32,000 nucleotides of DNA from Candidatus Methanoperedens sp. (GTDB lineage: Archaea > Halobacteriota > Methanosarcinia > Methanosarcinales > Methanoperedenaceae). A program made the translations under genes and the position numbers. Shown one piece after another: positions 1 through 32,000 of the stretch (positions are counted from its first letter, which is position 1; every line of letters starts with the position of its first letter). A model generated the notes under the pieces. The model searched no databases. It saw only the letters and a list, made by a program, of their open reading frames with translations, and had not been told where the DNA came from. The stretch is taken from contig JBGQBI010000002.1 of NCBI GenBank assembly GCA_041494705.1, forward strand, positions 416,501 through 448,500, given 5' to 3'.

Positions 1-780
1 ATCAATTCCCGACTCGATTGCATTAATAATTTCAACAGGCGAACCTACGCCCATCAGGTAGCGTGGCTTATCCTCAGGAACCAGCGGGACGCTGTATTTC
101 AGTACATCATTCATTATTTCCTTTGGCTCGCCGATTGAAAGCCCGCCTATCCCGTATCCGTCAAATTCCATCCCAATCAGTTCCTCAGCGCATTTTTTCC
201 GAAGTTCCGCAAACGTCCCTCCCTGCAATATCGCAAAAAAAAGCTGGCCTTCGTTTTCTTCCACATCTCTGGCTGCCGCAGCCCATTTTATCGTCCGTTC
301 CATGGAAGCCTCTACAACCTTGTACTCGCTTCCATACGCAGGACAGTCGTCCAGAATCATGGCAACGTCGCTTCCAAGGATTTTCTGGTTCTCAAGACAT
401 ATTTCTGGAGAATAGGAATATTTTTTGCCATCACGCAGGTTTTTATAAGTGATTCCTTCATCCGTAATCTTGAACGGGAAATCCTTGCGTATCATCTGGA
501 AGCCGCCGCTGTCCGTGAAAATAGCGCGTTCCCAGTTCATGAATTTATGCAGCCCCCCGGCCTTTCGGATGACCTCCATACCCGGCGCAAGTAAGAGATG
601 GAATGCGTTGCTGATGAGCGCCTGCGTTCCCATTTCGTACAGCTCTTCGGGTGTGAGCGTCTTCACCGTGGCTTTTGTGGCAACAGGCATGAAGGCTGGC
701 GTATCTATGACGCCATGGATAGTTCTGAGTTTTCCTGCTCTTGCGCCTGTATTTTTATCTGTGTGAATTAGCTCGTACAT
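1..780 (-). CDS. tgt: bacterial-type tRNA-guanine transglycosylase (queuine/preQ1 tRNA-ribosyltransferase); N-terminal 260 codons, C-terminus runs off the window
   Basis: Absent from the ORF track because it has no stop in the window. My reverse-complement translation from the ATG at 780-778 stays open to position 1: MYELIHTDKNTGARAGKLRTIHGVIDTPAFMPVATKATVKTLTPEEL..AIFTDSGGFQMIRKD..LGSDVAMILDDCP..GYGIGGLSIGEPKE..PRYLMGVGSPVEIINAIESGID. The TDSGGFQ, DDC and GGLSxGE motifs fit bacterial Tgt rather than archaeal ArcTGT. Confidence 0.85.
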   Translation of the reverse strand, partial: MYELIHTDKNTGARAGKLRTIHGVIDTPAFMPVATKATVKTLTPEELYEMGTQALISNAFHLLLAPGMEVIRKAGGLHKFMNWERAIFTDSGGFQMIRKDFPFKITDEGITYKNLRDGKKYSYSPEICLENQKILGSDVAMILDDCPAYGSEYKVVEASMERTIKWAAAARDVEENEGQLFFAILQGGTFAELRKKCAEELIGMEFDGYGIGGLSIGEPKEIMNDVLKYSVPLVPEDKPRYLMGVGSPVEIINAIESGID

Positions 781-786
781 TTTATT

Positions 787-1791
787 TTACCTGAATACCA
801 GCATTGCATCGCCGAAACTGTAAAACCTGTATGATTGTGATATAGCCTCATTATAAGCGACCATTAACCGCTCCCTGCCTGCAAATGCGCTCACCAGCAT
901 CAAAAGGGTGGATTTGGGGAGGTGGAAGTTAGTGATTATAGCATCGATATTCGATTTGAAACCGTAAGGCGGATAGATAAAAAGCTGGCTGAATCCATCA
1001 TGCGCTGCAATTTTTCCGTCCACGCATGAACTTTCAAGCGCTTTTACAGTGGTTGTCCCGGCGGCTATGAGCTTACCTTTTGTTTTATTGATTATTTCTG
1101 CATTATCTGAGCTGACTGAAATATATTCAGGTTCCATGTTGTGGTCTTCGATGTTCGCAGCCTTAACAGGTGTGAACGTGCCAAGACCCACATGAAGAGT
1201 GACATACGCAATACTTACACCTTTTTCTTTTATCCTGTCCAGCAGATGTTCTGTGAAATGCAGACCCGCAGTCGGCGCAGCAATTGAGCCTTTTTCCCTG
1301 GAATAGATTGTCTGGTATCGGTTCTTATCATCGAGTTTTTTCTTGATATACGGCGGGAGCGGTGCCTCGCCGATTTTTTCGAGAATATCGTTCAGGTTGC
1401 CGTTGCTGTTAAAATCAACAAGATACCTGCTGGTGTTGGAGCTCTTTCTGACTTCAAGGACTGTCGCTTCAATCTCGCCGAAATGAAGTTTTGTGCCTTC
1501 ATGGATATTTTTGCCCTGTATGAGACACTCGTATCCTGCATTGCTCTTTGAGATAACAAGCGCCTCCACGTGCCCGCCTGTACTCTTTTTGCCCTGGAGT
1601 TTTGCAGGGATGACGCGGGAATCATTTAGCACAAGGGTATCCCCTTCTTCAAAATAACCAACAATATCAGAAAAACGGCGGTGCTCGATATTTTGTCCAA
1701 GCACCAATAATCTCGATGAGTCCCTGGGTTCTATGGGCGACTGGGCAATCAGTTCTTTCGGGAGATTATAATCGAAATCAGAGAGTTTCAT
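787..1791 (-). CDS. queA: S-adenosylmethionine:tRNA ribosyltransferase-isomerase
   Basis: 334-aa ORF with a QueA-typical N-terminus (MKLSDFDYNLPKELIAQSPIEPRDSSRLLVL), plus LPPYI and AAPTAGLHFT. Its stop lies 6 nt upstream of the tgt start on the same strand. Confidence 0.9.
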   Translation of the reverse strand: MKLSDFDYNLPKELIAQSPIEPRDSSRLLVLGQNIEHRRFSDIVGYFEEGDTLVLNDSRVIPAKLQGKKSTGGHVEALVISKSNAGYECLIQGKNIHEGTKLHFGEIEATVLEVRKSSNTSRYLVDFNSNGNLNDILEKIGEAPLPPYIKKKLDDKNRYQTIYSREKGSIAAPTAGLHFTEHLLDRIKEKGVSIAYVTLHVGLGTFTPVKAANIEDHNMEPEYISVSSDNAEIINKTKGKLIAAGTTTVKALESSCVDGKIAAHDGFSQLFIYPPYGFKSNIDAIITNFHLPKSTLLMLVSAFAGRERLMVAYNEAISQSYRFYSFGDAMLVFR

Positions 1792-1816
1792 CTGTCTGCT
1801 TAGATTACATTGTGGG

Positions 1817-2599
1817 TTAAGTAATTTTTCTCAAAATAATCTCATCACCGGGTTTTTTATTAAAAAATTGCGCGGCATTTCCCCGGTTCACCGCAATCTC
1901 AAGAAACCCGTGGCTTCCAATCATTGCAACAGGTTCGCCTTTTCTGCAAAACCCGTATGATTTATGGAATAAAATCCGGACATTCTGGATATCCAGTACA
2001 TCCCCGAATTGGAAATCCACCATATCCGAGGTTATGTTTGTGACAAGATTTCCGAACTGGTCAATGAAGATAATCCTGCCCTGAAGTGAGCCGTCTTTTT
2101 TCAATCCTTTTCCAAAATCAAGGTCCACATAGTCAAAAATCTGTTTCCCCACAACGCTTATGTCCAGCCCTTTTGAGATATGCGCTCCCACAGGCGCAAA
2201 AATATCCCTCCCGTGGAAAGTACTGGAAACCTGTTTTCGAAACAGGTTCGTGTTTGTAATCTCATAAACCTTAAAATAACCAAGGCTTTTCGCTGCAGGT
2301 AACAGGAGGCCATTATTGGGACCTATGAAATAATGGTTTCCGTGAAAATCCGAATCCGCCCTGATTGCAATAGCCCGCCGCTGCGTTCCGACTCCGGGGT
2401 CAACTACTGCAATATGTACCGTATCTGAGGGGAAAGACCTTGCACTTATCATTAATATGAATGCACCGGCGCGTACGTCATGAGCCGGCACAGAATGAGA
2501 GATATCAACAATAGTGGCTGACCTGTTTATTCCATAGATTGCGCCCTTCATGGAGGCGGGATAGACATCCCCGAAATCTGAAAGCAGGGTAATTACCAT
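1817..2599 (-). CDS. SAM hydroxide adenosyltransferase family protein (DUF62, chlorinase/fluorinase-like)
   Basis: 260-aa ORF: MVITLLSDFG..YPASMKG..VVDPGVGT.RRAIA..FIGPNNGLL, typical of DUF62 SAM-cleaving enzymes. It is co-directional with queA and ends 25 nt upstream of it. Confidence 0.8.
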   Translation of the reverse strand: MVITLLSDFGDVYPASMKGAIYGINRSATIVDISHSVPAHDVRAGAFILMISARSFPSDTVHIAVVDPGVGTQRRAIAIRADSDFHGNHYFIGPNNGLLLPAAKSLGYFKVYEITNTNLFRKQVSSTFHGRDIFAPVGAHISKGLDISVVGKQIFDYVDLDFGKGLKKDGSLQGRIIFIDQFGNLVTNITSDMVDFQFGDVLDIQNVRILFHKSYGFCRKGEPVAMIGSHGFLEIAVNRGNAAQFFNKKPGDEIILRKIT

Positions 2600-2652
2600 A
2601 ATCCAAGAAACATTTAATACCTGTCAAACTATAAAACCCGCTGTCATACCGT

Positions 2653-2726
2653 GGACTCGTGGGGTAGCCAGGATATCCTAGCGGGCTTCGAACCCGCGGA
2701 CCCGCGTTCGAATCGCGGCGAGTCCG
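2653..2726 (+). tRNA. tRNA-Arg (anticodon TCG at 2688-2690), no encoded CCA
   Basis: Hand-folded cloverleaf. Acceptor GGACTCG/CGAGTCC, anticodon stem GCGGG/CCCGC with loop CTTCGAA, T arm CCGCG-TTCGAAT-CGCGG, discriminator G. An oligo-T run (2727-2732) follows. Confidence 0.9.
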
Positions 2727-3078
2727 TTTTTTAAACTGAAAGCTTGATAAACCGTCCCGAAGGGCTGTTCTCGCGGGTAGGCGCACATTCGCTTTTGCGT
2801 GCTCCCTTTAGGGCGGGGGCGCAATCGTCAGGATTGATTTTGATGGCTCTGTCTTGGCGCATATACAATAATTGACCGTTGATATTGAAGGATTGATTTT
2901 TATGAGATTAGTGTAAAGTTACAATGGTTTTTAGCTCTTAAATAATGGACATATTTATTAAATAATATTAAACAAATTTCTTTGTTAATGCCATGAATAG
3001 CTTTCTCATTCAATAAATTTAAATATTATTAATGTTAATGAAAACTCGTGGCTAACTTGAGATTGTAGAGGTTGAAAC

Positions 3079-3609
3079 ATGAGTTTAATAACTCAATTGA
3101 CGAATTCAGATATACCAATTGTCATTATCCTATTAGGTGCTCTTTTCCTTTATTTTGGATTTATTATAGGGAATACAAAAGTTTGGAAATCTGATAAAAT
3201 CGAATCTTATATAGAAGGTTTATTTTTCTTTGTTTTTTACATTTTTATTCCTTTTATTGCTTGTTTTTATCTCAGAGGTCAATTAAATGTTTGGTCTTTC
3301 TTATTAAATCCTATCTATATTCAAGTCGTTGTCTTACTTCAAGTCGCTGTCTTGTTATTTCAATTTGTTATCTTCAGCTTTCTTTCAACGGTCTTACAGG
3401 CACAGAGAATTAGAAGATATGAATTCGTTGATACAGGTAGAAATCAATTTGAAAAAATGATTAATGATTTTCCATTCATTGGGAGAATTATCAGAAGAAA
3501 TGAGAATTTGTATGATAAAGTTGAAACATTTTTTGAATTGTTTATCTACAAAATTCCGATTAAAATGGGGAATCGATACATACTTTTCATTTCTGACAAT
3601 CCTATTTAA
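3079..3609 (+). CDS. hypothetical multi-pass membrane protein (low-GC islet)
   Basis: 176-aa ORF with GAGGT 8 nt upstream of the ATG and several hydrophobic segments (IVIILLGALFLYFGFII, LFFFVFYIFIPFIACFY, VVVLLQVAVLLFQFVIFSFL). I recognise no family. Confidence 0.5.
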   Translation: MSLITQLTNSDIPIVIILLGALFLYFGFIIGNTKVWKSDKIESYIEGLFFFVFYIFIPFIACFYLRGQLNVWSFLLNPIYIQVVVLLQVAVLLFQFVIFSFLSTVLQAQRIRRYEFVDTGRNQFEKMINDFPFIGRIIRRNENLYDKVETFFELFIYKIPIKMGNRYILFISDNPI

Positions 3610-4183
3610 TTTCATATTATATGATTCACCAACTACCTTAGCATACGTCTCAGGAGAGCTATTGATTTTTGGATTCTCTCTGGTATTAAGTTTTTTTATA
3701 TTAACTTATGTGGCATCAGCGTATGGTTATAGTGATGTTGGTTATCGTTTCGTGAAAGTTTACTTGGTTGATAGTGAACCTATTCGGGGAAAAATGATGT
3801 ATTATGGAGAACTTGTTATCATACTAAAAAATGGGTATTTGTTTAGCTGGGACAGCATTCCAGAAAGCGGCAACGATGGGCTCATAGAATTTCTAAATCG
3901 ATATTTTGGTATTGAGTGGGTAAGAACGGCAAACATTGAAAAAAGCGATAATGGTAGAACCATAAAGTTATCTACTGAAAATAATTCTCTTTCGCTAATG
4001 CTTAACAATGAAAACACCAAGGTAAATCTAAAAATCGATGACGGTAGAAATGATGAATTTATGGTGAAGACAGAAAAAAGTAAGCTGAACATATACGAAA
4101 ATAAACGGATTTTGATAAATAAAGATAAAATCAATTATATTGAAGATAGTTTTTTTGAAACCGAAAAAGATAAAAATCTATAA
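3464..4183 (+). CDS. hypothetical membrane protein with soluble C-terminal domain; start uncertain, possibly a +1 frame continuation of 3079..3609
   Basis: 239-aa ORF overlapping the preceding ORF by 146 nt in another frame. TM segments (YFSFLTILFNFIL, LLIFGFSLVLSFFILTYV) are followed by a Lys/Asn/Glu-rich soluble part. No in-frame ATG lies between 3512 and about 3793. Confidence 0.4.
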   Translation: MIFHSLGELSEEMRICMIKLKHFLNCLSTKFRLKWGIDTYFSFLTILFNFILYDSPTTLAYVSGELLIFGFSLVLSFFILTYVASAYGYSDVGYRFVKVYLVDSEPIRGKMMYYGELVIILKNGYLFSWDSIPESGNDGLIEFLNRYFGIEWVRTANIEKSDNGRTIKLSTENNSLSLMLNNENTKVNLKIDDGRNDEFMVKTEKSKLNIYENKRILINKDKINYIEDSFFETEKDKNL

Positions 4184-4240
4184 GTTGATTTATTTAGTAA
4201 ATAGTTTTATAATTATTATTTGGTTCGATGATTTTCTTAT

Positions 4241-4972
4241 TTAATACGTCAATAATGCCTTCATTTTTGATATTACTTCATTCAAATCATTGGTTCTTTG
4301 TTCGACTATTGTGGCTTGGGTTTTGACTTGACCAGAAAGTGTAGCTTTTTTTATAATATTTGCTTGATTATATTGTGATATTAAGTTATTATATTGTGTT
4401 ACTGCATCATTATATTTAGATAACTGGTCATTATATTGTGTTAAAAGTTGTAGATATTCTTTAAATTGTTTGGGAGTATAAAAATTCCATCCTCTATAAT
4501 AACGTGGATTATCCGTGGAGTAAACTAAATATCCTCCTGTTGTTTCTAAAGCTAACCATTTATCGGCGGATACTTCTGCTAAAACCCATGCATGATTAGA
4601 TTCAAATAGCGTTGCATTATCTTTATCAACATTACCAATTTGAATTTTTGCATTAATTCCTCTAGTTTTTAACATATTCCAGACATCATTAGCCATATCC
4701 CCACATACAAAAATATCCTTTCCGTAATAAGTATGAGTTTGATGGTATTCCTCAACAACTTCCTTGCTAATTTGAATGTTCATCTCTTCTAATGTAGGTG
4801 TATGAGTTGGAGTTATTTGTGTAGGAATAGGAGTTAGTGTTGTAGTAGGCTCCGGTACTGTTTGCCTGTTTCCCGACAAGGACTTTATGGTAGTGTCGTT
4901 ACCTAAACAACCTGAAACAATAATTGCTAATCCAAAGATTGCTATAAATATAATCGATTTAAATTGTACCAT
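4241..4972 (-). CDS. secreted lipoprotein with transglutaminase-like cysteine peptidase core and C-terminal YN-heptad coiled coil
   Basis: Signal peptide plus lipobox (IIVSGC) and a Thr/Pro linker (PEPTTTLTPIPTQITPTHTPT). Candidate Cys-His-acid triad context: FVCGDMANDVW, NHAWVLAEV, WLALETT. The C-terminus has four YNxxxxx heptads. Confidence 0.6.
   Translation of the reverse strand: MVQFKSIIFIAIFGLAIIVSGCLGNDTTIKSLSGNRQTVPEPTTTLTPIPTQITPTHTPTLEEMNIQISKEVVEEYHQTHTYYGKDIFVCGDMANDVWNMLKTRGINAKIQIGNVDKDNATLFESNHAWVLAEVSADKWLALETTGGYLVYSTDNPRYYRGWNFYTPKQFKEYLQLLTQYNDQLSKYNDAVTQYNNLISQYNQANIIKKATLSGQVKTQATIVEQRTNDLNEVISKMKALLTY
4368..4451. repeat. 4 x 21-bp tandem repeat (TTATATTGTG core at 4368, 4389, 4410, 4431)
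   Basis: Exact 21-nt spacing of the TTATATTGTG/TTATATTTAG cores. On the minus strand it encodes the heptads YNDQLSK-YNDAVTQ-YNNLISQ-YNQANII of the lipoprotein. Confidence 0.8.
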
Positions 4973-5046
4973 AAATTTTAAAATGATTTTATTCCTAAAT
5001 AAAACTATTGTATCTTGGAATAAGTACGTTTACAATTTCCTATGCG

Positions 5047-5082
5047 TTTAAAAAAGAGAAAAATTCCGGTAAAAACCGGAAT
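5047..5082 (-). terminator. hairpin plus T-tract terminator-like element downstream of the ftsZ paralog
   Basis: ATTCCGGT (5063-5070) / ACCGGAAT (5075-5082) form an 8-bp stem with a 4-nt loop. On the minus strand it sits 8 nt after the stop and is followed by TTTTTCTCTTTTTT. Confidence 0.55.
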
Positions 5083-5089
5083 AACAGAC

Positions 5090-6253
5090 TTATTTTGTGA
5101 AATACCAGAGCAGAATCAGTATTATTAAAAGGATTATACCGATCCAGATATAGGTATTGCTGGACTTTGGTTCTACCTTGGGCTGCGGCTTGGGCGGTTC
5201 CACCCTCGGAGCAGGCCTCGGTTTTGGCGGTTCTGGTCTTGGCTCGGGTTTTGGTTCTTCAACTACGACCTCTTCCTTTACCTTTCCGGACACGAAGGGA
5301 CTCTCAACGCCGGTCAGGACTGCCATTACACGAACTTTTCCTGTAAGGTTATTATCCACTTTCGCGCCCCAGATAATCCTCTTGGTATTCGGGACTTTAT
5401 CCATTATCATTTCGCCAGTGACCGCGACTTCTTCCAGTGTCAGGTCTTCGCCTCCGACGATATGGATAAGAACACCATAGCTTGCGGAAATATCCGTCAC
5501 GTCAAGCAGCGGTGTACTGATTGCCTGGGCTACGGCTTTGCTTACCCTGTCTTCGCCGTCCCCTTCACCAATACCTATTGACGATATTCCGCCGCGCTCC
5601 ATGACAGCGCGAAGATCAGCGAAATCAAGGTTTACAAGGCTTGGCTGGGTTATGGTGTCTGTAAGGTTCTTTACAAATGCTCCCACAAGCGCATTTGCAA
5701 CATTGAGGGCTTCCTTCAAGGGGAGGTTGCCTGCAACTTCTCTTAACTTTGAGTTATCAATTATTACAACCGAATCACAGGACTGTGCAAGCAAATTGAT
5801 GGCTTCTCTTGCTTTCTCCCTTCTTGACATCTCGATTGTAAATGGAATGGTCACGCATCCGATTGTAAGAGCACCGAGCTCGCGTGTCAGCTCTGCCACC
5901 ACGGGTATAGCGCCTGTACCGGTTCCGCCTCCCAGTCCAGCTACCAGGAATACGAGGTTAGTACCTTCAAGTTCGGCTTTCAACTCCCCTATATTCTCTT
6001 TGGTTGCCTGGGCGCCCATCTCCGGGTAGCCTCCGCATCCGTGTCCTTTGCACAATTTTTCTCCAAGTAGAATCACTTTATCTGCTTTTTGAACATAAAG
6101 GTGATTCACATCGGTATTTGCGGCAATTATCCTTCCGCCAGTAATACCTTTTTCTGCTATCCATGTAGTGATATTACAACCAGCGCCACCTAAGCCCACT
6201 ACGGCAACAGACGGTTTTGCTGTTTTTGCAAACGCTTTCAAATCAGTAACCAT
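5090..6253 (-). CDS. ftsZ: FtsZ/tubulin-family GTPase paralog with Pro/Lys/Glu linker and C-terminal transmembrane helix
   Basis: VAVVGLGGAGCN, NTD, tubulin signature GLGGGTGTGA and IPF..E fit the FtsZ core. The C-terminus is EEPKPEPRPEPPKPRPAPRVEPPKPQPKVEPK followed by YIWIGIILLIILILLWYFTK. The track start at 6277 is a TTG. I prefer the ATG at 6253, which has GGAGG 10 nt upstream. Confidence 0.85.
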   Translation of the reverse strand: MVTDLKAFAKTAKPSVAVVGLGGAGCNITTWIAEKGITGGRIIAANTDVNHLYVQKADKVILLGEKLCKGHGCGGYPEMGAQATKENIGELKAELEGTNLVFLVAGLGGGTGTGAIPVVAELTRELGALTIGCVTIPFTIEMSRREKAREAINLLAQSCDSVVIIDNSKLREVAGNLPLKEALNVANALVGAFVKNLTDTITQPSLVNLDFADLRAVMERGGISSIGIGEGDGEDRVSKAVAQAISTPLLDVTDISASYGVLIHIVGGEDLTLEEVAVTGEMIMDKVPNTKRIIWGAKVDNNLTGKVRVMAVLTGVESPFVSGKVKEEVVVEEPKPEPRPEPPKPRPAPRVEPPKPQPKVEPKSSNTYIWIGIILLIILILLWYFTK

Positions 6254-6480
6254 GTTTCTACAGCCTCCTTCATACAAATGGCTTTGTATTTTAATAGCAG
6301 TTTTACTATATATGCTTTATCAGGCTCGGTTTCATATGGTCTCATCATCACATTCCTTCTGAACCGGCATGATGTTCTCTCTTGTTGTCATAAGCTCAAT
6401 CGGCGGCGCGAACGGTAAGCAATAAATTAAATTTTTTTGATTATCGGGTAAAACCATTTAAAGCAGGAACAATAATGTAG

Positions 6481-7401
6481 ATGCTAATGGTCAAAGTTGA
6501 TAAATTCATCCACGAGAGCATTGAGAAGATAAAAAAAAATGTCAAAGGCAGGGCAATAATAGCGCTCTCCGGGGGAGTTGACAGCTCGGTCTGTGCGGTG
6601 CTTGCAAACAGGGCTATAGGCGAGATGCTTACGCCCATTTACATCGACACCGGGCTCATGCGAAAAGGTGAGACCGAAAGGATAAAGGATATCTTTTCAG
6701 ATATGAACCTTCAGGTCGTCGATGGAAAGGAGAATTTCCTGCGTGCATTGAAAGGCTTAACAGACCCCGAGAAAAAAAGAAAGGCGGTGGGTGAAGCATT
6801 CATCAGGGAATTTGAAAAAGAAGCCCGCAAACTCGGCGCAAGATACCTTATCCAGGGAACCATTTACCCTGACAGGATAGAATCCGAAGGAGGGATTAAG
6901 AGTCACCATAATGTGGGAGGACTGCCATCAGTAATTGATTTTGAAGGGATAGTTGAACCTTTAGCAGACCTTTACAAGGACGAGGTAAGAGAAGTCGCAA
7001 GAGCGCTTGGACTTCCGAGGGAGATTTCGGACAGGATGCCGTTCCCGGGACCGGGGTTGTCAGTCAGGATAATTGGCGAGGTAACTGAAGAAAAACTGGA
7101 TGTGGTCAGGGCAGCCAATGCGATTGTTGAGGAAGAACTTGTGGAACAGTTCGGTCCCTGGCAGACATTTGCGGCTCTCATTGAAAAAGGCACAGGAGTT
7201 AAAGGCGATATCCGCGTGCATGGATGGATAATTGCTGTGCGCGCCGTGAGTTCAAGGGACGGCATGACCGCCGAAGCTATGGAACTTCCCTGGGATACGC
7301 TTCGGAAAATCGAGTCACGCATCACGAGCGAAATACCCAATGTATCGCGGGTGCTTTACGACATGACACCAAAGCCGCCTGCTACAATCGAGTTTGAATA
7401 A
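6481..7401 (+). CDS. guaA: GMP synthase subunit B (ATP pyrophosphatase domain, stand-alone archaeal form)
   Basis: 306-aa ORF with the PP-loop [13 protein letters not shown], then [21 protein letters not shown], and the C-terminus KPPATIEFE. There is no glutamine amidotransferase domain, as in split archaeal GuaA. Confidence 0.9.
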
Positions 7402-7402
7402 T

Positions 7403-8428
7403 ATGTCTCTCACCGCAGTTGTACGGGATATTCGCAAAAGACAGAAGGTCAAATTCAATCCGCCCGACAGGCCGACGGCTGTATGGACTGGTAAGGATTT
7501 GCTTGACGGGAAGCCCATTACCGCCCTTACTGTGATTTTCCAGACATCGGGCTGTCGCTGGAACAATTGCACCATGTGCGGGTACGTTTATGACAGCGCG
7601 CAAAAGCCTCCATCGCACGATGAGCTGATGAAGCAGTTCGGGAATGCTATGTCGAGATGTAAAGACGAGGAGTTCATATTGAAAATATTCACCTCGGGCA
7701 GCTTCCTTGACGACGGCGAGATCGATGCGGCGACCCGCAACGAGATGCTCTCGCGCCTTGGGGCAGATAACAGGGTGAAAAAAGTCATTGCAGAGACAAG
7801 ACCCGAATACGTGACCAGGAAAAAGGTCTCCGAATCCATGGCGAGTCTTGGTAAAAGATTCGAGGTGGCTATCGGACTTGAAACAAGTAACGATATGATA
7901 CGGAAGGACTGCATCAATAAGGGTTTTACGTTCTCGGATTTTGTCAGGGCAAGCGAAGCCGCAAAGAATGAAGGTGCAACAGTGAAGGCATACCTTATGC
8001 TTAAACCTCCTTTCCTTTCGGAAGGCATAGCCATGAACGACATGATACAATCCATCAACGATGCTTCGCCATATGCGGGAACAATATCGGTCAACCTGTG
8101 CAATGTCCAGAAAGGCACGCTTGTGGATGAGATGTTCGAGCGCGGGGATTACCGTCCCCCGTGGCTGTGGAGCGCAGTGGAAGTCCTGAAAAAAGGGAAG
8201 GATTCGAATCCAGATACAATCCTGATGTCCGACCCCGTTGGCGCAGGTTCGGCTCGCGGCCCCCACAATTGCGGCAAATGCGATAAGGACGTGGCAGAGG
8301 CGATACGTAACTTCTCGCTGTCCCAGGATGCGGGTGTTTTTGATAACCTTGATTGCGAGTGCAGGGAATTGTGGAAAAAGGTGGTTGAGCTTGAAGAGCA
8401 CACCTTTGGCGCGCCGATTGTGAAATAG
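7403..8428 (+). CDS. radical SAM protein, archaeal TIGR01210/RaSEA-like (possible archaeosine synthesis partner)
   Basis: Cys cluster FQTSGCRWNNCTMCGY near the N-terminus and a radical SAM-like core (IFTSGSFLD, IGLETSND). The track start at 7394 is a TTG and the ATG is at 7403. The RaSEA assignment is from memory of the family, not a search. Confidence 0.7.
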   Translation: MSLTAVVRDIRKRQKVKFNPPDRPTAVWTGKDLLDGKPITALTVIFQTSGCRWNNCTMCGYVYDSAQKPPSHDELMKQFGNAMSRCKDEEFILKIFTSGSFLDDGEIDAATRNEMLSRLGADNRVKKVIAETRPEYVTRKKVSESMASLGKRFEVAIGLETSNDMIRKDCINKGFTFSDFVRASEAAKNEGATVKAYLMLKPPFLSEGIAMNDMIQSINDASPYAGTISVNLCNVQKGTLVDEMFERGDYRPPWLWSAVEVLKKGKDSNPDTILMSDPVGAGSARGPHNCGKCDKDVAEAIRNFSLSQDAGVFDNLDCECRELWKKVVELEEHTFGAPIVK

Positions 8429-8483
8429 ATGCCTTTAAGTACATCATATATACATACTAACAATACATCAATTAAGGTGTATT

Positions 8484-8711
8484 ATGAATACAGTCAGAGT
8501 TAATATAACTTTACCTTCAGAAATCGCAGAAATGTTGAAAGATGTGAAAAATAAATCCGGTTTTATAGCGGAAGCAATACGGGATAGGATTGAGCGAGAG
8601 AAGAAAGCGTATCTTATAAGAGAATTAACCGAAGGCTACAAGGCAAGTAAACGGGAAGACAAACAGCTTACTGAAGATTGGGATGCAACTTCGGGAGATG
8701 GGATTGATTAA
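8484..8711 (+). CDS. ribbon-helix-helix (CopG-like) antitoxin
   Basis: 75 aa. The N-terminus VRVNITLPSEIAEMLKD fits an RHH beta-strand plus helix. AAGGTG lies upstream. It overlaps the downstream MazF gene by 14 nt. Confidence 0.7.
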   Translation: MNTVRVNITLPSEIAEMLKDVKNKSGFIAEAIRDRIEREKKAYLIRELTEGYKASKREDKQLTEDWDATSGDGID

Positions 8712-9042
8712 AAGGGGTGATATTTATTGGGTTAAACTTGACCCGATAGAAGGTTCTGAGATAGGAAAAATAAGACCTGCACTTGTTATTTCAAACGACA
8801 TTAACAATGAATTGGCAGATACGGTAACTATTGTTCCTATTACTTCAAACACAGGAAAGGTGTATCCTTTTGATGTTCTTGTACGTAAGGGAACTGCAAA
8901 TCTGACTGACGATTCCAAAATAAAGGCAAACCAGATACGAACTGTGGATAAAAGAAGGATAAGGGACATGATAGGCACAGTACCCCCAACCATTTTAGAA
9001 AAAATTGAAACTGCAATAAAGATTCATCTTGGTTTTAAATAA
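8698..9042 (+). CDS. mazF: MazF/PemK-family endoribonuclease toxin
   Basis: KRGDIYWVKLDPIEGSEIGKIRPALVIS..VTIVPITS is the classic PemK/MazF signature. I prefer the ATG at 8698 (MGLIKRGD) to the track start at 8683. Confidence 0.85.
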   Translation: MGLIKRGDIYWVKLDPIEGSEIGKIRPALVISNDINNELADTVTIVPITSNTGKVYPFDVLVRKGTANLTDDSKIKANQIRTVDKRRIRDMIGTVPPTILEKIETAIKIHLGFK

Positions 9043-9055
9043 AAGTTAGTTCTGT

Positions 9056-10072
9056 TTAAGATAGCTTTTTTATTATCTCATCCACCATTTCACTTGATTT
9101 TGCGCTGCCCCCGAGGTCATAGGTCAGGTTTTTTCCTTCGGCTATCACTTTTTCGGCAGCGTCAAAGATTGCTTTTGAATTCTCTTTCTCTCCCAGATAA
9201 TCAAGGACCCACGCACCTGCAAGCACGGTAGCAACAGGATTTACCTTATCCTGCCCCGCATATTTTGGCGCCGAGCCGTGTGCGGGCTCAAACATGGCAT
9301 AATCATCCCCGATATTTGCAGAATAAATAAGCCCGATGCTGCCCACAAGGGCGGAGCATTCCTCACTCAGGATATCCATGAAAAGATTCGTGGAGAGGAG
9401 GACTTTCTTGTTGAAAATTTGCGGGTTCTTGATTAACTGCTGCGCGATATTATCGATGTGGTATTCTTCTAATTCTATTCCGGGATAGTTTTTCCCCATC
9501 TTTTCAACTTCCTCAAGGAATGTGCCGCATGTCTGCTTGAGTATGTTGCTCTTGTGGATTGCCACAACGCTTTTCCATCCATGCCGTGCTGCTTCTTCAA
9601 ATGCATAACGGGCGACATTCCTGCATGCTGGGCGCGTGATTTTTCTAATGGCTATGAAAACATCATCCGTGAGCTGGACTTCCTTGCCAAAATATAGTCC
9701 TTCAGTGCCTTCCCTCACGCACACAAAATCAACATCTCCAAGAGGTTTCTGCGTGTTTGGGAAAGATTTTATCGGTCTCACGTTGGCATAGAGGTTGAAC
9801 TTCTGGCGGATTGATACTGCCACGCTCTTCGGGGAACCGGCGCCCCCCGGTGTTGTTGTCGGGCCTTTAAAACCTGCGTCGGTTTTGCCCAGGATGTCCC
9901 ATGTTTCAGGGGGAATGAGCGAATCACCGCCGTGTTCTTTCCACCATCCTTCCCCTGCCTCGCATGTTATGAACTCAACCTTTGTCCCTGCCGCTTCAAC
10001 CACCCGGAGCATACTGTTTACAAGCTCAGGACCGACGCCGTCGCCTTTTATGACTGCTGCTTTTTTGCTCAT
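9056..10072 (-). CDS. isocitrate/isopropylmalate dehydrogenase family protein
   Basis: 338 aa with AVIKGDGVGPELV, LYANVRP, REGTEGLY, GSIGL..ANIG and FEPAHGSAPK, typical of beta-decarboxylating dehydrogenases. Substrate cannot be assigned from sequence alone. Confidence 0.85.
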   Translation of the reverse strand: MSKKAAVIKGDGVGPELVNSMLRVVEAAGTKVEFITCEAGEGWWKEHGGDSLIPPETWDILGKTDAGFKGPTTTPGGAGSPKSVAVSIRQKFNLYANVRPIKSFPNTQKPLGDVDFVCVREGTEGLYFGKEVQLTDDVFIAIRKITRPACRNVARYAFEEAARHGWKSVVAIHKSNILKQTCGTFLEEVEKMGKNYPGIELEEYHIDNIAQQLIKNPQIFNKKVLLSTNLFMDILSEECSALVGSIGLIYSANIGDDYAMFEPAHGSAPKYAGQDKVNPVATVLAGAWVLDYLGEKENSKAIFDAAEKVIAEGKNLTYDLGGSAKSSEMVDEIIKKLS

Positions 10073-10091
10073 AATTATCTTTCCTGCCCCT

Positions 10092-10814
10092 TCATTTATC
10101 CGAAGCGCTATTAAGTTTATCCAGATACATCCTCAATGAAATCAATGAGAGCGCGCTTGCTGTTATGTTGCCCCAGTTATCCCTGACCTGCTTTTCAAGA
10201 AGCCATTTTATCGATGGGCCAATTTCCTTTTCAATATCCCTTTCCCCTGCAAGGATCAATGCCTGAATCGCAAGGTTACTTGTGGCGATATGCGTCCATC
10301 CTCCGAACAATCGTTTTGAAAGGAGCCAGCCCGCCCTGTCATTTATGAAAAACCTGTAATCGTTCCCATCCTGTTTTAAAAGCGCCGTGATAATTAGCGA
10401 TGTCGTGCCCGCGTGTTCCCACTTTTCCCCGTAATTGCGAACCAGCCACTCACATCCGGGCTCGTTTTTGACGCCGCTATCCCCAAGCGCAATCAGGGCA
10501 TAAGCGGTATCAATCTCGTTATCGTTCCAGTTGTCGTTTTTTTGCTGGTTGAGAACCCAGCGGAGCGAATCAGATTGTATAAGCCCGCATCCCGCCAGCG
10601 CGCTGCATGCCCTTGCAGTGTCAATCAGAGGAGTATCCGTTTTCCAGAATCCGTCTTTTTTCCCCGACAACAATAGTTCAATCAATCCGGATGCAGGTTC
10701 ATTCCACAAAGACAACGCCTGGATGGAGCGGGAGATATCTTTTATCGCGACGGGTTTTTGTTTTTTTAACCAGTCCAACCCGCGCATTGCAGCAATATCG
10801 ATTCCTTGAATCAT
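10092..10814 (-). CDS. prenyltransferase/squalene-cyclase-like alpha-alpha repeat protein
   Basis: 240 aa with repeated Trp/Gly-containing helical repeats (DGFWKT, NDNWND, FGGWTH, RDNWGN), reminiscent of terpenoid cyclase/prenyltransferase repeats. It ends 19 nt upstream of the dehydrogenase gene. Confidence 0.5.
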   Translation of the reverse strand: MIQGIDIAAMRGLDWLKKQKPVAIKDISRSIQALSLWNEPASGLIELLLSGKKDGFWKTDTPLIDTARACSALAGCGLIQSDSLRWVLNQQKNDNWNDNEIDTAYALIALGDSGVKNEPGCEWLVRNYGEKWEHAGTTSLIITALLKQDGNDYRFFINDRAGWLLSKRLFGGWTHIATSNLAIQALILAGERDIEKEIGPSIKWLLEKQVRDNWGNITASALSLISLRMYLDKLNSASDK

Positions 10815-10877
10815 GCAATTAATCCATAATGATTAGATAGTTTTAATAGCAATCGGATAAAAGTAGGCGTACCATCA

Positions 10878-11093
10878 GGGGCTGTGGCCTAGTCCGGCAT
10901 GGCGACGGGCTCCAGCGGAAAACCCCGGAATCCGGGGTGTGATGATGAGCAACGGGTCTGCCGAGCGAACCGGACGCGGTAAGCTGTGAGGAACCGTTGG
11001 AGCACTGAACGTGCTGCTCAAAGATTAAATCGCCAAAAACCTGGCGTTTTCGGAGAGACCCGTCGATCGTGAGTTCAAATCTCACCAGCCCCA
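10878..11093 (+). tRNA. tRNA-Trp (anticodon CCA at 10912-10914) interrupted by a 142-nt intron (10916-11057)
   Basis: Exons fold into a cloverleaf. Acceptor GGGGCTG/CAGCCCC, anticodon stem ACGGG/CCCGT, T arm GTGAG-TTCAAAT-CTCAC, discriminator A. There is a canonical bulge-helix-bulge: 3-nt bulge AG|C, central helix CUCC(10910-10913)/GGAG(11052-11055), 3-nt bulge AG|A. The outer helix is GGAAA/UUUUC. Both predicted cuts fall at position 37/38. Confidence 0.9.
10916..11057 (+). ncRNA. intron-encoded box C/D guide RNA predicted to direct 2'-O-methylation of C34 and C39 of tRNA-Trp
   Basis: C box GTGATGA (10939-10945, or ATGATGA 10942-10948). Guide ACGGGTCTG (10952-10960) lies before a degenerate D' box CCGA (10961-10964). 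C'-like box TGTGAGGA (10985-10992). Guide CCGTTGGAGC (10994-11003) lies before D box CTGA (11005-11008). By the N+5 rule the guides pair with positions 39 and 34 of this same tRNA. Confidence 0.75.
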
Positions 11094-11524
11094 TTTCCCA
11101 CAAAACCAGGATAAAGTATATATATCATTATGTTTATGACAGTGATTCGACGAGCGGGAACATTTTTTTACTAACCCCCACTCCCCAACCCGCTCGTCAT
11201 TCTTTTTACAATGTTTTTTGTGATTATCATCGCCTATCTGGCGATTGTTTTTATGCGAATTGCGTGAGGAACCAAAAAAAAGATTGACGGATAGGATAGT
11301 GGTGGTTACCTTGGTTCCTCTAACCCTAAATTAAACCAGATAAATAAAGCAATTTTCCAATATTATACCCTAATTTATGCCGGATTTAACCTTTAACTTC
11401 AGGTTGCATCGAATTGGATGTAAACGGCTCTGTTTCTACCTGTAATGCTTCTTTCGACTGAACCTACCACAGATAGCGTCAGAAGTCTATATTTATACCT
11501 ATTGACATGAATTAAAGAGATTTT

Positions 11525-11610
11525 ATGAAAAAACTTTATGAAAGTTTTATCAAAAGAAGGGGTATGCGCAGCATACCCCTATACCGCATAAAGCGAGGTG
11601 TCGCTTTATG
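11525..11610 (+). repeat. mosaic hairpin element, copy A (modules H7-H2-H1) forming the argH leader
   Basis: H7 is AAAACTTT-atg-AAAGTTTT (11530-11548). H2 is GGGGTATGC-gca-GCATACCCC (11559-11579). H1 is CATAAAGCGA-ggtg-TCGCTTTATG (11587-11610), whose last three bases are the argH ATG. The same modules recur at 19250-19447 and 20327-20403, and H7 also at 27166-27298. Confidence 0.85.
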
Positions 11611-13086
11611 AATATACTAAGGCGAGGTCGTCTCCAGGTCAAACAGGATGAAGACATAATGCGGTTCACATCGTCAATGGAAGCGGACAAACGGATATTC
11701 GACGCTGATATTGACGTGGATAAAGCCCACGTTGTCATGTTAAAAGAGCAGGGCATCATAAAGGAAAGCGAATGCTCAACCATCCTCTCAGGTCTTGAAA
11801 AGATTCAAAAGGAAGGAATTTCCGCTCTTGATGCCTCGTATGAAGATGTCCACATAGCCCTTGAGGCCCGGCTTATTGAACTTGTGGGCGAGGATACGGG
11901 AGGGCGCATGCATTCCGGGCGTTCGCGCAACGATGAGGTCGCAACATGCATACGCATCGCGCTGCGCACGGAACTTGCATTCCTTCTGGAGGAAGTTCAT
12001 ACACTTGCCGCAACGCTTGTCAAAACAGCAGAAGAACATCGTGAAACCATTATGCCCGGATACACCCACACCCAGCACGCCCAGCCAACCACGCTGGCCC
12101 ATCACCTGCTGGCGCATGCAAACGCGCTTTCGCGCGACATTGAAAGGATAAAAGCGGCTTTTGGTCACACGAACCAGAACCCTCTTGGTGCTGCCGCATT
12201 TGCTTCAACCGGCTTTCCCATAAACAGGGAAAGGACAACGGAACTCCTCGGGTTTGACTCTGCACTTTCGAATTCCATGGATGCCGTAAGTACCCGCGAT
12301 TTTATGATAGAAAGCTTAAGCTCCTTCTCCAATTTGATGACGGACTTAAGCCGCATGGCTGAAGAATTTGTCCTCTGGAGTTCATCCGAATTCGGTTTTA
12401 TCGAGCTTGATGACAGGTATTCATCCACATCGTCCATAATGCCGCAAAAGAAGAATCCCGATATTGCGGAACTTTTGCGCGCAAAGACGGGAACGGTTCA
12501 CGGCGCCCTCATGTCTGTTTTAACTATCTGCAAGGCGCTTCCGTACAGCTACAACCGCGACCTCCAGGAGGCAACGCCTCACCTCTGGCGCGCCGCCGAT
12601 ACAGTTCGAGCTTCTACGCGTATGGCAGAGGGCATGGTCAGTACAATGAAAATCAAAAAGGAAACGATGAAGCTTGCATCAAACACAGGATTCATGACTG
12701 CAACAGAGCTTGCAGATACTATTGTCCGGGCAACAGGCATCCCTTTTCGGACTGCGCATCATATCGTGGGCTCAATCGCAAAGACAGGAAAAAACCCCAC
12801 TCTTTCCCTGCTGGATGAAATTTCATTAAAGATCCTTGGGGAAAAATTAAGCGACATGGGACTTTCTGAAAAAGCCGTTAAAGAAGCTCTTGACCCTCTG
12901 GTAAACATAAGAAAACGTACAGTCTCCGGAGGACCTGCTCCCAAAGAGATAAAGCGACAGATAGCCGTAATCAAGAAAAAACTTGCTGGAAGCGAGAACG
13001 ATATTAAAGTTATTAATAACAAGATTAATAAAGCAAAAGAAAAACTTGCCCTGGTTTGCGAGCAACAATTTAAGAAAACGATATGA
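11608..13086 (+). CDS. argH: argininosuccinate lyase
   Basis: 492 aa with GRMHSGRSRNDEVATCIR, the fumarate-lyase signature SSIMPQKKNPD and YNRDLQE. Confidence 0.95.
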   Translation: MNILRRGRLQVKQDEDIMRFTSSMEADKRIFDADIDVDKAHVVMLKEQGIIKESECSTILSGLEKIQKEGISALDASYEDVHIALEARLIELVGEDTGGRMHSGRSRNDEVATCIRIALRTELAFLLEEVHTLAATLVKTAEEHRETIMPGYTHTQHAQPTTLAHHLLAHANALSRDIERIKAAFGHTNQNPLGAAAFASTGFPINRERTTELLGFDSALSNSMDAVSTRDFMIESLSSFSNLMTDLSRMAEEFVLWSSSEFGFIELDDRYSSTSSIMPQKKNPDIAELLRAKTGTVHGALMSVLTICKALPYSYNRDLQEATPHLWRAADTVRASTRMAEGMVSTMKIKKETMKLASNTGFMTATELADTIVRATGIPFRTAHHIVGSIAKTGKNPTLSLLDEISLKILGEKLSDMGLSEKAVKEALDPLVNIRKRTVSGGPAPKEIKRQIAVIKKKLAGSENDIKVINNKINKAKEKLALVCEQQFKKTI

Positions 13087-14198
13087 GCGAAGAAAAACCG
13101 GTATACCTGCCAGAAGAAAAAAAAGAGGAAACTATAGTTCCTCCACCCAAGTCCAATGGTAATTGCGCTTTCTGTGTCGCACTTCCGGTAGCCGGAGGAA
13201 AACCATTAAAATTAACCGGTGACAACCCGCATGATTTTTTACAATTCCTTACAGAATCATCAGTAGCCTGGTTAAACTTCCCGGTAAAAGACATAAAGAA
13301 AGACGCAGATATAATCGCAATGTCTCTCGGGTTCAGTTCCACCCTTGTACCCACTCTTTTCTCCGGTTATCATTCGGCATATGAAGACAGGGACACCGAA
13401 ATGGGACTGATGCTTCCTGCAGTAAATGTGAAGAAGTTTGATGTTCTCATCAGCCCGATATTGATTTTGATAAGAAAAGACCTGATCCTGACCATACATG
13501 AAGAGAACGTCAACCGTTTGATAAGACTATCCAGATATGCAGATGCCTTCATGAGAAAAATCAAACCTACCCTGATAAATGAGGACAAATTAACAATCAT
13601 CCTGACAAGAATAATAGATGAGAATATTAACAGGAATTTTGATCATCTGCGCGAGATAGAGGCGCAGGGAGACGATTTGAGCAAGATTCTGACCGATACG
13701 ACGACTCCCAGGGGACTGATCGGTCCTGAAATTTATAACATGAAACATGCCCTTATAAGCTATATGGATACGCTGTGGGCTACCCTTGATGTAGTAAATT
13801 CACTAAGGCATGGCGATGCCGAACTAATAAGCGACAGCCCTAAATTACTTGCCCGTCTTGGCATACTCTCTGATGACGTCAACAGGCATATTGCACTCAG
13901 CGAGCACATGTCGGATGTTTTGGCTTCGGGACTTGAAGTGCTCCAGAGCATCTACAACAACCAGCTCCAGGTTTTAAATAACAGGCTTGCCCTTGTCATG
14001 ACGTGGCTTACCATACTCGGAACAGCCGTGTTAGTACCAAACACGCTTGCTACGGTTTTCAGCAATCCTGCCTTCAGTATGGGACCTCAGGATAAAACAT
14101 GGTATTCCCTGCTCCTTATTTTTTCCACGATATTTGCGACATGGGCTGCTTACTGGTGGATAAAAAAGAAAGGATTGATGCCCTTAAAAGTGGACTGA
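13083..14198 (+). CDS. CorA-like divalent cation transporter family protein with non-canonical pore motif
   Basis: 371 aa with a CorA-like soluble N-domain and two C-terminal TM helices (WLTILGTAVLVPNTLATVF, WYSLLLIFSTIFATWAAYWWI). Where YGMNF is expected the sequence is FSNPAF. Its ATG overlaps the argH stop (ATGA). Confidence 0.6.
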   Translation: MSEEKPVYLPEEKKEETIVPPPKSNGNCAFCVALPVAGGKPLKLTGDNPHDFLQFLTESSVAWLNFPVKDIKKDADIIAMSLGFSSTLVPTLFSGYHSAYEDRDTEMGLMLPAVNVKKFDVLISPILILIRKDLILTIHEENVNRLIRLSRYADAFMRKIKPTLINEDKLTIILTRIIDENINRNFDHLREIEAQGDDLSKILTDTTTPRGLIGPEIYNMKHALISYMDTLWATLDVVNSLRHGDAELISDSPKLLARLGILSDDVNRHIALSEHMSDVLASGLEVLQSIYNNQLQVLNNRLALVMTWLTILGTAVLVPNTLATVFSNPAFSMGPQDKTWYSLLLIFSTIFATWAAYWWIKKKGLMPLKVD

Positions 14199-15329
14199 TT
14201 ATTTCGTTTTATTCAGTAAATTTGAGATAAAAAGGATTACCAGCATTAGCACGACTATTAAACCCAGCACCAAAAGCATTGAAGATACAACATCTTTTAT
14301 GGTACTTTTTACCGGCGTTTCCTTAATTTCCGGTGTCCCAGTTGGCGTTGGAGTTGGTGTAGTTATGCCCGTGGCTGTCGGTGTAGGAGTTGGCGATGGT
14401 GTAGTCGCTGCAGATTTTGGCAGGTTCAATACCCTGATTGTTTGATTTCCCTGGGGATTAATATCTACAAAAAGGATTTTAGTACCATCCCTGCTCCACA
14501 TTGGATTTAGCTGCCTGAAACCATCCTTAAAAAGAAGTTTTTTCCCTGAACCATCGGGGTTAATGATAAATATTTGCTGACCGCTTGATGCTGCGGTTTC
14601 ATAAGAAACATACAGGATACCATCATGACCCCAGTCCGGGTCAGATTTTTTGAGACCATCGAACGTAATCTGCTTTTTGCCGCTGCCATCGGCATTGGCT
14701 GTGAAGAGCTGTTCGATATATGTGCTGTCATATGAAACATATACAAAGGAGTTCCAATCCGGGCTCCACTCCGGGTTCCACTGCCTGAATTCATCGGTTA
14801 TTACCTGCTTTTTCCCGGTCCCGTCAAGATTGACCTGGTATATCTTTTCATTTCCTGCCGCATCAAAGGAGGTAAATAGTACCGTTTTTGTCTTCGGGTT
14901 CCATGAAGCGCCGCCAAGGGCCGGCGGTTTGTCCTCAGGCGCCCTTCCCTGGCGGGTCTTATCATCGAGGAGCTTTCTCAAACCAGAGCCATCCGGTTTT
15001 ACAAGAAAAATCTTTTCCAACCCGTCAGTGCCATAAGAAATAAAAGAAATGTCATCATCAAACCATGCCACGCCCCATTTTTTAATAGTATCGTTCGTGA
15101 CCTGTTTTTTCCCGGTGCCGTCAACGTTTATCGTGAAAATCTGTTGTCTCCTGGAATCATCATAAGCAACATAGGCTATGGAATTGCCGTCCGGACTCCA
15201 ATCAAGGCTGAATATTAATGTTTCATTGGTCTGGATAACAGAGGAACTCTGGATATTCACGTCAGCCGATACAGGAACCGAAAATAATGATAACAATGCA
15301 AGACAAATTATTAAATATGATACTTTCAT
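14199..15329 (-). CDS. surface-anchored TolB-like beta-propeller (PD40/WD40-like repeat) protein
   Basis: Signal-like N-terminus (MKVSYLIICLALLSLFSVPVSA) and repeated DGSGKK/DGTGKKQ..W.P.WSPDG units. A Pro/Thr linker (PSPTPTPTATGITTPTPTPTGTP) is followed by a C-terminal TM helix. I prefer the ATG at 15329 to the track start at 15359. Confidence 0.7.
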   Translation of the reverse strand: MKVSYLIICLALLSLFSVPVSADVNIQSSSVIQTNETLIFSLDWSPDGNSIAYVAYDDSRRQQIFTINVDGTGKKQVTNDTIKKWGVAWFDDDISFISYGTDGLEKIFLVKPDGSGLRKLLDDKTRQGRAPEDKPPALGGASWNPKTKTVLFTSFDAAGNEKIYQVNLDGTGKKQVITDEFRQWNPEWSPDWNSFVYVSYDSTYIEQLFTANADGSGKKQITFDGLKKSDPDWGHDGILYVSYETAASSGQQIFIINPDGSGKKLLFKDGFRQLNPMWSRDGTKILFVDINPQGNQTIRVLNLPKSAATTPSPTPTPTATGITTPTPTPTGTPEIKETPVKSTIKDVVSSMLLVLGLIVVLMLVILFISNLLNKTK

Positions 15330-15405
15330 AATACCCAACACATAGTTATCTATACACAATGATAAATGTTACGATGCCGGTGTCTTTTTTTTTCAGAAAG
15401 TCATG

Positions 15406-16614
15406 TCAGAAGTCGAATAATGATTTCTGCGGTTCGCAATTATTTTTATTCATCGGCTGGGCGGATAATTCAACACGACCGTACTGACCCCCGCCGCCTG
15501 GATGTACTTTCACTTTCCCTTCCCTGAAAGCGATTATTGCATTGATAACGCGTTCGTTCACTCCGGAATTTTTGATATCGGCATCAACGAGCACACCAAC
15601 TTCATTGCCGTATCGTTCGATAAGCGTGTTCCAGATGCTCTGCACACCCTTCGTATTGGTGCCGGCTGTTCCAAGAGCCATTGCGATTATCTCGGATAAA
15701 GGTATCAAATGAAGGTATGGTGGCCTGTGAGCCGGATGCATCGGCTTATCGTATGCAGCAAGTTCATTGACCCTGTCTTTCACGCCTTTTTTAATAGTTC
15801 CTCCGCACGAGCAAGTCCAGCTTTTTATAATGCTTTCCCGTAACGTATAATGCCTGTAACACCGGATGCAGGCGCTCTCGTTATATTTCCCTTCTTCGGG
15901 AGGTATGCCGACATTGAGAACTGGCTTTCGTCCCTTCTCCCGGATTATAGCCATTTTTAATTCATCGAAACTTATGTCTTCCATCTCGAAGCGGGTGAAC
16001 TCCCTGGCAAGTTTATTCACATAAGGGGAATGGGCATCCGAATTTGTAAGAAAAGTGAGGCAGGAAAGCTCGGAAATCCTGTCTGCGTATGATGTATCCG
16101 CGCTCAGGCCAAGTTCCAAAAAATAAATTTTGTCTGCCATGTCCCCATAGCAATCCTTAAGCGAATTATGGTATGCGTACATGGCAGTCCAGGGCGTGAA
16201 GGCATGCGCGGGCCCGATGAGCGCACCGGCATCATGAGCAGCCTGTGCAATCTCCACGCCATTTAGCCTAACATTCGGCCTGCCGTTAGAATCGATATCC
16301 TTTGAGCGGGGTTTCATGAACTCGTATAATTCCTGCGCTTTTGATATTGAAGGAATAATCAGGAGGTGGTGCACCTGGTTTATATCCTCGACCTCGGTTG
16401 TCAATATGAATCTTGTATCGTTCAGTTTGAAAACCCCCTTTTCTTCCTTTAGCTTCTTTATTTCAGCAAGCCACATGGGGTGCAGGCAGTCGCCCGTGGC
16501 AACAAGCTGGATACCCTTCTTTCGTGATTCTTCAGCAAGGGTGGGCAGGTCCATTTTCGGGGAGGTCGCCATGCTGTATTTTGAGTGGATATGGAGGTCG
16601 GCGTTTACTTGCAT
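15406..16614 (-). CDS. PHP-domain protein, endonuclease Q (EndoQ)-like
   Basis: 402 aa. The N-terminus has a PHP metal motif (ADLHIHSKYSMATS), followed by GTGDCLHPMW and an internal Cys cluster (CIRC..CSCGG). It resembles the archaeal TIGR00375/EndoQ family from memory, with no search run. Confidence 0.6.
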   Translation of the reverse strand: MQVNADLHIHSKYSMATSPKMDLPTLAEESRKKGIQLVATGDCLHPMWLAEIKKLKEEKGVFKLNDTRFILTTEVEDINQVHHLLIIPSISKAQELYEFMKPRSKDIDSNGRPNVRLNGVEIAQAAHDAGALIGPAHAFTPWTAMYAYHNSLKDCYGDMADKIYFLELGLSADTSYADRISELSCLTFLTNSDAHSPYVNKLAREFTRFEMEDISFDELKMAIIREKGRKPVLNVGIPPEEGKYNESACIRCYRHYTLRESIIKSWTCSCGGTIKKGVKDRVNELAAYDKPMHPAHRPPYLHLIPLSEIIAMALGTAGTNTKGVQSIWNTLIERYGNEVGVLVDADIKNSGVNERVINAIIAFREGKVKVHPGGGGQYGRVELSAQPMNKNNCEPQKSLFDF

Positions 16615-16696
16615 GATGGGAGTAATCGACTGGATGGCATATAGGGATTGCGTTATTAGAATAATGTATTTCTACTTTAATGCCCAACATTGATTG

Positions 16697-17038
16697 ATGA
16701 AAGAAAAGAAAAAGTTGATATTCTGGTCTTTGTTGCTTATTATATTAGCCCTTTTAATCATCATGTCCGCTGTCAGGACCATCCATAGATATGAAACATG
16801 GAAAGAGCACAGGGAATACCTGAAAAGCGGTAACAAAACCATAGAGGACTGGATGACTGTCAATCTCATTGTTAATAGAAGCGGCATCCCAAAAGAGCTT
16901 GTCTATAATGAGCTCGGGATTAAGGAATCATTTACAAATGACAGGAAACACCTAAGTTTACTCTGCCAGGAAAACAACCTTAACTGCACACAGGTGGTTG
17001 CGAGATTGAACAGTATAGCAGGAAAAAAGGGACAATAA
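16697..17038 (+). CDS. hypothetical N-terminally anchored small protein
   Basis: About 113 aa with a single N-terminal TM helix (LIFWSLLLIILALLIIMSAV). The track start at 16694 is a TTG and the ATG is at 16697. Confidence 0.45.
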   Translation: MKEKKKLIFWSLLLIILALLIIMSAVRTIHRYETWKEHREYLKSGNKTIEDWMTVNLIVNRSGIPKELVYNELGIKESFTNDRKHLSLLCQENNLNCTQVVARLNSIAGKKGQ

Positions 17039-17041
17039 AGT

Positions 17042-17602
17042 ATGGATTTATCCTCGAATCTGCCTATTTTCTTTTTTATCATAGCTCTTATATCACCGTT
17101 TGGCATCCCGCTTGGGGCAACATTTGTCATCATAGCGGCCGGCTCGCTGTCGGGTACGATTGAAGATTACTTTTTCAGCGTATCCCTGATATTTTTCGGG
17201 TTGGTCGTGGGAGACATTGCAGCATATTCTACTGCATCACATTTTGAGAAGTTTTTCGCTGAAAAATTGCAAAAGAACGAAAAATTCGAAAAAAAATTTG
17301 AATCAGGAAAAGATTTATTTAATAAATATGGAGTGTGGGGCCTATTCCTGGGCCGTTTTGTATTGCTTGGATTCGGCGCGCCTTTAAACTACATCTCAGG
17401 ATTCAGCAAATACTCGTTTAGGAAATTTCTTGCTTATTCAGCATCAGGTGAGTTCCTGTACGTTTCAATTTACGCCTATATCGGCTTTGTTTTCAAAGAT
17501 AGCTGGGAATCGTTATACGACATAATAATTGAGTTCCCTTACCTCATACTGTTCATTCTTTTGGCAATATTTGCTTATTACCAGTTGAAACGATATCTTT
17601 AG
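17042..17602 (+). CDS. DedA/VTT-domain family membrane protein (tentative)
   Basis: 186 aa with multiple TM segments, a GIPLGATFVIIAAG start, and LGRFVLLGFGAPLNYISG resembling the DedA re-entrant loop region. Confidence 0.5.
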   Translation: MDLSSNLPIFFFIIALISPFGIPLGATFVIIAAGSLSGTIEDYFFSVSLIFFGLVVGDIAAYSTASHFEKFFAEKLQKNEKFEKKFESGKDLFNKYGVWGLFLGRFVLLGFGAPLNYISGFSKYSFRKFLAYSASGEFLYVSIYAYIGFVFKDSWESLYDIIIEFPYLILFILLAIFAYYQLKRYL

Positions 17603-17618
17603 CCGATTGTTTGCAGTA

Positions 17619-17876
17619 TTATCCGTTCCCTTTCCTTATCAAAAAATGATAATGGTCGCCTTCCTTGAACAATTTCAAGAACTGGTGTCCCGCCCTCTTG
17701 GCCCAGCGGGGAATATCCTGGACTGCTGCCGGGTCATCGGTGACCATTTCCAGAACCTGCCCAACTTCTATGGTTTCCATTTCCTGTGTGGTATTAAATA
17801 TCGGAATCGGGCAGTAGAGTCCAACGCAATCAAGAAATTTGTCCGGTTTGATTTTTTCTTTTTCTTCTTCGCTCAT
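17619..17876 (-). CDS. TusA/SirA-like sulfur carrier protein
   Basis: 85 aa with LDCVGLYCPIPI (the conserved CPxP Cys motif) followed by the VLEMVTDDPAAVQDIPRWAKRAGH pattern. Confidence 0.8.
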   Translation of the reverse strand: MSEEEKEKIKPDKFLDCVGLYCPIPIFNTTQEMETIEVGQVLEMVTDDPAAVQDIPRWAKRAGHQFLKLFKEGDHYHFLIRKGNG

Positions 17877-17880
17877 TTAA

Positions 17881-18414
17881 TCAACTTTTTCTACCGTGCT
17901 TTTCGTAAAATATCATGTCCTTAAGTTTTTTCCTGGAACTTTCATCGTGTTTGGGCGGTGTCATTTCAGGATATCCAACCGGGATAACCGTCAATACGAA
18001 ATACGTCCCAGGCACTTTCAGGAGCTCGCTGACTTTCTCCCTTTCTATACTCACCCAGCAAGTGCCGATTCCCAGTTCCCATGCCGCAAGCATCATATTC
18101 TGCACCGCCATTGCCGCGGCGTACCTGGGTTCGCCTATACTATTAATCCATGAAAATTTCCCGTCTATTTGGGGCACAACAACAGCAACTGCCATGGGTG
18201 CATTCTCAAGGTAACCTGAATACCTTGCATGTCTGGCAATGGATTTCAGGGTTTCTTTATCCTTGATTATTATGAATTCCCATGGCTGGGTATTGAACGG
18301 ACTGGGCGCCCATCTTGCAGCTTCCAGTATCTTTAAAAGAATATCGTCAGGTATGATATCAGGCTTGAACTGGCGGACTACGCTTCTGTTCCTGATTGCT
18401 TCGAATACATCCAT
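17881..18414 (-). CDS. nitroreductase family protein
   Basis: 177 aa with IRNRSVVRQF, ILEAARWAPSPFNTQPWEFIII and AMAVQNMMLAAWELGIGTCW. Confidence 0.85.
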   Translation of the reverse strand: MDVFEAIRNRSVVRQFKPDIIPDDILLKILEAARWAPSPFNTQPWEFIIIKDKETLKSIARHARYSGYLENAPMAVAVVVPQIDGKFSWINSIGEPRYAAAMAVQNMMLAAWELGIGTCWVSIEREKVSELLKVPGTYFVLTVIPVGYPEMTPPKHDESSRKKLKDMIFYEKHGRKS

Positions 18415-18448
18415 GCTTTCCCTTGATTAAGCTTGAGCCCAAAAGCAT

Positions 18449-19252
18449 TTAATCCTTTTGGTGAATCCCCAGCACATCAGCCATCTCATATACGCCAGGC
18501 TTTGCCGAACAAATCCAGATAGCCGCTCTCACAGCCCCTTTTGCGAAAGCCTGCCTGCTATGCGCCTGGTGCTTGATTTCGATGCGCTCACCGTCGCCTG
18601 CGAATAATACCGTATGGTCGCCCACAATATCGCCGCCGCGTACTGCATGTATCCCGATTTCCTGCTTTCGGGGTGAAAGACCATGCCTGCCGTATACAAG
18701 CTCTTTCCCTCCGAGCGTCTTTGAAATAACTTCCGCTGCTTTCACGGCTGTACCGCTTGGCGCATCCTTTTTCTGGTTATGGTGGGCTTCTATTATTTCG
18801 ATATCATAATCTGAAAGGCTCTTTGCAGCCTCGGCAAGAAGACCCCAGAAGACATTTACACCAATTGAGAAGTTGGGTGAAATAACCGCCGCAACTCCAT
18901 TTTCTTTGATTGCCTTTTCCATGAGCGATTTCTGTTCAGGGGTGAAACCCGTAGTCCCGACAACCAGATTGACCTTCTTACCTGCGCTTGCAATTACGTT
19001 CTTCACGGCTGCATTAGCTATTGTAAAATCAATAAGCACATCGGGTTTTGACCTGTCAAGGGCTGCATCGATTTTATCTGCATCCTCGATCTGGACATTT
19101 AGTTTGCCTGTCCTCATCACTTCGCCAATGTCTTTTCCAATATTAGTTACATCCAGGGCGCATACAAGTTTCAAATCCTTTGATTTCAGGATATTTTCGA
19201 TAATAAGCCCGCCCATTCTCCCGCAGGCGCCGGTGACCGCTATTTTTATCAT
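18449..19252 (-). CDS. dapB: 4-hydroxy-tetrahydrodipicolinate reductase
   Basis: 267 aa with MIKIAVTGACGRMG, GTTGF and IIEAHHNQKKDAPSGTA. Confidence 0.95.
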   Translation of the reverse strand: MIKIAVTGACGRMGGLIIENILKSKDLKLVCALDVTNIGKDIGEVMRTGKLNVQIEDADKIDAALDRSKPDVLIDFTIANAAVKNVIASAGKKVNLVVGTTGFTPEQKSLMEKAIKENGVAAVISPNFSIGVNVFWGLLAEAAKSLSDYDIEIIEAHHNQKKDAPSGTAVKAAEVISKTLGGKELVYGRHGLSPRKQEIGIHAVRGGDIVGDHTVLFAGDGERIEIKHQAHSRQAFAKGAVRAAIWICSAKPGVYEMADVLGIHQKD

Positions 19253-19447
19253 AAAGGGTTACGCCCCTTTAGGACATCCCGAGTCACGCCTCGGGAGGGC
19301 GTGTCCGGGTATGGCGCGCCATACCCGTCGTTTGAAAAGCGACACCTCGCTTTATGCGGTATCCACGTATGCCTGTGGGCATACGTGTCTGCGAAGTAAA
19401 GCGGCGCAACGGTTTTTGATAAAACTTTTCCAAAGTTTTTCATAAGC
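19250..19447 (-). repeat. mosaic hairpin element, copy B (H7-H5-H1-H2-H4-H3 read on the minus strand) filling the entire dapA-dapB spacer
   Basis: H3 is TAAAGGG/CCCTTTA (19252-19271). H4 is TCCCGAG/CTCGGGA (19277-19296). H2 is the 22-nt perfect palindrome CGGGTATGGCGCGCCATACCCG (19306-19327). H1 is AAAGCGA-cacc-TCGCTTT (19336-19353). H5 is CACGTATGCC-tgtg-GGCATACGTG (19364-19387). H7 is AAAACTTT-tcc-AAAGTTTT (19421-19439). The dapB ATG (19252-19250) lies next to the H3 stem. Confidence 0.85.
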
Positions 19448-19450
19448 AAC

Positions 19451-20326
19451 TCACTTTATCAGATGAAGGTTATCCAATGCGGCTTTTAGCTTTCTTTCGT
19501 TATCTTCGCTTATTGAGGCAAGCGGAAGCCGCAGGTGCCCGGCCGGGAATCCGATAAGCTCGACCGCCTTTTTGATGGGAATAGGATTGGTCTCCAGAAA
19601 TACCGCGCGAATAAGAGGAGCCAGGGCAAGATGCAGTCTTCGTGCTTCATCCAAATCTCCTCTTTGGAACGCTTCGACCATGGAAACCGTGAGCTTCGGG
19701 GCGACATTAGCGACAACAGAAATTACACCAGCGCCGCCCAGCGCCATTATGGGAAGCGTCAGGCCGTCATCGCCAGACAGGATAACAAAATCCTCATCCT
19801 GCGTCATCTCGATAATACGTGTAACCTGGTCAAGATTGCCGCTTGCTTCTTTTATCCCAACTATATTGCTTTCTTTTGCCAATTCAGCGACAATTTCAGG
19901 CTTGAGATTGATACCTGTCCGCGAAGGGACGTTATACATTATCATGGGTATGTCAACCTCGTTTGCAATCTTCTTGAAATGAGCAAGCATCCCGCGGTCA
20001 TTGGGTTTGTTATAATAAGGAGTTATTAAAAGAGCCGCATCCGCTCCTGCATCTTTTGCGAATCTTGTAAGCTCTATTGCCTCTGTCGTATTATTCGAGC
20101 CCGTGCCTGCTACGACAGGAACAGTCGAACACTCAACAGCAATTTCAATGACATGTTCATGTTCCTCGATAGAAAGGGTTGCCGATTCCCCGGTAGTCCC
20201 GCATGGAACGATGCCTGAAACGCCGTTTTCAATTAAAAATCCGATATTCTGCTTAAAGCCCTGTTTATCTATCTTATTATCCTTTGTGAAAGGAGTTATA
20301 AGGGCAGGCAGAACACCTTCAATCAT
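19451..20326 (-). CDS. dapA: 4-hydroxy-tetrahydrodipicolinate synthase
   Basis: MIEGVLPALITPF..GTTGESATLS..YNVPSRTG. The track ORF is extended 22 codons upstream from a TTG at 20392 through the repeat element. I prefer the ATG at 20326. Confidence 0.95.
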   Translation of the reverse strand: MIEGVLPALITPFTKDNKIDKQGFKQNIGFLIENGVSGIVPCGTTGESATLSIEEHEHVIEIAVECSTVPVVAGTGSNNTTEAIELTRFAKDAGADAALLITPYYNKPNDRGMLAHFKKIANEVDIPMIMYNVPSRTGINLKPEIVAELAKESNIVGIKEASGNLDQVTRIIEMTQDEDFVILSGDDGLTLPIMALGGAGVISVVANVAPKLTVSMVEAFQRGDLDEARRLHLALAPLIRAVFLETNPIPIKKAVELIGFPAGHLRLPLASISEDNERKLKAALDNLHLIK

Positions 20327-20403
20327 AAAGCGATACCTCACTTTATGCGGTCTGGGGTATGCTTCGCATACCCCTCGTTTGATACTTTCCAAAGTATTCC
20401 ATA
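20327..20403 (-). repeat. mosaic hairpin element, copy D (H7'-H2-H1) filling the rps17e-dapA spacer
   Basis: Plus-strand coordinates. H1 is CATAAAGCGA-tacc-TCACTTTATG (20324-20347) and includes the dapA start codon. H2 is GGGGTATGC-ttc-GCATACCCC (20354-20374). H7' is ATACTTT-cc-AAAGTAT (20382-20397). Confidence 0.85.
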
Positions 20404-20407
20404 GTCC

Positions 20408-20608
20408 CTATCTCTTTCTGATAGCTTTTACTCTTAACTGGCGTACTATGTATCCTGCAACGCGGTTCCTTATTCCCTTGGCCTCTACGGTGGTATATTT
20501 AGTGACGTACTCTTTGTTCTGGTTAAAGTCCGTGGTGAAAATGTCACTATGCTCTTCAAGTAACTGGTGTCCCAATGATTTGATGTATCCGGGTCTAATA
20601 TTTCCCAT
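20408..20608 (-). CDS. rps17e: 30S ribosomal protein S17e
   Basis: MGNIRPGYIKSLGHQLLEEH...NRVAGYIVRQLR matches archaeal/eukaryotic S17e. The ATG at 20608 is preferred to the longer track ORF. Confidence 0.9.
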   Translation of the reverse strand: MGNIRPGYIKSLGHQLLEEHSDIFTTDFNQNKEYVTKYTTVEAKGIRNRVAGYIVRQLRVKAIRKR

Positions 20609-20728
20609 AATTATTCTCCATTTTGGTGTGCATACAACTCCATCATTCATATAGATTTCTGGGGATGCATCGTGCGGCTAAGCCAATAGAACCACAGATT
20701 TATTTTATCTGAAACCTATTTTGCTATA

Positions 20729-21514
20729 ATGAAAAGAATACTTTTGACCAACGACGACGGGGTATATTCAACAGGTCTTAAAGCGGCGTATGAAAGCGTG
20801 AGCGACCTCGGAGAAGTTACCGTAGTTGCGCCGTCCACTCAAAAAAGCGGCGTTGGACGCGGGATATCTATCTTTGAGCCGCTGCGCGTATCGCTTGCTA
20901 ACGTGAATGGTTTCAAAGCCTATGCAGTGGCAGGAACTCCTACGGATTCGGTCATCCTTGGCTTGTTCTCTATAATGAAAGAGACGCCTGACCTTGTGCT
21001 TTCAGGTTTCAACGTAGGCGAGAACATAAGCACAGACACGGTTACTACAAGCGGTACAATCGGGGCTGCGCTTGAGGCTGCAAGCTACGGCATTCCCGCG
21101 ATTGCCGCATCCATACAGGTACTGGACGAAGGGGACAAGTTCGACGACCACCGCGCATACATTTATGACTTTGAGGTCGGGATTAAAATCGTAAACCGGA
21201 TAGCCAGGAACGTTATGAGCAGAGGGCTTCCTGATGGTGTGGATTTGCTCAATGTCAATATACCGACGCATGCGACCATGGATACAGAGATAGATGTTAC
21301 AAGGCTTGCAAAAAAGATATTCATAACAGGCGTGGAGGAGCGCCATGACCCGAGAGGCAGGCCGTATTACTGGATAAACGGTGATTTGATAAGGGATGCG
21401 GAGGAGGGGACGGATGTCAGGGCTGTAATGAAAAAAGGGCATATCTCTGTAACGCCGCTGTCTCTTGATTCGACCGCGCGGGTGGATTTTAAGGAGATAG
21501 ATGCTTTATTATGA
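20729..21514 (+). CDS. surE: 5'/3'-nucleotidase SurE
   Basis: MKRILLTNDDGVYSTGL, GTPTDSV, SGFNVGEN and YSGTVGAA-like TSGTIGAALE. Confidence 0.9.
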   Translation: MKRILLTNDDGVYSTGLKAAYESVSDLGEVTVVAPSTQKSGVGRGISIFEPLRVSLANVNGFKAYAVAGTPTDSVILGLFSIMKETPDLVLSGFNVGENISTDTVTTSGTIGAALEAASYGIPAIAASIQVLDEGDKFDDHRAYIYDFEVGIKIVNRIARNVMSRGLPDGVDLLNVNIPTHATMDTEIDVTRLAKKIFITGVEERHDPRGRPYYWINGDLIRDAEEGTDVRAVMKKGHISVTPLSLDSTARVDFKEIDALL

Positions 21515-21564
21515 ATTATGGAATGATTTAATATCCCCGAGGTCTATAATCAGGCAGATAAGTC

Positions 21565-22026
21565 ATGATAATAAACTTCCAGCTTACCAACGTGGAATCC
21601 AAGGCATATACCACGACCGAGGATGTGCGGAAATACAAGAACATCAATATCAATTATGACGTGAATCTTAAAAACCCCTCGATTGTAGTGCAGCATACGC
21701 CTCTTGGTGAAAAATCGGTGCTGAGGGTGGAGTACACTTTTGCCATCAATTACCTGAGCCCGAATATCGGTCACATAAGGTTTGAGGGTTTGTCCGATTA
21801 TTACAGCGAGGAAGACCTGAAAGCCCTGAAGGAGAAATGGGATTCTGGGAATGCGCCGGGCGATGTGCAGAACGAGATTGCAAATACCATGGTGGCGAAT
21901 CTTGCGCCGCTGGCATTGATGCTTTCAAAAGCGCTCGGGCTTCCGCCTTCGATGCCTGTTCCTGTGATTAATTTCCAGCAGGCTCAGCAGAAGAAAAAGG
22001 AAGAGCCGACGTATTATCACGGGTAG
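21565..22026 (+). CDS. hypothetical protein (weak SecB-like resemblance)
   Basis: 153-aa ORF. The beta-rich N-half and the C-terminus ...NLAPLALMLSKALGLPPSMPVPVINFQ loosely recall SecB-family chaperones. This is from memory only. Confidence 0.4.
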   Translation: MIINFQLTNVESKAYTTTEDVRKYKNININYDVNLKNPSIVVQHTPLGEKSVLRVEYTFAINYLSPNIGHIRFEGLSDYYSEEDLKALKEKWDSGNAPGDVQNEIANTMVANLAPLALMLSKALGLPPSMPVPVINFQQAQQKKKEEPTYYHG

Positions 22027-22332
22027 GGCAGCGTCTATTTTTTAGTATAGGCTTTTCTGGAGGATGGATTGGTTACAATCCGGTTCCAATCTTAAAATAG
22101 CACTCAAAAATCAACATATAATTATAATTTTTGTTTATACAATGATAGATGATTTTTTCGATTGATTACCTCTACCTATTTTTATATTTTTATATTAGAT
22201 TTCAATAATTAAAAACGATAGCAGTAAAAATTTATAGTAAGTTTTAAATACTATATGGTATTATATGACAATAATATTTCACAGGAGGAAATATTAGTAT
22301 CTATCGATTTATCTGAAAAGGGTGAAAATATT

Positions 22333-22770
22333 ATGAAAAAGGGAATATTTGTACTATCGATGATTTTAGTGGCTGTATTGATTGCTGGTTGCGTAGGAAA
22401 AGGTCCTGTAAGTCTTGATTTAGACAAAACAAGTGTGACCGTCAATAAGAATAATAACAACACTTCTGAACTTATTACAGCAACAATAACCAGAAATGAC
22501 AATGATAATAGAGATGCCAGTTTTGTATTAAAGTTTCCAGATGAAAAGAATAGTGTTTATCCAGTTGATAGTAGTAACGGTAGTAGAATAAAAGAATTAC
22601 GAACCAGATCACTAAAAGGGGAAAATTCAAAAGATATCCGACAATTTAAGATATACGGTAATAAAGGTGAGGCAGATAAATCAGATTTCAATTTAAAAAT
22701 TGAACTTTGGTGGGATAATAATACAAAAATAGCTGACCAGGACAAAATACTTACAATTACAGTCGAGTAA
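22333..22770 (+). CDS. small secreted lipoprotein, low-GC islet
   Basis: Internal ATG at 22333 preceded by GGTGA. Signal plus lipobox MKKGIFVLSMILVAVLIAGC. The mature part is Asn/Asp/Lys-rich. Confidence 0.55.
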   Translation: MKKGIFVLSMILVAVLIAGCVGKGPVSLDLDKTSVTVNKNNNNTSELITATITRNDNDNRDASFVLKFPDEKNSVYPVDSSNGSRIKELRTRSLKGENSKDIRQFKIYGNKGEADKSDFNLKIELWWDNNTKIADQDKILTITVE

Positions 22771-22877
22771 TCCTTGCCCTTGCCAATGAGCAGGGTTTGG
22801 ATTTCTCCCCTTTGTTTTAAGGATTTTCTTTAAAAAAAATACTGTAACGCTTCAAATCGTGTTTAAATCTGTTTCCA

Positions 22878-23120
22878 TTATTTTCCCGAAAAGACTTTGA
22901 GTCCAACTTTTCCTAAATATGCAACAAGCCCCAAGATAAACAATATTACACCAATAATTATTCTGGTTTCATTGACCTCTGAAACACCTGTAGCCGTTAT
23001 TGGGCCTGCTGTAAGCGTCGCCAACGCCAAACCCGACATGGGAAGAGCTGACAGGATTGCTGCGACACCGGCTATCATTACAATCATCCCGAATATTTTT
23101 AGTGGGTCTCTCTTTGTCAT
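22878..23120 (-). CDS. small two-TM membrane protein
   Basis: About 80 aa with two hydrophobic helices (IFGMIVMIAGVAAILSAL, IIIGVILFILGLVAYL). The track start is a TTG and the ATG is at 23120. Confidence 0.4.
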   Translation of the reverse strand: MTKRDPLKIFGMIVMIAGVAAILSALPMSGLALATLTAGPITATGVSEVNETRIIIGVILFILGLVAYLGKVGLKVFSGK

Positions 23121-23395
23121 ACCAACCAAATAAACTAGTTTTACTTCTATTTAAAAGCTTTTGTCATCCTTTTCCATGTTCGTATGGATAAAAAATATCT
23201 ACCGTCTGCATCCGCTTTTCTTCTTGAACCGCCCTTTTTATTTCTCTGACACTGGCGCTTCCTAGGTCTGCGCTTATGCGCCTTTCCCTCGGTTTAAACC
23301 ACAAATTATAAAAGAGCCTGTGCTGAATATGAAAAAAGTTTTATTCAGGCTTTTGGTGGCCTTGAAATAAAATATGTTTAGGAGGAAAAATAACA

Positions 23396-24532
23396 ATGGC
23401 GCTTGACATAGGAATAGCAATAGGGCTTTTCATTATATTCCTGATTGTATTGATAGGTCCTTTCAAAATTAAGATAATTGAACAGAATCTTGAAGTATTT
23501 CTTTTCATTTGTGGGGTTCTTGCACTCACGATATCAGGCTTTGCAAAACTTGTTGACGCAGCCGGACAGATTATAGCAACCGGCTGGAGAATGGACATCA
23601 TCAAAGAAGCATTAGTCGCCCCCGTTTACATCTCCAACAGCTATCATTTACCCATAGGCATCGTGCAGGTTGTACTGGTTGTCGGATTGATTATTTACAA
23701 ATGGCACAAACCCATCCATGGCGCGATAAGGACAATGACCGAAAAACTTTCATTAAAGGTCATGGCTTTCATACTCATCGCAGTCCTTGGTCTTTTTTCA
23801 AGCGTGATTTCAGCTATTCTTGCAGCCATCATACTCGTGGAGATGGTCAATGCCCTGCCGCTTGCAAGGAAATCCAAGGTTGACCTTACGGTCATAGCAT
23901 GTTTTTCAATCGGTCTTGGCGCTGCGCTCACACCTCTTGGTGAGCCTCTTTCAACAATAGCTATTTCGAAATTATCAGGTGCTCCGTACCATGCCACTTT
24001 CGGATACCTCATACAACAGCTTGCAATTTACATTCTCCCCGGAATTATTGCATTTGGTCTTGTGGGTATGTTCTTCCTCGGAAAAGTAAATCCAAAGGAC
24101 CCGGGCATGAAAGCTGAAGATTATAAGGAAACTTTGAAGGATGTAATAATGAGAGCAGTCAAAGTATATGTGTTCATTATGGCGCTTGTTTTCCTCGGCG
24201 ACGGCTTCAAGCCCATAATCTTTGAATACATCGCAAAAATGCCTGCCGAAGCACTCTATTGGGTGAATACCGTGTCCGCTATCCTTGATAATGCAACTTT
24301 GACAGCGGCTGAAATCGGGCCATCCTTTTCACAGCTTCAGATTAATGCCGCGCTTATGGGATTATTAATCGCCGGCGGCATGCTGATACCCGGAAACATA
24401 CCGAACATCATCTCGGCAGGAAAACTTGGCATCACAAGCAAGGAATGGGCAAGGCTTGGAGTACCATTGGGATTTGTAACAATGGTAATCTACTTCGTCA
24501 TCCTGTTTGTGCCAAAATATCTTGGATACTGA
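23396..24532 (+). CDS. polytopic membrane transporter-like protein (possible cation transporter, DUF1646-like)
   Basis: 378 aa with about 10 hydrophobic segments. AGGAGG lies 11 nt upstream of the ATG. The family assignment is tentative and from memory. Confidence 0.55.
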   Translation: MALDIGIAIGLFIIFLIVLIGPFKIKIIEQNLEVFLFICGVLALTISGFAKLVDAAGQIIATGWRMDIIKEALVAPVYISNSYHLPIGIVQVVLVVGLIIYKWHKPIHGAIRTMTEKLSLKVMAFILIAVLGLFSSVISAILAAIILVEMVNALPLARKSKVDLTVIACFSIGLGAALTPLGEPLSTIAISKLSGAPYHATFGYLIQQLAIYILPGIIAFGLVGMFFLGKVNPKDPGMKAEDYKETLKDVIMRAVKVYVFIMALVFLGDGFKPIIFEYIAKMPAEALYWVNTVSAILDNATLTAAEIGPSFSQLQINAALMGLLIAGGMLIPGNIPNIISAGKLGITSKEWARLGVPLGFVTMVIYFVILFVPKYLGY

Positions 24533-24544
24533 AGTTAAATTTCA

Positions 24545-24574
24545 ATGCAGGCAACGCCTGCATCTCTTTTTTTT
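24545..24574 (+). terminator. GC hairpin plus T8 intrinsic-terminator-like element
   Basis: ATGCAGGC-aacg-GCCTGCAT (24545-24563) is followed by CTC and T8 (24567-24574), 13 nt after the transporter stop. Confidence 0.6.
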
Positions 24575-24617
24575 AAAAGTCTAACGGACTGTAAAAAAGT
24601 TTAATGTTGAGCAAATT

Positions 24618-24683
24618 CTTTGCGTACTTTGCGCCCTTTGCGGTAGAAAATCCTGCACCGCAAAGCACGCCAAGAGCGCAAAG
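24618..24683. repeat. 9-bp-periodic heptamer array: 3 x CTTTGCG then 3 x inverted CGCAAAG/CGCCAAG
   Basis: CTTTGCG occurs at 24618, 24627 and 24636. The inverted copies are at 24659, 24668 (CGCCAAG, 1 mismatch) and 24677. The arms can pair as a roughly 27-bp imperfect hairpin with a 12-nt loop. It lies between convergent genes. Confidence 0.8.
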
Positions 24684-24739
24684 TTACTTTAAGCGAAATT
24701 TAACAACAAAAGCTTTTACAAAGACAGTCTGGCTAATAA

Positions 24740-24994
24740 TTAATAATTGTCCATCGTAGTTTTCAAACTATTCTTGTACTCATCCTTGAGCGAATAGACA
24801 TTATGGTCGCCCTTCACATCTATTCTCAGGATGCCAAGCCTTGTATTCATGAGACCCACCATTGCTGAAACTCCCCTGTAATTGACATCAAACCCTTCTT
24901 TCTTGAGATGGTCAAAAACATTCTCGGTAGTATATGGCTTGTCGGTGAGAAATAACTTCAAAACAGATTTCCTGATACCTGTTTCATCGCGCAT
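24740..24994 (-). CDS. hypothetical small protein (84 aa)
   Basis: ORF co-directional with and downstream of the radical SAM gene. No recognisable motif, possibly a winged-helix-sized domain. Confidence 0.4.
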   Translation of the reverse strand: MRDETGIRKSVLKLFLTDKPYTTENVFDHLKKEGFDVNYRGVSAMVGLMNTRLGILRIDVKGDHNVYSLKDEYKNSLKTTMDNY

Positions 24995-25098
24995 CAGGTA
25001 TTTTGTCAGGCGCGTTTTGATTTTCTCATTTCCTTCGATGCTCAGTCAGACCACCTTTTTCCATTATTTGATTTTAAGAGTTTATACCTTTCCATATT

Positions 25099-26124
25099 TT
25101 AAAGAGGCGTCATTTCTGCTATCATTCCGTTTTTCATGGGATATCGTTCAATTATTGAAACGCTGCATCCTGTTTTTTTCAGCTCATCCGCCAGGTCTTC
25201 TGCTATCCACCAGGCGGTTTCAACAGAACCATCAAGGACAGAATACATGTCTTCCATGACCCCGGCTTCTTTCAGGATATCGAGACATTTTCCCCTGACA
25301 ACGCCATAAACAAGAGTCCCGTCATCGGTTATCTCATCAAAATACCTTGCAGATTTTTTTGCAATGCGTTTGAATCTTTCCCGCATCTGCACAGCGTCCT
25401 TGAAGCATGAGGAACAAAAACGGAGTTTATTTCCTGTTATTGATTCGGCCACCTCTTTGCTTCCGAGGACGGCTGATGAAGCGTCATCAACCGGGGCGAA
25501 CCCGCGCTTTTTCAGTTCGCTTGCATTTGTTTCTGAAAATTCAAGCTCGTTCAGGTTAAGAAAACCGCCAGCTTCCTCAAGTAAAGATAAGATTCCGCTA
25601 AAATCAGACGCGATAGACGGAATTTCAATTCCCGTGGAAAGACCCGTTCTGTGAGCAGCAAGGATGGAATCCCTGTAATAGGTGTGGTTAATGTTTTTCC
25701 AAATCTCAAGAGGCGGGTGGAACCTTATCTCGTCAAGACCCGCTTTCCGCAGCGACTCAAGCGTTCCTTTGGTGGGGGCATGCGCCGTGTATAAATGGAT
25801 ATGGTGGGCGCTGCCAAACCTGTTTTTCAGGAGTTTTATATAATGAATAACACGCTCCAGGCGCAATAGCGGCTCACCGCCTGTTATGCCCGTTCCGAGA
25901 GCGTCCATTGAAACAGCTTCTTCTATCAGGTCATCATCTTTTTCCACGAGCCTTTCATTTGCAAATATTATGTCCTTTCCCCGCCTTTCATTTGAAACCG
26001 GGCAGTAAAAACAATTCCTGCCGCACAGCCCTGTAACAAAAAGCACCATCTTTGCCCCTGTGCAGCATAAACGGCATCCTTCCGGAAGGTAATTGAAAAA
26101 AGAACCCGAATTATCCTTTTCCAT
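25099..26124 (-). CDS. radical SAM protein (pyruvate formate-lyase activase-related, COG2108-like)
   Basis: CGRNCFYCP is a CxxxCxxC cluster near the N-terminus, followed by GITGGEPLL. 341 aa. Confidence 0.8.
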   Translation of the reverse strand: MEKDNSGSFFNYLPEGCRLCCTGAKMVLFVTGLCGRNCFYCPVSNERRGKDIIFANERLVEKDDDLIEEAVSMDALGTGITGGEPLLRLERVIHYIKLLKNRFGSAHHIHLYTAHAPTKGTLESLRKAGLDEIRFHPPLEIWKNINHTYYRDSILAAHRTGLSTGIEIPSIASDFSGILSLLEEAGGFLNLNELEFSETNASELKKRGFAPVDDASSAVLGSKEVAESITGNKLRFCSSCFKDAVQMRERFKRIAKKSARYFDEITDDGTLVYGVVRGKCLDILKEAGVMEDMYSVLDGSVETAWWIAEDLADELKKTGCSVSIIERYPMKNGMIAEMTPL

Positions 26125-26132
26125 GGGTCTTA

Positions 26133-27047
26133 CTACTTGCTTCGGCTTATTATATACTCACCCAATTCTTTGAGTTTTGTTTTTGCATAGGTTTCATCGA
26201 GGTCTTCAATATGGTTTTTTGCAAGCTCTATCTCTTCTCTTGCGGTTTTTTGCGCAAATTCAATGGAATTCGCGACAAGATGCATGAGTTCCCCGTTATT
26301 GCATTTCATCATCATCTCAATTGAAATGCCTGAATTAATGGCATCAAGCAGTACAATGGAAGGTCTCCCCATAAAAAGGTCTTTTTTCACAGGTTTACCA
26401 AGGTCTTCCTCTCTTGAAATGCAATCAAGGATGTCATCGCGGATCTGGAAAGCAAGACCGATATGGTTCCCGAACTTTGTAAGGTCATTTATCTGTTTTT
26501 TATCTCCACCGCCAACGAGAGCCCCTACCTCGGCCGCTGAACTGAAAAGCGAACCGGTTTTCCTGAAAGCAAGCTCAAGATAACTCTTCTTATCTTTGGC
26601 AAAATCAACAAGTTCCATGGCTTCGCCCTCGCCCATACAGAACAATGAATCGGCGATGGCATGGATGAGTCTCGGGTCGCGCGCCGCGATTTTGAGTGAA
26701 AGGGCTGCAAGGATTTGCACTGTCAGGAGAGCCATGTCATTGCCCCACAGCGTATGAATCGTGAACTGTCCGCGCCTTTTCTCGGATTTATCGATTACAT
26801 CGTCCAGTACGAGAGATGAGGAATGTATTAATTCGATAGAAGCGGCTGCAAAACATGCTTCTTTTGCAGTACCGCCCACAGCCTCGCATGCGAGCGTGAC
26901 AAGCGCGGGCCTGATGCGTTTTCCCTTTGAAGCTATTGCATAGGCGACCGCGGCGGCAAGCTCAGGCGGTTTGATATCAGTGAGAAGGTTTGGCAGTTCA
27001 GAATCCACCAAGCTTGCGCGCTCGGCTAAAAGTTGCTCTATATCCAT
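26133..27047 (-). CDS. trans-polyprenyl diphosphate synthase (GGPP/GFPP synthase-like)
   Basis: First Asp-rich motif LVLDDVIDKSEKRRG and second Asp-rich motif FQIRDDILD. Its stop is 8 nt from the radical SAM start. Confidence 0.85.
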   Translation of the reverse strand: MDIEQLLAERASLVDSELPNLLTDIKPPELAAAVAYAIASKGKRIRPALVTLACEAVGGTAKEACFAAASIELIHSSSLVLDDVIDKSEKRRGQFTIHTLWGNDMALLTVQILAALSLKIAARDPRLIHAIADSLFCMGEGEAMELVDFAKDKKSYLELAFRKTGSLFSSAAEVGALVGGGDKKQINDLTKFGNHIGLAFQIRDDILDCISREEDLGKPVKKDLFMGRPSIVLLDAINSGISIEMMMKCNNGELMHLVANSIEFAQKTAREEIELAKNHIEDLDETYAKTKLKELGEYIISRSK

Positions 27048-27165
27048 TGCCTACACCCATGAATGAAATACTTGAAAAGTGTTTCTATTTAAACGCATAA
27101 TCCTTCACAACATGAACTAATCATAGATAGATTTTATCTTTTATGTTCATTTCGGGAAAATCATT

Positions 27166-27298
27166 CATAAAGGGTTACGCCCCTTTATGACGTCCCGAGT
27201 CACGTCTCGGGAGGGTATCCACGTATGCCTGTGGGCATACGTGTCTGCGAAGTAAAGCGGCGCAACGGTTTTTGATAAAACTTTCTTAAAGTTTTTCA
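27166..27298 (-). repeat. mosaic hairpin element, copy C (H7-H5-H4-H3), immediately after the dapL stop
   Basis: Near-identical to copy B, but it lacks the 60-nt H1+H2 cassette (19300-19359 in B). H3 here is the perfect CATAAAGGG-ttacgc-CCCTTTATG (27166-27189). H7 is AAAACTTT-ctt-AAAGTTTT (27277-27295) and abuts the dapL stop codon (27296-27298). Confidence 0.85.
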
Positions 27299-28453
27299 AA
27301 TATCCAGTTTTCGCATTCGTTCAACCGCTTCATTTATCCTTTCTACAGGCTGCGTCAGGGCAAACCTGACATACCCTTCGCCGGATTCACCAAAACCCAC
27401 GCCCGGCGTGGCAACTATCCCTGCTTTTTCAAGAAGCATCTTCGCAAATGCCGAAGAGCTGCCGTTTACATGCACCCAGACATAGAACGTGGCTTTCGGG
27501 GGTTTAACGGGAAGCCCAAGGCTCTTCAGGCCGACAAGAAGCGCATCCCGCCGTTCCCTGTATATCAGGTTCGTTTCGCGGACGCAATCCTGGGCACCGG
27601 AAAGGGCAGCGATGCCGGCTTCCTGTACAGCTTCGAATGCGCCTGAGTCCACGTTTGTTTTTACTTTTCCAAGACCGGATAGTATATCGCTGTTGCCGAC
27701 CGCAAAACCGAGTCGCCAGCCGGTCATATTATATGTTTTTGACAGGGAATGCACTTCAATGCCCACGTCCTTTGCCCCGCTGGCATTGAGGAAACTGGGC
27801 GCCTTGTAACCATCGAAGGTCATTTCCGAGTATGCATTATCGTGAATCACTATGATTTCGTTTTCATTTGCAAAATCCACCACTTCCTCAAAGAATTTTA
27901 TTGAAGCCGTAGCCGAGGTGGGATTATTGGGATAATTGATAAACATGAGTCTTGCTTTTTTTGCGATATTGGCTGGAATGGCGTCAAGGTCTGGAAGGAA
28001 ATCGTTCTCAGAAAGCAGTGGCATCTTGAAGGGTTTGCCATTCGCGAGTATTGAGCCGATGTTGTAAACTGGATATCCCGGGTCTGGAACAAGTGAAATA
28101 TCACCGGGGTTTAAGAATGCAAGCGGGATATGGGCTATCCCCTCTTTTGAACCTATGAGCGTGAGAACCTCGTTTTCAGGGTCAAGGTCAACGTTCATGG
28201 TCTTTTTGTACCATTGGGCTGCCGCTCTTCTAAAGGACAGCATTCCCTCATACGACGGATAACGATGGCGGGCAGGATTATCGAGGGATTTTTTCATGGC
28301 TTCCACGATATGCGGCGGAGTAGGTAAATCAGGGTCGCCTATGCTCAGGTTAATGACATCCACGCCTTTCTTAACAGCCTCGGCTCTTGCTTTGTCGATG
28401 GCTGCGAATAAGTAAGGGGGCAATGAATTTATCCTGTCGGCGTAGGTGACCAT
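27296..28453 (-). CDS. dapL: LL-diaminopimelate aminotransferase (DapL-type, class I aminotransferase)
   Basis: 385 aa with RINSLPPYLFAAID, INLSIGDPDLPTP, the PLP-lysine context SLSKTYNMTGWRLGF, and YVRFAL at the C-terminus. The function call rests on family resemblance and on the dapA/dapB context. Confidence 0.75.
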   Translation of the reverse strand: MVTYADRINSLPPYLFAAIDKARAEAVKKGVDVINLSIGDPDLPTPPHIVEAMKKSLDNPARHRYPSYEGMLSFRRAAAQWYKKTMNVDLDPENEVLTLIGSKEGIAHIPLAFLNPGDISLVPDPGYPVYNIGSILANGKPFKMPLLSENDFLPDLDAIPANIAKKARLMFINYPNNPTSATASIKFFEEVVDFANENEIIVIHDNAYSEMTFDGYKAPSFLNASGAKDVGIEVHSLSKTYNMTGWRLGFAVGNSDILSGLGKVKTNVDSGAFEAVQEAGIAALSGAQDCVRETNLIYRERRDALLVGLKSLGLPVKPPKATFYVWVHVNGSSSAFAKMLLEKAGIVATPGVGFGESGEGYVRFALTQPVERINEAVERMRKLDI

Positions 28454-28551
28454 ACGGGCTTCTGGATGTTGTTTATGGTATATAAGATATGAGCTTTTTG
28501 AACCAAACTATTTGTGTGAATTTCTTTATAATTTTGCAGGCTCACCTAAGT

Positions 28552-28917
28552 TCAGTCATCCCCGTCGTCCTCATCCTCCTCTTTCCCTTCTTCCAAAAGC
28601 AGCAGCTCCCCGTAAAGCAATTTTTCAATCACCTGCGAAACATAAAAACGCTTCATGTACTTTTCAAGGTCTTCATTCATGTGCAGGTGTGAATCGACCT
28701 GGACACGCAGGAGAACGAACCTGAACTTATCCACGTCATCAATTTCAAGCGATTTTATACCTTCTATAACATAGGGCAATTTGTCAGGGTCGTCCACGAC
28801 TTCGGCAATAGTAAGAACATTATCGTGGATTTTTTCAATATCCACATCCTTCCGGCCTGCCAGAAGCTGGAGGGTTTTTGAAGAATATTTTTTATCCCGT
28901 ATCCTGATTTCATCCAT
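28552..28917 (-). CDS. hypothetical protein with acidic C-terminal tail
   Basis: About 121 aa ending EEGKEEDEDDGDD. The track start is a GTG at 28926 and the ATG is at 28917. Confidence 0.45.
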   Translation of the reverse strand: MDEIRIRDKKYSSKTLQLLAGRKDVDIEKIHDNVLTIAEVVDDPDKLPYVIEGIKSLEIDDVDKFRFVLLRVQVDSHLHMNEDLEKYMKRFYVSQVIEKLLYGELLLLEEGKEEDEDDGDD

Positions 28918-28971
28918 GCTAACCACGTATTCTATATCTATTAAGTTCTATATTATCCCAGCGGCGAAATA

Positions 28972-29715
28972 ATGGATACACCTGTAATTCTAAAAACGTT
29001 CCGGAATGGAAAGATAAAAGAATATTTTGTCATGAAGGAGGGTGAACTTCATACCGACCTCGGTATAATAAAACTGGATGAGCTTAAAACAAAAACATTT
29101 GGCGATACGATAAGCTCGCACCTGGGTGTTGAGTTCATTATCCGGAAACCAAAAGCCCCGGATTTTTTCAAGTACGCAAAACGAAGCGGGGCGCCCATGA
29201 TGCCAAAGGATATTGGCGTGATTATTGCAAACACCGGCCTATGTTCCTCAGACTGCGTGCTGGACGCCGGCACGGGTTCAGGGATACTTGCCATTTACCT
29301 TGGAAGTATTGCCAGGAAAGTGGTAACGTATGAAATAAGGGAGGAATTCCTGGAAATTGCAAAGGAAAACTTTGCCCAGGCAGGTCTATCTAATATTGAA
29401 CTGCGCCATGGGGATATCGTTGAAGAAATACAGAAACTGGATGAGAAATTCGACGTGGTGACACTGGACACCATTTCTGCATCGCAGGTCGTCCCGCACG
29501 TACCGCGCATCCTTTTTCCGGGTGGGTTTCTTGCTACATACTCACCTTTTTTTGAACAAACAAGGGATATAAGGGATGCAATCGGGAAAACAAATTTCAC
29601 CGAGCTTAAGACCATCGAGACCATAGAACGGGAGATTACTTTCACCGATAGGGGAACACGCCCTGCAACAGCGAGAGTGGGTCACACGGGTTTTATAACT
29701 ATAGCCAGATACTAA
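28972..29715 (+). CDS. trmI: tRNA (adenine-N1)-methyltransferase TrmI (GCD14 family)
   Basis: 247 aa with a SAM-binding motif (VLDAGTGSGILAIYL), YEIREEF..A..N and VTLD, in the arrangement typical of TrmI/Gcd14. Confidence 0.8.
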   Translation: MDTPVILKTFRNGKIKEYFVMKEGELHTDLGIIKLDELKTKTFGDTISSHLGVEFIIRKPKAPDFFKYAKRSGAPMMPKDIGVIIANTGLCSSDCVLDAGTGSGILAIYLGSIARKVVTYEIREEFLEIAKENFAQAGLSNIELRHGDIVEEIQKLDEKFDVVTLDTISASQVVPHVPRILFPGGFLATYSPFFEQTRDIRDAIGKTNFTELKTIETIEREITFTDRGTRPATARVGHTGFITIARY

Positions 29716-30029
29716 TCATTTTTAATCTATTACTAACCGCTTTCACATTTCTCTCTGCTATCTGGGTAATTGAAGAGGTTATTTTAATATTCAAGTTATT
29801 ACTTAGACTTTTAATTCAAAAAAACACTTTAGTGAACTATAAAAAACTAAAATAAGATTTTATAGACCGTAAAAACTCAAAAACCCTGAAAAACTTTCAG
29901 TATACTTAAATTAAGAATTGTTATACTTACTGGTATTCGGATGCTTTATTGCATTCAAGCAGCCAGAAAAAAGGAATCGGATGAAAAACGCATAGAATTG
30001 ACATAAAAAAGTTATTAGGAGAGTCGGAA

Positions 30030-30404
30030 ATGAAAACGGAAGAAATGTTTATTGAACTTTTGGGAGATAAGTACTCCAGAGAGATACTATCTCGGACCTC
30101 AAGCATAGAATGCTCTGCCCTCCTGTTATCCAGGGAGCTTGGCATACCACTTGCAACTGTGTACAGGAAGTTAAAGTTTCTGGAGGATGCGGGGCTGATA
30201 AAGCATGTCAAGACAATCATACAGCTCTCGGGCAATGAAGAGAAGTATTACCGTTGTGTAATTCATGAGGTTAAAGTGAATTTCCATAAGGGTATACTTT
30301 CGGTCAACCTGACAATGGTGGATTACAATGATAAAATTGTGAGACTCTGGAAAAGGCTCACCCAGCCAGGTTCCCAGGATATCGAATGCTTGATATGTCA
30401 ATAG
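30030..30404 (+). CDS. ArsR-like winged-helix transcriptional regulator
   Basis: 124 aa. LLGDKYSREILSRTS..CSALLLSRELGIPLATVYRKLKFLEDAGLIK fits an HTH plus wing. Confidence 0.7.
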   Translation: MKTEEMFIELLGDKYSREILSRTSSIECSALLLSRELGIPLATVYRKLKFLEDAGLIKHVKTIIQLSGNEEKYYRCVIHEVKVNFHKGILSVNLTMVDYNDKIVRLWKRLTQPGSQDIECLICQ

Positions 30405-30426
30405 AGGCGATACCACGAAACTTGAA

Positions 30427-30570
30427 ATGGTTGTTCATCAAGCAAAGCGGTGCCATGAACAGATGCCTTCATGCCCCGGTGATATGGACGATGTGCGGTG
30501 CTTTTTCTGCAAAGGCTGTGTGCTAAGTGTCGAAGAACGCATAGGAAATCTTAGAGAGTTGTTAAAATGA
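30427..30570 (+). CDS. candidate small Cys-rich protein (47 aa), below the ORF-track length cutoff
   Basis: My translation is MVVHQAKRCHEQMPSCPGDMDDVRCFFCKGCVLSVEERIGNLRELLK. Its stop overlaps (ATGA) a second 26-codon ORF at 30567-30647, MSLQSDAAKAHIERLLGSPRCQCPGD. No clear RBS. Confidence 0.25.
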   Translation: MVVHQAKRCHEQMPSCPGDMDDVRCFFCKGCVLSVEERIGNLRELLK

Positions 30571-30783
30571 GCCTACAAAGCGATGCAGCGAAGGCGCACA
30601 TCGAGAGGCTGTTGGGCAGCCCACGTTGCCAGTGCCCGGGGGATTGAGGAGAAGATAACATACACGATTAACATCGGCGAGGGCGGCAGCGGGTATGGTT
30701 CGTCGGATACAGGACCCCGCTCATATCAAAGAGATTTTGGAATTATTCTATTTTACCACAGAAGGGTTTAATTTTTAGATATG

Positions 30784-31530
30784 TTATTTTTTCGGTATTC
30801 CCTTAGCCGTAAGTGATGGGGTTAAGTTCGAACTGCTTGTGTTCGTACTGCTTGCATTTCTCGCTGCATGGCAATCGGTGCAGTACTTTTCCTGATGACA
30901 ATCGGTGCATGCCATGCCTGCAAATGAAACCTGCGTCTTATGCGTCGCAAGCCAGCCTTTGGGATGCGCGTTGGCATGACATTTATCACAGATAGCCGTT
31001 ATATTTGCAGGATGTTTGACATCGGAGTGACAGTTTGTGCAAGTCACTGAAACCGGATGGTTGCTGTGGCTGAAATTGACTCCATTAAAATTAATATCGG
31101 GAGAAAAAATGCGCGTTTCATGGCAGATAAGACAATTTTTATCCAATACTTTTGCAAATAATGGATCTGAGGTATCTCCAGAGGTGGTTTCATAGTTGTA
31201 CATTTGCATAAGCCCGTTAATCTTACCTTTTATATGGCCTACCAATCCCGGTTCATAATGGCAATTAATGCATGCAACACCCTTATGCGCTGATATGCTC
31301 CATGAGTCGTAATATGGTCTCATGATATGGCAATTCTTTCCGCAAAAATCCGGATTTTCAGTGATTGCAAGCACCTTTTCAGAAATAACCACCCCTGCCG
31401 AAAGTAGAACCACCAATGAAATTATAATCGGGAGCTTGTGTGCTGAAATCCAAGCCTTAATAACTGCTTTAAGCGATATATTATCCATCAGTTCACCGTT
31501 TTTTAATTTGTTTATTTCCTTATTATTCAT
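30784..31530 (-). CDS. membrane-anchored multihaem c-type cytochrome with NapC/NirT-like N-terminus (7 haem-binding motifs)
   Basis: N-terminal TM helix (LPIIISLVVLLSAGVVI). The motifs are CGKNCH (CX3CH), CINCH, CLICH, CTNCH, CDKCH, CTDCH and CTDCH. FCxxxCHIM...SAHKG..C.NCH resembles the NapC/NrfH start. Confidence 0.85.
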   Translation of the reverse strand: MNNKEINKLKNGELMDNISLKAVIKAWISAHKLPIIISLVVLLSAGVVISEKVLAITENPDFCGKNCHIMRPYYDSWSISAHKGVACINCHYEPGLVGHIKGKINGLMQMYNYETTSGDTSDPLFAKVLDKNCLICHETRIFSPDINFNGVNFSHSNHPVSVTCTNCHSDVKHPANITAICDKCHANAHPKGWLATHKTQVSFAGMACTDCHQEKYCTDCHAARNASSTNTSSSNLTPSLTAKGIPKK

Positions 31531-31681
31531 TTAAATTTGCCCCGTTTTCCAATCCTGCCCTTGCTGCATCCATAGCCGACCTATAGCAAGTCGTAAAGGT
31601 GCGAAATCTGTATTATATCATTATTTCCCTTGGTTAATAAATTATATAATCCAATCACTGTGGCTGTCATTGCATTGCCTA

Positions 31682-32000
31682 CTACGCCGTGGAAAGGGCT
31701 TTTGCGATAGCCGCGATCTGCGTCGAAGTCAGGGAGATGGATTTCATTTTGGAAACTGAACTGATGGCACTCGTAATATCGCTGACCGACTTTTTCTTCA
31801 CATCGGAAGACGCCAGGAGATGATGGCAGCTTGAGCAGTAGCTGGCGTAAAGTGACGCCCCATCCGTAGGTATCGGAGGTAGGGCGGCTGCAATAGCCTG
31901 GATCTGAGCCGAACTCAGGGAGGTCAGGGAAGAGAGGGAACTCATGGCAGAAACTGAACCGATGGCATTCGTAATCTGCGTCGCCGTTCTTCCGGGCTTG
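31682..32000 (-). CDS. c-type cytochrome with repeated Ser/Ala-rich modules (C-terminal part; 5' end outside the window)
   Basis: Has a CSSCH haem motif. The frame stays open upstream of the track's Met through position 32000 (..KPGRTATQITNAIGSVSAMSSL..). An internal repeat, (TATQITNAIGSVSAMSSLSSLTSLSSAQIQAIAAAL versus VSDITSAISSVSKMKSISLTSTQIAAIAKAL), indicates a multi-module protein. Confidence 0.7.
   Translation of the reverse strand, partial: KPGRTATQITNAIGSVSAMSSLSSLTSLSSAQIQAIAAALPPIPTDGASLYASYCSSCHHLLASSDVKKKSVSDITSAISSVSKMKSISLTSTQIAAIAKALSTA

Follow-up and report, generated by a model that had tools for sequence, protein, structure and literature searches.

A modular hairpin repeat at the start codon of argH in Candidatus Methanoperedens and its putative translational relay

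Results

The argH gene lies at 11608..13086 on the plus strand of the 32,000-nt stretch of Candidatus Methanoperedens DNA analysed here (the window). It encodes an argininosuccinate lyase of 492 aa, identified by its Pfam domains (Lyase_1 and ASL_C2) and its homologues. Note that the argH stop codon overlaps the start of a corA-like gene in a native ATGA (13083-13086). Upstream of argH, an element-borne open reading frame (uORF; 11525..11611, plus strand) encodes MKKLYESFIKRRGMRSIPLYRIKRGVAL*, a peptide of 28 codons with 5 Arg and 4 Lys. The TGA of the uORF (11609-11611) shares bases with the argH ATG (11608-11610), so that the two form an ATGA.

The uORF runs through three hairpins, all on the plus strand. 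The 5' hairpin, AAAACTTT-atg-AAAGTTTT (11530..11548; -5.8 kcal/mol), is followed by ATCAAAA and is referred to here as module A. The middle hairpin, AGGGGTATGC-gca-GCATACCCCT (11558..11580; -17.2 kcal/mol), encodes RGMRSIP. In the terminal hairpin, CATAAAGCGA-ggtg-TCGCTTTATG (11587..11610; -13.4 kcal/mol), the final 3 bases are the argH ATG, and an SD-like GAGGTG (11595-11600) is located 7 nt 5' of this ATG, partly in the loop. In the predicted fold, the AUG and two SD bases form part of the terminal stem (-11 to -13 kcal/mol). The initial annotation had described the three hairpins, the 28-codon uORF, its ATGA overlap and the position of the argH ATG as the last three bases of the third hairpin, and all of these were confirmed.

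RNA folding of the leader (11522-11640) yielded -41.4 kcal/mol, compared to -23.3 ± 3.4 kcal/mol for shuffled sequences (z = -5.3), with 0 of 200 shuffles folding as well. Both the minimum free energy (MFE) and the centroid structure consisted of three independent local hairpins, and mutually exclusive alternative RNA structures were absent from both folds of the argH leader. Searches against Rfam 15 returned no match for the region at the gathering threshold, and none for 11400-11700 at E <= 1.

A TATA-like box, CTATATTTATAC (11487..11498, plus strand), is located ~27 nt 5' of the upstream ATG of the element and is kept at the same spacing in the related loci L118, L119 and L120, the last of which is element-free. 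Acting as a promoter, this box would place the argH transcription start site at about 11518-11522. The earlier assignment of the hairpins to a 5' leader is thus borne out in that they lie downstream of a conserved TATA-like box, the start site itself being deduced from sequence.

The hairpins had been proposed to be repeat-derived. Indeed, each of the three patterns recurred at other places in the window, against a chance expectation of about 0-0.04 matches, and beyond it as well. The window holds four copies of the element, with the same module order and the same orientation relative to the downstream gene. The argH copy (plus strand) measures 83 nt between its ATGs and contains three hairpins. 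A second copy (19249..19443, minus strand) lies between the dapA stop and the dapB start, with 191 nt between its two ATGs; its uORF of 64 codons terminates in ATGA on the dapB ATG (19252-19250). The third copy (20324..20402, minus strand), between the rps17e stop and dapA, is partly decayed. Its 5' ATG is at 20402, and its uORF halts early, 16 nt short of the dapA ATG, at a TAA located in the 5' arm of the terminal hairpin. The true dapA start is at 20326-20324 (291 aa). Note that the longest ORF upstream of dapA begins at a TTG within the element. The fourth copy (27165..27295, minus strand) is located directly 3' of an aminotransferase stop codon (TGA, 27298-27296) rather than at a gene start, as the ATG of the polyprenyl synthase gene is at 27047, and it precedes a separate promoter.

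The argH feature belongs to a family of modular hairpin repeats dispersed in Candidatus Methanoperedens. When genomes were scanned with the 5' hairpin as seed, >30 further copies were recovered in Methanoperedens MAGs, and scanning metagenomes with the 3' hairpin alone added 35. The element is a mosaic of hairpin modules of about 24-33 nt each, their lengths all being multiples of three, and the arrays comprise 2-9 hairpins with stems of 8-12 bp. Module A stands first in nearly all Methanoperedens copies. The stem of the middle hairpin is invariant across copies and its loop varies, and the terminal module finishes on the start codon at dapA and dapB within the window, as it does at dozens of genes outside it. 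Genes behind the element include dapB and, going by N-terminal sequence only, putative genes for ribosomal proteins L19e and L5, MetAP, CobS, MobB and geranylgeranyl reductase; they form no coherent regulon. Copies without a 5' ATG (L034, L100 and L111) are still found at gene starts. Besides the window copy at 27165-27295, copies away from gene starts occur in L129, L130, L152 and L155. Locus L107 carries two direct copies, 4.4 kb apart.

Base-pair covariation among 13 short copies was minimal (1 compensatory pair of 25), as the copies are young and nearly identical. G-U pairs numbered 19/1482 on the sense and 53/1526 on the antisense strand, and the MFE likewise lacked a sense bias. As the sense strand is not enriched in G-U pairs, these data do not support selection on the hairpins at the RNA level, rather than on DNA palindromes.

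The 5' hairpin motif, AAACTTT(N3-5)AAAGTTTTATCAAAA, also matched MAGs of ANME-1, DPANN and Clostridia as well as very AT-rich viral contigs, including giant-virus MAGs. We considered and rejected a cross-domain family defined by this motif: outside Methanoperedens it has no general tie to ATGA-coupled ORFs, and the motif alone is therefore non-diagnostic. The terminal hairpin pattern had 0 viral matches, and blastn with the 206-nt dapB copy detected no match in plasmid and phage collections. A reading of the 'TACGA...TACGA' flanks in L013 as a covarying duplication was also dropped, since the array there runs 320 nt further to a normal gene-start hairpin. None of the papers in the literature collection searched reports these Methanoperedens repeats; the papers on Borg tandem repeats concern a different phenomenon.

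Comparison of filled and empty sites identified the element as an insertion exactly at the start-codon ATGA. In four filled/empty ortholog pairs (argH, dapA, dapB and tusA), the ATGA is single when the site is empty and double when it is filled. At the argH site of L120, which has the same promoter and is empty, the sequence reads ...AAAGATTGTTTATGAATATATTAAGG and contains the target octamer TTTATGAA once. At argH in the window the octamer is present twice, on either side of the element. The upstream copy (11522..11529, plus strand) holds the ancestral argH ATG (11525-11527), now the uORF start, and the downstream copy (11605..11612, plus strand) provides the working argH start codon. Both the dapA-dapB junction (TGAgtttttATGATAAAAAT) and the rps17e-dapA junction (TAAttATGATTGAAGG) are empty in L118 and L121. 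Conversely, L120 carries the element between the nitroreductase gene and tusA, where the window, L118 and L119 have an empty junction. Thus, presence or absence of the element differs between close relatives. The ATGA at both element ends is often extended to TTATGA or to the octamer. In most copies, SD-like motifs (GGAGG, AGGTGAT, GGGTGAT and similar) precede the upstream ATG by 5-10 nt. The upstream ATG at argH is without an SD and has the TATA box ~27 nt 5' of it, suggesting that the ancestral argH mRNA was probably leaderless or nearly so. Note that the preference for start codons could stem from selection after insertion at any ATGA, rather than from targeting.

We analysed the reading frame of the element across copies. 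Among 20 copies from the scan with the 5' hairpin, the uORF was open to the overlapping TGA, with an ATG-to-ATG distance of 2 mod 3, in 17; in two others it ends at a TAA located 6 nt upstream of the gene ATG. With the 3' hairpin as seed, the uORF was open through the whole element in about 24 of 32 evaluable copies. The uORFs range in length from 27 to 99 codons. Stop codons numbered 2 per 910 codons in the uORF frame; the two remaining forward frames had 55 and 31, and the three frames of the opposite strand 65, 34 and 24. The phase was kept in all 34 distinct elements (80-296 nt), despite differing modules at orthologous sites (83/143/158/296 nt at argH; 80/107/164, 80/155 and 104/80 nt at others). 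In the 83-nt subfamily, which includes the argH copy, an additional A in the 5' hairpin is compensated by two additional bases in the stem that follows. The 5' loop in this subfamily is ATG or ACG; the usual AGG, AAG and GAG would be stops in the shifted frame. By reading of the module sequences, a second open frame exists in about half of the ~ten GC-rich module types. The stop-freeness is partly inherited, and the copies are therefore not independent trials.

The initial annotation had viewed the uORF as a coupling or attenuation device linked to arginine. In an arginine-responsive leader peptide, the extent to which the start-codon hairpin opens would depend on how fast ribosomes move through the Arg codons in the uORF, and translation of argH would thereby track the supply of arginine. 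The 28 codons do include 5 for Arg, with an AGA-AGG pair, the gene is one of arginine biosynthesis, and both the overlapping ATGA and the hairpin that occludes the start codon are indeed present. However, the same or nearly identical peptides precede dapB, a putative MobB gene in L140 (MKKLYESLIKRQ..., by N-terminus) and the genes assigned in the same manner to ribosomal proteins, MetAP and CobS. These Arg/Lys-rich peptides, ending in ...RIKRGVAL*, thus stand before unrelated genes. The argH gene of L120 has the same promoter and no element, and the argH copies in other relatives are 143-296-nt versions encoding different peptides. Moreover, the Arg codons are dictated by the GC-rich palindromes (GGGGTATGC..., AAAGCGAGG); that RGMRSIP is simply the coding of the middle palindrome had been recognised at the outset. 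Amino-acid leader-peptide attenuators and the fungal arginine attenuator peptide also place a short ORF upstream of a biosynthetic gene, but the Methanoperedens element is without pathway association, alternative mutually exclusive structures or a conserved regulatory peptide. We reject arginine-specific attenuation, which is extremely improbable given the same Arg/Lys-rich peptide before unrelated genes and an element-free argH in one relative. The main result on the arginine question is therefore negative: the feature is not an arginine regulatory device.

Discussion

In mycobacteria, MIRUs have been described as mobile units that insert at start codons and contain an internal ORF coupled at -4 nt (PMC12548453, PMC3184786). 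We consider it probable, judging from the sequence features, that the Methanoperedens repeat is a mobile element resembling MIRUs, rendered harmless by a translational relay that it carries itself. Insertion at an ATGA would leave the upstream ATG with the native initiation signals of the gene, which for many genes other than argH would be a good SD. Ribosomes would begin at the upstream ATG, read the element in its single stop-free frame, melting the hairpins en route, and terminate at the UGA of the AUGA. They would then reinitiate at the overlapping gene AUG or expose this AUG for fresh initiation, aided by the SD (GAGGUG) in the last hairpin loop. Without uORF translation, the SD and AUG of the gene would remain trapped inside a -11 to -13 kcal/mol hairpin. 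Since translation of the uORF would be needed to open this hairpin, the element would represent a selfish or neutral insertion, with host expression remaining tied to the original signals.

The uORF is presumably translated and coupled to the gene. The coupling part of the earlier proposal, as opposed to arginine attenuation, is favoured by a uORF that is stop-free and in phase across dozens of copies. The accompanying statement that no such mechanism is known in archaea needs qualifying, as termination-reinitiation at ATGA has been established experimentally in Haloferax volcanii (PMC6728339). The element resembles coupled ATGA gene pairs in its -4 nt overlap, the SD within the upstream ORF and an inhibitory structure at the start codon that is opened by the ribosome (PMC6728339, PMC12548453). 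In contrast to these pairs, the upstream ORF in Methanoperedens is not a gene but a non-functional peptide on a mobile repeat.

The SD in the last hairpin could permit direct initiation without a relay. The insertion would then be passive and its uORF unused, with SD-dependent initiation at the terminal hairpin through an exposed GAGGUG loop and a breathing stem, and the open frame would be an accident of the founder modules. A good SD, partly in the loop, is located 7 nt 5' of the ATG, the copies lacking a 5' ATG (L034, L100 and L111) are nevertheless at gene starts, several GC-rich modules read as stop-free in more than one frame, and the copies are closely related. We regard passive insertion as unlikely, however, because stops are so much rarer in the uORF frame than in the others (2 versus 24-65 per 910 codons), every module length is divisible by three and architectures of 80-296 nt at the same site hold the phase. 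The mutually compensating indels and loop changes of the 83-nt subfamily and the pairing of the AUG and two SD bases in a stem of -11 to -13 kcal/mol also argue against it. Another explanation is that the arrays act as REP/BIME-like mRNA stabilisers, processing or termination signals, or protein-binding sites between operon genes, their translation being incidental. Mosaic arrays of short palindromes at intergenic operon positions do resemble BIMEs, the window copy at 27165-27295 is situated between a stop codon and a separate promoter, and G-U pairs show no strand bias. Such a role leaves the start-codon placement, the double ATGA, the single open frame and the conserved phase unexplained, and as the main explanation we judge it quite improbable; it could coexist with the relay.

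Recurrence of a moderately stable SD/AUG hairpin before many genes would also be expected of global structure-based control, for example by an RNA thermometer or a helicase-dependent leader gating genes by temperature or another physical signal. The absence of a coherent regulon and the differing presence of the element between close relatives make this very unlikely. In addition, a perfect 10-bp stem of -13 kcal/mol exceeds the typical strength of known thermometers.

The translational relay remains our preferred reading, and on it the element shares a number of properties with MIRUs. Both are short dispersed units (about 40-100 bp in MIRUs) in operon junctions with filled and empty orthologous sites (PMC12548453, PMC3184786), have tetranucleotide direct repeats at both ends and carry an internal ORF that is co-oriented with the flanking genes and shares bases at its two ends with the stop and start codons of these genes (-4 nt). 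MIRUs, too, are interpreted as inserting at start codons while leaving expression largely unaffected, owing to translational coupling. The differences are likewise clear. The Methanoperedens element is archaeal, and the likeness is one of architecture. Its units are mosaics of different near-perfect hairpins, whereas MIRUs are tandem copies of one unit; its last module bears an SD and buries the start codon within a stem; and many copies are located at promoter-proximal, possibly leaderless starts rather than exclusively within operons. Given the mosaic hairpin arrays and the archaeal host, we do not classify the element as a member of the MIRUs.

The REP/BIME and REPIN sequences of Proteobacteria are similar in that palindromes of 20-40 nt form mosaic intergenic arrays at high copy number, with conserved stems and variable loops, and break short-read assemblies. 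REP/BIME palindromes are characterised by an adjacent GTAG or CGTC tag (PMC3733652); inspection of the module sequences revealed no such tag flanking the hairpins. Furthermore, REP/BIME are extragenic, untranslated and typically 3' of genes, whereas most Methanoperedens copies abut start codons and the element maintains a frame, an SD and an ATG. Neisseria REP2 and the Borrelia IR repeats are also among the closest known systems (PMC3184786). REP2 differs in that it is described as bearing a promoter too and marking a co-regulated gene set (PMC3184786), and in having no uORF that ends in an ATGA overlap.

The element is MITE-like in its size (80-296 nt), the ATGA at either end, the precise filled and empty sites and a nonsense peptide as its only ORF. 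Unlike in MITEs, terminal inverted repeats are absent, the 5' end (AAAACTTTAGG...) and the 3' end (...GGTGTCGCTTT) not being inverted copies. A small non-autonomous insertion with short end repeats and hairpins at both ends is reminiscent of MITEs and of IS200/IS605-derived palindrome-associated elements (PATEs), the latter inserting 3' of a fixed 4-5-nt target that is not duplicated. As to the mode of mobility, which we infer, the left ATGA and the right-terminal ATGA fit either a duplication or, as for PATEs, a target plus an element-borne cleavage site.

More tentatively, and with somewhat less conviction than for the relay itself, we propose that active hairpin elements in Methanoperedens specifically colonise start codons, having evolved codon-phased stop-free modules and their own SD/ATGA as an archaeal, hairpin-based counterpart of MIRUs. 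If this were true, the choice of start codons would reflect true targeting, not survival of random insertions at ATGA. With about one array every 10-20 kb, a rough extrapolation suggests that probably >100 genes in each genome would then be translated only by termination-reinitiation after a nonsense peptide.

If the relay holds, a selfish repeat can spread in a compact archaeal genome without silencing genes, by way of its start-codon position and borrowed termination-reinitiation. The copies would provide a natural, much-replicated test bed for archaeal translational coupling and leaderless initiation, spanning 27-99 codons and varied hairpin loads. There would also be practical consequences for annotation and assembly. 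The elements yield dozens of false 'hypothetical proteins' of 44-104 aa. They also mislead start-codon calling, as in the case of dapA, and break assemblies.

Architecture of the repeat element

Directly upstream of the 492-aa ORF encoding argininosuccinate lyase (ArgH; Pfam domains Lyase_1 and ASL_C2), three inverted repeats were located at 11530-11548 (AAAACTTT/AAAGTTTT), 11558-11580 (AGGGGTATGC/GCATACCCCT) and 11587-11610 (CATAAAGCGA/TCGCTTTATG). A 28-codon upstream ORF (uORF) begins at 11525, and its TGA overlaps the argH ATG to form ATGA; the three hairpins, the uORF and the overlap are thus in place as described in the initial annotation. RNA folding of 11522-11640 produced three independent hairpins with a minimum free energy of -41.4 kcal/mol, compared to -23.3 ± 3.4 kcal/mol for shuffled sequences (z = -5.3), and the start-codon hairpin folded singly at -13.4 kcal/mol. 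The loop and the final two 5'-arm bases of this hairpin make up GAGGTG, with the ATG 7 nt downstream. This motif matches the 3' end of archaeal 16S rRNA (...CACCUCC) as a good Shine-Dalgarno sequence (SD). A TATA-like box, CTATATTTATAC, lies upstream at 11487-11498. The window is Candidatus Methanoperedens DNA: its ArgH shares 96% identity with a protein of a Methanoperedens MAG, and an identical protein is present in GCA_041489935.1. Note that the long intergenic region 5' of the argH promoter contains a match to the C/D-box sRNA sR3 (RF01133; 10938-11010, plus strand; 50 bits, gathering score 41).

The view that the hairpins are repeat-derived was borne out. All three hairpin patterns were found again in the window, where essentially no match is expected by chance, and alignment of four sites revealed a single composite element. 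It opens with a tailed 5' hairpin, (ATGA)AAAACTTTnnnAAAGTTTTATCAAAA, continues with hairpin modules that are richer in GC and vary in number (GGGTATGC.., ACGTATGCC.., CCCGAG..), and closes with a terminal hairpin, CATAAAGnGnnGTnnCnCTTTATGA. Besides argH, copies are located at the starts of dapB (ATG 19252-19250, minus strand) and dapA (ATG 20326-20324, minus strand; 291 aa), the longest dapA ORF extending 5' to a TTG within the element. The fourth copy (27165-27295, minus strand) adjoins the TGA of an aminotransferase gene, with a polyprenyl synthase start 120 nt downstream.

Insertion at start codons

Orthologous loci from other genomes and metagenomes (L numbers), reached via ArgH homologues, provided sites without the element. 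At argH, the empty site of L120 reads TCTATATTTATACCCAATGACATGAATTAAAGATTGTTT-ATGAA-TATATTAAGG, while the window, with the same promoter, has TTTATGAA-[75 nt]-TTTATGAA-TATACTAAGG. Between dapA and dapB, the empty sequence TGAgtttttATGATAAAAAT (L118, L121) corresponds to TGAgttgcttATGA[AAAACTTT...CCCTTTATGA]TAAAAAT in the window. The rps17e-dapA junction is empty in L121 (TAAttATGATTGAAGG) and filled in the window, with an ATG-to-ATG gap of 76 nt, and the nitroreductase-tusA junction is empty in the window, L118 and L119 (GATTAAATGAGCG) and filled in L120. In all four pairs, ATGA (up to TTTATGAA) is present once at the empty site and on both flanks of the element when filled. The element duplicates the start codon, the upstream copy retaining the native context and the downstream copy residing in a hairpin with an SD. 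We are almost certain that this is a dispersed insertion element at start codons. The argH site is filled in six genomes with very different element content, measuring 83 nt in the window, L104 and L028, 143 nt in L119, 158 nt in L121 and 296 nt in L118, indicating fast gain and loss of modules at a constant position.

Maintenance of the reading frame

Of 20 gene-start copies obtained with the 5'-hairpin seed and having an upstream ATG, 17 had an ATG-to-ATG distance of 2 mod 3. In these 17 the uORF reads through the entire element without a stop, spans 27 to 99 codons and ends with the TGA that forms part of the gene's ATGA. In two other copies (phase 0) the uORF ends 6 nt 5' of the ATG, at the TAA of a GCGTAAC loop. 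Over 910 codons from 19 elements, the uORF frame contained 2 stops, versus 55 and 31 in the other forward frames and 65, 34 and 24 in the reverse frames. The scheme fits all 34 distinct elements, with lengths of 80, 83, 104, 107, 110, 140, 143, 155, 158, 185, 191, 236, 239 and 296 nt. Module-wise translation, read by eye, gave modules of 24, 27, 30 or 33 nt, encoding peptides such as MKNFRKVLSK, TVAPLYFAD, TYGFAIRGY, EGYASHTLY, TPSRGVTRD and RIKRGVAL*.

An 83-nt subfamily, of which the argH copy is a member, has one additional A in the 5' hairpin that puts the frame out of register; two added bases in the next stem (GGGG/CCCC versus GGG/CCC) bring it back. In the shifted frame the usual first loops AGG, AAG and GAG read TAG, TAA and TGA; the first loop in this subfamily is ATG or ACG. 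One copy with 6 A and an AGG loop (L056) is positioned away from a gene start. The copies share descent, and a second frame is likewise open in several of the GC-rich modules. What holds firmly for the family is therefore a set of stop-free modules that stay in codon phase and close with ATGA; ongoing selection on every single copy is less certain.

Proposed translational relay and the rejected arginine attenuator

To the initial annotation, the Arg-rich leader peptide before argH had looked like a translational coupling or attenuation device. Translational coupling remains plausible from the comparative frame data, and maintenance of the reading frame rescues this part of the idea; arginine specificity does not hold, given the distribution of the element. 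An Arg/Lys-rich peptide is family-wide, the common terminal module giving the peptide end ...RIKRGVAL* in every copy that carries it. An arginine attenuator is further contradicted by element copies preceding genes of unrelated pathways, by the L120 argH, which is without the element, and by the 48-99-codon replacement versions 5' of argH in other species. Folding of 11522-11640 yielded no alternative RNA structures, and an Rfam search of the leader region returned no match. We therefore consider the attenuator ruled out.

As to coupling, the TATA box of argH is conserved ~27 nt 5' of the upstream ATG, and an SD is absent at empty and filled sites, suggesting that before the insertion argH was probably transcribed with little or no leader. 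In the window, this leaderless-type start would pass to the uORF; ribosomes would read a nonsense peptide, opening the hairpins on the way, and terminate at AUGA, upon which reinitiation would occur, or fresh initiation be permitted, at the gene AUG. In the dapA-dapB operon the order would be dapA, a 7-nt gap, the 64-codon uORF, and ATGA with dapB. Coupling by ATGA termination-reinitiation and by RNA unfolding are both established (PMC6728339; review PMC12548453). Experiments in Haloferax volcanii demonstrated ATGA termination-reinitiation; of the 14 gene pairs tested there, 9 taken from H. volcanii and 5 from E. coli, 13 showed strict coupling (PMC6728339). On balance we favor, with some reserve, that the uORF relay is used and matters. 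The metagenome contig L146 carries a tandem pair of elements 5' of a dapA orthologue; the second uORF starts within the ATGA that closes the first and itself ends on the dapA ATG, so that the relay would run in two steps. Moreover, argH itself ends in a native ATGA overlap (13083-13086) with the start of the corA-like gene that follows (13083-14198); the repeat imitates this -4 nt coupling layout.

Selection on the hairpins at the RNA level was not demonstrable from strand folding, G-U pairs or covariation. Mean fold energies were -48.4 kcal/mol (sense) and -48.7 kcal/mol (antisense), and G-U pairs were, if anything, commoner on the antisense strand. Covariation was almost nil, as the copies are too alike; loops vary freely, stems do not. 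As DNA, the palindromes may have a role in mobility.

Distribution of the element

When GTDB representative genomes were scanned for the 5' hairpin pattern, nearly all loop-3 matches among those listed came from Methanoperedens MAGs. Among these listed copies, ...ATGA(A) almost always precedes the element, often with a good SD (aataggaggaactATGAA, aaaggtggtttaaATGAA, ggaaggagggaggaagaagaATGAA) 5' of it, and the 3' end is ...CTTTATGA, whose ATG starts a long ORF. The genes that follow are mutually unrelated: ribosomal L19e-like, MetAP, CobS and TrpD-like by N-terminal sequence alone, and a ParA/CbiA-family ATPase and TusA by Pfam domains at orthologous genes. A second, independent scan of metagenomes, seeded with the terminal hairpin only, gave 35 loci, three of them cut by the contig end; by manual tally ~24 of the 32 evaluable loci had the complete architecture, again at unrelated genes (N-termini L5-, L19e-, MobB-, geranylgeranyl-reductase- and polyprenyl-synthase-like). 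The terminal-hairpin pattern had no match in IMG/VR, nor did the dapB copy in plasmid and phage collections. Across ~118 kb unselected for the repeat (the window and the flanks of L118-L121), arrays occur about once per 10-20 kb, and 5 of the 6 non-argH arrays end at a gene start.

Gene callers take the uORFs for protein-coding genes; one such 'gene', of 99 aa, is in L118 (9705-10004). The dapB uORF matches 39 database 'hypothetical proteins' of 44-104 aa, all source-named ones being from Methanoperedens. Contig breaks in short-read assemblies fall on or close to the element (L002, positions 1-26; L001, positions 1-562); contig L002 begins 25 nt 5' of argH.

Comparison with known repeats

The searchable literature yielded no account of the Methanoperedens repeats. 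MIRUs are described (PMC12548453, citing Supply et al. 1997; PMC3184786) as mobile units that have tetranucleotide direct repeats and filled and empty sites, insert at start codons and contain an ORF in -4 nt coupling with the gene; in mode of working they are the closest analogue. The arrays resemble REP/BIME in mosaic form but have no GTAG/CGTC tag, and they share neither the usual placement 3' of stop codons nor the untranslated character of REP/BIME. Neisseria REP2 likewise supplies an RBS and ATG, whereas the terminal inverted repeats of MITEs are absent. The element would be compatible with an IS200/IS605-like single-strand mechanism (fixed left target, hairpins at both ends, precise excision). 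The Methanoperedens element is archaeal and hairpin-modular, probably MIRU-like in action and outside the MIRU family.

Related motifs and other features of the window

In a Candidatus Iainarchaeum MAG (L042, 1-230), a 62-nt tandem unit comprises a AAAACTTTT/AAAAGTTTT hairpin, an SD (AAGGTGG) and the gene's first 23 nt, and creates uORFs (MKKIYLDQKLLKKVLSKKVVQ*) whose stops overlap the following start as ATGA; in this DPANN archaeon the arrangement resembles that of MIRUs. A loop-5 form of the 5' hairpin, followed by ...ATCAAAAACGCTTCGCAG, similar to the Methanoperedens module ATCAAAAACCGTTGCGCCGCTTTACTTCGCAG, occurs in L017, L022, L046, L047, L090 and ~30 other loci from ANME-1/Methanophagales, Syntrophoarchaeum and other Methanosarcinales MAGs. 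These hairpins lie in multi-hairpin intergenic arrays away from ATGA-coupled starts and may represent a related hairpin-repeat superfamily in ANME archaea. The A/T-only hairpin AAACTTTT..AAAAGTTTTATCAAAA is present in many copies in some Clostridia MAGs (RGIG3994: L003, L006, L007, L015, L023 and others) and in very AT-rich viral contigs, including giant-virus MAGs (IMG/VR, L157-L189), there sometimes in tandem units of ~29 nt (L188) and ~38 nt (L168, L170); by itself it is thus not diagnostic of the Methanoperedens family. A subfamily with a GGGCATGC middle and a GTAAACTGAGGTTTCAGTTTAT terminal hairpin (L031, L081, L107, L112, L117; two copies 4.4 kb apart in L107) always lies between ATCCGTG-type short repeats, without ATGA ends, and may belong to some larger unit that is itself repeated or mobile.

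Two AT-rich islands in the window (3001-5000 and 22001-23000; GC ~0.30 versus ~0.45 elsewhere), whose ORFs 3079-3609, 3464-4183, 4241-4972 and 22255-22770 had no Pfam match, may be foreign DNA. A tRNA-Arg(TCG) gene is located at 2652-2727 on the plus strand.

Follow-up and report, generated by a model that had tools for sequence, protein, structure and literature searches.

Related repeat elements

The mycobacterial MIRUs, reportedly described by Supply et al. in 1997, appear to be the closest analogue of the repeats analysed here, which add to the MIRU features an architecture resembling that of REP/BIME sequences. MIRUs are short interspersed units oriented like the flanking genes and located at start codons or intercistronic junctions, and the same holds for the chains of palindromic modules found in Candidatus Methanoperedens. 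The internal ORF of a MIRU ends in a stop codon overlapping the downstream start (-4), and its insertion barely disturbs expression (PMC12548453). Chains share the ORF with its -4 stop/start overlap (28 of 31 chains), and in both cases the junctions in related species comprise only few bases. In MIRUs, a single unit of 40-100 bp is repeated directly in tandem (VNTRs), whereas the chains are mosaics of at least nine modules; a VNTR nature was ruled out by TRF, which found no tandem repeat at any of the four sites in the window. Furthermore, the chain host is an archaeon, and the terminal module of a chain has the ATG buried in its stem and a Shine-Dalgarno-like motif in its loop.

REP/BIME sequences (enterobacteria and pseudomonads; RAYT) have in common with the chains the imperfect palindromes of 20-40 nt, the G+C-rich stems, the many copies and the varied mosaics between operon genes; the chain hairpins number in the dozens across the sampled loci, and a Y1/HUH transposase family is abundant in the genus as well. 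BIMEs alternate in orientation, whereas all modules of a chain point one way. In addition, the chains are without a GTAG-type conserved tetranucleotide, are locked to NTGA start/stop codons and a reading frame, and no Y1 gene flanked by chain modules was seen among three intact genes. An earlier note on this DNA had described the repeats as a REP/BIME-like modular mosaic tied to start and stop codons, which is borne out here. Its view that no archaeal equivalent is known agrees with the literature, in which no archaeal description was found (searches returned none of such repeats in Methanoperedens or Methanosarcina). It did not mention the bacterial analogue already known, the MIRUs (PMC12548453).

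MITEs such as Correia, ERIC, Chunjie and the Sulfolobus SM1-4 elements (reviewed in PMC10969869) are likewise small, multicopy, devoid of a transposase gene and polymorphic between strains. Chunjie is an earlier example of an element that entered an operon and left it intact (PMC10969869). Chains, too, are present or absent at orthologous sites, and short direct repeats often surround their A-B-C unit of 77 nt (17 of 22). The chain family appears to differ from MITEs in having terminal inverted repeats of only about 5 nt and flanking repeats of 0-8 nt, and differs in its modular and frame-constrained construction. Rickettsia palindromic elements (RPEs) are also mobile palindromes surviving in translated sequence with the frame kept open; they are inserted in-frame within genes and become part of the protein, whereas a chain forms a separate uORF with a stop overlapping the gene start. 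We consider it probable (roughly 70%) that the chains are mobile modular palindromic repeats kept at stop/start junctions as -4-coupled relay uORFs with a Shine-Dalgarno motif and ATG of their own.

Four module chains in the window

The sequence analysed, termed the window, is a 32,000-nt stretch of Candidatus Methanoperedens sp. (contig JBGQBI010000002.1, positions 416,501-448,500). It contains exactly four chains of palindromic modules, each on the strand of the flanking genes (Table 1). The four sites named in the earlier note are real: blastn-short with seven family queries gave matches there and nowhere else in the window, although the site limits were shifted to those listed in Table 1. 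The genes had been identified correctly as argH, dapB, dapA, rps17e and dapL, and the NCBIfam profiles of dapB, dapA and argH align from residues 1-4 (dapB from residue 1). Upstream stop codon and chain start are 0-7 nt apart, in agreement with the earlier limit of 10 nt. Three of the four chains finish in CTTTATGA, the ATG of which is the start of the next gene; these ends together with the profile alignments confirm that three copies extend to the next start codon. No transposase was detected among 30 window ORFs scanned, and the sole match of an Rfam gathering search of the window, sR3, is located away from the chains.

Table 1. Genes, chains and modules of the dapA-dapB chain in the window (positions within the 32,000 nt)
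Feature	Position	Strand	Remarks
argH leader chain A-B-F	11525-11611	+	28-codon uORF; TGA 11609-11611 overlaps argH ATG 11608-11610
argH	11608-13086	+	
dapB	18449-19252	-	
Chain A-H-G-F-b-D-E, dapA-dapB spacer	19249-19443	-	64-codon uORF
Module E, 3' terminal hairpin C(A/T)AAAGGGGCGTAACCCTTTATG	19250-19273	-	dapB start codon in stem
Module D, hairpin TCCCGAGnnnnnnCTCGGGA	19277-19301	-	
Module b, hairpin GGGTATGGnnnnCCATACCC, B variant	19307-19326	-	-16.1 kcal/mol
Module F, internal here (CATAAAGCGAGGTGTCGCTTTTCA)	19333-19356	-	
Module G, hairpin ACGTATGCCnnnnGGCATACGT	19365-19386	-	-17.1 kcal/mol
Module H, non-palindromic linker (CCGTTGCGCCGCTTTACTTCGCAGAC)	19387-19412	-	
Module A, 5' hairpin AAAACTTTnnnAAAGTTTT with ATCAAA tail	19415-19439	-	directly after 5' ATGA; 159 instances across loci
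dapA	19451-20326	-	
rps17e-dapA chain	20324-20402	-	degenerate A ~20377-20399, B 20354-20374, F 20324-20347
rps17e	20408-20650	-	
Chain A-H-G-D-E directly 3' of dapL	27165-27299	-	TTGA 5' end includes dapL stop (27298-27296)
dapL	27296-28453	-	

The 198-nt spacer between dapA and dapB, previously read as six hairpins, does consist of six hairpins, but also includes the non-palindromic linker H. The uORF of this chain begins at ATG 19443-19441, encodes MKNFGKVLSK...KGRNPL* and stops at TGA 19251-19249, overlapping the dapB ATG (19252-19250). Its internal F module carries TTCA in place of ATGA, so that the frame remains open. Compared with the junctions of relatives, the chain is a 191-nt insertion precisely at the ATGA of the dapB start: the junction is aagTGAgttgagtATGATAAAAATAGC in L117 and aagTGAgttgcttATGA[191 nt]TAAAAATAGC in the window, and the ancestral ATGA junction with the chain removed reads TGAgttgagtATGA.

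The argH leader chain has the F loop GAGGTG 7 nt upstream of the argH ATG and is found at the identical position in L007, L029 and L067 (four genomes in all). Between rps17e and dapA, a 19-codon uORF (ATG 20402-20400) ends with TAA 20345-20343, 16 nt before the dapA ATG (20326-20324). The chain after dapL comprises 44 open codons and ends in ATGA 27168-27165, with merely a 15-codon ORF behind it.

Family, module order and folding

Hairpin B alone gave at least 108 matching stretches in species-representative genomes; among the matches listed, approximately 85 were from 20 Methanoperedens-type assemblies, each genome having several. Judging by the scans, this dispersed and probably recently mobile family appears to be confined to Candidatus Methanoperedens. 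A catalogue of 103 chains was compiled, in which modules invariably follow the order A..(H,G)..B..(C, D, F or E) and the directional modules of one chain share one strand in essentially all cases. The modules, at least nine different ones in the family, are mostly palindromic hairpins. Module A stands right after (A)TGA and is followed by internal B or b, G, H, D and nested A-B-C units, and a terminal hairpin, which can be F, E or C, forms the 3' end with YTTATGA as last bases.

Folded as RNA, the dapA-dapB spacer and the argH leader are more stable than their shuffled counterparts (z = -5.7 and -7.7, respectively), with zero shuffles reaching the same stability. Individual hairpins range from -4.8 to -17.2 kcal/mol, those of B, b, G, D, F and E from about -12 to -17. 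Terminal hairpin F (-13.4 kcal/mol) contains the AUG in its stem and GGUG in its loop. Most carriers are metagenome-assembled genomes and an N-gap lies within the chain at L019, but the chance that the chains result from faulty assembly or binning, or from an accidental build-up of palindromes, is practically negligible: identical sequence is present in independent JGI, NCBI and Logan assemblies, the 20 assemblies stem from different studies, and the folding values were unmatched by shuffles.

The very stable hairpins, the sequestered AUG of F and E and the Shine-Dalgarno motif in the loop would also suit a cis-regulatory RNA device recruited by the host, acting on translation rate or on mRNA stability and processing in operons, with mobility as mere spread; the terminal hairpin could, for example, control access to the start codon, or exonucleases could be stopped by the hairpins, as they are by REPs. 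Further points in its favour are double changes that keep the stems paired at two positions, the fixed position of the argH element in four genomes and the conservation of this element, which has 84/87 identity between lineages that agree at only 47% of argH third codon positions (saturated synonymous sites); this conservation could mean host function rather than selfish neutrality. We nevertheless regard such a device as unlikely, since presence or absence varies among close relatives at essential biosynthetic genes, the downstream genes are unrelated and one copy has no gene behind it. Changes that covary between copies, cited earlier as a sign of selection on structure, are present and preserve the stems, but they count for little as evidence of RNA structure: by formal pair count, only two positions across the family are compensatory, probably reflecting few events, and G-T mismatches (22) do not exceed A-C mismatches (25), G-U wobble pairs thus not being in excess on the sense strand. 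An RNA-specific structure signal was rejected on these grounds. The loop of B is present in both complements, which points to a palindrome at the DNA level. The family seems to be selfish rather than recruited, as the interpretation as mobile relay uORFs would have it.

Insertion polymorphism and gene context

Chains are polymorphic between related genomes. In relatives whose proteins are 76-88% identical, the dapA-dapB spacer measures 4-18 nt and carries no chain, and in more distant relatives dapA and dapB overlap by ATGA. In L111, a 45-nt remnant at this junction still forms a uORF of 14 codons, overlapping the stop of dapA as well as the start of dapB. The rps17e-dapA site is empty in L111, L113, L117, L120 and L123, and no module was found at 79 of 80 dapB loci (460 kb).

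Within the window every dap gene touches a copy, an observation of the earlier note that has no significance outside of it. The tie to lysine and arginine biosynthesis proposed there does not stand. The cross-genome scan revealed 16 different, unrelated gene families downstream of chains, including CobS, RNA polymerase subunits, RNase P Pop5, TrkA, TfuA and radical SAM proteins, and the orthologous junctions are empty as described above. A Lys/Arg-specific leader or attenuator common to the dap genes and argH, e.g. a peptide sensing charged tRNA, is thus highly improbable, even though all four window copies touch dapA, dapB, dapL or argH and Lys and Arg are abundant in the uORF peptides. These peptides are not conserved in sequence, because module B is read in three frames (see below), and an Rfam match is lacking. 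As far as sequence can do so, the orthologous sites without a chain and the variety of genes behind the chains refute a regulator of this pathway.

In 27 of 31 F- or E-terminated chains, the ORF beginning at the terminal ATG has 50 codons or more or runs off the contig. On the 5' side, the TGA is the stop codon of an upstream gene of 175-879 codons in 11 of the 31 (e.g. RpoA'/RpoA''), and in about seven further chains the upstream gene ends 4-12 nt ahead of the 5' ATG. A Shine-Dalgarno-like motif precedes this ATG in about 14 of 31 chains. The chain at L191 is inserted between genes for an NTP-transferase and a dTDP-sugar isomerase.

Reading frame and overlap with the downstream gene

Of the 31 chains running from (A)TGA to a terminal F or E module, 28 have no stop in the frame of the 5' ATG until a TGA that overlaps the ATG of the downstream gene (-4). 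The earlier note missed this point, i.e. that the chains are stop-free frames which, judged by their sequence, would be coupled at -4 to the gene behind. Open-frame chains span 27-90 codons in 13 distinct lengths. The remaining frames of the 31 chains contain 0-7 stops, frames +2 and -1 being likewise stop-poor. Tested binomially against an expectation of 1/3, the -4 register gave 6e-11 by chain, 2e-8 by locus and 1e-4 by distinct length, values that overstate independence since the chains share descent. Off this register are the rps17e-dapA copy and three further chains, whose ends lie at +6 or +16.

Module B is translated in three frames (RRGMRSIP, EGVCKAYP and EGYAKHTP), yet the chains end in register, which indicates a constraint on the frame and not on the peptide. 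Related chains differ in length by multiples of three (60, 60, 78, 81 and 150 nt). Most free A-B-C units have 77 nt and a few 78-79 nt; nested in hairpin D of a uORF chain the unit has 78 nt, and nested in G it has 77 nt plus an ACGT repeat, net 81 nt. A chain adds a net length congruent to 2 mod 3 and brings a stop of its own. Almost every frame would be closed by the terminal module at most 16 nt from the element-borne ATG, the exception being F, which in one frame reads through in-frame into the gene. The chain after dapL is open without a following gene, so openness is at least partly inherited from source copies and not selected at the site.

Gene callers have annotated 39 ORFs from chains in public data as hypothetical proteins, with at least 30 module architectures; nearly all begin with MKNF..LSK and most end with ..IKGRNPL or ..IKRGVAL. 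Despite these annotations and open frames with start and stop, it is very unlikely that the chains are genuine genes for small modular proteins. Conservation is at the nucleotide and palindrome level, the frame in which a given module is read changes between chains, and the ORF ends are fixed by the start codon of the neighbouring gene. No Pfam domain was found, and among 1.8 billion proteins there were only 17 representative clusters, two of which are unrelated repeat proteins.

The geometry is consistent with a translational relay, in which the uORF is probably translated and coupled to the downstream gene. Chains occupy the NTGA of start codons and of operon stop/start overlaps, with the element supplying the 3' ATG. 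The displaced original start codon, or the upstream stop/start overlap, opens the stop-free frame through the whole chain. Ribosomes initiating at the old ribosome-binding site may translate the chain and melt its hairpins, including the terminal one that sequesters the ATG, stop at UGA and start anew on the gene by -4 termination-reinitiation coupling, possibly aided by the exposed Shine-Dalgarno-like GAGGTG in the F loop. Such a relay would make insertion nearly neutral, so that copies survive precisely at gene starts. Two functions suggested previously, a mobile leader cassette and translational gating, come close to what the data suggest.

If true, the MIRU strategy would have its first counterpart among archaea, built from palindromic modules instead of tandem units. 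Filled, empty, shortened and lengthened junctions of the same genes would offer dozens of natural experiments on archaeal -4 termination-reinitiation coupling. The chains also explain why one class of spurious hypothetical proteins appears in annotations of Methanoperedens, caution against interpreting such spacers as pathway-specific regulators and may serve as strain-level markers in a genus studied for anaerobic methane oxidation and giant extrachromosomal elements.

Mobility and candidate partner enzymes

IS200/IS605-derived PATEs resemble the chains in their subterminal hairpins, the absence of a real TIR, strict orientation and apparent insertion beside a short fixed sequence, here (A)TGA, with which the element also ends; Y1_Tnp genes of the IS200 type are frequent in Methanoperedens. 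Different from PATEs, the left flanks of nested and free A-B-C units are not TGA, and no sequence similarity was found between chain ends and the ends of the examined Y1_Tnp elements. The partner search proposed in the earlier note, for a RAYT-like or other protein, led to this abundant Y1_Tnp family, but no A-H module was located within 3 kb of three intact Y1_Tnp genes. Neither the window nor 1.3 Mb of retrieved loci showed a related autonomous insertion sequence with the same ends. The leading but unsupported candidate for the mobilising enzyme is a Y1/HUH transposase of the IS200 type that recognises hairpins. As to carriage by viruses, plasmids or phages, pattern scans of IMG/VR returned only one chance match within a gene (L192), and blastn against PLSDB and INPHARED gave no match.

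Rather unlikely is the wider proposal that the chains are an undescribed class of archaeal mobile elements, moved as single-stranded DNA hairpins by a dedicated Y1/HUH enzyme, translationally designed and perhaps recruited by the host. The terminal module would then be a universal 'stop-and-restart' device with the Shine-Dalgarno motif exposed in its loop, and the stop-free internal modules would permit colonisation of NTGA junctions in essential operons. The host may, on this proposal, have recruited the chains to adjust operon stoichiometry across the genome by hairpin gating.

The direct repeats at the flanks have 0, 4 or 7-8 nt, many of them in heptamer-doublet contexts, and are 0 or 4 nt for nested A-B-C units; at gene starts the sequence concerned is (A)TGA. 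Repeats of at least 6 nt surround 17 of 22 A-B-C units compared to a permutation mean of 4.8, a significant difference; they lie in pre-existing heptamer doublets of a 23-mer and are hence not counted as proof of target-site duplication. The unit ends are AAAMC...GKTTT, inverted over about 5 nt, and the 28-nt ends match at 11 of 28 positions. With an approximate IS200 TnpA query, tblastn gave one match, a truncated Y1_Tnp 74 nt from an A-B-C unit (L081); 87 Y1_Tnp relatives were obtained, many from Methanoperedens. The preferred home of the A-B-C units is the 23-nt left-end motif of Methanoperedens Y1_Tnp elements.

Repeat chains and their distribution

The window comes from the chromosome of a Candidatus Methanoperedens archaeon and is matched by the JGI contig Ga0534157_0000001 (2.07 Mb) at 100% identity across 11.2 kb and by NCBI JBGPSC010000036.1 at 99.99% identity. 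The names given to argH, dapB, dapA, rps17e and dapL in the earlier note were all right, and the palindromic module chains that it had described at four spacers are real, all four sites having been found. Folded as RNA, the spacer between dapA and dapB (the focal spacer) reached z = -5.7 and the argH leader z = -7.7 against dinucleotide shuffles, with single-hairpin energies from -4.8 (module A) to -17.2 kcal/mol (module B). A sensitive blastn-short search with seven family queries detected no copies in the 32-kb window beyond the four chains, and no chains were found in the flanks (9.5 kb right and 2.2 kb left of the window). Three diverged 56-nt direct repeats correspond to PD40/beta-propeller repeats of the encoded protein and do not belong to the family.

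Features of the window and of loci retrieved for comparison
Feature	Position	Strand	Remarks
tRNA-Arg(TCG)	2652-2727
AT-rich island	2652-5000		GC 0.30; island follows the tRNA, which the span includes; three ORFs without Pfam hit
21-nt tandem repeat in the island	4367-4443
MazF/PemK-type toxin gene	8683-9042	+	Pfam E = 1e-33
sR3 (Rfam RF01133), C/D-box small RNA	10938-11010	+	50 bits, E = 8e-10
argH-leader chain	11525-11611	sense strand of flanking gene
argH	11608-13086	+
56-nt direct repeats	14658-15145	-	within ORF 14199-15359
dapB	18449-19252	-
dapA-dapB (focal) chain	19249-19443	sense strand of flanking genes
dapA	19451-20326	-
rps17e-dapA chain	20324-20402	sense strand of flanking genes	degenerate copy
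rps17e	20408-20650	-
Second AT-rich stretch	21565-23000		GC 0.31
Two ORFs of unknown function	21565-22026, 22255-22770
Chain after dapL	27165-27299	sense strand of flanking gene
dapL	27296-28453	-
L111 chain remnant	1875-1922		45 nt, dapA-dapB
L020 truncated chain	1479-1527
L094 truncated chain	789-837
L081 truncated Y1_Tnp	1577-1967
L198 stand-alone Y1_Tnp	2936-3381		IS200-type, PF01797
L197, L199 stand-alone Y1_Tnp	3001-3396		IS200-type, PF01797

A pattern scan for hairpin B over a species-representative genome collection gave at least 108 stretches. Among the matches listed, 20 Methanoperedens-type assemblies account for about 85, Ca. M. nitroreducens ANME-2d being one of them; the richest MAG has at least about 19 stretches, and the remaining matches are isolated chance ones in bacteria. 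Outside the window, the family was found in Methanoperedens assemblies among the matches listed. Cataloguing nine modules with fuzzy patterns resulted in 103 chains, in which the modules invariably follow the order A..(H,G)..B..(C/D/F/E) and the directional modules of any one chain share the same orientation.

Modules of the repeat family
Module	Pattern	Type
A	AAAMCTTTnnnAAAGKTTTATCAAA	5' hairpin
B	GGGGTATGCnnnGCATACCCC	internal hairpin
b	GGGTATGGnnnnCCATACCC	variant of B
C	..AARCCGAAGTTTCGGYTT	terminal hairpin
D	..TCCCGAGGCGTGACTCGGGA	internal hairpin
E	CATAAAGGGGCGTAACCCTTTATG	terminal hairpin
F	CATAAAGCGAGGTGTCGCTTTATG	terminal hairpin
G	ACGTATGCCnnnnGGCATACGT	internal hairpin
H	CCGTTGCGCCGCTTTACTTCGCAGAC	linker, non-palindromic

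Two kinds of copies were distinguished. Gene-associated chains, to which all four window copies belong, are preceded by (A)TGA, end in F or E (..CTTTATGA) and have a gene behind them. Free A-B-C units, mostly 77 nt long, are located in non-coding DNA, usually within the 23-mer AAACCGCAGATGAACGCAGATTT.

Empty sites in relatives

At the dapA-dapB and rps17e-dapA junctions, related genomes have short or no spacers. One metagenome scan with a DapB query provided 80 loci (460 kb). The dapA-dapB spacer is 4-18 nt long in relatives with 76-88% DapB identity, and both genes overlap by ATGA in more distant ones. In one relative (L117) the junction reads aagTGAgttgagtATGATAAAAATAGC, compared to aagTGAgttgcttATGA[191 nt]TAAAAATAGC in the window, which shows that the focal chain was inserted precisely where the ATGA of the dapB start lies. 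The rps17e-dapA junction measures 4-11 nt in five of these loci (L111, L113, L117, L120 and L123). The only one of the 80 loci bearing a module is L111, the closest relative by DapB (97%), in which dapA-dapB holds a chain remnant, ATGAAATATCCCCAATACGTCCTAAAGGGGCGTAACCCTTTATGA, translated as MKYPQYVLKGRNPL*; this 14-codon upstream ORF (uORF) overlaps the stop of dapA as well as the start of dapB. The rps17e-dapA element is missing from L111, although the more distant genome L084 has it. The repeat is gained and lost between close relatives, in agreement with the mobile leader cassette considered in the earlier note.

The tie to lysine (dap) and argH genes proposed there did not hold, and a lysine/arginine device was rejected, given the empty dap junctions and the unrelated genes behind chains elsewhere. 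The latter encode CobS, a BcrAD/BadFG ATPase, an HhH-GPD glycosylase, a PUA protein, radical SAM enzymes, an AP-endonuclease-fold protein, Rpo4, RpoA'', TfuA, acetolactate synthase, TrkA, RNase P Pop5, a class III aminotransferase, DsrE, a MarR-like protein, an EMC3/TMCO1-like protein and a dTDP-sugar isomerase.

Reading frame through the chains

For frame analysis, 31 chains running from NTGA to F or E were used. In 28 of them the frame of the 5' ATG (GTG or TTG in three cases) is stop-free throughout and ends at a TGA overlapping the terminal ATG. The link to start codons made in the earlier note holds. The open frames comprise 27-90 codons and fall into 13 lengths between 84 and 273 nt; 0-7 stops occur in the other frames. 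Compared to an expectation of 1/3, the chain-length residue is biased by chain (P = 6e-11), by locus (22 of 25 independent loci, P = 2e-8) and by distinct length (13 of 16, P = 1e-4), although, owing to the common ancestry of the chains, these values overstate independence. Within the window, the argH leader forms a uORF of 28 codons and the focal chain one of 64, and the frame of the chain after dapL stays open over 44 codons, counted from the TTGA holding the dapL stop. The rps17e-dapA copy departs from this pattern: its uORF of 19 codons runs into a TAA in F that lies 16 nt upstream of the dapA ATG.

Related chains differ in length by multiples of three: 60 nt for the F-b unit (focal chain versus chain after dapL) and for an H-containing insert in the argH leader of locus L067, 78 nt where hairpin D holds a nested A-B-C unit, 81 nt where G holds a 77-nt unit together with an ACGT repeat, and 150 nt for a deletion in L111. 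Depending on the chain, hairpin B encodes RRGMRSIP, EGVCKAYP or EGYAKHTP, and the F/E ends always read ..L* in register despite this variable frame; the constraint acts on the frame, not on the peptide. Direct reading of E and F showed nearly all frames closed near the ATG. The first frame has TGA at -4 in both modules, the second a TAA in the loop (+6) of E and an in-frame read into the gene in F, and the third a TAA in the 5' arm of both (about +16). The 64-residue peptide matched 39 called ORFs among 5.8 billion proteins, all unnamed or termed "hypothetical protein [Candidatus Methanoperedens sp.]" and none with a Pfam domain. They represent at least 30 architectures; nearly all begin with MKNF..LSK and most end with ..IKGRNPL or ..IKRGVAL. 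An exhaustive search of 1.8 billion representative proteins gave 17 clusters only.

Junction context and proposed mechanism

For 11 of the 31 chains, an upstream gene of 175-879 codons has the 5' TGA as its stop codon, which means that the element split an ATGA-overlapped gene pair, e.g. RpoA'/RpoA'' in locus L089. In about seven further chains the upstream gene stops 4-12 nt before the 5' ATG, the argH-leader copies are promoter-proximal, and about 14 of the 31 chains have a Shine-Dalgarno-like motif no more than 20 nt upstream. The chain after dapL starts with TTGA and ends with ATGA; hence its 3' ATG was supplied by the element. In module F, the ATG is paired within the stem (-13.4 kcal/mol) and comes 7 nt after the loop sequence GAGGTG, which can pair with the conserved CCUCC of the 16S rRNA 3' end.

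The family is a dispersed modular repeat inserted at NTGA junctions, with frame and stop geometry maintained over many architectures. The best overall explanation, to which we assign a probability of roughly 0.7, is a mobile repeat kept at stop/start junctions via a coupled uORF. Ribosomes starting at the displaced original start codon, or coupled from the upstream gene, would translate the chain, thereby opening its hairpins, and after termination at UGA would reinitiate on the overlapping AUG. Insertion would then be nearly neutral, and copies would pile up at these junctions. The same scheme of coupled ORFs and near-neutral insertion was proposed for mycobacterial interspersed repetitive units (MIRUs; PMC12548453), and junctions of great length and of few bases contrast among mycobacterial species as well (PMC2734929). 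According to Huber et al., as cited in PMC12548453, -4 coupling works in archaea.

Like MIRUs, the chains are inserted at start codons with a -4 coupled ORF, but they are not tandem. They share the mosaic of many small palindromes with REP/BIME, a resemblance seen in the earlier note and borne out by the combinations of nine modules, whereas alternating orientation is absent. Small size and presence polymorphism are MITE-like, yet neither a clear TIR nor a target-site duplication of fixed length is evident. Rickettsia palindromic elements (RPE) also remain translatable but lie in-frame inside a protein. A literature search found no description in Methanoperedens or other archaea, as the earlier note had supposed; the repeats treated in the Borg tandem-repeat paper are of another kind.

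DNA palindrome or RNA element

The main rival, a regulatory role for which the element was recruited, is considered improbable. It is favoured by the argH-leader element, which is 84/87 identical between the window and locus L007 although the third codon positions of argH are only 47% identical (proteins 76%); purifying selection, gene conversion among copies or repeated insertion at the same ATGA may account for this. The stems are preserved through double changes: pair 4 of stem A occurs as A-T (49 copies) or C-G (18), and pair 3 of stem C as G-C (10) or A-T (7), the latter pair without mismatch. The covariation claimed earlier thus stands insofar as double changes keep the stems and the formal score exceeds all 500 shuffles; as an RNA signal it is weak, with both-side variation at two pairs only and no excess of G-T (22) over A-C (25) mismatches. 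Moreover, sense-oriented chains carry the loop of B in either complement (GAA 15, TTC 13), while that of A is directional. Mismatch balance and loops are more in line with a palindrome at the DNA level than with a constraint on RNA alone, and speak against a recruited RNA.

Search for the mobilising enzyme

No transposase was found in the window. Direct repeats flanking the elements vary from (A)TGA at gene starts to 0 nt (A-B-C unit nested in D), ACGT (nested in G) and 7-8 nt (within the 23-mer), and AAAMC/GKTTT is the sole sequence common to the element ends. Flanking repeats of at least 6 nt occur in 17 of 22 A-B-C units, significantly more than the mean of 4.8 with permuted partners; they lie, however, in pre-existing heptamer doublets. 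The 23-mer hosts the free 77-nt unit at two fixed positions and orientations (loci including L021, L024, L025, L031, L033, L037, L039, L062, L081, L091 and L106). Uninterrupted, it was counted 27 times in 21 loci and not in the window; variants carry CACGGAT or CACAGAG heptamers.

A tblastn query with an approximate IS200 TnpA sequence matched a truncated Y1_Tnp in L081, 74 nt from an A-B-C unit that splits the 23-mer and that the gene follows. Its relatives form an abundant stand-alone family (PF01797; 87 found, many from Methanoperedens). In L198, the 23-mer sits 45 nt 5' of the Y1_Tnp gene and hence seems to form the left end of that IS200-type element. Around the three intact genes examined, no A-H modules were present up to 3 kb away. 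A hairpin-recognising Y1/HUH enzyme as mover of the family is a tentative candidate rather than a finding. A conserved hairpin (CCCCGTA..TACGGGGTATAGTGAC) was observed 3' of the Y1_Tnp genes.

Further observations

In L020 and L094, chains truncated past hairpin B are apparently fused to coding sequence, with the ATG in B (GGGGTATGC) as a possible start codon. The Thermoplasmata MAG QQ_201709_bins_14 carries another chain-of-hairpins repeat (L018, L026 3480-3700, L044, L071 250-480 and L075), which has hairpin B and a AAACCTTT/AAAGGTTT-like stem in common with the family and in one case adjoins a tRNA-like end. In the window, the sR3 match sits in a long non-coding stretch 5' of the argH leader, and the AT-rich island behind tRNA-Arg(TCG) may be an integrated element. 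A small ORF is called directly 5' of the MazF/PemK-type gene in two loci (L001/L193), and both genes probably form a toxin-antitoxin pair.
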